A stretch of DNA of 63,409 bases, filler included, from Basidioascus undulatus (lineage: Eukaryota): the NCBI GenBank assembly GCA_000826855.1. It is 8 parts of 8 records of this genome, joined end to end, with 100 filler letters (N's around TTAATTAATTAA, not from the genome) between each part and the next. Parts side by side here need not be neighbours in the genome. Positions count along the whole stretch, not along the records: positions 31,438 to 36,689 come from JTLS01001974.1; 7 more parts are not named here. One strand, given 5' to 3'. The notes beneath the pieces are model-generated. The model was not told the origin of the DNA. It did not search any database and saw nothing but the letters and a program-made list of their open reading frames with translations. Positions within the stretch are counted from its first letter, which is position 1; every line of letters starts with the position of its first letter. Made by a program: the position numbers and the translations under genes. Positions 1-63,409 of this stretch are shown here, in pieces.

Positions 1-1304
1 CATCGCGCCTCGGCGAGCGGCAGCGCGGGCGTCCAACGCCGCCGCCGCCGCCGCGTCCTACTCAACTCGCCCTGTCGAGAACTCCGCCGCCGCGCTCGAC
101 TACAAGCTCAGCCAGCGCTCGACGCGCCCGCCGCCCTTGCCGAGCCAGGACCCGCCGCGTCGGTGGAGCCCTGAGGAGTCTGTCCGGAATATTCTGTGAG
201 TTTATATCTTGGAGTCTGGTGTATGACTTTCGCCGCGTACGCGAGGAATCGGCCGTGGGAACGGTGCGAGGCAGCGAACTGACCCATTGCCGCTCTGCAA
301 TCCCAGGTACAACACCCCGCCGCCTAGCAATGAGCCCTTCAAGCGGTAAATTTATACTTTGAAACGCCTCAAGCGACTACAGTCTGAGCTGGCGGGGGAA
401 CAGGCACATCCTCAACACCCTCGTGCAGAACGAGCCCGGTGTCCTATCGCGCGTGTCTGGCATTCTCGCCGCCCGCGGGTTCAACATCGACTCGCTTGTG
501 GTGTGCAAGACGGAGGTGCGCGACCTGAGTCGCATGTGCATCACCATCCGTGGGCAGGACGCCGTTGTCGAGCAGGCCCGGAGGCAGCTCGAGGACCTGG
601 TGCGAATGCTGGTCTTCTGCGCTCGGGAGCAAAGCTGTAGACTGACGCTGTCTGTCCCACCGTAGGTCCCGGTCTGGGCTGTGCTCGACTACACCAACAC
701 CCGCGTCATCGAGCGCGAGCTGCTGCTCGTCAAGGTCTCCCTTCTCGGCCCCGAGTACTTCAACGTCCACTTCCGTCCCCAAAACACCGACCCGTCCTTC
801 TCCCTCCCCTACAACGCGCCGCCGAAGCAGAACGACGACGGCCCGCAGACGTCGTCCGCGGACGTTGTGAATGCGTTCCAACGCTCGGGCGAGGCGTCCG
901 CCACGCAGGAGCAGACCGGCGGCGAGGAACTCCAGACGATGTCGACGTCCGAGGCGCTCCGCACCAAGCATGCCCATCTCTCTGCGCTGCGCAACCTCGC
1001 GGATCAGTTTAGCGCCCGAATCGTCGACGTCAGCTCCGACAGCATCATCATCGAGATGTCGGGCAAATCGTCCCGCGTCGATGCGTTCCTCGGCCTCGTC
1101 CGCGCCTTCGGCGTCCTTGAGGCCGCTCGCAGCGGTGCGTCTAGATTCTGTTCTTTCCTGGCTTTGCATGAAAACTCATGGCGAGGACCCTTAACAGGCA
1201 TGATGGTCATGCCCCGCACTCCTCTGCCTGCTTCGTGGTCGGACGAGCTCGACCCTGAGGCGGAGGCGCACGCCGTCGACGCTTCCCTCCTCCCGCCCGG
1301 CTGA
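1..1304 (+). CDS. ILV6: Acetolactate synthase regulatory (small) subunit, 5' end outside window, multi-exon
   Basis: Spliced peptide HILNTLVQNEPGVLSRVSGILAARGFNIDSLVVCKTEVRDLSRM...VEQARRQLEDL/VPVWAVLDYTNTRVIERELLLVKVS...GVLEAARSG/MMVMPRTP...DASLLPPG*: ACT domain plus typical fungal Ilv6 C-terminus. GT-AG introns at about 196-306, 346-402, 600-665 and 1135-1197. Confidence 0.95.
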
Positions 1305-2712
1305 ACGCTATTTTAGATACCCGTGTACTGGTGGAACACCCTTTATTCTTTCTTCACTTCAGGGCTGTGGGACGTGCATGAATGAGTATCGGCAAGCCTT
1401 GGATGGGCACTGCCACGCGAGCCGGTTGCCGTCTGCGCCGTGTGCAGATGTTTCCCTCCTTGTTTGTGCCGCCAGAGAATTTCGGGGGCTGCGGCAATTG
1501 CGTTGTTTATCAACGGCTTGCAAAATGCGTGGTTGTATCTGTCCCATGCATGCTTGAGCGTGCCCAGTGCCGAAACTGCACATTGTCACTCAGATGACGA
1601 CCGTCGACGAGTTCCCGAGCGTTCGGACAGACGACCCGAACCCCGCAGTGGATGATAAAATAGGCCTCTGCATGGCACGTTGTCCGAAGCTGCAAATCAT
1701 TTTTCTAGAAGCAAGCTCGAGGAGTAGACAGAATTGAACAGAAGCAGGTCGATCATCAAGACCCTCACGACCCGTTTGCTGGTCCTGATCATTCATGCAA
1801 CTATATGCAAATTCTCCTAGGCCCCCCCTTCCACCTTTCCAACTTTTTCCAGCTCGACACATGATGTTGAGGGGTACCAATATCCCAGCAAAGCTGCGCA
1901 GCGAGCGGGATTCAACCCCACGTACCTGTACATATCATACTACTTGAAAGAAAGGGGAGTACGGTTGCATCGGGGCGCCAGCCCCACAACAAAGGAAAGA
2001 CATCCCTGAGCGCCACGACCCGCACGCGTTTCAGGATCAAGACGGCCGCGACAAACCATGCGCACACAGATCGGATCACGGCAGGTGTACATTGTGCATG
2101 AGTCGAACCATTTCCAAGGCGGCCAGACGCTTGGCAGTGCCTCCATGCACGCTGACTGCGAGTTTCTGAGCAGCTGCATTGTAATATACATCTAAGTACC
2201 TTATCCTAAAGTTTAAGAAATGCACCACGTCGGACCGCTTCAGGACAGCGGCCCGCCTCTCTTCACTGCTACTTGCCGCTGAAATACGCAATTAGTTCAA
2301 GTTAGGCTTTGTGCACCTTGCATAGGCGACCGCTATAACCAACTTAAAGGTCACCAAGAGGTTGCGTCGAGAAGGGTCAGGCTTGATCAGGCCGTATGTC
2401 GAAATTGCACGAAGCGCAATGCGTGTATGAAACAAAGGGAAAGCGTTGTACGCAGCAGCGACTGCCTTGCTGGGCTTGAGGAATTTCTTGACGCCTGAAG
2501 CCCGACGGCTTGGTGTATCCAAAAAAGATTGAAGAAACCGCGCATACCCAAGTGCCTGCAGATATTAGTGTTTGCGGTTTGCGGCTGCGTTCGCTAGTCC
2601 CCCCTTGTAATAACTTCACGGCCTGCGGCAGCTGGCAACGGCAGTCGTTCTGCCTGCCCTGAACGATGTTCCCTTCACACCTTCATCTCGATAGCTGATA
2701 CTGGCCGCTACT

Positions 2713-4640
2713 TTGCAATCGCCCGATACTGATACTGCGACAGCCTTGTCGCGAAGCACGGCGAGCACGACTCGGCGCGCTGCCATCCAGAGCGAGAAGC
2801 GCGACGTCCTCACCGCCTTGCCCATTCACTTCGATCGCAGAGCCCTCGCCGACGACCAGTCGCCACCTACTCCTCGCAGCAGAGCCGATGCAGCCCAAAA
2901 TTCGCGCAGAAATCAGCTCCCCTTCACTCGCCGCAAGCTGACCAAGGCGCTTTTCATCCACCCGCCCGAGAAGATCGGGAACGCGCCGGGGTGGGCTGCG
3001 TCGCTGGCTGACTTACTCGTGGTTGAACGTCCTGCTACGGGCTAATCCGGTTGCCTGGGCTCTTCATTGTGGGTAGATTTTTCCGAAGTTTAGAATCCCG
3101 CGCTTGCTAACTGGGTAAGGGTAACCAGACTCGCATCAGGGCGATGTGGTAACCTTCGTTATTGCGTTGCTCGGTATCATGCCTCTGGCAGGGTCACGGG
3201 CTTCGCAACGGAGACCGTTGGCGTATATTGCGAGGATGCTCTTGGGGGTACAGAACTCCAGCTCTATCTCATGGCTCAGACATAAGCTCACATTGAGTTC
3301 AGGCCTCGTCAACAGTACTTTTGGCAATCTCTCCGAATTTATGATCGCTATTCTCTTGTTGGTTTGTGATGTTTTCCACCTTTTTACCTTGAAGCATCCT
3401 TCAAGATTGATCATAATGAACTTGCTGCACAACACAAAGGTCAAGTGCGAATTCTGCGTGGTGCAGGCTAGCTCGTTGGGCGGCCTTCTTTCAAATCGTA
3501 TGTCCATTGGTCGATTGACCATGATGTATAAAAATACTGAGCGGAACCTTTTGGTAGTCTTCCTTGTGTATGTTTCAAATCGACGCGGACTGGTTTCTCC
3601 AGCACGGCTGATGATCCTGCAGCGTGTGCAGCGCATTCGTCGTGGGAGGCCTACAATTTTCGGAGTAAGGTGCGCTGCATATTATCACAACTTGAAATTT
3701 ATCTACACTGATTATTCAACGCTGTACGCAGAGTTTCAGCAGACCACAGCTCAGGTACGTACCCAAAACTGCTGTGAAGGCCTTCGGCGCTGACCGTGCG
3801 GGTGCGGCACAACTGAATACTTCGCTCCTTACGCTTGCGGCCATTTCTCTCGGTGAGGCTACTGCTGCCACCTCTGTTAAGAGGGTCTTGGATCTGATTG
3901 AAGCACTGCCTCAGTCATCCCGACCGCTTTCGCATATGCCCTTCAAGACGCCGTGAGTGTCGAACAGGAGCGCGATATCATCCTCAAGATGTCGCGCGGT
4001 AGTTTCCATAATCCTCATCTTCAGTGCGTCTTAAGACGGTGCTGTAATTGTCTACAAGGCTGATTATCGTGACCCTCTTAGTCTGCATCACGTTCATGTT
4101 CTTTCAGCGTCCGTGTCGAGGCATCCGTCGTTTGAAACGCGCTGCTTACCGTCCACCTGTCCACCGGCTGGTTTCAGGCTCATCCATACAGATTGCTCTG
4201 TCAGTCGTTCATTCTTCCTGCGTTTTCGATTCACAGCTGAGCTTTTGTTCTTCCCTCTAGCTTTGTCATCTCGATCCTTGTTCTACTTTCCTGGATCATT
4301 GACAAACCACTGTCGCTGATGTGCGTAATTTCTGCTCTGCGAGAAGACATATTCAGCTGATGCCTTCGATCTTCCAGCTTTGATCCACTTGAGACGGTCA
4401 CGCTGTCTCTGACCGTACTACTTGTTCGGTCCGCCCCGCTCGCTGTTTTTATTCTTTTGCTGCTCAATGTTTACATTGCTCTAGATTCGCCACGGAGGAC
4501 GGTCGGACGCACTACATGTCGGGAGTTGCGTTGCTAGGCAGTTATCTATTAATCGTGCGTCTCTTTCTGTTACGTTCGTCCCTAACAGCCGCTCTGATAT
4601 TTTATGCAATCAACCGGAAGGCAATGAGTTTCTGGTGGTA
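2713..4640 (+). pseudogene. Degenerate vacuolar Ca2+/H+ exchanger (CAX/Vcx1 family)
   Basis: Ordered remnants of family motifs: PEKIGNAPGWAASL, FVIALLGIMPLA, GLVNSTFGNLSE (~3302, cf. GLLNATFGNAVE), VVQASSLGGLLSN (~3458), AAQLNTSLLTLA, IILKMSRG then a frameshift to VSIILIF (~4000), GSSIQIAL (~4177), FDPLETVTL (~4379), DGRTHYMSGVALLGSYLLI (~4498). The segment that should carry the GNAAEH alpha-2 motif is not visible between ~4107 and 4177. Confidence 0.8.
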
Positions 4641-7140
4641 CCCATCTGAGGGCACAGACGCGTCTTCGCTGTTCACTTGCTGAGGGACGGGGACATTTGT
4701 CAAGTTCATTGCTTCGGACGAGAGATGTTCTTCTATCACGCAATGTTTTGAGACATGTTGCAGATACGTTTTTCGGAATGAACCTGTGCATGAGGCTTTA
4801 CTTTGGGCCGCGTCCATACTGAAGAAACCAATGGTCGCACACGGGCGATCGTGTCGAACATACCAGCGGAACATTGCACGGAAGTGTCCCAGATTGCAGT
4901 ATGGCGTGACTTCTAGACTTTTACAAACAAACGTCGTGTGCACAAAACCGTGCCATGATAGCTAAAGCGGCTTATGCGAGTGTGTGGCGCTGACATAAAA
5001 CTGTGCATCGTTACGAGTGCGTCATTAGCTTTGCACCATCAGAGGCCAGCCTTTGCAACGAGTGGTATGCAATGAACCATCGCTGGTATTTAGGCCTCCT
5101 CACCCACGTTTGAGCCTCCGAAAGATTCAAGAAGGTAATCCGCCGTGAGGGCCGAGGAGGAACCCGACGCTGCCACTTCGTTCGAGCCAGCCGACCCCGC
5201 GGGAGAGGCGGTGGGAGCCCAGGATCTGGCCTGAAAAGGGAGCAAAAAGGAAAATTAAGCGAGAAAGATGCGGGATAGAGTTTATGAGGAAAGACAAAAC
5301 AAAAGGGGGGGAAGAAGGGGATGCACCGCAGATTGGCACATGCAAGCTGAAATAGCCTACCGCATCCCATCCCGGACAGGAGGGCGAAGCTGTAGAGGCC
5401 CGCGCCAGCAAATGATAAGGGGGAGGGGATAAACATACAGAATCAGTCCGGTCGATGTCGCCAGAGGCCAGATAAGCATTACTCCCACACCGGCCATGAG
5501 TAAGCTCAATGAAAAAACCGTATGTGTCCCACCGAGAGGTCGGCAAAGAAGCCGAAGCCGAACCTCCCGGAAGCAGAGGCTTGGTTATACGCCGCCCCTA
5601 GCGTTGCGTCTGCGGTGGACGACAGGCCGATGGACCGCGCATATAGGGGGGGGGAGAAGAACTGTGGATTGATGGGCTGCATTCAAATGACAGTCCTGGA
5701 AAAGCCATATATGGATGGGGACATACCGTGGGACAAAAGAAGGGAAGGAGACGATGACACAGCTCACGAAGATGAAAACGAACGGCTTGCTCTTGAAAAC
5801 GTTCAATCCGCCCACGCGAGTGCTGATGCCGGCGGAGGTGTGACGCCTGGGCGCAGGAGCCAGCAGGTGGGCAGCCCAATAAGTAAACCCTCCAGGCCGA
5901 TCGCACGGAAGGTCCATGCCAGACCGATCTGTGGACACAGCGTGAGACGCCGTTCAGGAGGTACAGTAGGGCGAGAGCATATGCACCTTTTCAATCAGAC
6001 GCTCGGCGACGACCGAAAATACAGCACCGCCGGTGCCGGAACCGGAAGCTGTGGGGTCAAGCACGTTTGTCTATGTGCCTTTACAATGGAGAAAGAACGC
6101 CAGCGGACGCACAGTAGAGGCCGGTCACAAGTCCACGCTTGCGCTTGAACCAGGTCGCTGTTCTTAGATCCCATGTGCCTTGAAATCAAGAGCAAAGGAC
6201 TGACCATGAAGCACAAGCTCCCGCCAATGCCGAGAAATGCTCCGTGAAGGATGAACAACCCAGGGACGTTCATCGATAGAAATTGCCTGCTGTGGCATTC
6301 GGCAGCCGCGAGATGTAACTACTTCCTTCTACTGTGCGTTCAGCTATACACGATACCTTAAAAGCTCTATTGATTTTTGCTCTGCACAGGGCTGCTTCAA
6401 GATCTGCGTCGATGAAGTATCAGTTGAACAGCATGAATCTCGCCCGGGTGGTGGCCTCCGTCCCTTTACCGTGTCGTTGCAATGGCCGTTATTTGTTTCC
6501 CCTTGTCGCTTCAATAGACTGTACTCTCCACCTTGATTTAAAGTAATGAGGGACAGACCCAGTAGCATTCGCGGACTGACTGGGTTTTCAAACGGTTCAC
6601 TCTAACTGGAAGCTTCAGCTGTACGCAATGTAAACCAAAACTATGCTTGCAGAAGCGGGTCCCAATATTAAGGTCTGTACTTTTTAGTCCTTAAGCATTG
6701 AAAGGGGAACACTTGAAGAATAGTGGAGAGGGATACAAAACTCATAACAGAGGATGAAGCCGATCGATGGTGATGCAAAGGAATGCCAACTCTCCGTTAA
6801 AACCGCAGGGGTAGCCGGATAGCCAACCTGCTTTATCAGCGACCATTTTCCATATTCTGATCTTAGAAAGAGTGATATAGTCTTGACAAGGTCTGTGCAG
6901 AATTGTGTGCTTGTTTGCAAGCGGTGCGATGTTGGCAGTGAGCCGCCCTCGGGATACTCGGAACCTACTACAAATACGCTAGACCAGGTCGCGACGACAA
7001 TCAAGCCCCGCCTCGCGGCGGCCCGGCTGGCTCTCGCCGTCATCTCACCTCCTCGGTTCTCTCTTCGCCAGTCTTCTCCATCCACCTAAAACCTGCAAAC
7101 CACTTCCGATTAGGAAGAATTTCATCGTACACATCGTAGC

Positions 7141-9570
7141 ATGCCTGTTCCTCAGGTCAGCCTCTGGCAATCATCGCGGTTCTGCACGCGTTCCTGTGCT
7201 GATTGTGATTCCACAGAACGAGCTTCCGCTTCTCGAATCGCTTGTCAAGTGCCACCGACGCCTTTCTGCTGTTTTGATATCACGAGCTGATCTACTCTCT
7301 GCAGCATCCGCAACCGCCTGACGGCCCTCAAGAAGGACCGGCAGGAGTACATCAAAGCGAGCGATGTGGTGCGTCCGGCGCCGGTCTTCTCCCGCCCTGT
7401 GTGCGAGATCGACTCACGTTGCCCGCGTCCGAACAGCAATCGATCTACACTAGCGTAATCAAGCTAGGTACATCCACCTTGATCGGGATATTCTGGGATT
7501 GGCAGACGGGGTCGGGCTCATGCAATTGGGGGGTTGCAGTCTCCAAGCTGAACGATGCGCGTGACGAGAGCAACGATGAGGACGAGGGCCCGAACCGGGT
7601 TGACACGACGCTCGACGATGTCATGCAGCTTCTTTCACTGTAAATGCTGGATGGTTTCTGAAGGCTTGTCCGATATTCATGCTGACGCTGGGACGGGCAC
7701 GACCGGCGCACCCGCAGCTTCTTCCTCACGATCGGCAAGAACAAGGAGACGCCGGCGGCGTACTGCCAGCTTGCGACCATCCGCCAGCTCATTTCTCACC
7801 TTAACGAGAGCGGCATCTACACCGAGAGCGACCTGAAACCGTTCCAAGACCGACTCTCCAAGCTCAAGGAGATCATCGCCAAGGACACCGAGCAGGGCAA
7901 GCATCCCGAGCAGATGACCAAACTGCTCATGCGCAAACTGACCGACTGCGGTGAGTGCGGCGGGTGGTCCGAGCTTCTTGGTAGTGGGTGTGAGCGTTAG
8001 AGGGGATATGGGTTCTGATGTGACGGCGCCGGGACACAGAACGCGGACTCAACGACCTCCTCCAATCCCTCTCCGTCCTCTCCGTCGAACTGGTGCCTAT
8101 ACATCAGCGCCTTGTTACTATCCGCCGCCAGCTCGCTGCCATCGCTTCGAAGGCGAAGCCTGCAAAGGCCGAGGTCAAGCCGCTGCAGGAGGAGCTGCGG
8201 AAGGTCGATGCGTGCGCCCTTTTCACCATCCGCTTCCCCTTGAATTTCGGTTCACGAACCCTTATCTCCTTGACCGATACAGGAAGCGGCAGGACGGCAA
8301 GTTCCTTGGACCCGGCGGATCTTCCGTCCCGCCAGGGCAGGCGATCCTGGTCGGCCTGCTCGAGGAGTGCTTCGAGATCGTGCAGGACATCACTGCGCGG
8401 CAGGACGATGTCGCGATGCCGCTCAAGCCTATCCATGACCGTCTCACCGAGATTCGCGCGCAGCTGGAGCGGCTTGTCCTGACTCATCGCTGGACCCTGC
8501 GCGAGTGCGTTCCTATTGTTCTTGCAGATTGCAGGGCCTATGTTGCGCCGCGGTCGCTGATCAGGATGATGAAGATAGGACGGACTTGTGGAACTATCAG
8601 CTTAGCTTGCAGGAGATTGATGCGATGCGGGTGAACGGGAAGTGGGTGGACAGTGAAGGAAACCGTGCGTCAATCCGTGTCTTCCTACGGTCCCGCTGTG
8701 CTGAACCATCTCTTTCGCAGAACCTGACGGTCAATTTGTCGGTCGCTGATCCTGATCCCCATTCTCTTCTCGGCGTGTACTTACAGGCCCCGTTGCTACT
8801 GCAGGCGCTGCTGTACCTTCTGCGGCGGTGTCACGGTTTGATATATCGTCTGATGTCTAGCAGTGAGCCCATCTCTGAGGAGTTGATGTAAGCCAACAAT
8901 CAATCTCCCCTCGTTTTGTCGACGAAGGGCGTGCTAAATTTCCTCCCTCCCGCAGGCCGCTCGCAAACAAGCTGCAGTGCGTCTGCGCGCCGCCGTGTAG
9001 CATAACCTTCACTGACTCATGATGCTTTCTTCGCTTTCGCTCGCAGAACTGTCAAAAAGTGCTTGAACGAGGTTCTTAAGCACGGAAATGACTTCTCTCC
9101 TCGTGATCTCTATCCCGTGAGTCTGAATCGTTTTCATGAGAGCGGCGCGATCTGACATTGCTCTCCCTTGCTCCAGTACCACCTCGCCCTGTACCAGATC
9201 GACAACCTTCGGAAGGACGGCAAATTCTACTCCTCGGATGGCAGCATTCCCGAAGGTACGCGTTTGCGTCGGAAGGGCGACTGCGCAGGCGCGGGTAGGA
9301 AGCTGAGCTGCTTGCGATTCAGGCCAAGCGATCGTCAACGCGCACTTGGAGGAGTGTCACGCCCTCATCGAGCAGATGCAGGCAGGTGTCGGCTCGGACA
9401 GCGAGGAGGAGGTCGCGGACGACGTAGACGAGGCAGAGAGCGCCGTCATCGAGGAGGCAGCGGAAGAAGCGGAGGAAGCGTCGGCGGCGTCGGACGTCGC
9501 ACCGCCCGCCCCGGCCGTTCCCGCAGTCGTCAGGCCTTCCTACGTGCCCCCTGAGCCCTCGCGCGTTTGA
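7141..9570 (+). CDS. Conserved fungal DUF2408/UPF0662 family protein (YPL260W/Cub1-like), multi-exon
   Basis: ATG at 7141. Spliced peptide ELPLLESLV/SIRNRLTALKKDRQEYIKASDV...NRVDTTLDDVMQLLSL/FFLTIGKNKETPAAYCQLATIRQL...LERLVLTHRWTLRE/TDLWNYQLSLQEID...LLYLLRRCHGLIYRLMSSSEPISEELM...LYQIDNLRKDGKFYSSDGSIPEG/QA, ending in an acidic tail with TGA at 9568-9570. Confidence 0.85.
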
Positions 9571-9955
9571 GCGTTAAGTCAGCTCGGCGCGCAAGCGCGA
9601 TAGCGCTTGCCGCCATGGTAGAGGGCGGGCGGGAGCGTTTCGGTTGCTCGGAGCAGGTGCGGACGGGGTTGCCGTCATTTTCGCGTGAACGGGGAGTCCG
9701 GGATCGATGCTCTTATTCTGGGATCTAGGATCTGGTTGTACGGTCTGCCTCAGGGATTCCAGTGTTGCGCACATTCACTACTTCACGCATTCAAAGCCTA
9801 CTGTTGATTCGGGACTGCGTTTCCTCGATCCTTCTCAGGCGTTTATACACCTCCCGCGATATCGGTTGCGAATGCGAGCAGCCACGAGTCGGGATTGTGC
9901 AATGCAATAGAGTTGTGCTAGTGTGCGTCCATGTCAACCAGGCCCTCCAGCCCAT

Positions 9956-11671
9956 CTACAAGAATGCCCGCGAAGACCTCCGTGCCATCTGCGGCCGCAA
10001 GACATAGTCAGCCTCTTACCAGCTTCGAATGACACCGCACACGATTGAACACAGCGAAAAAAACGCACCTCAATGACCTTCCATCCGCCCGTGAGCTCGT
10101 CGTCGAGCTCGTCCTCCACACGCGTCACCACAGCCGCATACGTGCACTGCTCGACGCCGTCCTCGCGGCCGATGACGGGCGCGCCCGTCTTGGCGTCACG
10201 GAAGAGAAGGATCTCCTGCGTGTTGAACGTCACAACGAACACCGGCACTTCGTTGTCCAGGAGCTTGCCCGAGGAGAGCTGCAACAGCGCGTTAGACCAG
10301 CCAGCTGATGAGGGAGTGGGGGAGGAGATGCGCACGTCGACGTTTCGGATGTCGAGGACCTTCGAGTCGGAGATGAGCCCCTTGCTCAGGTAGACGTCCA
10401 TGCTTGCCCAAAGGACGTTGTACGTCTTTCGCAGAAAACCATCAGCATTCGGCGCCGCTATACCGGACAGTGTGGTGGAAGACTCACCGCCTCGCTACAC
10501 CACTTCTTGAGAGACTCCCGGTCGGCGCTGAGGTACGCATCAACGACCTCGGGGATGATGTACTCGCGGAGCTCGACGCCAAAGCTGTCCTGGGTGAAGG
10601 AGGGGTCGAGCGCCTTGAACCGCCGCGTTACCTGCGCCGTCTCGTTCTCGTCGAACCAGGACCCGACCTTGTCGGTGATCGTGCGCATCGCGAGCACCGT
10701 CGGGGACTCGGACTCGTGATACCGCTCTTTCCTGTTCTCGGCGTTAGGCATGTGCGGACCCGAGCGAGAGGATGAATGTTGGGGCTGGGGAGTGGGAGGA
10801 TACGAACAGGTCGGCAAGGCGCTGGAAGAAGGGCGAGTTGTCCTTGTAATCTTGCCATCTTGACTGCTTGGCAGACGCCTCGGCGTGAAGGACCAGCGCC
10901 TGACCCGCCCTGTGCAACCATTACCAACCTCGGGGTCAGCACCGGGGATGCCCAAGGTCAGCCTTCGAGGGTAGGAGAGATACACGCACTCTTCGTTCAC
11001 CTTGACCCGCTTGTGCGCCATACCGTCCCTGCCCGCCTTCGCCAGCCGCCGCAAGCGACGCTCGCGCCGCTTCTGGCGCTCCTCGTACCCGCCCCGAGAA
11101 GTGTCGTCCAGCGCGTCGGAGATCGTCTCCGCGAAGGCCTTGTACGCCTCGGTATCACGGATCGGCTGCGTCGCGGTGGAGAGGGCGTCCGCCGTGGCGT
11201 TGGTAGCGCGCAGGAGCTGAGGAGGGTGCCCGCCGAACATTCAGCACATATCCTCCCCGCGGCGCACATAAGCGAGGGAGTAAGGCGGAGTACTTACCGC
11301 CCTGAACACTTCTGAGTTCTCAATCCCCTGGAGAGCCACCGCAACACCTTCCGAGACCTTCCCCCCGCTCGCCTTGAGCGCCTCCGCGGCCTCGCGCAGG
11401 CGCGGGTTGTTCTTCATCAAGTTCGAGATGCGTGCGCGCTCGTACGCCTCGCGCGCGCGCTGCATCGCCGCGGAGTCCTGGAACTTCTCGGCCTCGCCCT
11501 GGAGCTGCTTGACGTTGTCCTGCAGCTCGTTGTTCTTGCGCAGCTCGTCCCGCAGAACCTCGACGAAGGTCGCGAAGGGGGACTTTGGGCGGTCTTGCCG
11601 GCGCGGGGAGGGAAGGCGGTGCTCCTGGCGGCGACCTGGCGCATGAGCGGGTAGGGAAGAGCACGACGCAT
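9956..11671 (-). CDS. TIM44: Mitochondrial import inner membrane translocase subunit Tim44 (apparent 1-nt frameshift near 11610)
   Basis: Presequence-like MRRALPYPLMRQVAARSTAF, then PKSPFATFVEVLRDELRKNNELQDNVKQLQGE, WFDENETAQV...LDPSF...LREYIIPEVVDAYLSAD...LKKWCSEA, SKVLDIRNVD, PVFVVTFNTQEILLFRD...TGGWKVIE/MARRSSRAFL*. Confidence 0.93.
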
Positions 11672-12187
11672 CGTCCGGCGCTTAGAAGGAATGAAGAAAG
11701 AAAAGGAGCAAGAGGTGGCGAAGCGCGCCGGGGCAGGTGAAGATGGCAGAATGCAAGTGAGAAGACCAGCGCTCAACCGGAGGCGTCGGCGGCGGGCGGC
11801 CGGACTTGAGCGGAATCAGCGCCTTGAAAAGTGCATTTCGGCGTTCACAGAAGCCGGACGTCGACGAGTATCGGCGATATGGGGCACATGTGTAAGCGTC
11901 TTCTTCTTACCTTGCTTCTTCCTTTACTCGTTTCCAACTACCGGTACATCGGTAAAATCAAAAGGGTAATATTTTGGTAGGCAAATAAGATATCAAAAGC
12001 TGGTTTGAAAGAGCCTTGAAAGAGCCAAATATGTAATAAGGCAGTGTGCGAGCCAGCCAGTGCGAGAGCCGGGAGATGAGCTCATTCTTGCCGGGCCGAT
12101 TTCGAAGCCTTGCCCTCCTGGTTCTGATCCTCAACAACTTCTTTCCCATGCCACTATCATTCGCATCGCCGTCTTGTTCCTGCTTTC

Positions 12188-13207
12188 ATGCTTCGCAGCG
12201 CATTCCGCATCCGCCCCCACCGAATTCCCAACCTCGCAGCACGCACCCTCGTCACAACCGCACCCATCATGAGCGCCGCCAACGGAAACGTCGAGGGCTC
12301 CAAGAACAAGAGCGACAGCGAGTGGCAAGCTATCTTGAGCCCGGAGCAGGTGGGTTGCCCTCCTAGGTGGGGGGTGAGTGTTATGGATGATACAAGAATT
12401 CTCATACCGTCTTCGTGGGATGGATAGTTCAAGATCCTTCGGGAGAAAGGGACGGAGCGGCCGGGGTCGAGCCCGCTGGATAAGCATTATGAACAGGGTG
12501 CGTGCTACGTCTTTTTCGTCTCATATGCTGCGTCCGCACAAACCGGTCAACCCCAGCTCTTCTTGGCGTTCTCGACTGCGCATGCCCCGCCGCTCACGCC
12601 TGCTGCCCTTCACCCTCATTCAGGCGTCTACTCCTGCGCAGGCTGCGGCACGCCGCTATACAAGTCCAAAACCAAGTTCTCCTCCGGCTGTGGCTGGCCC
12701 GCTTTCTACGACGCCATTCCGGGTAACTGGAGCTTGCTCTCTGCGGGACGGGAGCTGAGCAAGGACGGCTGACGCGTCTTGTCCTTGCTGCGCTATGCAG
12801 GTCGTGTGAACAGGTATGCTGTCCGATCCTGCACGCTTCGGCGGTGTTTGCAGTCCAGATCTAACTCATTGAAGTACACAGGCATGTCGACCGCTCGATG
12901 TTCATGGAGCGTACCGAGATCACCTGCGCCGCATGTGGCGGGCACCTCGGTACGTTATCCTCCTACCTTTCGATCTTCTCTTCTCTCCCCCTTTTTCTGA
13001 CTAGATCTAATTCCCACTCTTAAAGGACACGTCTTCAAGGGCGAGGCCTTCGACACGCCTACAGACGAGCGACACTGCGTGAACGGGATCTCGTGCGTCG
13101 TGGTGGGCCTCTGTCGATACAGGACCTGCGTGCTGACCAGATTTGTTTTGGGAATTGACAGACTCAGCTTTGCGAAGGAGGACGCTGAGAAGGCTGGGAA
13201 GGCTTGA
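12188..13207 (+). CDS. msrB: Peptide methionine-R-sulfoxide reductase MsrB (SelR family), Zn-binding type, with N-terminal presequence-like extension
   Basis: [97 protein letters not shown] at 13205-13207; several short GT-AG introns. Confidence 0.95.
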
Positions 13208-13875
13208 AGAGGTGGAGGACATCTTGTGTGATGGACATTTTGAAAATTTATTTACGACATTGACCATTGCGTCGCGCTGTCGGAGGACAGCTTGCAGCGA
13301 ACAAGTGTTGAGGTAGTCTACCCATATTCGCTGCCTCACGCAATACATTATTGATGAATGCTAAACACGGACACAGCCCCTCAAGTGGCTGCTGGAGATT
13401 CACGGACAGCACCGCCGTCAAGGGAGGAATATCGACCATGACCGCACCTACATTGTGTGTGCTCTGGGGATCTATGGGAACGCACTGCATGTCCTCCCCA
13501 AAATGGAAAAACAAAAGTTTGGCATCCGAAAGTGTTTGAGGAATAGAAACTGCCGGCGCGGGGTTTTAGAACACTGCAGGCGAATCCGGCCTTCGGCTCA
13601 GTATCTGGCTTGAGCCACCCAGAGTTCTTGTCCTGATGCAGCAGCACGGTTTGAACATAATATCTTATATCTTTTTAAGAAAGTCTATTGCACGTAAAAT
13701 TCCATGAAAAGGTCTCGCTTCACGTTAACGACAGACGCGATTCCCACGGTCGTCTCGTGATATGACGCCGGCTGCCCGGATAATCGCGGCTAACGGCCCC
13801 TGGAGTCGCTCTTGCTCTTTTGCGCTCTTCCAACCCTCTACCTCTCGAACCACTCTACCGACCTCCTCAGCCATC

Positions 13876-16664
13876 ATGTCTTCCAGCAGTTCGTCCAAAG
13901 CCTCCCACCCCAACAATGCTTGAACCGCCGAGCTGACGACCGGCATTGCCAGACAAGCACATCCTCTCTTCGCCCTCGACCCTCGTCCAGGACGCACTCC
14001 AGGGCCTGGCGAGGCTGAACCCCCAGCTTACCTTTGATCCGGAGTCTCGAGGTGTGCATTCTTATGTTCATAAGATTGGTGGATGGATGCGGGACAGAAT
14101 CCGCACGCATGGGGATATAGCGACGCTGAACGCCGTGAATGCGTCCACCCGCAGTGCTCTACCGCCAGGTGGACAACTCGAAAGTCTCCCTCATCGCCGG
14201 CGGCGGCTCAGGTGTGTTCAGCGCTTCTTCGACTATGTCTGAGGAGCTAGAATGGTGATCACTGACGGTACACTCCAGGCCACGAGCCCGCGCATGCCAG
14301 CTATGTCGGCGGAGGCATGCTCACCGCTGCCGTTCCTGGCAACGTCTTTGCCTCGCCGAACACGGCGCAGATCCTGCGGGGAATCGAGCTGGCTAGCTCA
14401 GAGGCTGGGTGAGTGTCACGGCGCTGCTCTAATACGGACACGAGCTGGTTCTGAGCCTTGCTTCGCAGAACCCTCATCATCGTCAAGAGTACGCTTTCAG
14501 TCCCCGCCGTCCTTCTTCCGTACAGCTGACTGTCGAGTTTGATTCTGAAACAGACTACACTGGGTGAGTGCGAAAGCACACGAGTACGTTCTAATTCTTG
14601 CTCACTCTGCTTCTGCAGCGACGTCCTCCACTTCGGTCTCGCGAAGGAGAAGCACGCCGCCCAGAACCCGTCCGCGGCGGCCAAGACGCGTTTCATCAAT
14701 GTCACCGACGACGTGAGCGTGGGACGCGAGCAGGGCGGCATCGTCGGTCGCCGCGGCCTCGCGGGAACCGTTCTGGTTCACAAGATCGCCGGCGCGCTTG
14801 CTGCTGAGGTGCGCGTCCCACGCAAACCGAGGCTCTCAGGCACTTGACGCTGACATACGTGGATGATCTTAAGGGCGGGAGCATCGATGCGGTAGAAAAC
14901 ATTGCGAAGTATGTCAACTCGCGGCTGGCGACGCTTGGTGCTGGGCTCGACCACGTCCATGTGCGTTTGTGGTGAGCACTGATGCTTGACTCTATCAATG
15001 CTGACATGCCTTGCCGCGTCACCAGGTGCCAGGCACAGAGGTGTCGGAGGCGTACTTGAAGTCCGACGAGCTCGAGGTTGGAATGGGTACGTCTTCGTCT
15101 GCAGCGCAGCAGCCTCCTGCGGTTCTCTAACGGTCTCGACCTCACAACAGGCATTCACAACGAGCCCGTTCGTCCTTTCCCCCCTTACAGTACCGTCACT
15201 CAGCATGCCTGCAGACTGAGAACTGTTTCTTTCCTTATTTGTTCAGGGCTTCCAAAAGCTTCGCCCTATTCCCCCCGCACCCGAGCTCATCAGCAACCTC
15301 GTCGAGACGCTCACTTCCACATCCGACAAGGACCGCAGCTTCTTGCCATTCGAGCACAACGGCAAGGATGAGGTCGTCCTGCTCGTCAACAACCTGTGAG
15401 GCCCCTCCACTATTTCCACCGCACCTGAAGATCCATGCCTGACTGTCGTGCCTTTTCAGCGGCGGATTGAGCGAGCTCGAGCTGTCGAGCGTCGCTGAGC
15501 ATGCCGTTACGACTTTCGAGAAGAAGAACATCAAGGTCAAGCGGCTGCTGGTCGGGACGTTCATGGTGTGCCCCCTGTATTCTCGGCGTCTTCTAGCTGC
15601 AGCTGGTTCTGACAGATCTACGCCTCGCCAGACCTCGCTCAACATGCCCGGCTTCTCCCTCACCGTCCTGCTTTTGCCGGCGCAGAAGGACGTCGCCGGC
15701 AACAACGTCCCAGCGCCCTCTTCCCTCCTCGCGCTGCTCGACGCACCTGCCAACGCGCCCGGATGGAAGTGGCATGCGCCTGCGGCCCCTCGGTCGAGGG
15801 AGGCATTTACCAAGGCCGCGGAGCAGGCGAAGGAGAAGAAGGAGCAGGGAGCTAAGGGCCCGGCCGGTAAGTCATCACCTGCTCAGATATCTGTCCTCGA
15901 GCAGCTTGGAGCTCATCTCCCTGATTCCCGGGACAGCGGCGGACCCGAAGAAGTTCGTGGACGCCCTCTGCGCGGCGGCCAAGAGTGTTATCGACGCAGA
16001 GCAGGAGATCACGCGCCTCGACACCGTCGCGGGCGACGGCGACTGCGGGCTGACGCTGAAGGCCGGCGCCGAGGGTCAGTCGTCTTTCTACGCCCCAGCT
16101 AGCGTCTGTTACTGACCCGGATCTTTGCCTTCGTGCCCCAGGCGTGCTGAAGCGGATCGAGAACGGCGCAATCGACGGCTCTGACATCGTCAAAGCCGTG
16201 CTGGAAATCTCCGAGGTTGCCGAGAACGACATGGGCGGTATGTGCTCGTGTCCCAAGGCTGGCTTTGCGATTCCAGAAGCTCATTGCCGGCCCGGGATAT
16301 AGGTACCTCCGGCGCGCTGTACTCCATCTATTTCTCAGCCCTGGGCTCCGCAATCCGCTCTTCTCAGCCTACCGAGGCGCTGTCCACGGCACTCAAGACG
16401 CTCTACACCTACACGCGCGCCCGCCCACCGTCGCGCACGCTCGTCGATCCGCTCGATGCGTTCGTGACCTCTGTCGCAGGCGGTGCATCGCCCAAGGACG
16501 CGCTCGAGAAGGCGCGCGAGGCGACCGAGAAGGGCAAGGAGCTCGTCGCCAAGGCCGGACGCGCCGCTTACGTCGGCCAGGACGACCTTCAAAAGCAGGC
16601 CGTCCCTGACCCGGGCGCAGTGGGCGTCGTCAAGCTGCTTGAGGGCTTCTTGAGCGTGTACTGA
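13876..16664 (+). CDS. DAK1: Dihydroxyacetone kinase (fused DhaK/DhaL domains), multi-exon
   Basis: [131 protein letters not shown]...PDPGAVGV. Confidence 0.95.
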
Positions 16665-16792
16665 TCGGAAATTGCGCCCGTTGCATATGTAGAATAATGT
16701 AGAATGCGAGCCATTGAGGACTTTGCCAATTTGGTCGGTCTCAAAGCGAAAATAGAGCAGCAAACAAGGACTATGAAATAGTCGGTCCACCC

Positions 16793-19291
16793 TCACTCCC
16801 GCATCCGCTTTCCGCCAGCAACGCCCTTTCCCGCCGCCTTCGACCCGCGCAGCCTCCCCAAAGCTACAATGCCCTTCTGCTTGGCCGCGATACCCTTCGC
16901 CTTCGCCGCCGCAGCGCGGACGATAGGGTTGACCCTCTTAGACGCCCGCACCCCGACCGCTGCAACGGTCGTGCCCTCCTTCGGCACAGCCGACTGTGCG
17001 CCGGACGTCGCAGCCAAGGCAGCGCGGCGTGTGGACGAGCGGCGCGGCAGGACGGCGGGATCAGTCGAGACCGCTGCGCCGACTGAGCCCGTCGCTGGCT
17101 TCCGCATGAGCGCGACCTTGGCCGCCCGCACGACCGCCGCTGTGCGCTGTCCCCCCCGCCCAAGGATGGCAACAGCGGCAGACATCGCCTTAGGCTTCGA
17201 GGCGGCTGCCGATGACCGAAGGCGCGACGGAGAGGAAGGCGACGACTCCGCTTTAGCCTGGCTGCGTGCCGAAGGGGACACAGCTTTCGCAGGAGACGAG
17301 GCGGGCGCGGGCGCGGAGGCGGACATTGCGACTCCTGCACGGGACTTGCGCTGCCCGCGGCTCTTCTTGAGCGACTCGTTCAGCTCCTCCTCGAGCTCCT
17401 TGGCCGAGCGCTTTCCGATGAAGCCGGTGCACTCCGGAGATCCGCAGGCGCATTTCTGCGCGACCTGTACTCCCAGAGTGGGCAGGTTGGTCAGCGGGCT
17501 CCTCAATCGTCGTGAAGAGGTTGAGCTAGACGCACCGCATCGCCGATCAAAGCCCATTTGTAGTCGTAAAGCAGCTCTTCTCCCCGCTTGATGTCCCGTC
17601 GCGCAATTAGACCGATCTGGTGATGAACGTTCAGCAATTCCCTTGATACTGCAGCTAGATGCAGGGGCATACCTCATACTCGTCCCACCCGTCGCCAGCT
17701 CGCTTCAAGCGCACTACATCGAGGTTTGCCGCTGGAGGATGGCAAGGGTTGAGCGCTTGCTTCAACATTAGCACAAGCAGGCCAAAAACGCACCCGATCC
17801 GCACGCGTGGTTGATGAACCTGTCCGAGATCGATGTCAGCCATGGGGGATCAAGGCGGGACGCAAGACGCTGAGAACGCACCGGGCATTGTTACCCTTGA
17901 GTCCAGCATCCAGGTAGTCTCCACTCTCGGGCTCGTAAGACATGACATAGCCATCTTCGAAAGCAGCCGACTTCAGCCGCGTGTCCATTACTCGACTTGC
18001 TGCGCAAGACTGACCATTCCAGCCTTTATAAACTGTCACCAGGCGGTGTTGAAGCTCCTCGTACGATATGATCTGAAAAAGAGTACTCCTGAGTAGAAGC
18101 CCGTGATATATGCACGCCAACGCACTTCGCCTCGATACTCCACCACGAAAGTGCCCTTTGCGATGGGCTGCGCTGCACGTAGACCGAAACCGCGAGAGCC
18201 GGTCTGTACGTGAAATAGTAAGCTCCACAGTATCTCGGCAGGATGAATTATGAGAACAGGCGCGACGCACGTAGAAGATCTTGGTCTTGGCCTCCTTCCG
18301 CTTGCTGAAAGGCACGTTGTCACACTTGCATGACCGAGAGCAGAAGTAGGACCTGTAAGAAAAGTTGTTAGTACGTAACAACGACAAAGCAAACGATAAT
18401 GCCGCACATGCATCTGAAGGTCCGATTGTGAGCAAGACAGCCGAGGCAGGGTGTAGACAAGTGGCGCACTTGTTGATGCAGTCATCTCCGCAAACCTTCA
18501 CGCCCTTCTTCTTCGGGCAGAGGCACTCAGCAGGCTCGCCGTAGCGATACGGGCTGCGGTCCACATAGACGTCTGGCGACGAGAGAGGTGTCAGTGTACT
18601 TTCAGGGAAAATGATCAGAACGAGACAGCCACGCACTCGTCCGCAGCCGAATATAGCTGGGCGGGCTCCTCTGCTCCGCCAGGAGCCCGTGCTCCCAGGC
18701 GTGCACGATGTCGAAGGGCAAACGAAAGTCGGTCTCGTCTTCCAGCCAAAAGTCGCCTTCATCCTTGGGCAGCGGCAGCAGCGGGGGCGGGGGCGCGGCC
18801 AGCGAGCGACGCTTGGCGGCGCGCAGCGCGCGGTCGGTGATCGGCGACGGCGCGGGCAGAGATGATCGTTTCTTCGAGGGGGAGAGGAGAGCGAGCGTCG
18901 GGTCTGTGTACAGCCCAGCTGTGAGAAAGGTTTTCCGAGGGATCTTGGACGGCGCTGGTCCGGTGTCGCACGACTCTGAGTCGTCCGCGTCGCCGTCCTC
19001 GTCCTCGTCGCTCTCCCCGTCAAACGAAGCGCCGCGGCGGAGGGGCTCGCTCAATCTCGAGCGCTTCGAGCCGTTGAATGCCACAAGCGCTCCGATTCTT
19101 CCCTTTCCAGGCTGCGGGAGCGGGTCGGAGAGCCGACGTTTGAGTGAAGATGCGGTTGAGATGCTCGAGGAAGGGGTACCCGGCCCAGCGCGTGACCAGC
19201 CGACGACGTTGGCGAGCTCTTTCAGAGCGTTGGTGGAAACACGTTGGCTTCGTCGAGGTCCCAACGGTGCGGATGAGCGCGTTCCAACCAT
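16793..19291 (-). CDS. SET-domain histone lysine methyltransferase, Ash1-like (AWS-SET-postSET)
   Basis: RKTFLTAGLY and DFRLPFDI (typical of fungal Ash1 N-termini), Cys-rich AWS CLCPKK...CGDDCIN, TGSRGFGLRA...KGTFVVEYRGE, YLDAGLKGNNAR/FINHAC, GEELLYDY, post-SET CACGSPECTGFIGK, then a basic Ala/Lys-rich tail. No WW or SRI domain seen, which argues against Set2. Confidence 0.88.
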
Positions 19292-21346
19292 CGCAGCGGC
19301 GATGAGGTGAACGAGGTGGAGATCGTGGTGGTACGAAGTAGAGATGGAATCGCGCCAGGCACGCGCGGCTTGCTTCCGACGCGTCTGGGCTCATTTGCCA
19401 AGGTCCCGCCGAATGCCAGATCACAGCCTGAATGGAGGTATTCATGGCATTCGGCACACGAGCCTCGCTTATTTTGAGTTATACTCTTCCACCATGCTAC
19501 ACAGCGTCGAGGTGGGTGTGTGGTGCAGTCATCTGAAGGCTGTGCGCTGTGCCATGCACAGCTGAAACTCACCCGATTTACCAGGCTTCGTTAGGAAACA
19601 TGACCACCGTGAAACGCGTCAACACCTTTTCAAAGAAAATAAAACATTCAAGTCTTAATAGAGCAAAATCACAAGACGCATAAAAACTAAGCAGACCTTC
19701 CGCTTCCGGATCCCCTCCTCGTCTTCTCCTGAGGCCTGGTGCCACGCCTACAAACGCACAGCCTTGCAAACAACCGTTGAGACGTGTACAATGTACCCAG
19801 CTGGGTAAATTTGCACTACACTATCCCAACACATAGTCATGTCTCAGTCAAAATGGGTCGCCGCTGATTTGCCATCACCACAGAAATTCTCGCACAGCTG
19901 AATGAATACTTGTGGAGGTACGGACTAGTTTCCCCACCTCATGTTCTTCTGTAACCAAGTGGGAGAACCTTTATATAACTTTCTGTCAGTGAACGTAGAA
20001 ATCAAATTCCTAATCGTCCAACGGTTGACATCAGCTGTGGTGTCCCTGCGTGCAGTCGACTCTGTCCGTAGCATTGGACTGCCTGGCAGTGCGCATTGCG
20101 CACCAGGAAAGACGTCTAGAGCGTGTCAGGTAGAGCAAATTGTTGGATATAGGAACCGCAGCCCTCACTGAACAGCTGAAATGCTTCTGAAAGTAGCAAG
20201 TTGTGTGCCCCGCTGTAGTGCGCCGTAAACCTTGAGTACGACCCCCCCACCACCGCTCCGTGAGATCGAGCTGAGTGCCGGCATCTTCTATTTCATGGAC
20301 TTATACCCATACATCTGGCGGGCTGTAATTTCAAGCTATCCAGTCGATGGACCGCCCTCACATTCAAGTCACCAGATCTCCAACGAGGTTTCTGCCGCCG
20401 CAAGTACGTCGACAGTGGATGTCCTGCGCGCATTCAACGAGCTTCAGTTTCGCCGCGAGAACGCAACATCACTCCTTTAAGTCCAGTTCTGTCAGTAAGC
20501 AGAGTCAAGAGTTTTCATAGGGCTTCGACCGCCTGGGTATTGGACGTCCAGTCGTGCGCCCGCAGACGCTCGGTTTAAGCGAACGCACCAACGCACTGTT
20601 TTGAAGAAGCCATCTAACAGCATTGCCCCCATCGCTTGCTTTTCTTGCCTGACAAATGCAATCTCGCCAACTTACAGTATGCTTAAATGTTCTAGTAGTA
20701 TCGTTAATGGAAAGTAAAACAAGACTGGCTGGACTCCGGTTGTTCAAACCGGGCCGCACCCTTCCTGCTCAGCCCAACTCTACAGAGCATTTAAAACGGA
20801 AAATTTATTCGTAACCCTCCACTAAGGACGAAATGGAAAAGCAAAGCCGCCCATAAGCTGTCGATCCAAGTCGACCAAGCTGCGTTCCACCAACTTGACC
20901 CATCAACCCAAGTCCGCACTTTCCCCCTCCACGCACGCAGCCTGTCCACGTTCTTGTACTGTGCCAAAAGATGCATGACTGCGCGCCAAATGAAGCATGA
21001 CTGTAGCGAAAGAGATGACCGAATATCCGAGAGTAAGATGAGGATCGGATGGCGCTGATGTGAATGGTAGGCGTAGGTAAGACAACAGGTCGAACGGTAA
21101 CAAGACGAGGGATGGGATGAGTAGGAAGAAGCAAGAAGGTAGTGGAGCGCTCGATGCTGCCCGCTCGGTGAGGGTGAGGGCGAGGGCGGGAGAAGGTGAA
21201 TGCGAGTAGGGGATGGCGGTACATTAAAGAACGTTGAGGGGATCGGAAGTGGCGTGAGAATCAAGGTGGAAGTGAGGACGGTAGGTGATTAAACAAAGCA
21301 AAAATGGGTGCACGAGAGCCTACGGCCCAGCCCGACGCAGCGCAGC

Positions 21347-24300
21347 TCAGATCTCGTCCTCCTGCGGCTGGAACGTGATGACCTCCTGTATGCACACGCA
21401 TGTACCCATCAGCACTCGAGTTCCCAGCACAAGAGCACAAGAGGAAATAAGAGAATGAGAAAGAGCGACGTACCATGACGGTCTTGCCCCCGCGCTTGCA
21501 GAGCAGGACGCACTTGTCCTCCATGAAGCTGATGCGCCACACGGCCTCGCACGGCTCCGAGAGGTCGCGGATGCGCTGGCCGGTCGCGATGTCCCAGATC
21601 TTGACCTTGCCGTCGTTCCCGCCCGAGATGATGAAGCGGTCCTGGGGCGTCGCAACTAGGCGTGTCAGTATGGACTCAAGCAAAAACGGGAGGGGAGGAG
21701 GAAACGCACGTCGAACTGCAGACACGTAACGCTGTTGTCGTGCGCGCAGATGCGGTGCAGGCACTCGAACGTCGCGAGCGAGAAGACGATCACGCGCCCG
21801 TCCGACCCGCCCGTGACGAGGATGCTGTCCGTCAGCTGGAGCTGGCCGACAAGCGACGTGTGGCCCTGGAGGAGAGCGAGGCATTCGCTGTTTTCCCGCA
21901 CCCACTCGCGTCAGTCTCAACGTCTTGAAAGAGTGAAAGGGGACAGGAGAGGAAAGAAAGAATAGGGGAGGGGAGGGGAAGGGACAGGGAAGAAGGAAGG
22001 CGCACCCAGTGAGGGCGCTCCACACGCGCACGGTCGAGTCCAGGCTGCCCGTGGCGACGCGGATGCCGTCGAACGCGACGGCGTAGATCTGGTGGATGTG
22101 TCCCCGGAAGACGTGCAAGCACTCGCCCGTGTCGACGTCCCACATCTGTTCCGCAACCCGACCGCATCAATCATCAGCACCATCCCCATGGCGGCCTAGA
22201 AGCATGGCAAGAAAAAGGTGCGGGCAAGATGCATGCAAGTTGAGCGAGGAAGACGCACCCGACACGTGCAGTCATAGCTCCCGCTGACAACGCGGTTCCC
22301 CGCGACCTCGACGCAGCGGACCGAGTGCTGGTGCCCGGCGAGGACGTGAACAAGTGCGCCCTTCTCAACGTCCCAAACGCGGAGGGTCGCGTCGCGCGAG
22401 CCCGAGACGGCGATCGGCCGACCGGGGAGGACCTTGAGGCAGCGGATCGTGGACGTGTGCCCGCGCAGCGTGTGCAGGCACTTTCTGCGAATGGGACGGC
22501 CGTATGGTCAGCACCGTAGGGGTGGCGCGGAAGAGGTGCGGTGCCGGCGGTAGGGTGCGAAGCGATGGGGGATGAAGAGTAGAAGGGAAAGCGGGGAGAG
22601 AGGGCAGGACGACTAACCCAGAAGCCACGTCCCAAACCCTTACGTCCCGATCGCACCCGCCCGAAACGACGATGCTCCCCTTCTGGCCCCATCCCCTGAC
22701 GCTCCCACACACATTCGACCCGCCGTCTCGTCCGCCCGCGCCGGGCGCCGGGCCCGCAGGTCCTCCAAAGCCGGGTGCGAAGCCCGGGAAGGCGTGGCTG
22801 CTCGGGCGGGTGGGACCGTCGGGGCCGGGCGAGGACGCGGTGGACGTGGACGCGTGCCCCGGGTACCCAGCGTACATGTCGAACCCGAGGCCGGTGGAGA
22901 AGTGGGAGGGGGCCGCGCCGGGGGTGGGGGACGTGGAGAGGATGGTTTGCGGGACGGCACCGGCGGCACCGGCGGAGGGGTGCTCGAAGACGGGCGAGTT
23001 GCCCGCACTCTGGGTCTTTCCGCGCCGGCGCTTCGGCGTCTGCTGCTGTTGGAAGGGGTCGGCGGGGTCGAATTGCGTGGAGGGGGGGGAGGGCTCCGGG
23101 AGGGGCCCGCCGCCGGCGGAGACGAGGACGAGGCACCACACGCCGAGCTCGTGCCCCTCGAGCGCGCCCCGCCACCGGCCCGTGACCGCGTCGAAGACGT
23201 GGATCTTACAGTTGGCCATACCCACGATGATGTACTTGTCGTCGAGCGCGAGCGAAGTCACGACGCCGTCGTCGGGCGAGACGTGGGAGGAGAGCAGGCG
23301 GCCTCCACGGAGCCAGTTGGATTCTGCGGGGGGAAAGGAGGGTTTCGCAAAATGAGCTGTCCATCCCGAATAAAGGGGTGCGCTCGGACGCACCAGTGAG
23401 ATAAGCACGCTTGAAATGCCGCTTGTAGCTGAACCCGGCGTCCTCCGTCTGCTTGCCCTTGCCCTTGCCCTCCGGGGGCGCGCTCGTGCTGCCGTCGCCC
23501 ATCATGCGCCCGCGGGCCTTGCTGCCCATGCTGACGCTCCTGCGCTGGACAGCGCTCGCCGAAAGCGGGCTGGGCCGCACAATGCGCGGCGGCTGCTGCT
23601 GCTGGAGCGGAAGCCAGCTCTCCTCGGGCTGCTGCTGCTGCTGCGGGAGTGGGAAAAAGGGTGCGGCGGTGGGGGACGTGGCCGCGGTCGAGGCTGCGAA
23701 GGGGGAAGACGTCGAGGCGAGGGGCGCGGCGAGGAGCATGTCCTCGTCCTCGTCCTGGGCGGAGTTGGTGGAGGTTACGCTGGTCCTGCGCGCAAGCGAG
23801 TTGGCGCGGTAGAAGGCGACGCGGGAACCAAGGGCGGCGGCGATGGTGGAGCCCGAGGGGCGGAAGCGGTGCTTGTCGCACATCTCCTTCCACGTGTACT
23901 CGTCCTCGACGACCTCCTTCCACCAGCGGCTGACCTGGCTCGCGCGCGCGAGCGTGCGCGGCTCGTCGATGAAGGAGAGGATGTGGAGGCTGACCTCGAG
24001 CGGGAGCTCCTTGAGGAAGTCGCGCTTGAGTCGCGGCTGGATGAGGTGGTTGAGGTGGACGCATTCCGAGACGTTCAGGAGCGGGACGAGGCGCGAGAGG
24101 AGGTCTTGTCGGCCGTGCGGGGGGAGCTGAGCGAAGGAGAGGAGGAGCGCCTGGGCGGGGTCGATGCCGGAGGAGGAAGAGGAGGAAGAGCCGGCGGAGG
24201 TGCCCGGCTCGAAGGGCGTGGGCGGCGCGGGCACCCACGAGTTGGGGAAGGATGTTGCGTGTGGGCGTGGGGAGGGCGCAGGCGTAGGCGGGGAGACAGC

Positions 24301-24480
24301 GCGGGTGGGGACGAGGATGGTCTGTGTCACTGCGGACGCGATGGAGCTGTCTGCTGAAGTGTCTGGTGTCGCGGGTCGCGAGTCGAGGACGATTGCGGAC
24401 GTGGGGGAGCCCCAGTCGGCCGCAGAGGGTGCGGGCGCGCTAGGTTGCGGCGAGGGGGCTGCGTATGCGTCGGAATACAT
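21347..24480 (-). CDS. F-box/WD40-repeat SCF substrate receptor (Cdc4/Fbxw7-like)
   Basis: F-box RDFLKELPLEVSLHILSFIDEPRTLARASQVSRWW; WD40 repeats GHELGVW, VVSGGCDRDVRVWD, GHTSTIRC...VSGSRDATLRVWD, GHQHSVRC...VSGSYDCTCR, GHIHQIYAVAFDG...TGSLDSTVRVW, GHTSLVGQLQL, ISGGNDGKVKIWD; ends EVITFQPQEDEI*. Confidence 0.93.
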
Positions 24481-26016
24481 CGTCCTTCTTCTGAGCGGGA
24501 GGAGATGATGGGGGAAGGAGGAGAAAGAGGGGGCGGGGGAGAGAGAGAGACGCAGTCAGTCAGCTATGACCTTTCAATCGCAACGGCGCGGGCAGGCGAC
24601 GCTGCTGATAAGCACAGCAGCCGATGTGTGCGGGCGGCGAGCAAAAAGGAGCGAGCAGGTCGGACTGAAGCGAAGGCTGATCGCCCAAGGGCCACGAGGC
24701 ACCGCAGACAGAGACACCCGGGCGAGATCGACATCGCCTCTAGCCACACCGGGAGTGCCCCAGCTAGCGAGAGCCACATCAAACCCTAGCATAATCAACA
24801 ATTACTCCCAGCTCACACTCTGCACCCACCACAAGATCCAGATCCAGCGAGCCCAGGTACTTCCACTGCGAGCGAACGCACATACGGACAGAGGCAGACT
24901 CACAATCTGGCTCAATCCGCTCGTTCGTCAGTCGTGGGCTTAGCAGGGCGTCGGATTCGGGATTCGTGAGACCAGAGAGTTATGATATTCTACGCGTGTA
25001 GGTCGCGGACAGTGTCGGGGGCGGAACGAGGGGAATGGAAGGATGGGCTTGAGGAGGGATGGCAGGTAAGGGCAGACCGAAGTCGATGGGAGGCGGGGCG
25101 AGCGGTGGGCCGGGGCTCAGCTTGGCTCAGCCGCACTCGGCTTGATGACTGATTCAGATCCCAGTCGTTCGTTCCCAGCGTCGCTCCTACTCCTGCTGCT
25201 GTCTTCTCTGAAAAACCCCTGGGGTTTCAGTATTTCATTATGTACAAAAAGGCGTGTCTATGACCCGCAGAAAGCATTGATTGTCAGGAGGCGCTTGTAG
25301 TACCCTGCTATATAAAGTACTGCTGCAGTCCTTTCGCTGCCAATTTCGCAACACCGCCATCAGGACCAACTCCTGAGTCTTCCCCGGATCATTCATCTAA
25401 CAAGTCATTCATGTAGCGGTTCTGCAGTGTGCCCAGATTCTGGGGCAGCAAGGCTTCCTGGGCCACATTCGCTTTTGCGATGCGAAAGTGGGAGCTGAGG
25501 GAGGCCCGGGCCTTCACAGTCGGACAGTGAATGCGAAAGACCATCTTTTTGGGAAGAAGCATAAAAAGCCCAGAGCAGAGGATAAAGGGTTCATCATGCT
25601 TGTCATTGTGCATGCAGCATATCAAAGGCCCCGTAAGGCAAGTGGGAACAGGCCAGTTGCCCGAAACTGAATTCGAGCAGCAAGTAGCAAGCCGTCTTCA
25701 TCTGTAGCCCACTATGTGGGCTCTAATTTGACGTGCTGATGTAATACCCCACTCGTCGCCATTTCCCCGCTCGGAGAGAACCCGAGCGATAACAACCGCG
25801 ACTTCATGCGGAGCGTTCGTCTGTCCCCAACGGCGTTGCGTTCGAGTGGGGAGAACACGGGAGTTGGCTAGGTAAGCTGGGAGGTTAAATAACTCCCCAC
25901 AACAGTATTTCCATTGAAAGACTCGACCACACCGGCCTGGTTCACTGGCGTAGGACCTGAACAGGCAGGCTGTCGCTGCAAGCAAGGTTCCTCGACAGCT
26001 CGTCGACGTCTCCCCC

Positions 26017-26116
26017 NNNNNNNNNNNNNNNNNNNNNNNNNNNNNNNNNNNNNNNNNNNNTTAATTAATTAANNNNNNNNNNNNNNNNNNNNNNNNNNNN
26101 NNNNNNNNNNNNNNNN
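26017..26116. other. Artificial contig-joining spacer (N44-TTAATTAATTAA-N44); identical spacers at 31338-31437, 36690-36789, 42037-42136, 47383-47482, 52728-52827 and 58073-58172
   Basis: Identical 100-bp structure each time, with an all-frame stop linker; genes are cut off at these boundaries. Confidence 0.99.
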
Positions 26117-26190
26117 CTCCCCTCTCACCCCTCCTCCGCCACCTTCCCCCATCCACGGCCGGCCGCTAACGCGCCGCCCGCGCCGAGCAG

Positions 26191-27079
26191 TACTCCTTCT
26201 GCTTTTCGAACCGGATGTCGACGTTCGCGGAAAAGCTCGTCGACTTTGACATCATGGTCGAGTCCGAGCCGCGGCACGAGCTCCCGAAGCAGGGCAAGGC
26301 GCTCAAGGAGCATACCAACAGCTTGGAGGACAGCGTGCGCTTCTCCCTTCCCTTCTTTCTCCTTACTCGAGTTCCCTCCTTCTCGCGTTCTCGGATTCCT
26401 CTCTGTCCCTCTCCTCCCCCTTCTCTCGTTCTCGTTTCTTCTTTCTCCTTCTCGGGTTCCCTTCTTTTCCCCTTCTCCTCCTTCTTCTCTGTTACCTCCT
26501 TCTCGCGTTCTCGAGTTCCCTTCTTGCTCCCTTCTTGGATTCTCGAGCGAGGCTGATGTGTGATGTGGCTGTGTTGCTGGACCGCGTGCAGATCTACAAG
26601 ATCTCCGGCCAGCTCTCGAGCATCCAGCGCACGCAGCGCTACTTCCGCACGCGCGAGAACCGCGGCGTCGCGACGGTCCAGTCGACTCAGTCAAGGATGT
26701 GTGAGTCGGGACGCTGTCGCTCTTGTTCTTTTTGGAATCGCTGGCGCGAGCGAACGCATATACGTTACCCTCTTGTTGTTGCACCTCTCTCTGACCCTCC
26801 CTGAACGCACTCGCAGTTTGGTTTGGCACGCTCGAATCACTGTCAGTCTTTCCCTCTCTCCTCTCCCATCCCATCGCGCTCCCCTCTCGTACCCTGTCTT
26901 ACAGAGTGCGCGGTCCGCAGGGCGATGGTAGCGATGGCCTGCGCACAAGTATGGGTCGTCAAGAACTTTTTCAACCACAGTGCGTGCCTTCCCCCTTCTT
27001 TTCCTTAGTGTCGTAGAAAGGAAGTGGTACTGAGATGGTCTGACGCGGTGCGGTAGGCTCGCGGAGGTACAAGGTTTGA
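26191..27079 (+). CDS. p24/emp24/gp25L family ER-Golgi cargo receptor (Erp3-like), 3' part only
   Basis: YSFCFSNRMSTFAEKLVDFDI (end of GOLD domain), coiled coil IYKISGQLSSIQRTQRYFRTRENRGVATVQSTQSR, TM segment AMVAMACAQVWVVKNFF, tail SRRYKV*. Confidence 0.88.
26340..26550 (+). repeat. Pyrimidine-rich degenerate repeat inside a p24 intron
   Basis: Recurring CTCCTTCTCGCGTTCTCG (two near-identical copies) and CTCG(A/G)GTTCCC motifs in a CT-rich tract. Confidence 0.6.
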
Positions 27080-28859
27080 GGAGCGGCGGCAGGGGTCGAG
27101 GCAGGGGGGTGGACGCGCCTCGTGTTAATGGACTGCTTTGGCGTGGAGACGGCGTGTAGGATGCGTTTGTTGGAGAGGGTGCCTTGATGGCTGCGGGCGT
27201 GGGATGGAGCAAGATGCAGCGCTGGCAACTGGTGGGGTGCGCGCGCGGTCACTGCTCTCGTGGATGTCCGTTGGTCGGGCAAGGCTCGTCGGAGGACAAG
27301 GCGGTCGTTTGTCGCTGCCAGCTAGGGCGCCCGCATCTCAGTTGTGAAAGGAAAGCTCGCCTTCGCCCTTCACGAGCGGGCTAACGCGAAGGTCGGGGAG
27401 GGTGTGGTTCACCAAACCCCAGCACACACCGAACATTCTGTAAAATAGTCTTGGACGAGACGTCGGTACGACCCTCGCGTGCTTGGATTTAGTGGTCGCA
27501 GTCTCCTTTCCACCGGCTCGCACGCACGCCGGCCGTCATCCGACTTGCATACTTCGCAGGCCTCACCATTTCCCTTATTTATTCTCACACTCCTCTACTG
27601 TACCGCGTCTCCAAAATTCATCCCGTCGGTCGAGACTATAACAGCAGCTACATGAAGTCGGGCTTTCGGTGCGCTGCGCGGACAGCATACTTCTTCTGCA
27701 GATGGGTTATAATGACAGTTATTAACTGTTTGCCAATTACACGAGGGTTTCCGAAGAGGCCTAGAGGGCTTTCGCCTCCGTTGCATAGCTGAACTCAGGG
27801 CGGCGATGCCAACAACGAAAAGAGTACCGGCAACAATCGACAAGTCTCGTAGTCTTTTGGCTATCATCTCGGGTCCGTCTGCGTTGACACTCTGGAAGAC
27901 AGTCCTGTTTTCTGCAGCACATTATTATGGAATTTTACCCCTTCCCAACCCGAGTGAGAGTGGGGTTTCGATGAAGAAATTCAAGGGCTGAGCGCCTTCG
28001 CTGAATCCCCAGTACGAGGGGAGTCGCAACAGAGCAAGTTCAAGGACACCGATCCATGCCCATTCAAATTTCAGAGAGGGTTTTTGAATGATACACCAAG
28101 CGTCAGGCGCTACAGTCTGTAACCGGTGGCAGCGGAGTGTCATGCCGCCACAGCAACGGGTGTTCACTTTCGAGGTGGATCTGATATGCCTAAATCTGTC
28201 TGTGTCTTCACCACTGTCTTGTGTCATAATCGGCTAGATAAGAAGACAATGAAAATCCACTACGGTATCTGGGAGCGTTTGTGCCAACTTGCTGAACGCC
28301 GTCAGCTGCATCGACGAGTGCCTCTCCATCGAGGTTGCAGTCCGGCTTGTTGTTGTCACCGTCTCACGGCGCGTTTTGAAGGGTTTTATGGGAAATAATC
28401 CAGCAGTTCTCAAGCGGCGCAGTCGTTGCACGCTCGCCGGTGCGGCTGCACGCACCGCAACTCGCAGCTGCCTTATTAGGAAGTGGATTTGTTTGGGGTA
28501 CTATCGCTATAGAGCGACCGTGATATATGAGCCCAGAGCAGCCAAAGTGGCCGTTCCCAGACGAATCGGACAACGCAGCGCATGAATCGAGCAAGAAAGA
28601 ACAGAGCGTGATACAGAGGAAGTGGGCATGTGCGGAGTAGGGTGTGTGTAGAAGAGGAGGAAAAGAAAAAGCTCAGGCAGTGCCAAACAGTCGGAGTGGG
28701 GAGTGGGGAGTGGGAAAAGGAAACGAAGGGTTCAAGTAGCAAGAACAGATCGTGACACAGAGGAAAGTGAGCGTCGGCGCAGTGGGGAGTGTGCGTAGAA
28801 AAGGATTCAAGAAACGTTCAAGATGAAATAAAAAGTCCTTCGGACCTGACCCCCTATAC

Positions 28860-30319
28860 CTACGCCGGCCCAGGGACCGCCTCAGTATCTCCCGCCTGGC
28901 CGCCTGCGACCGGGCGGAGCTCGATGTCTGGCCCCTCCTCCTCGTCGCGGGTCGGGCGCCAGTCGGAGAGATCGGGGGGAGGCAGGAACCCCGCAGCCTG
29001 CGGCGCGGGCGGGGGTTCGAACGGGAGGGGAGGGAGCGGAAGGAAGGTGCAGTCGTATGTGGCGCAGACGGCGCGACGGGATGGGCTTCTCGTTCAGGAT
29101 GTCAGCTTGTGTCTAAGCAAAACGTTGGCAAGGTGGCTCGGAGTCCCTCGCCTTGTCCAGCGCGGAGAGAGCATCCCCAGCCCTGGAATCCGTGCTCGAC
29201 AGTACCACCCGGCGGAGATTCGCCATGTCGATCAGGTCTCGAGCTTTCCCGAGAACGGCGGCGTAGAGGCCGTAGAGGCGCACGGAGTCCTCGTTGACTC
29301 CGGGGGTAACGCGGTTCGGTTCTGGACCATAGCTGGTCCCTGTAATGCGAGCATGGGTGCTGGAGCCGCGACGGTATTTGAAGCAGACGTGCAGGAGTCG
29401 AGCGTCTATAACGTGAAGGTCAAGCTTTGCTGTGTCTCTCGTCCAAGCTTCGTTGTCGGTGATGGTCGCGAGCAACAAAGATGATACCTGGAAAGTAAAT
29501 TAGGGCAGGCGTTGACAATCAATACACGGATTGGGTGCTCACAAACGGGTCGGAGAACACACAGAGATCTGCATCTGCCCCGCTCCCCGAGTTGTGCAAG
29601 ACGAGGAGGGAGGGTGTCGTCCATACCCGCGCTGAACGAGAGCAATAAGGCCCCCGTAGCAGAGTTTCATTCTGGAACTGTGGTCGGAATGGCAGAAATC
29701 ATTCCGAGCCACACCGAGCGCAGCATAGACTCGATGTGGTCGTTGCTGGTTCGCGCAGCCTGACAAGTTTCCGCGAAAGCAACAACCCCGAACAGGCGTT
29801 GGGCTGCAATTAGGCCCATGTCGAAGATTTGAAGCTCAAAAGAATGCTCGCAGTCGTGAGGAGATACCCCGTAAGTGATTGCAAGCATATGAGGATATCG
29901 AGAAATGCGTCAGGTCGATGTGACCTGTCCGGCGGTGCCAGTAAAGCCGCGCAGTGCAAGAGGCACCAAGGAAGTGGAGACTGGAATCGACCGCACTCCA
30001 ACACAAAGCGGACCCTAAGCGATTCGACAATGGCGCGTGCGTCCGTTGCGTCCATGAATCTGAAACTGTTCTCCACCAGAAGCAATCTGATGATTGCTCC
30101 ACAGAGGTTTTAGCAAGCAACGGAATCACCTTCCAAGAAAACCCAACACGCCACCAGGCGGAATTGCGTCAGGCGTTGTGAATGGATACCAGGCTCGAGA
30201 CTTTCAGGGAAGCCCCTCTGCATTAAAGAGCCGAAAAGGCCTGAGGCCGAGTCCAATCTGAGGCCGAGTCCAAGTGGACGAGGCGATCTTCGAAATGTGC
30301 CTTCTTGCAGTCCGTTCAT
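28860..30319 (-). other. Possible lineage-specific or decayed protein-coding gene (unassigned)
   Basis: Chain of minus-strand open segments (29810-30085, 29113-29478) and a GC-rich Pro/acidic tail PPSLPFEPPPAPQAAGFLPPPDLSDWRPTRDEEEGPD...*; no family recognised. Confidence 0.25.
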
Positions 30320-31437
30320 ATAGCGCTCACCGCTTGATTAGAGCTCTTCAAAATGGACATCGACCCCGACTTGGTCGCTTCTATGCTTCGCTCGGTCAGT
30401 CAGGGAATGACTACGGAGACTGGCGGTGATGCCACGAGTCTGGGGCTCTGTTTCGAGTTCGTAGCGTGCTTCCTGCCCGTCTACGGAAGGGACGTCCTCC
30501 TCGCCTTCCACATTTTGCCGCGCGGAGCCCGAATTTTCGAGAAGTTCGGGGGTTCCAACGACTCCCGTTTGGCTACTCTGGCGCGATATCGGTCTGCTCT
30601 GATGCGCCGTCGATTCCTCCAATTTCGTCCCCAACGGGTGTGCCTATCTCGCCGATATACTTAACAGCTGTTCGGTCTGATCTAAACCCTTGCCGACAAC
30701 GAAGAGTGGGCGACAGAGAATCTTGAGCTTCACCACCTAGACGCTCTCTCTTTGGGTGTGTGTTTCGAATATCGCTCCGACGCCACTGGCTCCACTGGCC
30801 ATTCCCTCATCCCTTCGTACGGCTACCTTCTGCACTTGCAATCCAACGAGGATGTGGACGAAGAGGTTGTGCTACTGTATAGCCGCTTCGCCGCTGGTCT
30901 TGGCAACCCTGGGATCTCGACGACCTCGCAAATCTGGACACGCTGCTGCAGAGCAGCCCCGTCTATACGTTTGTGTTGGCACGCAGGGCGTTGGCGAAAC
31001 CGCGCGCGTCCATTCTTGGTAAGCCTTTCCAATACCTTTCGTCTTAAGCAAGGTTCTGACGGGTCTCTGTGGCAAGGACGTTACCCAGACTACGTCCCGC
31101 GTCCTCCCTCAGATTCCATCCTCAGCGGTTGTCTCGATCACGTCTTGACGTCTTTCCCTCCCGCTGCAGCCCACACGCATGTACGCAGGGCGTAGGATGG
31201 CGTGGTGTTTACCCGGCGTGGTTTGGACTGGCTCTGCGCAGCTGCAATGAGGAGGACACATGTCGCCTCGCCTCTGGGGGCTCGCCTTACTAGCCTCACC
31301 TTATCTCACTACTATTGGACCTATGTTGACTAATGAANNNNNNNNNNNNNNNNNNNNNNNNNNNNNNNNNNNNNNNNNNNNTTAATTAATTAANNNNNNN
31401 NNNNNNNNNNNNNNNNNNNNNNNNNNNNNNNNNNNNN

Positions 31438-31518
31438 TTTGGTAGTATAGTGGCTAGTATATCCGCTTGTCATTCAACCTGACCGCGGGCGACCCGGGTT
31501 CAATTCCCGGCCAGAGAG
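31438..31518 (+). tRNA. tRNA-Asp(GTC) with an 11-nt intron; first ~2 nt lost at the contig start
   Basis: D-arm GGTAGTATAGTGGCTAGTAT; anticodon stem TCCGC/GCGGG with GTC at 31469-31471; intron TTCAACCTGAC at 31473-31483 (canonical 37/38 position); T-arm CCGGGTTCAATTCCCGG; acceptor 3' strand CCAGAGAG. Confidence 0.93.
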
Positions 31519-31520
31519 TC

Positions 31521-31526
31521 TTTTTT
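31521..31526 (+). terminator. RNA polymerase III oligo-T terminator of tRNA-Asp
   Basis: TTTTTT begins 3 nt after the tRNA 3' end. Confidence 0.75.
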
Positions 31527-31773
31527 GATTTTCTGGATTTTCTCATTGCTGCTTGGCCAAATTACAGCCTTTTTGAATGCCCAACTTTGAGCCTGCCACA
31601 CCCAACAAGTTTGGCATATTCAGTCGAGCCTAGTGCCGCGCTGTCGCTTGCTGTCGCCAGCATAATAGGCAAACGGTGCCAGAGCGTCATTTCGTCTGAA
31701 AAACTCGAGTCAGGAGCAGATGTTCGGCAGCTCTGCTGTGTCGGGGAGACGGACAGCACCGCGATGAGTGGGT

Positions 31774-33326
31774 CGCTTCGAGAAGCGGGGCATCTGGAAG
31801 CTCGAAAGCTCGAAGGAAACGCGTTCGGGGACGCTGGCGGAGACACGCATCAAATTACGGGGAGAGTTGAGGTGGCGTCGAGACGCCGAAGAGAGACGCA
31901 TGAGTATGCGGGACCGAGAAGCTTCGGAAAGCAGGAAAGTGCGGAATGCCCCCAAGGATGGATAAGACGCAAACAAAATGCGGGTAGAAGAAGGCTTCGA
32001 AAGCCGGACAGAAACGCTGCGAGAACAAGTAGCTTCAAAAGGGCTGTGGGTAATTCGGATCTCCGAAGAGCTGAAGTGAACGCATTCGAAATGCGGGACT
32101 GGGAGCTTCGAGAAGCAGAAAACGACACTCCCAAGAGCAGGGAGAGACTCTTCGAAAAGCTGTGAGAAGGGAGGGGGGGGGGCCGAAGGGTGAAAAGGAC
32201 GCAACGCATCGAGACGGGGGAGGGGAATTTGGGAGGAACGCGCACATCGAAATGTGGGGTACAAGCGCTTCGTGAAGCGGAAGGAGACGCTTCGAAAAGC
32301 GGGAAGTGGGGGTGCAAAGGGCTCAGCGCGCTGTGCGACAGGACACGGAAGGAAGGGCACACCGGGACAGATCACGCCGCTGCTAGGAAAAGAATGATAC
32401 CAGTATGCTTGAGAAGAGCGAAGTCTTACCTGGCAGAAGTGCACTGTGAGCCTCAAAGGCATGTTAGCCGTGTCGCAAGGCGCGTGGGTCGCAAAGCAGA
32501 GCGTGACGGAGACGCACCTCACTGAGGCCACAACTCCCTGTACCAGAACATGCGTCAGAAAACACAAGATCCTTTCTCGAAAGAGCAATGCTAACCGAGA
32601 CGGGTGAGCTGTAAAGAAATGCGTGAGTAAGGAAAAGGGGTGACGCGTCGAGACGCGGATCGAGGACACCTCGAAAGGTGGGCGAGGGACCGCTCATCTG
32701 AGCGGGAAGAAAGAGCTTCGACAAGCATAAGGAAAAGAAAAGGCCTGAGATATCGCTTTAAGAAGCGGGAACAAGAGCTTCGAAAAGCTGGCACGTCGCT
32801 TACGAACAGCGGGAGACGCACCTGGAAAGGTTGGAACAGGCAGCCTCGAATGGCCGGAGGAAAGCACCTCAAAAGGTGGGAGAGAGAGCATCGAAATGCC
32901 AGAAGGAAGCGCTTTGAGAAGCGGATGAGGATGGACGCTTCGAAAAGCGGGAGTGATTGGTGCGCTCTCGAAAAGCGGTGGGTGCGCTTTTGAAAGCGGG
33001 AGAGACGTGTGCGCTTTTGAAAAGCGGGACAGATGCGCTTCAAGAAGCCGGTAGGATGAGTGCGCTTCGAGAAGCGGGCACGAGGAATGCGCTTCAAGAA
33101 GCGGGTGAGAGAGTGTCGCTTTGGAAAGCAGATGAGAATTGCCTTCAAGAAGCGGGCGGGAAGGGAAGCTTCGAAAAGCAGAAGGAGACGCTTGGCCGGC
33201 AACAAGCGGGCGAAAGACGTTTCAAGAAGCGGGCGAGAGGCATTTCGAGAAACGAGGGATATGCACCTCGAGAAGCGGGGAATGGACGCTTCAAAAAGTG
33301 GGATAAGAAACGCTTCGAAAAGTGGG
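31774..33326 (+). repeat. Array of ~30 co-oriented palindromic mini-hairpins, consensus CGCTT-CRAR-AAGCG-GG, with variable purine-rich spacers
   Basis: Copies at e.g. 31774, 32266, 32288, 32754, 32910, 32936, 32985, 33012, 33036, 33063, 33090, 33117, 33218, 33287 and 33311. The densest part, 32910-33326, has 21-29 nt spacing. Stem variants are compensatory (see findings). Confidence 0.9.
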
Positions 33327-33599
33327 AGTGACCTATGGACGGGCGGTAAGGACGCTCTCCCGTGGGTTGCGGGGCACCCCACAAGGCCAGCATGGAAAGG
33401 TGGGACTGCATGGGGCTAGCGGACGAGGAAGCGACCTGTGGGTGTGAGAAGGGGAAGCAGTCAGCACGCTGCTTTGACAGAGAACTGGGATGCAAGATAG
33501 AGAGGAGAGACATACCCTGCCGTCTCCAGCTCCCAGCCGCCCTCCTATCTGTCCTCCAACCGCTCCCCACCAGCTTTGCAGGCGCAGGAGAGAGGTCAG

Positions 33600-33990
33600 C
33601 AACAGCAAAGATGCGGGGCATGAATGCGGAGATCCGACGTGCCCTCGTACCCCATCCACTGCCCCCGGCCACACCCACCTCCCAGCCAGCCCACCACGCC
33701 CGGCGGAACGCGCCCGGCACGCGCCTTATCATCATGCCGGATGCGGTCTGCAAGGCCACAACCAGGATTTGGCAAGGCTTGCAGTCTTGGTTAGGATTCA
33801 CCACTAGACACTTTCCGTTTCCGGCCTTGCAGTTTGCCTTTGGTTTCCTTTGTTCTATCTTTCCATGACGTCTCCTGGATACTCGTTTCCTATTCCGCAC
33901 AATACGTTCTACATCACGGACACATGACCATGCCTCACACTTTAGTATGAGACAGCCACCGGATTGCCCAACCTTTGCTCCGTATTCCCT
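33600..33990 (+). mobile_element. Possible decayed non-LTR retrotransposon ORF2 C-terminal fragment
   Basis: VCKATTRIWQGLQSWLG...LQFAFGF loosely resembles the C..A..IW..L...L...FG tail after the zinc knuckle of LINE ORF2 proteins. No RT motifs seen. Confidence 0.25.
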
Positions 33991-35691
33991 GTAGATAAAT
34001 AGCCTGCTCTCCTGAGTCAATCATTGAAGTACTTCTCTTGCAGCCCGCCTGTGGCTTGCCTCCTTACACGGTCCGTGTCCGGATGGTGCTCTGGAACCGT
34101 AGTCAGGACAATAGTCAGCGCGCGGGTAAGATTGCTGAGATGGTGAGCAAGATAGGAAACAAGAGGCACTCTGGTAGGCGTGGCTGTTCAGAAATACGTC
34201 CGCGCCAGCGCGGAACCTCTGCCACCCTCGCCACCCCTGGTTACCCTCCCTGGCCGTGGCAGTGCTTGTTGTGGCGCTGTGCATGAGCTCGAAGCTGTAA
34301 GAGAGGGAGTGGATGAGCGTTCGCACTCTGAAGACTATAACCCCTTAGAAAACTTGAAAGGAAGACGACTTGGCAGGAAGACGACTTGGCAAGCCATAGA
34401 GCCGCGATGAGGTCGTTGACCGCACGGGAGACGGTTGTGCAGACGTAAACCCGCTGCACAGTCGGGTACCGACCCAGCTCGCGCCTACATATGATCCCAC
34501 TCCTGTCAGCAAACGCCTCCAGCTCGAGCTGCTGAGGTGGCAAGGAGCCCACTTGATATTGTCATCGCTGTAGGCCGCAACCCTGGCAGGAACAACGAGG
34601 GTGGCAACGTTGAAGGATTTGCGAAACGGGAACGTGGCGATCCGATACTGCAGGCGGACGGTGCGCTTAATAAGAGAAGGAGCGGGCATCGCCGCTTGTG
34701 CTGAAGAGGAGAGGATAAATTTTGGGAGAGGGAGAAGAGCATGCAACAAAGCAAGCATTCTGTCTATGGCTGTTTTGTTTTCAGGGCCAAGGTCCGGCCG
34801 CACGCCGACCAGGTGTGCCAACTCACCCTCACTGTCTTGTCTTGTCTTCAATCGACGCCACAACACTCCCAGAGGTTATATCAGCATAGTTTGCAAACTG
34901 AAAGAAACGTGTATTTCAGAAATGTTGAATAGAACATTGTCAAGAGTGCAATTTTCTTTTGCCGAAGCGGACTGCCGGGACTCGAGCACTTCGCACACGG
35001 GCTCTGAGCTGACATACGAGACTACTGTTTCTGTAGGCTGCTTTGGCTGGCATACATTCAAATGGCTTGCATGCCTCCTAATAATCAACTTTCTTTCAGA
35101 GATATTACTGTCTTCACGGCGCGAGCTCCCTTCTTGCCTTGTGCGCTGAAGTTTTTGATGAATGGTCCAACCAAACTGTCCGGACTCTAGGGGGCATTCG
35201 AAGTACGGATACTTTAGATGGTTTGGCAACATACAGTTATAGGAAACCACAATGCACATTGGGGAGGCAGAACGTGCTGCCACCAAACCAGGCTCGACTG
35301 TTACAGGCTGCCAATGCCCTGCACCATCTGGAACCAGTACAGGTGGCATGAAAACCACCTCCCCCCAGCGATCATTTGTTTTCCTTTCCTTCTGTGGTAG
35401 TGCCACTCTGTATACATCAGCCTACCCTTAAGGCTTAAAATGCTGGACCAGTGACCCTTTTTACCAACGAGCAAGGGAATTGACTTCCACCGGCATCGCC
35501 GGCGCTATCTTCGAGTGAGTCGTCGGCTCCCACATCCCGAGCCCGCCTGCCACCTCCCCATCCCTAGCTGCGCAGTCGCAGACTTTCACCTATTGAATGA
35601 ACGGTCCCAGTATCGCTCCGCGGTCGACAATTACAAAGACTTGTGCTGGAGCTCGTGGGTCGTCGGCTGCGCTGCGCACTGCGCGCCCGGG

Positions 35692-36619
35692 CTACTTACA
35701 CTCTGGTCGGCTTCTGAGAGGATGCCCGGCCCCTCCGCAGCATAAACAATGAGGTGTTCGGGGAGGTTGACAGTCTGCATCTTCCACATCTGGTTCTCCC
35801 ACACTTGGCCAACATGCCGCTCGAACTGGAGCCTCAGACTCTTTAACTTCCTTCATCAGTCTGGCTCTGTCAGCTAGCTCACTCATTCGACATGCACATC
35901 AGCCAGAAACACACCCACACCCATACTGTACCGAAAGCGATGGAGTTCTTCCCGAAGTTCAACAACGCATCTGCGACCCTAGTCGCCCCCTCTCCTTTGT
36001 CCGCCAAGTCAAAACCCACATCATCCACCGACATCGTCGACTCACTGCCCACGCTTTGAAAGACCCTGTCACCCGCGAAGTCGACTGGAAGATACGAGGT
36101 CGACTTCAAGGTTGTTAGCACGCTGGAGAAGAGAGATGGAGCTGTTGTGAGTGGCGCTAGGGCAGCGGGGATGGGGGGCCGGTGAGGTTGGTGTGTGGCT
36201 GCGGGTTGGGTCTGGGTGGATGTAGCCTGGTTGAGATTGTTGTATGAGAGATAGAGTTTACTGGTGAGAAAACAGTTTTGGAGACAAGCATGTAGAAAGC
36301 TCAGCGTGAGGATCAATAGTACACTCAGGCTGACCTGCGCTGCCGGTTTCGATTCCTGCGCTGGAGGTTCTGGAATGAGCTGGAGCTTATCACATGAGCG
36401 AATCTGCAGGGGGTACTTTCAAGAGTCCGATGCTCAGGGAGCCAGGAAAATGAACAAGAAGACCTGATGCCGCAGTTTGGTGTTCCTTCGGTAGAGCTCA
36501 TGTATACTCAGCAATGCTCGGTGGCATAGTTTGACACCTTCGGAAAAGCTGTTTGAAAAGGAGTCGCAGCAGATGGCGCAGCATGAGGCGACGATCAACA
36601 GGCTCATAGAACTCAACAA
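35692..36619 (-). pseudogene. Possible decayed RING-finger protein gene
   Basis: CAICCDSF near the 5' end, TKLRHQVF (cf. T.CGH.F), C..SWL in a shifted frame, KLYL after an intron-like segment, later a coiled-coil-like ELADRARLMKEVKE; frames are broken. Weak evidence. Confidence 0.3.
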
Positions 36620-36789
36620 GAACCATGGGGTGGTGGGGTGTTACGAGTTTACGGGCGCGGTGATGGGGCGGTAGCTGGAGTTGGGGTAGNNNNNNNNNNN
36701 NNNNNNNNNNNNNNNNNNNNNNNNNNNNNNNNNTTAATTAATTAANNNNNNNNNNNNNNNNNNNNNNNNNNNNNNNNNNNNNNNNNNNN

Positions 36790-36868
36790 TGGAGAGGAGG
36801 GAAGCGAGACCGCCGTAGAGGGACGCGGTGTACATGTTACCGATGCGCTTGACGACGTCGGCGGTGGG
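36790..36868 (-). other. Isolated exon fragment of HMG-CoA synthase (ERG13-like), cut by the contig end
   Basis: PTADVVKRIGNMYTASLYGGLASLLS matches the conserved GNMYTASLYG motif; preceded by an intron 3' end (CTCAC...GGCAG). Confidence 0.8.
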
Positions 36869-37288
36869 CTGCCGAGAGGTAAGTGAGTGCGAGGCCGCTG
36901 CAAGTTTCGCCCCAATTTCGCTGGCGACGGTCTCTTCGTCGGGCTCAGACAAGCTCAGGGCTCTTCTCACCGCCTCCGTGCAGCCGACACCGATTCCTGG
37001 CGTATCCTGTTCGGACACAAAGTGATTGAAGTTTATAGCTGCTGTCCAGGAGCTTTTCAGCTCAGCTAACTTTCTAACCGCATGATCGCCTGTTCTCCGG
37101 CAGTTTCAACACCTGTCATTTCCGGCCCGGCTCAGCCGCAGGGCTAACTTTCTGGTAGCGCAAACGTCGCTGATAAAACCTTCCTGGAATCAACAAGATA
37201 TAAAAGGTTTTGACTTTGGGAATAGGTCTGAAAGTCACCGCCTTACTCCTTATCACACCGCCGCATCAGTCTGGGTGCCTGGGTCGTC

Positions 37289-40069
37289 ATGGCTCTCCCC
37301 GACATGAAACGCACCGACTCTGTGTCTGACTCCATTTCTACCGACTTCTCAAACGAAAAGAAAGAGTGGTCAACGCAACGCGAACACGGCAATGTCCCGG
37401 ACACCATTGTTGAAGACGATGCCAACGTCGGGTACGGCGCTTTCAAGGCGGCAGCCGAGATCGAGATAGTAAATTCTTTTCCTGCTTGAGAGGTGTTGCA
37501 CGGCACTTACGATGTGTTACACTCAGACTGAAGCAGAGAACCGCGCCATTCGCTTGTGCATAGACATGTTGATTCTTCCGGTCTTCCTTGTCACGCAGAC
37601 CATCGGGGAGCCAGGCACTGCCGACCTACCACCGTCCGGCTGCTTACTCTTGCCTCACTTGGATCTCATACAGCTTTCATGGACAAAACTGCTCTAAGTA
37701 AACATTCTTACCCATTACTATAGCGTAAACCTCCGCGGAATATGTTTGCAGACTATGCCAATCTCTTCAAGTACAGCGAGACACTCGACCTGAAGCGGGG
37801 TCAATTCAGCCTGCTGTCGGGATTCTGTGAGCATATTCTTTCTTCGAGCCTTATAAACATGGCTCAAAGAAAGACTATGCTATCCCAGTCTACATTGGCT
37901 ACCTCCTTGCCCTGGCCTAGCCTTATCAGTCTGCACGACACAGCTCACCCCTACCGGCCTCCAGTGAGCCGGCCGGGTATCTCCTTGGACGTTTTCCCGC
38001 CGGGCGTGTGCTGGGAGTTTCCTCCATACTGTGTGGTGTGTGCGTTCTAACCATGGTGTGCACGATTTTCCAAACTCGTCCCATGGATGTGCCGCTGAAA
38101 TGCGAGTGACATGCAGATCGTTAGCAAGTCCTTCGCCACTGCGATGGCGAACCGATTCTTCCTCGGTAAGCTATATATTCTTCTTGTGTAAGAGCAATAT
38201 GTCCTTAAAATCTAAATCTAAGGTGGTTTGAGGCTGCGGTTACTCCTGGTCTCACCCTCATGACTGGGTGCGTATGCGTTGCGCCTGCTGGTCTCAGGCT
38301 GTTTCCTAACCTCTACCGCGCACCCCTCAGCTGGTGGTACGTACGACGAAGTTTCTCTCTAACAAATGATACGGTATCGAAGCCTAAAATGCACGTAGTC
38401 TTGGAATCGCTGTCGTAGTTGTTGCTCTAATGCTGTCTTGCTTTGGCAGGGGGTGGCATCATTGGAAGCCTGATTGCCAACGGCATCACCAAAATCAGCC
38501 CTAACGCACCCGGTCCCGAAAAGTGGCAATACAGTGGGTTGAGAAATTGTCCCAGATAGGAGGTTCGCTGTACGCATGACAACCGCAGTTTTCTACATCC
38601 TTGGCGCTGCTACCATGGCGTGAGTTTCCGGACTCCTGGGGTGACGGGTGACCGAAATAGGGGGATGGATTCGTCTCTTACTCAGGTTGGATTGCAGGTG
38701 GGGAATTTTTCCTGTTTTCTTCCTTCCAGACTCTCCCGTGACGGCACGCTTCCTGAAGACGGAGCAACGCGAGAATGCGGTAGTACAGGTTGCCAGAGGT
38801 ATGCATGAATTGCGCACTGGCAGACTTGGACGTGCTGCTAAACTGAGGGTTTCTGTCACCTTCAGCAAATATCGGCATCAAGAACAAGCGGTAAGTGATC
38901 CGTTACAGGTTCTGAGGAATCTCCATCCGATGACACTTTGACCTACAGATTTAAAACGTACCAGGCTCGGGCTGCGGTCAAGGACGTCAAGACTTGGTTG
39001 CTGTTCGCATCGACCATTGCAGCCAGTGTGCCAAATGCCTTGATCAGAAATGCGAGCTATGCCCACAGCATAAACATATATTCATCGTTTCAGGCTGGAA
39101 GCTGATGCTCATGCCCAAAAACACAGTTATCTTCAATCATTGTTCGGGACCTCGGCTTCACCGGCATCCAAATGACACTTCTCGCGCGTGCCATCTTTGC
39201 TTGCATTCTATACAATTCCTCTTACTGATATCCGGGCTTTAGACATGCGCGGGAAATGCCTTTCAAGTAGGCGGACTGGTTCCCGCCGGTATTGGTGCAG
39301 CGTACGTCAAGAACAGTGAGCTGCATTCGACGCTGCGAGCCGTTTACCCAGCTCACTCCGTCGCACGTATCGTATTCGAAACTATGGGAAACATCGTCTG
39401 CGTTACAGCAGCCCTTTTGGTTCAGTGAGTCGCGCTGGCGCTATTGACCTTCTTTGCCCACTAACAACCCATTGGTTGGCAGCAAATTACTAGAGCATTG
39501 GATTTTCAATAAACCCTGTCATGCTATATTCCAATATTGCGGGATACACCAAGCGGCAGGTCACGAGCGCCCTGCTGTGTACGTTGTCATCCTAGTACGG
39601 CATGCCTGGAGCATAGGCTGAAATAAACAACAATGCAGTTGGAAACTTTGCTTCGCCCCCATGTCGTGAAACAAAGCGAAGCTCCGGACTATCCGAGGTA
39701 ATGCTTAGGACCGCATTACACCAAACGAGCAATCGTTGATGGCCTGCCTGGATCAGCGCAACGACCGGCATGCTTGCCAGCTTCGCCCTGAAGCTCGCCT
39801 GTCAGGTCCTCTTGGATCTTTAGTAAGTGCTTATGTCCTTACACTGGATGCGTTTGAGCTCACTCGCAGGGCCTACCAGCCTGTATATGTTCAATCGTCG
39901 CCGTGACAAAGCCGCCGCCGCAGGTGGGGGCATCGACCACGCCGCGGGTGAGGACGCCGGGATGCGTGATATTACGGAGGACGAGAACCCTGTACATTGT
40001 ACGGAACATGAATCTTAAGGAGGAGCTTGACTGTGGATTATGATTCAGGACTTCCGATATGTGCTTTGA
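37289..40069 (+). pseudogene. Disrupted MFS transporter, allantoate permease (Dal5/ACS) family
   Basis: Family motifs: AIRLCIDMLILP, FMDKTALN/YANLF, FFLPDSPVTARFL, DVKTWL, IIVRDLGFT, NIAGYTKRQVT, SEAPDYP, RDITEDENP/DFRYVL*. Lesions: donor reads GGGAGC rather than GTGAGC (~37605); frameshift plus TAA after WWY (~38345-38362); extra C at GNFASP (~39656-39660). Confidence 0.82.
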
Positions 40070-40581
40070 GCTGCGACAGCCGTAGAAGGACCAAAGGATG
40101 CGCTTTGCGAATGTGGCTTTGGTTGTGGTGTACGATTCCCTTGCCGAACCGTCTGGTGATGTATGACCATGCGTCGGAGTTGATACACATTTCAATGAGG
40201 ACCAGCAGCGTGACGATTTGTTGTCCGCACAGGCCTGATCGTTTGCCATCATGCGAGAAACCGCGTGCTTGTACATCAGTTGATCACTTTGCCGGGGGCG
40301 CTTGAATCACTTGCCTCGCCGGCCAGTGGTGTTTGCTGCCACTGTTGCGTTCTCTGAACGGCGACCGCCAATGATGAGATTCCATTCCGAGGATTTCTTT
40401 GCTCCCAACGAGATAGCCTTGAGGCACCCCAACTGGGGCAACAGAGGGCCGCACATGCAACGACAGCGGGTTTCGCGCATATAGGCAGGCAGCCGCACTC
40501 AACAGAAACGACACTTGAACCAAGCCAGGCCGTCAGAAGTTTCGAAACAGTACAACACACACACAACACACAAACCCCAAG

Positions 40582-42036
40582 TCACTCGTCCTCATCTTCC
40601 GCCTCGCCCAAAGCCTGCTGCGCCTTGCGATACGCCTTCTTGACCTCCGTCCAGTCCCTCGGCTTGTTGAACCGGCGGCGCTGCGAGCCGTCCTCCATCC
40701 AAGTCAGCCTTCCCCATTCATCAGCAACGAGAAGCCGACGCAACGTACATCAAGATACTTCGTGTCCGCCTTGTCCTCCCCAAGCGGGTCGAGCAGGTGC
40801 GGCGGGGTCCAGGACCTGTCCGACCACGCGGGGTGATGTCGATCAGCGACCGTGAGTGGGCGGTCGAGACGATGGAGGGAGGTGGGAAGACGCACCAGCT
40901 CCGCCGAGCATCGAAGAACCGGACGAGGTGCGAAGGGCCGTATGTCTCCTCGGGGTACTTGGCCTTCATCACATGCGGCGGGATCGCTTCCGCGTCTTGC
41001 GGGTCGGCGGGGTCGTAGATCTGCTCGACAGCAAACGAACAAGAGGAAAGCTCAGTCACACTCCCTTACTGCGGGAAAAGGAAGGGGCGGGGAGAAGAGA
41101 ACGCACCTCGCCAGGGAAATGCGGGAAGGACTCGACCTTCGCCCAGACTGCGTCCGTCCACGCCCATCCAACAGTCAGTCGCCGCACGCCTAGCACACCG
41201 GCGAATCCAATACGCACCGACAGTCCCCGTCGTGTACGCCACCTCCTCATCGTCCACCTCCTGCGCAGCCTCTTCCCCCTTCTCCTCCATCTCCTCCTCT
41301 TCTCCTTCCTCTTCCTCCTCCTCTTCCTCCCCGCCCGCGTCCTCAACAAGCTGCTGGTCGACGCCCACCGCATCGTGCTCGTCCCCGTCCCTCTCTTCGT
41401 CCAGCTCCGAGAGGGGCGACGAAGCGCGTGAGGCGCGGTCGCCCTCGCCCTCGCCCTCGGCTGGGGGCGGAACAGCTTCAGGAGCGGCGGGCGCGGCACC
41501 ATCGTCTTGAGGCTCGGAAGCGCGCGGTGCAGCACCATCTTCTTGAGGGTTGACAGCAGGAGCGGCCTCCGGTTCCGTGCGAGCTGTGCCGGCGAAACGC
41601 TCATCGTCAGCGAACCATCCCTCCTTCCCTTCTCAAACGCAGCACGCACCCTTCTTCCGCGCCCTCTCCCTCTTCTTCGGCCCCTCCGGCGGGATCTCCC
41701 TCTCCGGCCTGCCTCCCCTGCGCGTCCCCTCCGCCAAGATCCAGCCCTCATCAAACTTCGCGAACGCGCCGCGCTTGTCCACATCCTGAACGATCTCGGC
41801 CTCGTCCAAGCTCGTGGGCGGCGCCCGGCGCTTGCGGTACTCGCGCGAGTAGCGGGCCTTCGGCTCGGGCTCGGGCGCGGGCTCGGGCGCAGCGTCGGGC
41901 GGGGGCGTCGCAGCAGCTGCGGGGTCTTGCAGCGGCTTGACGCGCAGGCGGCGGGAGGACGACGACAGCGACGGCTCGCTCTCCGCCTCCTTGGGCAGCT
42001 TGACGCGGAGCCTCTTTCGGGGCGCGCCGCCGCCCT
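40582..42036 (-). CDS. C-terminal part of a PWWP-domain chromatin protein (BRPF/peregrin/Nto1-like), 5' end lost at the contig end
   Basis: Low-complexity P/E-rich region, DVDKRGAFAKFDEGWILAEGTRRGGR, acidic stretch, VWAKVESFPHFPGE/IYDP...HLVRFFDARRSW (PWWP-like), ending VKKAYRKAQQALGEAEDEDE*. Confidence 0.72.
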
Positions 42037-42136
42037 NNNNNNNNNNNNNNNNNNNNNNNNNNNNNNNNNNNNNNNNNNNNTTAATTAATTAANNNNNNNN
42101 NNNNNNNNNNNNNNNNNNNNNNNNNNNNNNNNNNNN

Positions 42137-42547
42137 CAGCCCCAGCCCCAGCCGTCACCCGAGCCCCAGCCGTCGCCCCAGCCGTGGCCCCAGCCTGTTT
42201 GGACTCCCGAGCCGAGCCCCGAGCCGGTGTGGACGCCCCCCCCGAGCTCGACATGGTCCCCGCCGCCCTCCTCGACTTACGTTGCCCCAACCACGACGTC
42301 CACTTCGAGCTCGACCACGACTTCGACCAGCACTTCTTCCAGCACGACTACCCGGTCGACCTCTTCCAGGGCGGCCTCGAGTACCTCAGGCTCGAGCGCC
42401 AGCAGCACGTCAGCCCCCAGCGACGGCGCGCTTCTTGAAGAGGAGCAGCCTTCAGTTGAAGTCAACTTTATGGTTGACGCCAACAACCTCGTCCTTCGCC
42501 TCGGGAACCTCGTCGCCAAGTCGCGGGAGATTCCCAAGCAGGCCTAG
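42137..42547 (+). CDS. Ser/Thr/Pro-rich C-terminus of a probable secreted or cell-wall protein, 5' end lost
   Basis: WTPPPSSTWSPPPSSTYVAPTTTSTSSSTTT... then ANNLVLRLGNLV...*. The architecture recalls tails of basidiomycete expansin/RlpA-like proteins (inference); no catalytic domain is present in this contig. Confidence 0.55.
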   Translation, partial: QPQPQPSPEPQPSPQPWPQPVWTPEPSPEPVWTPPPSSTWSPPPSSTYVAPTTTSTSSSTTTSTSTSSSTTTRSTSSRAASSTSGSSASSTSAPSDGALLEEEQPSVEVNFMVDANNLVLRLGNLVAKSREIPKQA

Positions 42548-42963
42548 ATACTGCGTTTCGTTAGAGACTGGTTCTCTCTTTCATGTTGTTCTTCCTTTCG
42601 TCGTTTCTACTCTCTGGATGTCTCGCTGTTATTCTTCCGGGGTACCTTGATGTCGCCTTCCTTATATTATATTTTGGAGTACCAGCCTTTGCCTGATCAC
42701 AGTGCGGTGATTTCGCATCCGTACTGCTGATATGGCGTGATTGCGGAAACAAGCGCCTTGAAGTCTTTTCCTGTCCACCGGAAAACACGTCCAAGTACAA
42801 AATACGGATTACTCATCATGACGGGCCGATGCTCCGCATTCTAGAAGGCAGCACCGACAGCCGAGTTGCGCTCGCATGCAAAGGATGGGTATTACAACGA
42901 GCTGATGCAGGGGGGCAGTACGAGCACAAGAAGAACACAGAATGCGAAAAAAAACGGAATGCC

Positions 42964-45900
42964 TCAGATGCGACCTGCAGCAGCCGGAGCGGATGGCCGA
43001 GGAGCGTCCGCATCCTTTGCGATCTTCTCCTTCACCTTCTCGTCCGCGTCCTTTCGCTTGCGCTGCTTGAAGCACGCGAAGGTCACGCTCGTGGACCTGC
43101 GACTGTCGAGGAGCGTCTTCTTCACGCCGTCGAGCTCGCGCTGGAGCTCGTCCGAGCCAGAAGCAGCCGGTCGTCGGTAGTCTGGCGGCGCAATGTGACA
43201 GTCAGCACAAAGCAGTCGCTCAAAACGGGGAGAAATAAGAAGAGCGCACAGTTCTGCGAAACCGCCTCGTCTGAAGAAAAAGAAACAGACATCAGCTTTA
43301 GCCGCCGTCAGTGCATGTGAAGGTCGGCGTACAGAGCAGAGTGAGGGTGGATTTGCTGAGGGGAGTGACGTGTTGGAGGAGAGTTTGATGCATGAACTCG
43401 ATCTCGAGCGTGGCCTGCAGCAACAAGACCTCAGCGCACACACCGAGGCGAGAGCGAAGCTTTCGCAGGACTGACCCTGAGCATTCCGCCCATGCCGAAG
43501 CGCTTGACCTCCCTGAAACATTCGAGAGCTTCTCGGGCCATTTCTTCTACGATGCGGCTGAGGGAGCGTTCCACCAAAGAACGCGCCGTCACGCTGATCT
43601 GCGCGTGGACCTGAACGAGCTCCAGCAGCGCCTCGTACATGTACGGCCGAACCTCTGTTGGGCAAGTATTAGCGCATCATGAATGCATACGACGGCGCTC
43701 GCAGGACTTGCCGGTAGGCTTCGGTGTCTCGAACCAATCAAAGCCACTGTCGATGATGCCGCTCCGCAAGATCGCGCAAACGGCGGCCGACCTGCGCTTC
43801 ACGAAGTCGTCGAAGATGATCTTGTCGAGCTGGTCGACGACCTCGTCCAACGTCTGTGTGCGTCGTGAGCGACCTTTTCAGATTTCGTCAAGCAAGCACA
43901 GAGCCCCTCACAAGTCGGTCAGGACCGAGATCTAACCCCAAAGTCTTCTCGAGCTCGCTCGTCATCTTGGGAAGCAGAGTCGACTTGAGGTACGCCAGAT
44001 TGCTGACGGTCAACAGGATGCGAGTATCCTTAGAAGTTCGTCGATAGTGTGAGCGTTAAGGCTGACGCGTTTGATGAATTGAATCACCGACCTGATCAAC
44101 CGCCGGCCGTGTCGAAGGGCTTTCGAGGTGTTTCGTTCCCGGCCGAGTCTGCTCCGTGAAAGCGAGGTGGACCAGCCCGTCGAGGAAGGCGTACAGCGCG
44201 TCGAGAGAGGCCGTCTTGATCTTGTTGACGAACTCGGCGGTTGCGCGCGGAGACAGCTGAAAGGACGACACTCATTAGCCCGCGCACTCATCGTGCAGAG
44301 GCACAGCAGCGCACCGTCTTGCTCTTTCCGCCTTTCGCTTCCAATCCGGCGATTCGGTACGTAACCGCGGTGTTGTAGTTCTGGAACGTTTCGAACAGTT
44401 GCAGGTAGGTCGTTCGTGCGCCGTCCTCGCGGTGGAGCGACCAGTCCTCGAGGCTGTAGAAGACCTTGGCGTCTGCGCAGGCGCAAATACGTTTGGTGAG
44501 CGCCGCAACTGCCGAAGATCGAAAGAAAGCTTACCGCGAGCCCAGGTCTCGCAAACAGCCTCCTCGAATCGCCAGCGGACGTTGTCGACGAAGCTCTTCA
44601 ACGGGCCTGCGGCTGCGCCATGCGTGCCGATATCCATGGCGTTGAGGTCCGTGACGCCTTCGCGGACCTCGTCGAGCACGCGCGTAATCCACCATGCCGT
44701 GCTGAGCGAGTTCGCGTTCGGCGGGACGAACGGCGGGATCTCGGACTTGCTGCCGCCGGACGCGGCGCTGCCGGGCGAGATCGGGGGCGAGCGAATGACG
44801 GCGAGGTCGGTGAGAGTGAAGAACTCGGAGAGGAGGGTCGCGTAGAGCTTGAGGATGTCTTGCGCCATGTGCTTGGCCTGAGATGGCGTGCGATTGGAAG
44901 CCGTCGACGATCCCTTCTGCATCATGTAGATTGCCATGAGCTGAGGAGATCATGAGATATCAAAGGCGACTGAAACGCACACGGGAGTATTTTCCATCCA
45001 TGTAGTTCTTGCCGATTCGCCACAGCCCAGGAAGACTTTGCAGCACGACTTCGGACAGGTTCTTGATCGCGTCCAGAATCGACTGCCAGACCTCGTGACC
45101 GGGAGCGTCCCCTGGTAGCCGCATCTTGTATGAACTCTTGGTCGCAAACAAAGGTCGAGCGGGGACATACGAAGAACAGAGTCCGGCGAGTCTCCCTTCG
45201 CCAGACCGCGGACGCATCGCTGAAGGTCGAGAGCCATCGCCGACTCGGAAAGGCTATCTGCAGGCAGTCGGTCACGAGCAACTGCGTAATGCCCGGAACA
45301 GCCGACGCTTCATTAGGCGGAAGTATCTCCAGTATCTCCAGCAACGACATACGTTTGACGTTGGCCAGATTCGTAGCGTGAGCGGCGCGCATTTGCTTGG
45401 CGATGAGATCGTGTTGCGCGTCCAGGTACGTCCAGACAGGGTCTTCGCGCGACTCGAGCTCCAGAAGAATCCTGCCGACAGTGTCCAATTAGGAAAGCCA
45501 TTACAAAAAGAAGGGCGCGGGGAGGAGGCAAAGGTAAACCACGGACTCGATCGTCTTCTCCACATCATCCACAGGCTTGCCGCCTTCGCGCAGCTGAGCG
45601 AGCAGCTCGTGACGGAGCTCGGACATGATGCGCTCGATGTTTGACCAGACCTTGTCGAAAACGCGCTTGTGAGCTCGCTCCTGGTCCTCGGTCGGCTGCT
45701 GCCCACCGGTCGCGGTCGGAAGGGAGAGGAGCGCCTGCGGTCGGGTGTTGAGGAGGTATTTGGCTTTCGAGTACGAGGACAGCGCTTGATCCGGACGATT
45801 CTGCGGACGAGAAGTTTCAGCGTACGTTAAGGGAAAAAGGCTCGAGCTGAACGCACGCTCTCGATGAAGTCCACCAAGGTGCCGGGGAGATTGAAGAACC

Positions 45901-46928
45901 ACTTGTTGCGCTCGAAGACGCTGAGGGTCGAGCGGAGCTTTGTCGCCTTGTGGTTGTTCGTCAAGACCGGGTTGTAGATCGACTCCGCTTTGACAGACGC
46001 CTCTATTGCACACGTCAGAAACGCCAGGCTCAACCAGACTGAGAGGGACATGGTCCACACACCGCGAATCGTCTCCTTGATCTGCTTGGTCCCATAGTCT
46101 GTCTGCTTGTTGATGACGGAGGACTTCATCTCGGAATGAACAGCTGAAAATGATCAAATCGTGTTTCAGCATCAGACGGGAGGACGTCTGGCGACGCGAC
46201 GCTGCATCTTACCCTGGACAACGCTCCGGACGCCGACGAAACGATCGAACTCCTCTCGCACGAGAAGGCGGACCTCCTCGCTTCGGTCATCGAGGCTGCG
46301 GCGGAGGTTGGACATTCCCTCCCGGAGGTCGTTGTACGTCGCATCGGGATGCAAGGTGGAGAGGTAGGTGGAGGGGGAGCTGTAGAACAAGTGTCGGGGT
46401 TCAGTCAAGTGGGTTTCTAGGCAAGGAGATCTGGTCACGGACAAGCTTTTTGAGAGAGGATGGGTAGCCGCTTCTGTAGCAGAACAGGGTTAACTGATAG
46501 CTTTCTGGGCAACTGCGCCTCGACGGCTCACGAGCTTCGAGGGAGAGATTCCGGCTCCTGACGGATTAACAGCAGGTCAATTACGGATGCTCAAACCAAC
46601 AGGATTGCGTCCCTCCACCATGAACCTTCCCTTCTATCGAACCCAGTTTTGAATGGACGTACGCTCGCACTCCCAGTCCCAGCAGATCGGTGTCCTCATC
46701 TCGGCCCAGCCCCTTCCCACTGCTCGCCGTGATCGCGCCCACGGCGCCGACAAAGACGCCGTCCTTCTCTGCGTCGACTTGCTCCCACTTTCGCGGCTCG
46801 AGCGTAGAGAGCGAGTAGAACTTTGTGACTGTCTCGCGCTCGAGTCAGCTTGCTTGACGCGGGCGGACAAGGGGGGCTTCTGAGGGCGCACGGGTCGGCT
46901 CGTCTACACTGCCCGCGAGACTCTGCAT
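42964..46928 (-). CDS. SEC5: Exocyst complex component Sec5 (EXOC2), multi-exon
   Basis: DEPT/LTKFYSLSTLEPRKWEQVD, SPSTYLSTLHPDATYNDLREGMSNLRRSLDDRSEEVRLLVREEFDRFV, KATKLRSTLSVFERNKWFFNLPG, ILLELESREDPVWTYLDAQH, RILLTVSNLAYLK, MYEALLELVQVHAQIS, FGMGGML/QATLEIEFMHQTL, TSVTFACFK. Confidence 0.93.
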
Positions 46929-47317
46929 CGCGATAGGCTGTGGCCAGGGCGTACTAAAATGTGAAACGATGGAACGATAATAGAGCGAACCGGAGTCAAC
47001 GACAGCACCCTCGACGCTGCTCGACGCGGCTTGGGCGCGTCGTCCCCACAACGCCTGGGAATCGCTAACGTCAGGAAATGGGGACAGTGACTTCCAGGTG
47101 GTCGTGCTTTGGCATTCTTTTGCAATGAGCGCTAGACAGACACAGGCCACACAAGAAGAAAAAAAGGCACGCTGTTTGAATGTGCTTTCCCATCTACCAG
47201 GACCGCGAAAGACCTGCCATGCACAGCTGAGTCACATCAGTATGTGATCGCAAAGGCGTTGCCGGAGGCGGGTCCAGATTGGGTCCAGATTCTACATGTA
47301 GAAAACTTATGCATCAA

Positions 47318-47382
47318 GCCTCGCTAGCTCAATCGGTAGAGCGTGAGACTCTTAATCTCAAGGCTGCGGGTTCGACCCCCGC
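47318..47382 (+). tRNA. tRNA-Lys(CTT), 3' end truncated by the contig end
   Basis: GCCTCGCTAGCTCAATCGGTAGAGCG; anticodon stem TGAGA/TCTCA with CTT at 47351-47353; T-arm GCGGGTTCGACCCCCGC; no intron. Confidence 0.93.
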
Positions 47383-48056
47383 NNNNNNNNNNNNNNNNNN
47401 NNNNNNNNNNNNNNNNNNNNNNNNNNTTAATTAATTAANNNNNNNNNNNNNNNNNNNNNNNNNNNNNNNNNNNNNNNNNNNNGTGGTTCTTGCCTGAGAC
47501 ACGCGGAAAGAGCTTGGAGGAGATGGACGTAAGTTTTCTCCGCTGTCTTTGCCCCTTTCAGTGCCTTCGTTTACACTGACGGATACTTGCAGATCCTGTT
47601 CGGATCCGCCACAGCGGAGGTCAGGGAGAACAACATCTGGGCCGCTCTCAAGCACGAGCAGACGGAGAAGGACGAGATGGACCGGTCCAAGGCGCGTGGT
47701 TTGAAGGTCTCCCTTGCTGCACTGTCGGATGGCTGACACCAAGGTGGCCGCGCAGAGCTCGTTCATCGAGGTTTGACCTCCCATCCCAAAAGCTTGGTTT
47801 TCTGTAGAGTTCGTGATGGGTGTGGGCGCGAGTGCCTGAGTGCATGGATGTATTTCAAGCTGGGGACTTATCCATCCTTTCTGACGCTTGTATTACGAAG
47901 CGCATGTCCAATGCTGAGAGGGAAGTAACGTTTCAGAAATACTAAGGCTAGTACAACAGTTCCGTTACAGAGATACAGAGGAGAAATCATAGTCCCAGAA
48001 AATAACTAAAAAGACGAGCGGGTGACGCGTGTGAGGGAAGTGGGAGACGGGGAGGC

Positions 48057-48819
48057 TCAAAGAAGCAAAGGAGTTTGCGGGTAAGGGGAAGGGAAGTCCG
48101 TCTTGAAAGACGGCGACGGAGGCGGGGTCGGGAGCCCGTGCGCTAACTCCATCACCTCCGCCAGTACAGCAGGGCGAGCACAAGGGGACAAAGGTGGCGT
48201 GAGGGCGCGCTCGTCGGCGCTGGGGATAGTGGTACGGGTGGAGTTCGTAGCGTCCAGCACGACTCGAATGCGTCGCCGGATGTCCCGAGTCGAGGTGTGC
48301 TGGTGAGGTGCGGTACATCTGGTCAACACAAGATAGATCAGCCACGATACTTCCAACGACGGAAGTAAGGAGGAAATACGCACCGCCTTCTCCAACTCCT
48401 CAACTGCAGACTCAAACGGGACCTGCTCCTCCGCCGGCCGCACCGGGGAGAAACCGAAGTCCTCGATTGAGTTGCAGTAGTACGAATCACGAGCTCTGGG
48501 CAGGGCTCCTATTCACATCCGCCATGTCAGCCATGAGCGTGCGCAGGCCATGATGTCCTATGAAGGGGACTCACGAAGTCGTCGCACTCGTCCTCCTCAA
48601 CCGCGGCGGCAGGCGCCTGCGCAGCATCCGCCGCTGGGACGCAGTGCAACGCCATGACTGCGGAGAGGGGTCTCGACACGAGAAAGCGGAGTGACCTTGA
48701 CGGAGTGGGTGCCACGGAGGCGGTGGAGCAAGGGGGTTGGAAGGCGTGGTGGCGGCGGTGGTAGCGTCGGCGGAGCGGGCGCGTCGGAGGCGGCGGAAGA
48801 GGGAAAGGAGGGAAGCCAT
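48057..48819 (-). CDS. Small uncharacterised multi-exon protein (possible frameshift in a C-run near 48735)
   Basis: ATG at 48819 after a pyrimidine-rich leader; GC-rich coding-like segments with GT-AG introns; ends LPTPPPSPSFKTDFPSPYPQTPLLL*. No family recognised. Confidence 0.4.
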
Positions 48820-51235
48820 CGTCGGGGGAGGGGGTGAAAGGAAGAGGGTAAAGTGGTGCAAGTGCGAGTGTGTGTGCGTGTGAACGTACGAGTGCGACTC
48901 GAGGGGCGGGAGTGCGAAGTGGGACAGGAAGCTGGGGAGAGAAGGAATTGTCCTCGCGGCCCGCCTTTTATTCCCCGCTCTTATCTCCCGCCAAGCTCCC
49001 CGCTCCTTCATCGCACATTTCCCAAAGCCCAGTGAGAGGCCCCAGCTCAGCGAGCGAGGTTGCGCGCGCGGAGCGGTGAGGGGGTTCAGTCGACGAAGTT
49101 GCGGATGTAAATGGCCGGCGTGGTCAATACGTTTGCAGATCAGCGAGGATGAAGCGTTTGGGACGACAATGAGGACGTCAAAGAATGCGTCGAACAAGAG
49201 GAGGTTAATGGGGGGGCGGGAAAGGACGAGGGGCGCGGGAGAAGTGGGCGTTGGTTCAGCGAGGGGAGAAGGCAGCAGGAAGGGGCTGTGCCTCAATCTG
49301 AGACTCCTCGTACCAGACTCCCCCTCTCCCTTCATCAACGCACATTAATTAGTTTGTCTCGGTTGGTAGTCTTGTTTCGGTAAGAAGCACGTCTCGTACA
49401 TTCGGACACTGCCGGGTGCAGCCGTCCCCTTCAAGACGGGTGCCTCCGAGAAGAGGACCACCTTCTAGAGGAAGATACGGGTAGCTCGGGAGCACCAGCC
49501 TAGGCGCAAGAGTTGGAAGAGATGGGCGTGATATAAAGAAGCTCAACGAGAAACTCCAAGGTCGAAAGTTGGTCGACGTGCGATTGAAGACGATCGAAAG
49601 ACTAAGCCGCTGAAGTCAGAAGACCGTCTTCGCTGCACCTTCCCGAGAGAACACGTCTTGGGAGGACGCACGACGCTTCCGAACACCACGAAAGGCATGG
49701 AAGCGAACGGCGAGCGTTTTCCGTTTCGATCGATGGGTCAGTTTCGGCGAGCGAGTTGGGCTGGACTCTGTGAGAGCGGGGGCCGCCTACGAGACAACAC
49801 CGCAGATGGTGAGTGTTCGGGAGTTGTAATGAGGATTATCCCACTTTGAGGTCATGAGGGTGCAAGTTGAAGAAGACATGGATCTCGTGGGTCTTCCCAG
49901 AGCATCAGCAGCACCCGTAACCACGGCGCCATGGACTTCCAACACGAGAACCACAAGCGTTTTCCTTCAACGCTTTCACCGCTATTTGCAAACACTGGCG
50001 TATTTGAAATTGCACTAACCTGGTTCATTCACTGTCAGCTCTGGCACTCAGCCACGCCAGATGCACCAGAAGGTAGTGATCGATCCGCTGCGGCTGCCAT
50101 TTCACTTGCCCTGCGTGTCCTTTGGGCGTATCCTTATCGTGTTCCAAAGATTCGGAGGCTTCACCCGTTCCTTGATGTATTGGCATAAAATTTGTAAAGC
50201 AATGTCCGAAGGACACCAGGTACGCGCGTCGAGCTGCGCGGACACCGCGGGCCGCTTGCAAGTGCCAGTTGCTGATCAGGACGGCTTTAACGCAAAGGTC
50301 ACCATCATTCAGTACAAGATCCTGTGCTCTGATCCGCAAATGGATATTCTATGAATTCTCCTCAAGTTCATGGTGTTCTTCAAGTACTTATTCCCTGTCC
50401 ACACCCGCGGAGTCGTAGTACTGCACCAACAATTGAAACTCGCCTGCAGTTGAAAGCTGGTCGACTCGGCACACCCGGGCCTGGACAACGTGAATCACAT
50501 AGCGATGGGGGTCAAAAGAGGTAAAATCAAAGATATTTCGAGTTGTAGCAGCCTGATTCACTCTCGAGATGAAAGGTGCATTTGCGAGCCCCGCTGAAAA
50601 TGTGCTGGCAGCCGCATTCACCAGTGTGGTCCCTCGTATCTCGGAAGAGACTATAGATAAGCGGCGGCTTTGATCCGCTTACCTACAAAGGACTACGAAG
50701 AATATATAGACAGACCTACTTTCACATGTTATCCTTCATGAATGATTATTTTCAGTCATCCAGCTAAGAAGGCACCGCCCCCAACAGCGATTGAATTGCC
50801 TCGTCGAGCCTGGGCCCGTTAGTTGGCCGGCCTCACACGAGGCCACACGCCCACACTATTGGCAATTGCAAGCGACTGAATGTGGTAAAAATAACTCATA
50901 TGCAATGGAGCGGTCTGTGGCATACGAAACAACCTTGATAAAAACGGTTGCAACGCGTTTGATCGAACGAGAGCCCGCAGCAGGCTCTTGAACGTGCCAA
51001 GGTCACCCTCGTAGCGGTAAGCGCGCTGCTACCCAGCGAGCACCGCCCCTGTCCCTTCTTGCCTTTGACCACGACGAGCCTGCTACGACCTCAACCGCAA
51101 CCACCAGGCCGCTCACCTTGAGGAAAGGGGCTCTGTCGTGTATCTCGCTCAAATACCCTTCAGAACACACCTTATCGACGCGCCGTACATACACCAGATT
51201 CCCACGGTCCCCCATACCCTTCCCACGAGCCCAAG

Positions 51236-52727
51236 ATGCCCCCTCCGTCGATCCTCCCCCGGGCGCTGCAGCACTCGTCGGCGCGGGACAGCAAGGCGAA
51301 GGGCAAGATGGACCGCTCGCGCTCGTGCAGGCTGTTTGCGTCTTACCTCCCAGACTGGATCATCACTGCACTCCTCTGGTGCGCACCCCTGTGCTCACGC
51401 GACCATGGTTTGTGGGGCCAGGCTCACTCATGAATTGAATGTGGGATGGCGGCGCAGCGGGTTGTTGTACTTGGTGGACAAGGTGCATGGGTACTTTAGG
51501 GAGTTCAGCTTGACGGACACCAGGTGTGTGCCTTCTTCCCTCTCTGGAAAGTGGGCAGACAGAGGCCTTCTCACCCGGGGCTCGTACTCTCACAGCATCC
51601 AGCATACGTACGCCGTCACCGAGCGCATATCCATGACCATGCTGGGCATTTACGCTGGCGCGATACCCGCCATCCTCATCCTCCTCATCGCGCTCCTCTA
51701 CTACCGGTGCGCACGCAGTCTTCTCTTTCCACCCGCCCGACGGTCCGACGACTGAGTGTATGGGTGTGCGGAACAGCTCGTACTGGGACTGGCACAACGG
51801 CTGGCTCGGCCTTCTCCTCTCGATCTCAATCACCCTCGTTATCACTACCGTCGTCAAGGTGCGTTGATTTCCCTCCCCTCCCCCTCCCCCTCGCCTCGAA
51901 GCTGACATCTTCCACTCACTCATGTGTAGGTCTGCGTGGGCCGGTACGCTTTCCCTCCACTCGCATCCTCCTTCCACAGTCTCAAAGAAACCGTGATCCT
52001 CTCCCGCAGGCCCCGCCCAGACCTAATCGACCGCTGCCAGCCCCTCCCCGGCTCTTCCAACGCGCCCGTCTACGGCCTCGCGACATCCGCGATCTGCACG
52101 CAGACAGACTTCCACATCCTCCAGGACGGGTTCCGCAGCTTCCCGTCGGGCCACTCGTCCAGTGCGTATCCTGCCAAATGTTCAGATGAGCCAGCTGATC
52201 TGATGTGCCTGCCGGACTGGGAAACTAGCCGGCTTCGGCGGGCTCGGATACTTGTCGCTCTACCTCGCGGGCAAGATGCACCTCTTTGACAAGCGCGGGT
52301 TCACGGTGTGTCTGGATTCGTCATATTCTGTCGCACTATGCTGAAAGGTGGCTGTGCGTTTAGGCCAAAGCGTGGATCTCGATGATTCCCTGGCTCGGCG
52401 TGCGTCCCTCCACCCCTCCCATACCTTCTTCCCTTCAGCGCTGACCCCTCTCCTCACACAGGCCGCCCTCATCGCCATCTCGTGCGTCCGACCTCCCACT
52501 CTCGCCCCGCTAGCTCTTTAGCTGACGCAACCCCCCCTGCCCCCCTCGCAGCCGCACGATGGATTACCGCCACCACGCGACGGACGTCCTTACCGGGGCG
52601 ATCCTCGGCACGGTCGTGGCCTACTTCTCCTACCACCAGTCCTACCCGCCTCTCACGCACCCGCTCGTCCGTCCCCCAGCTTTCCTGTGAGGTGCGCTGC
52701 GGCGTCGGAAGGCCCTGTGCGGCCTGT
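51236..52727 (+). CDS. PAP2-family lipid phosphate phosphatase (Dpp1/Lpp1-like), 3' end lost at the contig end
   Basis: SYLPDWII, FREFSLTDT/SIQHTYAVTERI, WDWHNGWLGL; catalytic motifs K/VCVGR/PRPDLIDRCQP, SFPSGHSS and S/RTMDYRHHATDVLTG. Confidence 0.92.
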
Positions 52728-53851
52728 NNNNNNNNNNNNNNNNNNNNNNNNNNNNNNNNNNNNNNNNNNNNTTAATTAATTAANNNNNNNNNNNNNNNNN
52801 NNNNNNNNNNNNNNNNNNNNNNNNNNNGGGGGGGGGAGGGGGGGTAGGAGGGACGATGGGTATGATCGGCGGGGGGGCGGCATGAGGGGCTGGGATGACT
52901 GATGGCCGCAGCGTGGCTCGGTGTTGTATTCATACCCCACGGAACGTGCAAAATGCGCAGACTTTGTTCAGGCCATATCTGAGGCTCATCTGTGTGGCGG
53001 ACATGCCGCATACATGAAGCCTGCGTGCATGCATTTGCCCGAGTCCGGGCCGTCGTCCTCGCCTTCTTCCTCGCCCCCTTCCCTTTGGATGTCACTCAGA
53101 TCTTCGCCTTCTCCTCGCCTGACTCGAGCTTGATGTGCTCGCACGATCCGCACCCCGACGAAGCCGTGCACTGGCAGCTTGCTCCGCCTGCCTCTCCAAG
53201 TCAGCGCTCATCCGCCTTGAGGTTTCAAGATGCAGGCTGTTGCGCACACTTGCAGCAGTTGACGAGGGGCAAGGTGGGCGAGCTGGAGTGAGCCGTTGAG
53301 TTAATGGTCTGTACTCCAGCAGAGGGTAGAGGTGAACGGGCCATGGCCGTAAAATTGTTATCTCTGAGCGAGGCAAGCAAGATGTTAATGAAAATGCCCA
53401 ATGGGAAAGTGCAGGGTCGCAACGCTCAAGGACGCTCAAGAGGCTGTTGTAGTTGTGGGGGAAAGTTGTGTGACGCTTCAGTCCAGTTATGTACCGGTTC
53501 AAGGCGAATGGTACTCTCGAACTGACAAGAAGGTGGGCTGGCGTGGCAAGGATGTCGGGTAAACTGATTGGACGCACTGATACGGTAGCCGCGCGGGTAG
53601 CGAAGTTCAGCCAGAACGGAGGGTGATTTGTCATAAACGACTTCATTAAGGACTTTGCTCGATAATGTGAGTTTCGAGGAATAGTGGATTTGCGGACGAC
53701 ATGCACATAGCCATTACCTGCTGCCAGCTTCTTCTCGTCAAGTCGCTGCTCCCGCTCACTTGGGTCTGCAACATACAAACTCTCTCACAGTGCGGCCTAG
53801 CGCTACAGCACGGTCCTTCAGAAAATTCATATCCCAATCTTTGCAACAACC

Positions 53852-54786
53852 TCAATGCGTCAAGCACAGACTAACCAAAACGCATGACAGAGTTTCCCCC
53901 CGCCCTTCCCAAATGGTACCCTCGATGGCTAGGTGCATCATCAAAGCGGATGCAGACAGCGACGGACGTTCGCGCGAGATGTCGACAACTTCGCCTGTGC
54001 ATTGGGACGTCCACCAGTCATGCGAGCGTTGCCGTGCTTCGGTCAACGTGGACCAGAACACGGCGGCGGACCAGTCCAAGGGCGCATCAAGAAAGAGATC
54101 CCCGCGAAAGTCTACGAACAAGCATTTTGTCAACGACGGTTTACGTTTGATAAAGTCTCGAGTGTGCAGCAACATGGGGTCCATCGTCTCCAGCGTCGGT
54201 TGGAACAGGACATCGTCAACGGACGAAACGATGCTATCTATCTTGGGCAACATGGTCGCGACTGGCAACTTGAGACCAATGTATATATGAGATTTTCCAA
54301 AGTCCATCCATGGAGAGGTCGCCACGCGCTTCAGATGGGAGAGCGAGTTTGAATCCGGCATGATGAGCACAACGTCGAAAAAGGCTAGTTCGACGAGTCC
54401 CTTCAGGCTGAAAATTGCTCTCGATAGCGGCGAGTCCTCGCGTAGGTGATGTTCGCTGGACACGGCCAAGATCCGCCAGCTGGTCGAGCATTGGGTCGGA
54501 AGGCCAGGTCCGCGTGTCGATCGAGAGCACCGCGAACGAGTGGACCTTGGTCGCAAGCGAGGCGCTGGCGCTGAGAGCATTCGAGAACGCCCCCAGCTGC
54601 TCATCGTCCTTGGTGACGAGGGACTCGTATTGCTTTCGAGCGATCGGGAGAAGCGAGTGCGAGATGAGGCAAAGCGCCGAGAGGGTCAGCCAATCGCGGC
54701 TGTATGCGAGCGAGCGGGTGCGGCGGCTTTGCAGCGAGCTCCACGATATGCGCCAGGATATCGAAAGGGAGGCAAGGGACTGCCAT
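53852..54786 (-). pseudogene. Frameshifted F-box-like/LRR-like protein gene
   Basis: MAVPCLPFDILAHIVELA (F-box-like start), then a shift to PIARKQYESLVTKDDEQLGAFSNALSASASLATKVHSF, and a second shift to AIFSLKGLVELAFFDV. Confidence 0.55.
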
Positions 54787-56380
54787 TACTGTGTCATTAC
54801 GATCTATTACAACTTTCCCACGCCCGTGACGTTTGAACTTTTTGATTGCAATCTTGCAACAGGTGCAGTGTGGGTGACAGATACAGCTGTGAGTGGGTGC
54901 TGCATGCGCTGCTGCTGGAGAAGTTGCGCCGGCTGAGCACTGAGGTTGACATTTGAAACACAGAAAGTATGGATGTACTAATGAACAAAAGCCATTTTGT
55001 GCACATAGGGATGTGTATGTGGTCGTAGGTACTCGTGGGCTTGCTGCCGCGAGTCCCTTCTAAGAATGGAATCTTGAGACTGCCTAAATACGTCGTTTCT
55101 AACATTCCCCATCTACCACAATGATCCTCGACCTCACCCACATTACATGTAAGCAACTCCTGCCAGTCTCTGCCAGTAATCCATCCAGCTCTGGTGCAAG
55201 CGCCAGAGCCTGTACATCGATCTATCGATCTATCCAGTCAGAACCACAACGTGCTCCTTTCCATGGCCAAGATATTCCGCCCAGCAGCACAATAGTAGCA
55301 CAGCGCGCATCTCTCACAACGCAGACAACATCACATGATGGTCGTTCCACTGCCAAGATGCACCTGGTCCTCAAACACTCCGCTATGGTCCTTGATGCCG
55401 CATGCAGCTCAGTTGGAATGCGAGCAAGCACCGCAGTTGTTCTCGGCGGTGCAGCCGCACGAGCTGCCGCCTGATCAGACGTTCACCGTTGCGCATCAGC
55501 GGCAGTTTCGACTTCCTCCCGTTCTTTCCAGCGAACGCAGATAAGAAGGACTCGATACGCACAGTTGCAGTCGCCCTCGGCGTTGACGCACTGGGAGATG
55601 GAGACGATGGAGATCTTGATTGGAAAATAAAAGAGATTAGCAAGACAGCGCGCACATTGCGTGCTGCGGAGCAGTGTGCTTGAGACGTGCCATTTTTCGG
55701 TGGATGGGGGTATGTGAGTGGTTGAGTTGGTCGTGAGGGTCGTGATGGTGGTTTGGAGGAAAGAGATGACTGGTGGCAAGCCAGTATTTATGCAGGACGG
55801 AGGACAGGACGGGCAATATCGCGCCCGGGGTGCCACGTACGGCAAACCTTGGGCAAACCTACGTGTGGTCCGCGCCCAATTGTCCTTGTCTTCCCACAAG
55901 GTCCGTGCTCGTCCGCATGCATTTGAACGGATAGCGCGTGCCTGGCAATCTCAGCACGGGACAACGCCGCCCAGGCCCGCAAGATTCAATATCGTCTCCA
56001 GGGTGCCACAACACATGTAGCGTTTATGGGACAACAGATACACATGCGAGACCGCAAGCGAAAGCGAAAGGTAAAGCGAAGGCAGCACCGCAGCGAGCCG
56101 CGGCGAAAATGAAAGGGCATTGAAAGAGATAGTTGCGTATGAGCGACAATGCGAGGCGTGGGCTGCGACAACGAGCGAGTGTTGATAGCGAACGAGGAGC
56201 AATATGACATAAGTGTGGGTGATGGTCCAATAAAAGAGTGAATCTCGGCCGGAAACAAAAGCCGCCGAGCTCGGATCCCAAGTGTGCGTGTACGAGAGCA
56301 AGCGAAGGTGGATTAAAAAGCGGGATAAGATAGGTTAAAGGAGGAAGAGGGAATGAGGAAGGGAATACGAAGGACGACGC

Positions 56381-58072
56381 CTAGACGCAGATGGCGATGG
56401 CTCCCTCCCCGCCTGCGATGACCGCCGCGATGGCCGCGCTGCGCATGACGATCTCCCACTGTGCGCGCGTAACAAGCGGCTCAAAGACCTTGGCGAGCGG
56501 CACAAACATGCTGCGATCCCCGCCGCGGGAGCGGCGGGTGGTCCAGCCGCCGCTGCCCCGGCGCTCATGCTCCGGCTGGTGGTAGGCGTGGGGTGTGATG
56601 CTCTCGGGTTCGGGGGCCGTCTCTGGGTCCTCGTGGGGCACGGCCGCGAGGTCGTAGTTGAGGAAGCTGGGCGCGAGGCTTGTGTCGGCGATGGCGACGA
56701 CGCCGGCTTCGAGGTCGACGTCAATGTCGTCGATGTGCGACGGCCGCCGCTTCTCCTTGAGGTAGACGAGGTGCGCGGGCAGCGGCGGCGGCGGCGTCGG
56801 GAGCCGCCCGAACGGCGACTCGGACGGATCCTCGGAGAAGACGAACGGCGCGGCGGCGGCGGTGTGCTCGTCGTGCGGGGAGGAGAGCTTCCGGGACGGG
56901 GAGTGCGAGAAGGTGTGCGAGGTCGAGGTGGAGGACATCGAGCAGGAGCGAGAGGAATGGGAGAGGTGCAGGTTCGGGACGGTGGGGGACAGCTCGGAGA
57001 GGAGCTGCGGAGGCGTTGAGAGCGCTGGGAGGACGGGGCTGGTCGTGACCTGTGTTCAGAGGGGGCGCACGTTAGTGTTGGGCAGAGCAACAAAGGTGGC
57101 AGTAGTACGTACTGGTCGCTCAAGCTCGAAGGGGTGCAGTTGTCGCGCCTCACCGAAGAGGAAGATGACTAGGCAAACTGATCATGGGGATGAGGATCAG
57201 TACCCGGTAATGGTATCCGAAAATGAAGCTACTCACTCCATGCAAGCCCGCGATGAACACCGTCGTGCCAAACCACCAAATCGGGATCGCGCCCCCCGCC
57301 GTCCTCTTCGCCTGCGCGCCCCCTGCGCCAGCCTCGCAACGAGCACCATCGCGACGCCCACCAAGTTCACCAGACCCCCGACAACAAGCGCGAACCACCC
57401 GCGCTGGCGGCCGGCGTTGCAGGCCGCCTTACTCGCGAAGCGCGCGCAGCTCTCGCGGAGCATCTCAATCGTCTGCTCGCGGGCTGCCGCGCTGCCCGAG
57501 CTCGAGCAGCGCTGCGACGGCGGATGCGGGGAGGTTAAGCTGGTACGGCGAGGAGGGGAGGAGTAGCGATGGAGCGGTTGTACTGGTCGGACAGGGCGGA
57601 GAGCACGCCTTGGTGCGCGGGGTCGGTCGACGCGGGGAGGCTCGCATAGACGGATTCGTAGTGGTTTAGCCAGCGCAGGTAGTATCTGTGTGATAATGGG
57701 GAGGAAATGAAGGAAAATTGAAAAGCATGCAATCAGTAAAGGCACGGTTCACGCTAAACTACCACCAGCTCCCCACGAGCTTCGCGTGGTTTGGCCGATC
57801 GGCAGCAATCCAGCCCCGGGCACGGAAGAAATGAGCACAGCGATCCCAACCACAACAAAGACCCACAGATTCTCAACCGCGTGCTCCTGGTATATGAGGT
57901 AATCTTGAAAGTCGACGAGTGTCTGGCGAGCCTCCAAGCGTCAGTCTTCGCGCATCGCGATTGCGGCTGACCCCGGACGCACCAAGGGCGGGAGGTGCTC
58001 GTTCCCGAGGATCTGCTCGAGCGTGATGCTGCTAAGGGGCGTGCTCGTGCATGAGCGGACCTTTGCGCGCGG
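56381..58072 (-). pseudogene. Fungal RGS-domain transmembrane protein with several frame disruptions, 5' end lost
   Basis: ITLEQILGNEHLPPL/TLVDFQDYLIYQEHAVENL (RGS-like), LLPSSPYQLNLP, AREQTIEMLRESCARF, TM segments GWFALVVGGLVNLVGV and IPIWWFGTTVFIAGLHGV/CLVIFLFGEARQLHPFEL, FVPLAKVFEPLVTRAQWEIV. Frame changes near 57570, 57485 and 57320. Confidence 0.7.
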
Positions 58073-58304
58073 NNNNNNNNNNNNNNNNNNNNNNNNNNNN
58101 NNNNNNNNNNNNNNNNTTAATTAATTAANNNNNNNNNNNNNNNNNNNNNNNNNNNNNNNNNNNNNNNNNNNNCCTCTCTAACCGCCTTCCTGTGCCTGGA
58201 GAAGACCCAGACACTCCGTACCCTCACACCGTCTTCCTCTGAAAACATCACCCCGACTCACGGTCATAATACACTGCGACTTGTTCGCACCTCAGGGCCT
58301 CAGC

Positions 58305-58685
58305 ATGCGCCTCCTTTCCCTCAGCCTGCTCCCCCTCCTCGCCCTCTGCCTCCTTTCTGTCTCAGCTAGTGCCCCGGCGCGCCGCGAGTTGCCGGACGTA
58401 GCCAGCGAGCTCGTGAGGCTTGTTGAGAAGGTCTTGGGTAGAAAGGGCAAGAAGGGCCACAAGGGCCCGAAGCGGGTGCGTTTCCATCTGCTTGCAGGGT
58501 CACCCAGGATTCCCAAAACAAGACTGACTGACCAATTTGGCCTGTTTAGAACAACCCAGGACATCTGCGACCAAGGGAACTTCCTTTACGGTAGGGAGTT
58601 TTCTGAGTCTGTCGACCAGATACCCGCAACGTGCACGGCAATTCCGGGTTGCATCGACTGGACGTTTGTTACGTCTGTTCAATAG
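58305..58685 (+). CDS. Small secreted Cys-containing protein (may extend to ~58850 through a frameshift)
   Basis: Signal peptide MRLLSLSLLPLLALCLLSVSA, RR dibasic site, Lys/Gly-rich linker, intron donor at 58476, then DICDQG...TCTAIPGCIDWTF. Confidence 0.55.
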   Translation: MRLLSLSLLPLLALCLLSVSASAPARRELPDVASELVRLVEKVLGRKGKKGHKGPKRVRFHLLAGSPRIPKTRLTDQFGLFRTTQDICDQGNFLYGREFSESVDQIPATCTAIPGCIDWTFVTSVQ

Positions 58686-59369
58686 GGGAATGGAACTACT
58701 GTTGACGAATGTCGCACGGTCACTCATCCTTGATGCCGGTTCTCGGCCTGGTTCTGCGGCCTGTCCTGCGGGCATCGTCGACGCGACTGTGACACAGCAG
58801 GCAGGGTCCGTCTTTGGTCCTGGCCCATGCACCGGCAGAATCACTCATGATCATCTTGTGTCTGAATATATCCTAATTTCAAAGGACTCGTCCTCATTCT
58901 GCCATCCTGCATGTCGACGTTTGCACCAGTTGAAGCTCGCGGCCCTCCTTTCATTCTGGCACAGTTTTCCTTCTACATGACAAGACCATATTTTTTTATT
59001 TATATTATTCCGGTATTCTTCGTAGCCCTTCAATGAGCAGGGTAATTGAAAGTGATACTGGTGGGAGACGAGAGGGCTCTCTGGCCTGCCTGTCGGCTGT
59101 CCTTCAGCGCCCCAAGACTTCGGGAAACCGTCCGAAGTTTGTATAGACTCACATCAATGTTTTTCGGTGGAGCACTCTACAATGATCGTAAAGCAGGAAG
59201 GCATGGCTTCTGCTGTACGATAATCGCAGGACAATTGACGCCATTCCAAGGTGGAGTTCACGTGGACGGCGGCATCTTCCCTTGTTCCTTTGTCCGTCAT
59301 CGCCCGGTCCGCTGCCTCTTGTACTCTGACGTCGATCTTCTCTTTCCCATCGCCCATCAGCAATCAAGC

Positions 59370-61728
59370 ATGCGTCTCTCCCCCTGGCTCCCACTCCTAC
59401 CAGTCTCGCTGGCGCTCCAGCTCCCCTTTCAGCTCCCCTTCCTCCGCCCGTCCTCCTCCCCAGACAGCCCGACGGTCTCCTCGGCACCGCAGCCCAAGCG
59501 CATAGCCATTGTCGGTGCCGGCCCCGCGGGGTCGAGCGCGGCCTTCTTCTTCTCCCGCGCGGCGAGACAAGCGGGCGAGGATGTGGAGATTGTCGTTTTT
59601 GAGAAGGAGGGCAGGGTCGGGGGACGTGAGTCTCTCAACTCGGGCCTGTGGACAGCCGAGACGAGAGGCTGAGAGAGACGCGTGGCGGAAATAGGCACGA
59701 CTACCGTTCAACCGTATGATGACCCGGAACTCGAGCCTGTCGAATTTGGGGCGAGTATCTTCGTCGATGCCAACAAGAACATGATGAAGGCCGCCAAGGT
59801 CCGTTTCCCCTGCGTGCGCGGCACCTGCGTCTGATGCGGAGGTATTGGGAGGGAACCGCAGGCGTTTAACCTTACGCTCAGGGAGGACGAGCCTGAGGCG
59901 CTTGAGGGGGAGGACAGCGTGGGGATCTGGGATGGAAAGGAGTTCGTGTTCGAGGTGCGTTGCTGTGAGAGCAGACGGAGCGAGCGAAGGGTGTGAGGGA
60001 CTCATCGGCTGTTACTTCACACTGGTGTACAGAGCTCGAACTGGAGCTGGTGGAACACCGCAAAGATGGTGTACGCTCTTCGTCTCTCTTTGTGGAGGCA
60101 CCCCATCTGACGAACCCCGAACCCGCTGCAGCTGGCGCTACGGAGTCCGCGCGCCCCTCCGAGCCCGTTCTCTGTCCGTCCGATCTCAATCATCTTTCCA
60201 CTTCTTCCACCATCTTACCCCCTCCTTCCCCACGCAGCACCAAATCCGCGGTCTCCTCCTTCCTCTCCCTCTACTCGCCGGCGTTCCTCGCCGCGAACGC
60301 GCCTGCAGGGCACCCGGCCGCGCTCCTGGCGCAGCTGAACTTTACGGACCTGGTAGCGCAGGATGCGCTGGGGTACTTGGTGGGGAATGGGGTGGACAGG
60401 CGGTTTGCCGAGGAGGTCGTGGAGGCTGCTACGAGAGTCAATGTGCGTTGTGACCTTCCCGAGGAGAATGGCGGGTGTAGGTGAGTGGATGCTGTGCTGA
60501 GGTGAGGGTCGATCTGGTCGGTACGGGTAGTATGGCACGGATCTGGGTGTCATCCATGCGGTGGGCGCGCTTGTGAGCCTGGCCGGCAGCGGGGGGACGC
60601 AGATCAAGGGCGGGAACTGGCAGGTGCGTCGCTTCCTTCTCCACATCGCCCTTATATGCTTACGCATTTGCATTTGCACACAGGTGTTCGAGAAGATGGT
60701 CGAACACAGCAATGCCACAGTGCACTACAACACGACCGTGCACCATCCCTCATTATTCCCTGTGCTCTCCTTGTCTTACAAACGCAAACCCTACAGGTCC
60801 TCGCCGTCTCCGCCCTTCCCGTCTCACCCCCGAAATATACGCTCACAACCACAACAACCTCCTCTGCCCTCTCCGCCGCGTCCTCCACATTCGATGCTGT
60901 GTTCCTCGCGCTCCCCCCGCACTCGCTGCCCTCGCTGCCCGCCTCTGCCCTCGCCCCGCCCAAAACGCCCTACATCCCCCTCCACGTAACGCTCTTCACA
61001 ACCTCTTCTCCTCACTACGCCTACCCGCCGCCCTCGTCCTCATCCTCGCACCCGCCCTCGATGGTCCTGACCTCTCACGAGGCTTTGCGCGCGGGGAAGC
61101 TGGAGGCGAGACTTCCCTTCAACTCGGTCAATTATCTGAGGAAGATCGAAAGAGAGCGACGGGATGAGTGGGTCGTCAAGGTCTTTTCGGAGGGAGAGAT
61201 GTCGCTGCAGGATCTGGAGGGCTTTGTTGGGGTGGGGAAGGTCGGGTGGGTTAAGAGGAGGCTGTTTTATGCTTACCCCAGGTGCGCCGCACCTTCCCTC
61301 TCTGAGTTCCTTCTGCGCGTCCCGGATCTCGGAACTGAACTTTATGTTGATGCATGCAGGTTGGTTACCAACCCTGAGTTCGCGCCCTTTGAGCTCGACG
61401 AGAACCTGTACTACCCCAGCGCGTTCGGTGCGTCCCTTTTCCTGCCCTTCTCTCTCCTAGCCCCCATCTGCCTCCGCTTCGGCACACCTCACCCCAATTC
61501 AACTCAACCCGCTTACCCGGCTTATCTCCTTCCCCATTCCCCCCTACAGAGCCCTTCATCTCCACCATGGACACCCAGACTCTCGCAGCGCGGAACGTCG
61601 TCGGGCTGCTAGCGGAGAAGTGGGGCTGGGGAGGGTGGGGCGATGGGTGTTCTCCGGAAGCGGAGGAAACGGAGACGGAGGGGAAAGAAGAGGGGAGCGG
61701 GGAAGAGGTGTGGACGTGGCTTTGCTGA
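59370..61728 (+). CDS. Prenylcysteine oxidase/lyase (PCYOX1-like FAD flavoprotein), multi-exon
   Basis: Signal peptide; Rossmann motif RIAIVGAGPAGSSAA...FEKEGRVGGR; PVEFGASIFVDANKNMMKAA, VEAATRVN/YGTD...IHAVGALVSLA...IKGGNWQ/VFEKM, YIPLHVTLFTT, FNSVNY, KVFS, AYP, EPFISTMDTQTLAARNVV; TGA at 61726-61728. Confidence 0.92.
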
Positions 61729-63409
61729 GACTGTAAGCGAGGGATTGGTGTTGAGGCCGTGTGCGATGGTTTGGACAGTCACTTAGGATTGACGCTGGTT
61801 TGAGGTGGCAATGGACTTGTCCGTGATTGTGATGGAGATGGTGTTGAGGGCGCTTGTTGACATTGACGCCGTGGATATACCTGTGTGCGGTTGGCATAAC
61901 AGAAAGCATTTTAAATGACTTGCTTACTGCGTAAGGATGCCCTGCTCTGCGGTCAAGTTAACTATTCTTGAGAAGTTTTTTTCGGATATATCCGAATCTC
62001 GGATTGAACTGCGGCATAGTGTTGGACCATGGCGGAGACTTCACATGGCCAAACCAGTCGACACAGCAGCGCGGCAGACTGCGAAACGCAAATCACTTTC
62101 CTTCCAGGACTTTCAAGTTTCTCTTCCACCACACTTTCGGAGTGCCAATATGAAGCGCCTGCTATTGCATTTCACTCTTGAAACCTTCGCCATAGGGACC
62201 GCCACCTATTCGCGCCCCGAGTCTTCTCCAGCCCTCCTGGATGTAACTAAGCACACCGATGCGAATGCTTCAAGATGAGAAGACCCCCGCTAACCTGTGG
62301 AACTTCGACTGCGTGAACCACGTCCCCAGTGACACACTACCTCCGATAGTTTGACCTTCGGCGAATCGCTTCGAGGGTAGAGGTGGACATGGTACGTGCT
62401 TTCTTCCAGCTTCAGATTCAGGACTACATCCCACCCATCGCCCGAGCTTTGCTGCGCATAGCTGCATGGCCACTGTCGATGCCGGTCCAGGGTGGGATGG
62501 AAGTATGTCCCTCCGTAAACGCGATCGTAGTGTCATACCACGCAGCGGCCAGGGCAGGTTGGGAAATAAGCGATAGTACAGATGTCAGGTGTATCATCAT
62601 GCGCTGCACCAAAGTCTTTCTCTCGATTGTTGAGGACTTCATCGAACGGACGGCTTAAGAGACGAGCAACCGAATGGAAGGTCAATCACCCAGCCGTCTG
62701 GCACAAACTATGCGCCATTTGGGAAATGTGTACATAGCGGGGGGACGGTATGGAAGCTATTACAGAACGGGAGCGAACGATAGAATGGTGAAAGAATTGA
62801 GCGGGGGATGAAAGAGGTGCGCGAGAGGAGAGGCAGAATACCGGTCCAGCACGAACACTGTTTCGGGAGTAAACCCTATGATGGGTGTTTCAGAGGGAAG
62901 GTGTTGTAACACATTAGCCGGCATGGGAACTTGCCAACATTGGTTCCGCAAGCGGGATGCGCGAGCATCTGGAAGGCTGTTCGGCCGCTGGGGTTCTTCT
63001 GTATTGCAAGCGCGATAAGGGCAGTCTACCCAGCGCTCCCCAGAAGCGGGTTTAAAACAGTAGAATAGAAAAATTACTGCTGCTGAAGCGGTAGGAAAAG
63101 TGTACTTTGAGTCCGAGAATGAGGCACCTGGTACACTTTCTGCCTGCGTTATTTCAATCATTCGTTTAGACGGCTTTGAACACAACTGCCACAAACTGGT
63201 TCTCCACATATTGCACCCTTTGGAAGACGGTGACTATGTGCAACATAATGCTGCTTTCAGTGTAGTTATACCGGCATCTGCGGCGCTGCGCATCTTTTCC
63301 TCTTCCTTCCATCATGCAGCTGGCCATGCCTGTCATGAACGTCTTAACAAACATTCAATCCTCGACAACTGTCAAACCTTGCCACCTCATTTTACGCTCT
63401 CACCCTTTC

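Follow-up and report, generated by a model that had tools for sequence, protein, structure and literature searches.

A dispersed array of mini-hairpins in Basidioascus undulatus whose arm complementarity may be maintained at the DNA level

Covariation between paired positions is usually read as near-proof of a functional RNA helix. A locus in the genome of the fungus Basidioascus undulatus (assembly GCA_000826855.1) raises the question of what such covariation means in a tandem repeat, since it offers about 40 replicates of one tiny hairpin, occurring at three or more loci, whose complementarity is maintained and which otherwise look neutral. The reading that is placed first here, plausible and somewhat short of probable, is that of a low-copy, dispersed, hairpin-bearing non-coding minisatellite in which complementarity would be kept by DNA-level processes.

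The window (the whole stretch of DNA analysed, 63,409 nt including filler) carries at 31774-33330, on the plus strand, 41 hairpin units in the same orientation with the consensus CGCTT-CGAA-AAGCG-GG. Within a unit, the arms of a 5-bp inverted repeat enclose a 4-nt loop, and GG and a spacer come after them; the spacers are purine-rich, non-repeating and of variable length, and purines make up 65-70% of the plus strand across 1.6 kb at the array. By using a column-independent weight-matrix scan, 44 units were detected on the plus strand of the 5252-bp array contig, 41 of them in 31774-33326, and 3 on its minus strand, whereas 20 block shuffles gave 1-7 units each. Thus, the figure of about 30 units given in a preliminary description of this DNA was too low; its statement of a single orientation agrees with the scan, all ten of the stems that it listed were found at their positions, and so was the unit with an enlarged loop at 33189 (CGCTTG, an 8-nt loop, CAAGCG and then GG). 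Exact hairpins with a 5-bp stem and a 4-nt loop number 18 in 31700-33400 and 78 in the rest of the window (approximately 61.7 kb), from which about 2 would be predicted per array-sized stretch. A covariance model matched the 63-kb window 38 times at E<1, of which 36 matches lie on the plus strand of the array and 2 outside it; as the model was trained on the array units themselves, only the scarcity of matches outside the array is informative.

The units are arranged head-to-tail, in one orientation and within the 10-100 bp size range of minisatellites. Between 32910 and 33326 their spacings are 21-28 nt, in line with most of the 21-29 nt period described before, apart from a single 51-nt spacing that spans the enlarged-loop unit. 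Spacings divisible by three account for 11 of 40, so the variable period leaves no reading frame through the array, as had been proposed. TRF reported periods of 22, 23, 27 and 54, within 32959-33251 only. The array and its neighbours comprise the following features:

31436..31518, plus strand: tRNA gene (Rfam tRNA), its 5' end lost at the contig start; left bound of the array, with its 3' end toward it
31774..32306, plus strand: array block 1, 15 units (weight-matrix scan, covariance-model matches, sequence)
32307..32639, no strand: non-repeat interruption, with one weak unit at 32469 and no other by weight matrix or covariance model
32640..33330, plus strand: array block 2, 25 units and, at 33189, the one with an enlarged loop (weight matrix, covariance model, TRF)
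33331..33410, plus strand: fading array end, with one degenerate unit at 33389 (weight-matrix score 10.9)
34021..34758, minus strand: small spliced gene of four exons, with GT..AG joints and coding-like GC; its 3' end faces the array

Block 1 is the older and more degenerate part of the array, where many stems are non-consensus yet complementary (GGCGT/ACGCC, CGCAT/ATGCG, CACAT/ATGTG). The final 430 bp of block 2, with the period of 21-28 nt, are the youngest and most uniform part. An internal block duplication of the array was considered and rejected, the local alignment being gap-ridden and devoid of positional homology.

The array region is non-coding. None of the contig's 12 ORFs of at least 130 aa matches a Pfam family, the high third-position GC typical of this genome appears in no ORF of the array contig, and a 274-aa ORF across the array has no relative among the predicted proteins. 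Among Rfam families, the array contig matched tRNA only, plus one chance-level match at E=0.82. A telomere-associated repeat was also rejected (no TTAGGG or CCCTAA runs), and a CRISPR-like array was set aside on general grounds (the organism is eukaryotic, the purine spacers measure about 5-13 nt, and associated genes are lacking).

The window is made up of contigs joined by linkers, in which DUF2408, the style of the introns and the genes present point to a fungus; an ORF at 60506-61609 had a single match, at 36% identity. On its 5.25-kb contig, the array sits between the 3' ends of the tRNA gene and of the small spliced minus-strand gene. The tRNA gene scored 38 bits in Rfam (gathering score 29) and 37.7 bits in a second scan, which flagged it as 5'-cut; ARAGORN gave no match to it, as expected for a truncated gene. 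A T6 run lies downstream at 31521-31526. Read depth in the tRNA bin was 591 and 2306, compared with about 19 and 36 elsewhere, showing that the genome has many copies of it. The introns of the minus-strand gene (34091-34169, 34295-34385 and 34485-34552) have CT..AC ends, i.e., GT..AG on the minus strand, and their joints were seen in run X3 only; this run, having joints of the GT..AG type, is probably RNA. The spliced ORF has a coding-like GC by codon position of 0.61/0.47/0.67, and its predicted product has an N-terminus that resembles a signal peptide, while Pfam assigned no family to any of the four exons.

Covariation in the stems is real but partial. Watson-Crick pairs occupy 160 of the 205 stem cells (five pairs in each of 41 units), compared with 134 +/- 3.8 in column shuffles, none of 5000 of which reached 160. 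A two-sided change with pairing retained is seen in 17 cells, against 4.95 +/- 2.0 in the same shuffles (0/5000); a second count gave 18 against 5.9 +/- 2.1 (0/500), and controls with slid partners gave 5-8 against these 18. The shuffle test of paired versus unpaired changes that the preliminary description had called for therefore returned an excess of pairing. Compensatory changes of the kind sought in structured non-coding RNAs were found for pairs 2-13 and 4-11 only. Pair 4-11 has 10 double-changed paired cells (A-T 4, C-G 4 and G-C 2) out of 12 double-changed cells, with all four Watson-Crick combinations present, and pair 2-13 has 4. The earlier claim that stem sequences change while pairing is kept holds for these two pairs; it does not hold for the outer pair 1-14, where 16 of 41 units lack pairing and covariation is absent.

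Because the units are related by duplication, such shuffle tests are inflated. Two measures less sensitive to this kinship were further pair types, 11 against 7.6 +/- 1.5 in shuffles (reached by 10/500), and pairs with a two-sided change, 4 against 2.8 (reached by 67/500). Neutral simulations of an array with unit duplication were also run in five regimes of 400 each, with duplication-to-mutation ratios from 0 to 4. The maximum of Watson-Crick cells in the simulations was 152 (0/400 in each regime reached 160), and distinct perfect non-consensus stems, of which 6 were observed, had a simulated maximum of 3 and means of 0.3-0.6. Covariation thus exceeds the expectation from shuffles, slid partners and neutral simulations alike, and is greater than ordinary minisatellite drift predicts, as the preliminary description had held.

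The pairing is of Watson-Crick type only. G.T cells (9) are about as frequent as A.C cells (10) and fall below their shuffle mean of 14.6, indicating that neither strand tolerates wobble. Even with G.T counted as a pair, the set of five pairs is complete in only 19 of 41 units, the other 22 having at least one broken pair; the array is thus decaying. The core is well conserved (T5 in 41/41 units, A10 in 39/41, G12 in 38/41 and C3 in 35/41, with a conserved unit centre T-C-R-A-R-A). Spacer columns are near an A/G mix, with approximately 0.1 bit each (about 0.03-0.2 bits).

At least two further loci of the same genome carry colinear array copies, with about 86-88% identity and different flanks. 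Other contigs of the genome align to 31744-32021 and 32204-32321; alignments of the other copies are confined to 31744-33165, one copy has array sequence opposite a unique part of this locus, and a second copy in the genome carries 258 different letters instead of 32322-32621 (joint 32321->32622). Homology between the copies ends at the array, and they have no common terminus. Of the 31 differences listed, 7 are at arm sites (100 sites), 14 at spacer sites (200) and 8 at loop sites (40); so far as these listed ones go, the stems are not spared. For example, unit 31846 is perfect in another copy and decayed here, and at unit 31874 the changes, among those listed, would break the other copy's stem. 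Moreover, low-depth contigs of run X3 (3.6-5.8) carry variant letters of another array copy, so some transcription of the array family is possible. At this locus itself, X3, which is labelled 'DNA?', has no cover over 32318-33549, and among the sequencing runs listed none recorded as RNA contains the locus; neither observation weighs for or against expression.

These features may be best brought together by DNA-level upkeep of complementarity. The correction of quasi-palindromes by template switching, which had been offered earlier as a neutral alternative, now ranks first among the readings, at a level of belief that still stops a little below one half. According to this reading, the array would have grown by slippage or unequal exchange, and whenever it became single-stranded in replication or repair, each unit could snap into a mini-hairpin. 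Mismatched arms would then be rewritten, one arm being copied off the other, either through short-range template switching or, as the core is nearly palindromic, through conversion in inverted orientation. Well-paired units might also, or instead, be duplicated more often than mispaired ones. The spacers, having no such partner, would drift via small indels and transitions, the latter keeping them purine-rich, and the covariation would be a footprint of DNA metabolism rather than of a function needed by the cell.

This reading draws first on complementarity beyond that of shuffles, slid partners and simulations. The low-information A/G mix of the spacers fits transition-saturated drift, as expected. 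Watson-Crick-only pairing counts for the DNA level, since a constraint acting on RNA would be expected to leave G.U pairs standing in the transcribed strand, and the non-coding nature of the region together with its lack of a catalogued RNA counts in the same direction. Unit decay and the partial set of listed differences between copies give no sign of current constraint. It has been documented that template switching creates and repairs hairpin stems and generates multi-base compensatory changes (available text of PMC8794818 and PMC8604942). In the portion available of the work of Monttinen and Loytynoja (2022, PMC8794818), the process predicts perfect reverse-complement arms, multi-base compensation and Watson-Crick-only pairing in the absence of function. 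However, it is a mechanism and not an element family, and was described in the available text of these papers for single hairpins and RNA genes, not for a 40-unit array with 5-bp stems.

Several points count against DNA-level upkeep. Stems of only 5 bp around loops of 4 nt would prime template switching poorly. The array combines about 45 unpaired cells with at least 7-8 compensated changes of independent origin, which by our estimate would need a high ratio of switches to point mutations. Conservation is much stronger in the core than in the spacers, which could equally mean selection on the hairpin. Besides, stem length is constant at 5 bp, purine-purine clashes standing at either end, whereas some longer stems would be expected from template switching, and the contigs of another copy in run X3 make transcription of the family possible. 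If the DNA-level reading is true, the array would be a clean natural example of stem covariation without RNA function. It would then call for care when RNAs are sought in repeats by covariation, and would allow template switching on very short stems to be measured.

An unlikely reading, and the strongest of the rivals, is a multivalent structured RNA, in which the transcribed array would present about 40 mini-hairpins as repeated protein-binding sites, acting as a scaffold or sponge. It would be transcribed either independently or by read-through, from the minus-strand gene or from the tRNA side. Besides the significant covariation in shuffles, slid partners and simulations, and the X3 contigs from another copy, it could draw on a conserved loop and closing pair combined with variable complementary positions 2-4/11-13, which is the pattern of sequence-specific hairpin binders. 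The unit hairpins are also stable as RNA, with mean energies of -4.0 kcal/mol on the plus strand (37 of 41 at or below -2) and -3.3 kcal/mol on the minus strand, compared with -1.8 +/- 0.25 kcal/mol for shuffled units, and minus-strand loops read UUCG, CUCG or CUUG, the first two as reported before in DNA letters (TTCG/CTCG).

On the other hand, the RNA sponge or scaffold first suggested for this array fares poorly on several counts. G.U is tolerated on neither strand, Rfam provides no match, and in the fold of a 431-nt array stretch the units pair with one another rather than standing as separate mini-hairpins. Over half of the units carry a broken pair, and the loops are the fastest-changing class between copies among the differences listed. 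No related array was found among the metagenome contigs scanned or the predicted proteins. The metagenome scan with a two-unit pattern returned at least 119 loci, whose 20-30 bp periods follow from the gap set in the search pattern; those re-scanned and read, among the matches listed, were unrelated repeats only, with no true relative. The rejected candidates include 10-11-bp arrays (L095 and L036), uniform 22-27-bp arrays (L022/L082, L083, L067, L037 and L066), coding repeats (L046, L062 and L033), and a GC-rich locus with pyrimidine-rich spacers on the same strand (L077).

A comparable known system is the Xist A-repeat, a lncRNA repeat domain of many tandem GC-rich mini-hairpins with low-complexity spacers and proposed multivalent protein binding. 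The array likewise consists of many tandem GC-rich mini-hairpins separated by low-complexity spacers; it differs in having about five times more units and no wobble tolerance. The plant class of Short Interrupted Repeats Cassettes (SIRC) comprises short direct repeats with diverse spacers and consensus secondary structures and was analysed with a doublet evolutionary model (10.64898/2026.03.27.714674). With its short direct repeats and diverse spacers the array fits the verbal description; in the text available of that source, however, the class is defined on plants, and its examples are far shorter (for instance, 49 nt with a 10-nt repeat) and tied to mobile elements, a link that the array does not show. 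A broader possibility is that a small locus family encodes a long RNA or ssDNA element with about 40 selectively maintained 5-bp mini-hairpins and a conserved loop and closing pair, a eukaryotic multivalent scaffold at gene 3' ends that would recruit a hairpin-binding protein; we consider this rather improbable. If the RNA reading is true, a fungus would possess a multivalent hairpin RNA of an unusual kind.

The array could also act as functional non-B DNA or as a barrier, its hairpins and purine/pyrimidine strand bias slowing polymerases or forks, or marking a boundary beside the tRNA gene. This is improbable, even though the array lies between the 3' ends of two converging units, has a strongly purine-biased plus strand and pairs in Watson-Crick fashion only, as DNA does, with unit hairpins averaging -3.0 kcal/mol as DNA. 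The flanks differ in the other copies, which may make the position between converging units fortuitous, and the units are decaying. A stem of 5 bp would, moreover, generally not suffice for a stable cruciform to extrude from duplex DNA. Runs of at least three G stand at the base-composition expectation (46 against 45.8 +/- 5.0 shuffled), which also led to the rejection of a stem-loop-containing G-quadruplex of the kind described in the available part of PMC4477648; 20 of 41 units end in GGG. Short dyad symmetries have been proposed to act in satellite DNA, where satellites bearing them would adopt non-B DNA at centromeres (PMC5889037, as far as its available text goes). The array resembles the satellites described there in having dyad symmetries below 10 bp in tandem repeats, and differs from them in being 1.5 kb long and adjoining genes.

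It is less probable still that the units are bound as double-stranded DNA by a dimeric protein (such as a transcription factor, TFIIIC or a transposase), or that they are what is left of a transposon built from such binding sites. The units are short inverted repeats whose centre is conserved, TTCnnGAA occurs in 10 of the 41, and the family is dispersed in the genome; however, a sequence-specific dimer does not select symmetric covariation. The B-box consensus is GGTTCGANNCC, and a TFIIIC B-box cluster was rejected after 0 matches to it on either strand with up to 1 mismatch. Heat-shock elements consist of three or more alternating nGAAn units, and an array of them was likewise rejected, the three-unit TTCNNGAANNTTC having 0 exact matches and the two-unit form, found in 10 units, being absent from the variant stems. 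The transposon subterminal array envisaged in the preliminary description finds no counterpart on the contig, which lacks any excess of terminal inverted repeats (the only two inverted pairs, one of 14 and one of 18 nt, are at chance level, with about 2 of the 14-nt kind expected by estimate), any transposase-like ORF or domain in Pfam, an inverted partner array and a shared terminus of homology. Subterminal arrays of CACTA, hAT, Mutator or fold-back type were rejected, as only three units lie on the minus strand and the copies have no fixed terminus.

The least probable reading, and one already disfavoured, is an ordinary minisatellite whose palindrome was merely inherited and whose covariation is an artefact of unit relatedness, since duplication simulations never reach the observed paired cells or distinct perfect non-consensus stems and pair 4-11 shows all four Watson-Crick combinations, notwithstanding that kinship inflates the shuffle tests and that the less kinship-sensitive measures are only moderately significant. 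The array nonetheless resembles hairpin- or palindrome-bearing minisatellites in its head-to-tail, co-oriented units of 21-29 bp with variant repeats, in its young uniform end and old degenerate end, and in its intergenic, non-coding position. It departs from them in that arm complementarity survives two-sided changes beyond neutral expectation, the core is conserved between spacers of varying length that share no common sequence, and the family is colinear at three or more loci.

The mini-hairpin array occupies part of a 5252-bp contig (31438-36689), and its units follow the consensus CGCTT-CGAA-AAGCG-GG (5-bp stem, 4-nt loop, 3' GG). All stems named in the preliminary description were found where it placed them, including the enlarged-loop unit at 33189, and exact 5-bp/4-nt hairpins numbered 18 in 31700-33400 (approximately 2 expected) versus 78 in the other ~61.7 kb of the window. 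By using a weight matrix, which scores columns independently and hence does not select for pairing, 41 units were detected in 31774-33326, every one on the plus strand, compared with 3 on the minus strand of the contig and 1-7 per shuffle (20 shuffles); the co-orientation described earlier therefore holds, while the count of about 30 was too low. A covariance model trained on the array's own units gave 36 array matches at E<1 and 2 in the other 61.8 kb when both strands of the window were scanned. The units form two blocks, parted by approximately 330 bp of non-repeat sequence:

31774-32306, plus strand, array block 1 (unit scan)
32640-33330, plus strand, array block 2 (unit scan)

The most conserved letters among the 41 units are T5 (41), A10 (39), G12 (38), C3 (35), G15 (35) and C6 (34), and spacer columns carry 0.03-0.2 bits, with near-even A/G mixes. 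Only the young 3' end of the array is detected by TRF. The array is decaying, since at least one pair is broken in 22 of 41 units. A G homopolymer in this region (32170-32181) is of uncertain length, with an extra G in one DNA run.

Covariation is real for part of the stem, as arm pairing exceeds column shuffles, slid-partner controls and neutral simulations. In a gapless alignment of the 41 units, 160 of 205 cells (one stem pair in one unit) are Watson-Crick, compared with 134 ± 3.8 when the 3' letters are shuffled, and 17 cells remain paired despite a change on each side, compared with 4.95 ± 2.0 (0/5000 shuffles reach either value). A pair-counting tool likewise found 82.4% paired (72.4 ± 1.7 in shuffles) and 18 both-side cells (5.9 ± 2.1; 0/500 shuffles), which fell to 5-8 when the partner was slid by 1-3 columns. 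Two measures less sensitive to inheritance were weaker, namely further pair types (11 versus 7.6 ± 1.5, reached in 10/500 shuffles) and pairs with both-side change (4 versus 2.8, reached in 67/500). Because tandem units are related, the neutral evolution of arrays by point mutation and duplication of adjacent units was simulated at five ratios of the two (400 runs per regime), each run stopped at the observed arm divergence of 0.217. The 160 paired cells were never attained (maximum 152; 0/400 in every regime), nor were the 6 different non-consensus stems with perfect pairing (simulated means 0.3-0.6, at most 3), and 17 both-side cells appeared in 1 of 2000 runs. Pair 4-11 shows all four Watson-Crick combinations, with 10 of 12 both-side-changed cells paired, and pair 2-13 also carries a signal (4 A-T cells); at pair 1-14, 16 of 41 units lack pairing, and double changes there are complementary no more often than chance predicts.

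The multi-copy nature of the array is the most informative new fact about it. In the DNA runs X1 and X2, which probably come from the source genome, two more contigs (of ~17 and ~11.5 kb) differ from the array by 12-14% over the aligned spans 31744-32021, 32204-32321, 32622-32966 and 33082-33124. Both include 32204-32284 and have six differences from the present locus in common, indicating at least three array loci in the genome. One of the two contigs has 258 different letters in place of the non-repeat middle, and in one copy the array continues left of 31744, where the present locus is unique; no second DNA contig in X1 or X2 covers the flank 33374-35485. The copies have the array itself in common, without a fixed terminus. 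The loose ends of the other contigs contain more units with other complementary stems (such as CGCCT/AGGCG and CACAT/ATGTG). Among 31 listed inter-copy differences in the spans compared, 14 fall in 200 spacer sites, 7 in 100 arm sites, 8 in 40 loop sites and 2 in 19 GG sites; on this partial view, changes since the copies diverged have not avoided the stems, and loops change fastest. Unit 31846 is perfect in the other copy and decayed here, and unit 31874 has a perfect stem here, and its two listed arm changes would break that of the other copy.

The reading ranked first, still tentatively, is a low-copy minisatellite with hairpin units, in which DNA-level processes keep the arms complementary. 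Mismatched arms would be restored by short-range template switching or by conversion between arms, and well-paired units may be duplicated preferentially; this mechanism is inferred, whereas the array, its covariation, the lack of wobble tolerance and the multiple copies are observed. Template switching is documented to create and repair stems via multi-base compensatory changes (PMC8794818; PMC8604942).

A multivalent hairpin RNA is an unlikely, second-ranked explanation. The strong contrast between conserved core and free spacers, the constant 5-bp stem and low-depth contigs from another array copy in a third run, X3, would suit it, or hairpin selection generally. On the other hand, G.T cells (9) are about as frequent as A.C cells (10) and rarer than in shuffles, so that both strands lack the tolerance of wobble pairs that an RNA helix should show. 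Predicted single-unit hairpin energies are -4.0 (plus RNA), -3.3 (minus RNA) and -3.0 (DNA) kcal/mol, versus -1.8 for shuffled units, and the predicted fold of a 431-nt stretch pairs arms across different units (z-scores -3.6, plus; -6.8, minus). The array has no Rfam match.

Less probable again is a barrier of non-B DNA that separates converging genes. The array does lie between two such genes, as a tRNA 3' end stands on its left and the 3' end of a spliced gene on its right:

31436-31518, plus strand, tRNA gene truncated at the contig start, with a T6 run after it, 255 bp left of the array
34758 to ~34021, minus strand, small four-exon gene with three introns (ORF after intron removal)

X3 joints right of the array skip parts ending CT..AC on the plus strand (GT..AG on the minus), and these joints are absent from X1 and X2; X3, labelled 'DNA?', is presumably RNA. 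The spliced ORF has coding-like GC by codon position (0.61/0.47/0.67) and a signal-peptide-like predicted N-terminus, and none of its exons matches Pfam. Across 33713-34637, X3 also has a high-depth contig (107) that shows other joints and differs at several sites; it may represent an expressed relative or allele that the DNA runs lack. Contigs break inside the tRNA genes at 31436-31518 (5' end) and 47325-47382 (3' end), and in the DNA runs depth over the former exceeds the contig baseline 30- to 60-fold, implying that the assembly breaks at multi-copy tRNA genes.

An array of protein sites or a transposon relic is improbable. The array matched neither a B-box cluster nor a heat-shock element array. 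The covarying, co-oriented hairpins of the preliminary description withstood shuffles and simulation, but its proposed transposon subterminal array was not borne out, with terminal inverted repeats at chance level, no transposase domain and no inverted partner array. Plain inheritance of a palindrome is the least probable reading, given the paired cells and perfect stems that neutral simulations never reached.

Coding sequence was also rejected: the contig has 12 ORFs of at least 130 aa, and not one matches Pfam or has the high third-position GC typical of the genome's exons. A 274-aa ORF spans the array on the minus strand, and predicted proteins include no relative; long ORFs are in any case expected on that pyrimidine-rich strand. 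Spacings, mainly 21-28 nt, are divisible by three in 11 of 40 cases, in agreement with the earlier remark that the variable period breaks any frame; the array is non-coding. It is not telomere-linked, and G-runs are no commoner than base composition predicts, leaving a quadruplex with hairpin loops unsupported.

The array agrees with minisatellites in every feature tested, and differs from ordinary ones in maintained complementarity, the conserved-core/free-spacer layout and colinear dispersed copies. The verbal description of plant Short Interrupted Repeats Cassettes (preprint 10.64898/2026.03.27.714674) also suits it. Keyword searches of the literature, which do not prove absence, found no description of such a fungal array. 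Two unrelated metagenome contigs, L105 (Ga0082212_10055056, 2251-2885) and L077 (Ga0196963_10071753), carry 22-23-bp tandem arrays with a similar GCTTCGAAAAGC-type hairpin core and both-side arm changes in some units (for example, AGCTT/AAGCT versus AACCT/AGGCT in L105); they are no evidence of kinship, because the search pattern forces that period.

The window strings together separate pieces (1-26016, then contigs of ~5.2 kb after 26116) joined by seven linkers, each 44 N + TTAATTAATTAA + 44 N, starting at 26017, 31338, 36690, 42037, 47383, 52728 and 58073, and features are therefore not to be read across joins. The array contig has no similar sequence in the remainder of the window, where intron-split ORFs match Tim44, Sec5, dihydroxyacetone kinase, an F-box/WD40 protein and the fungal family DUF2408, which points to a fungal nuclear genome. 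In addition, a long, very G-rich tract opens one contig (52828-52900), and TRF reports two perfect tandem duplications with two copies each, of 17 bp at 30241-30273 and of 16 bp at 34359-34391.
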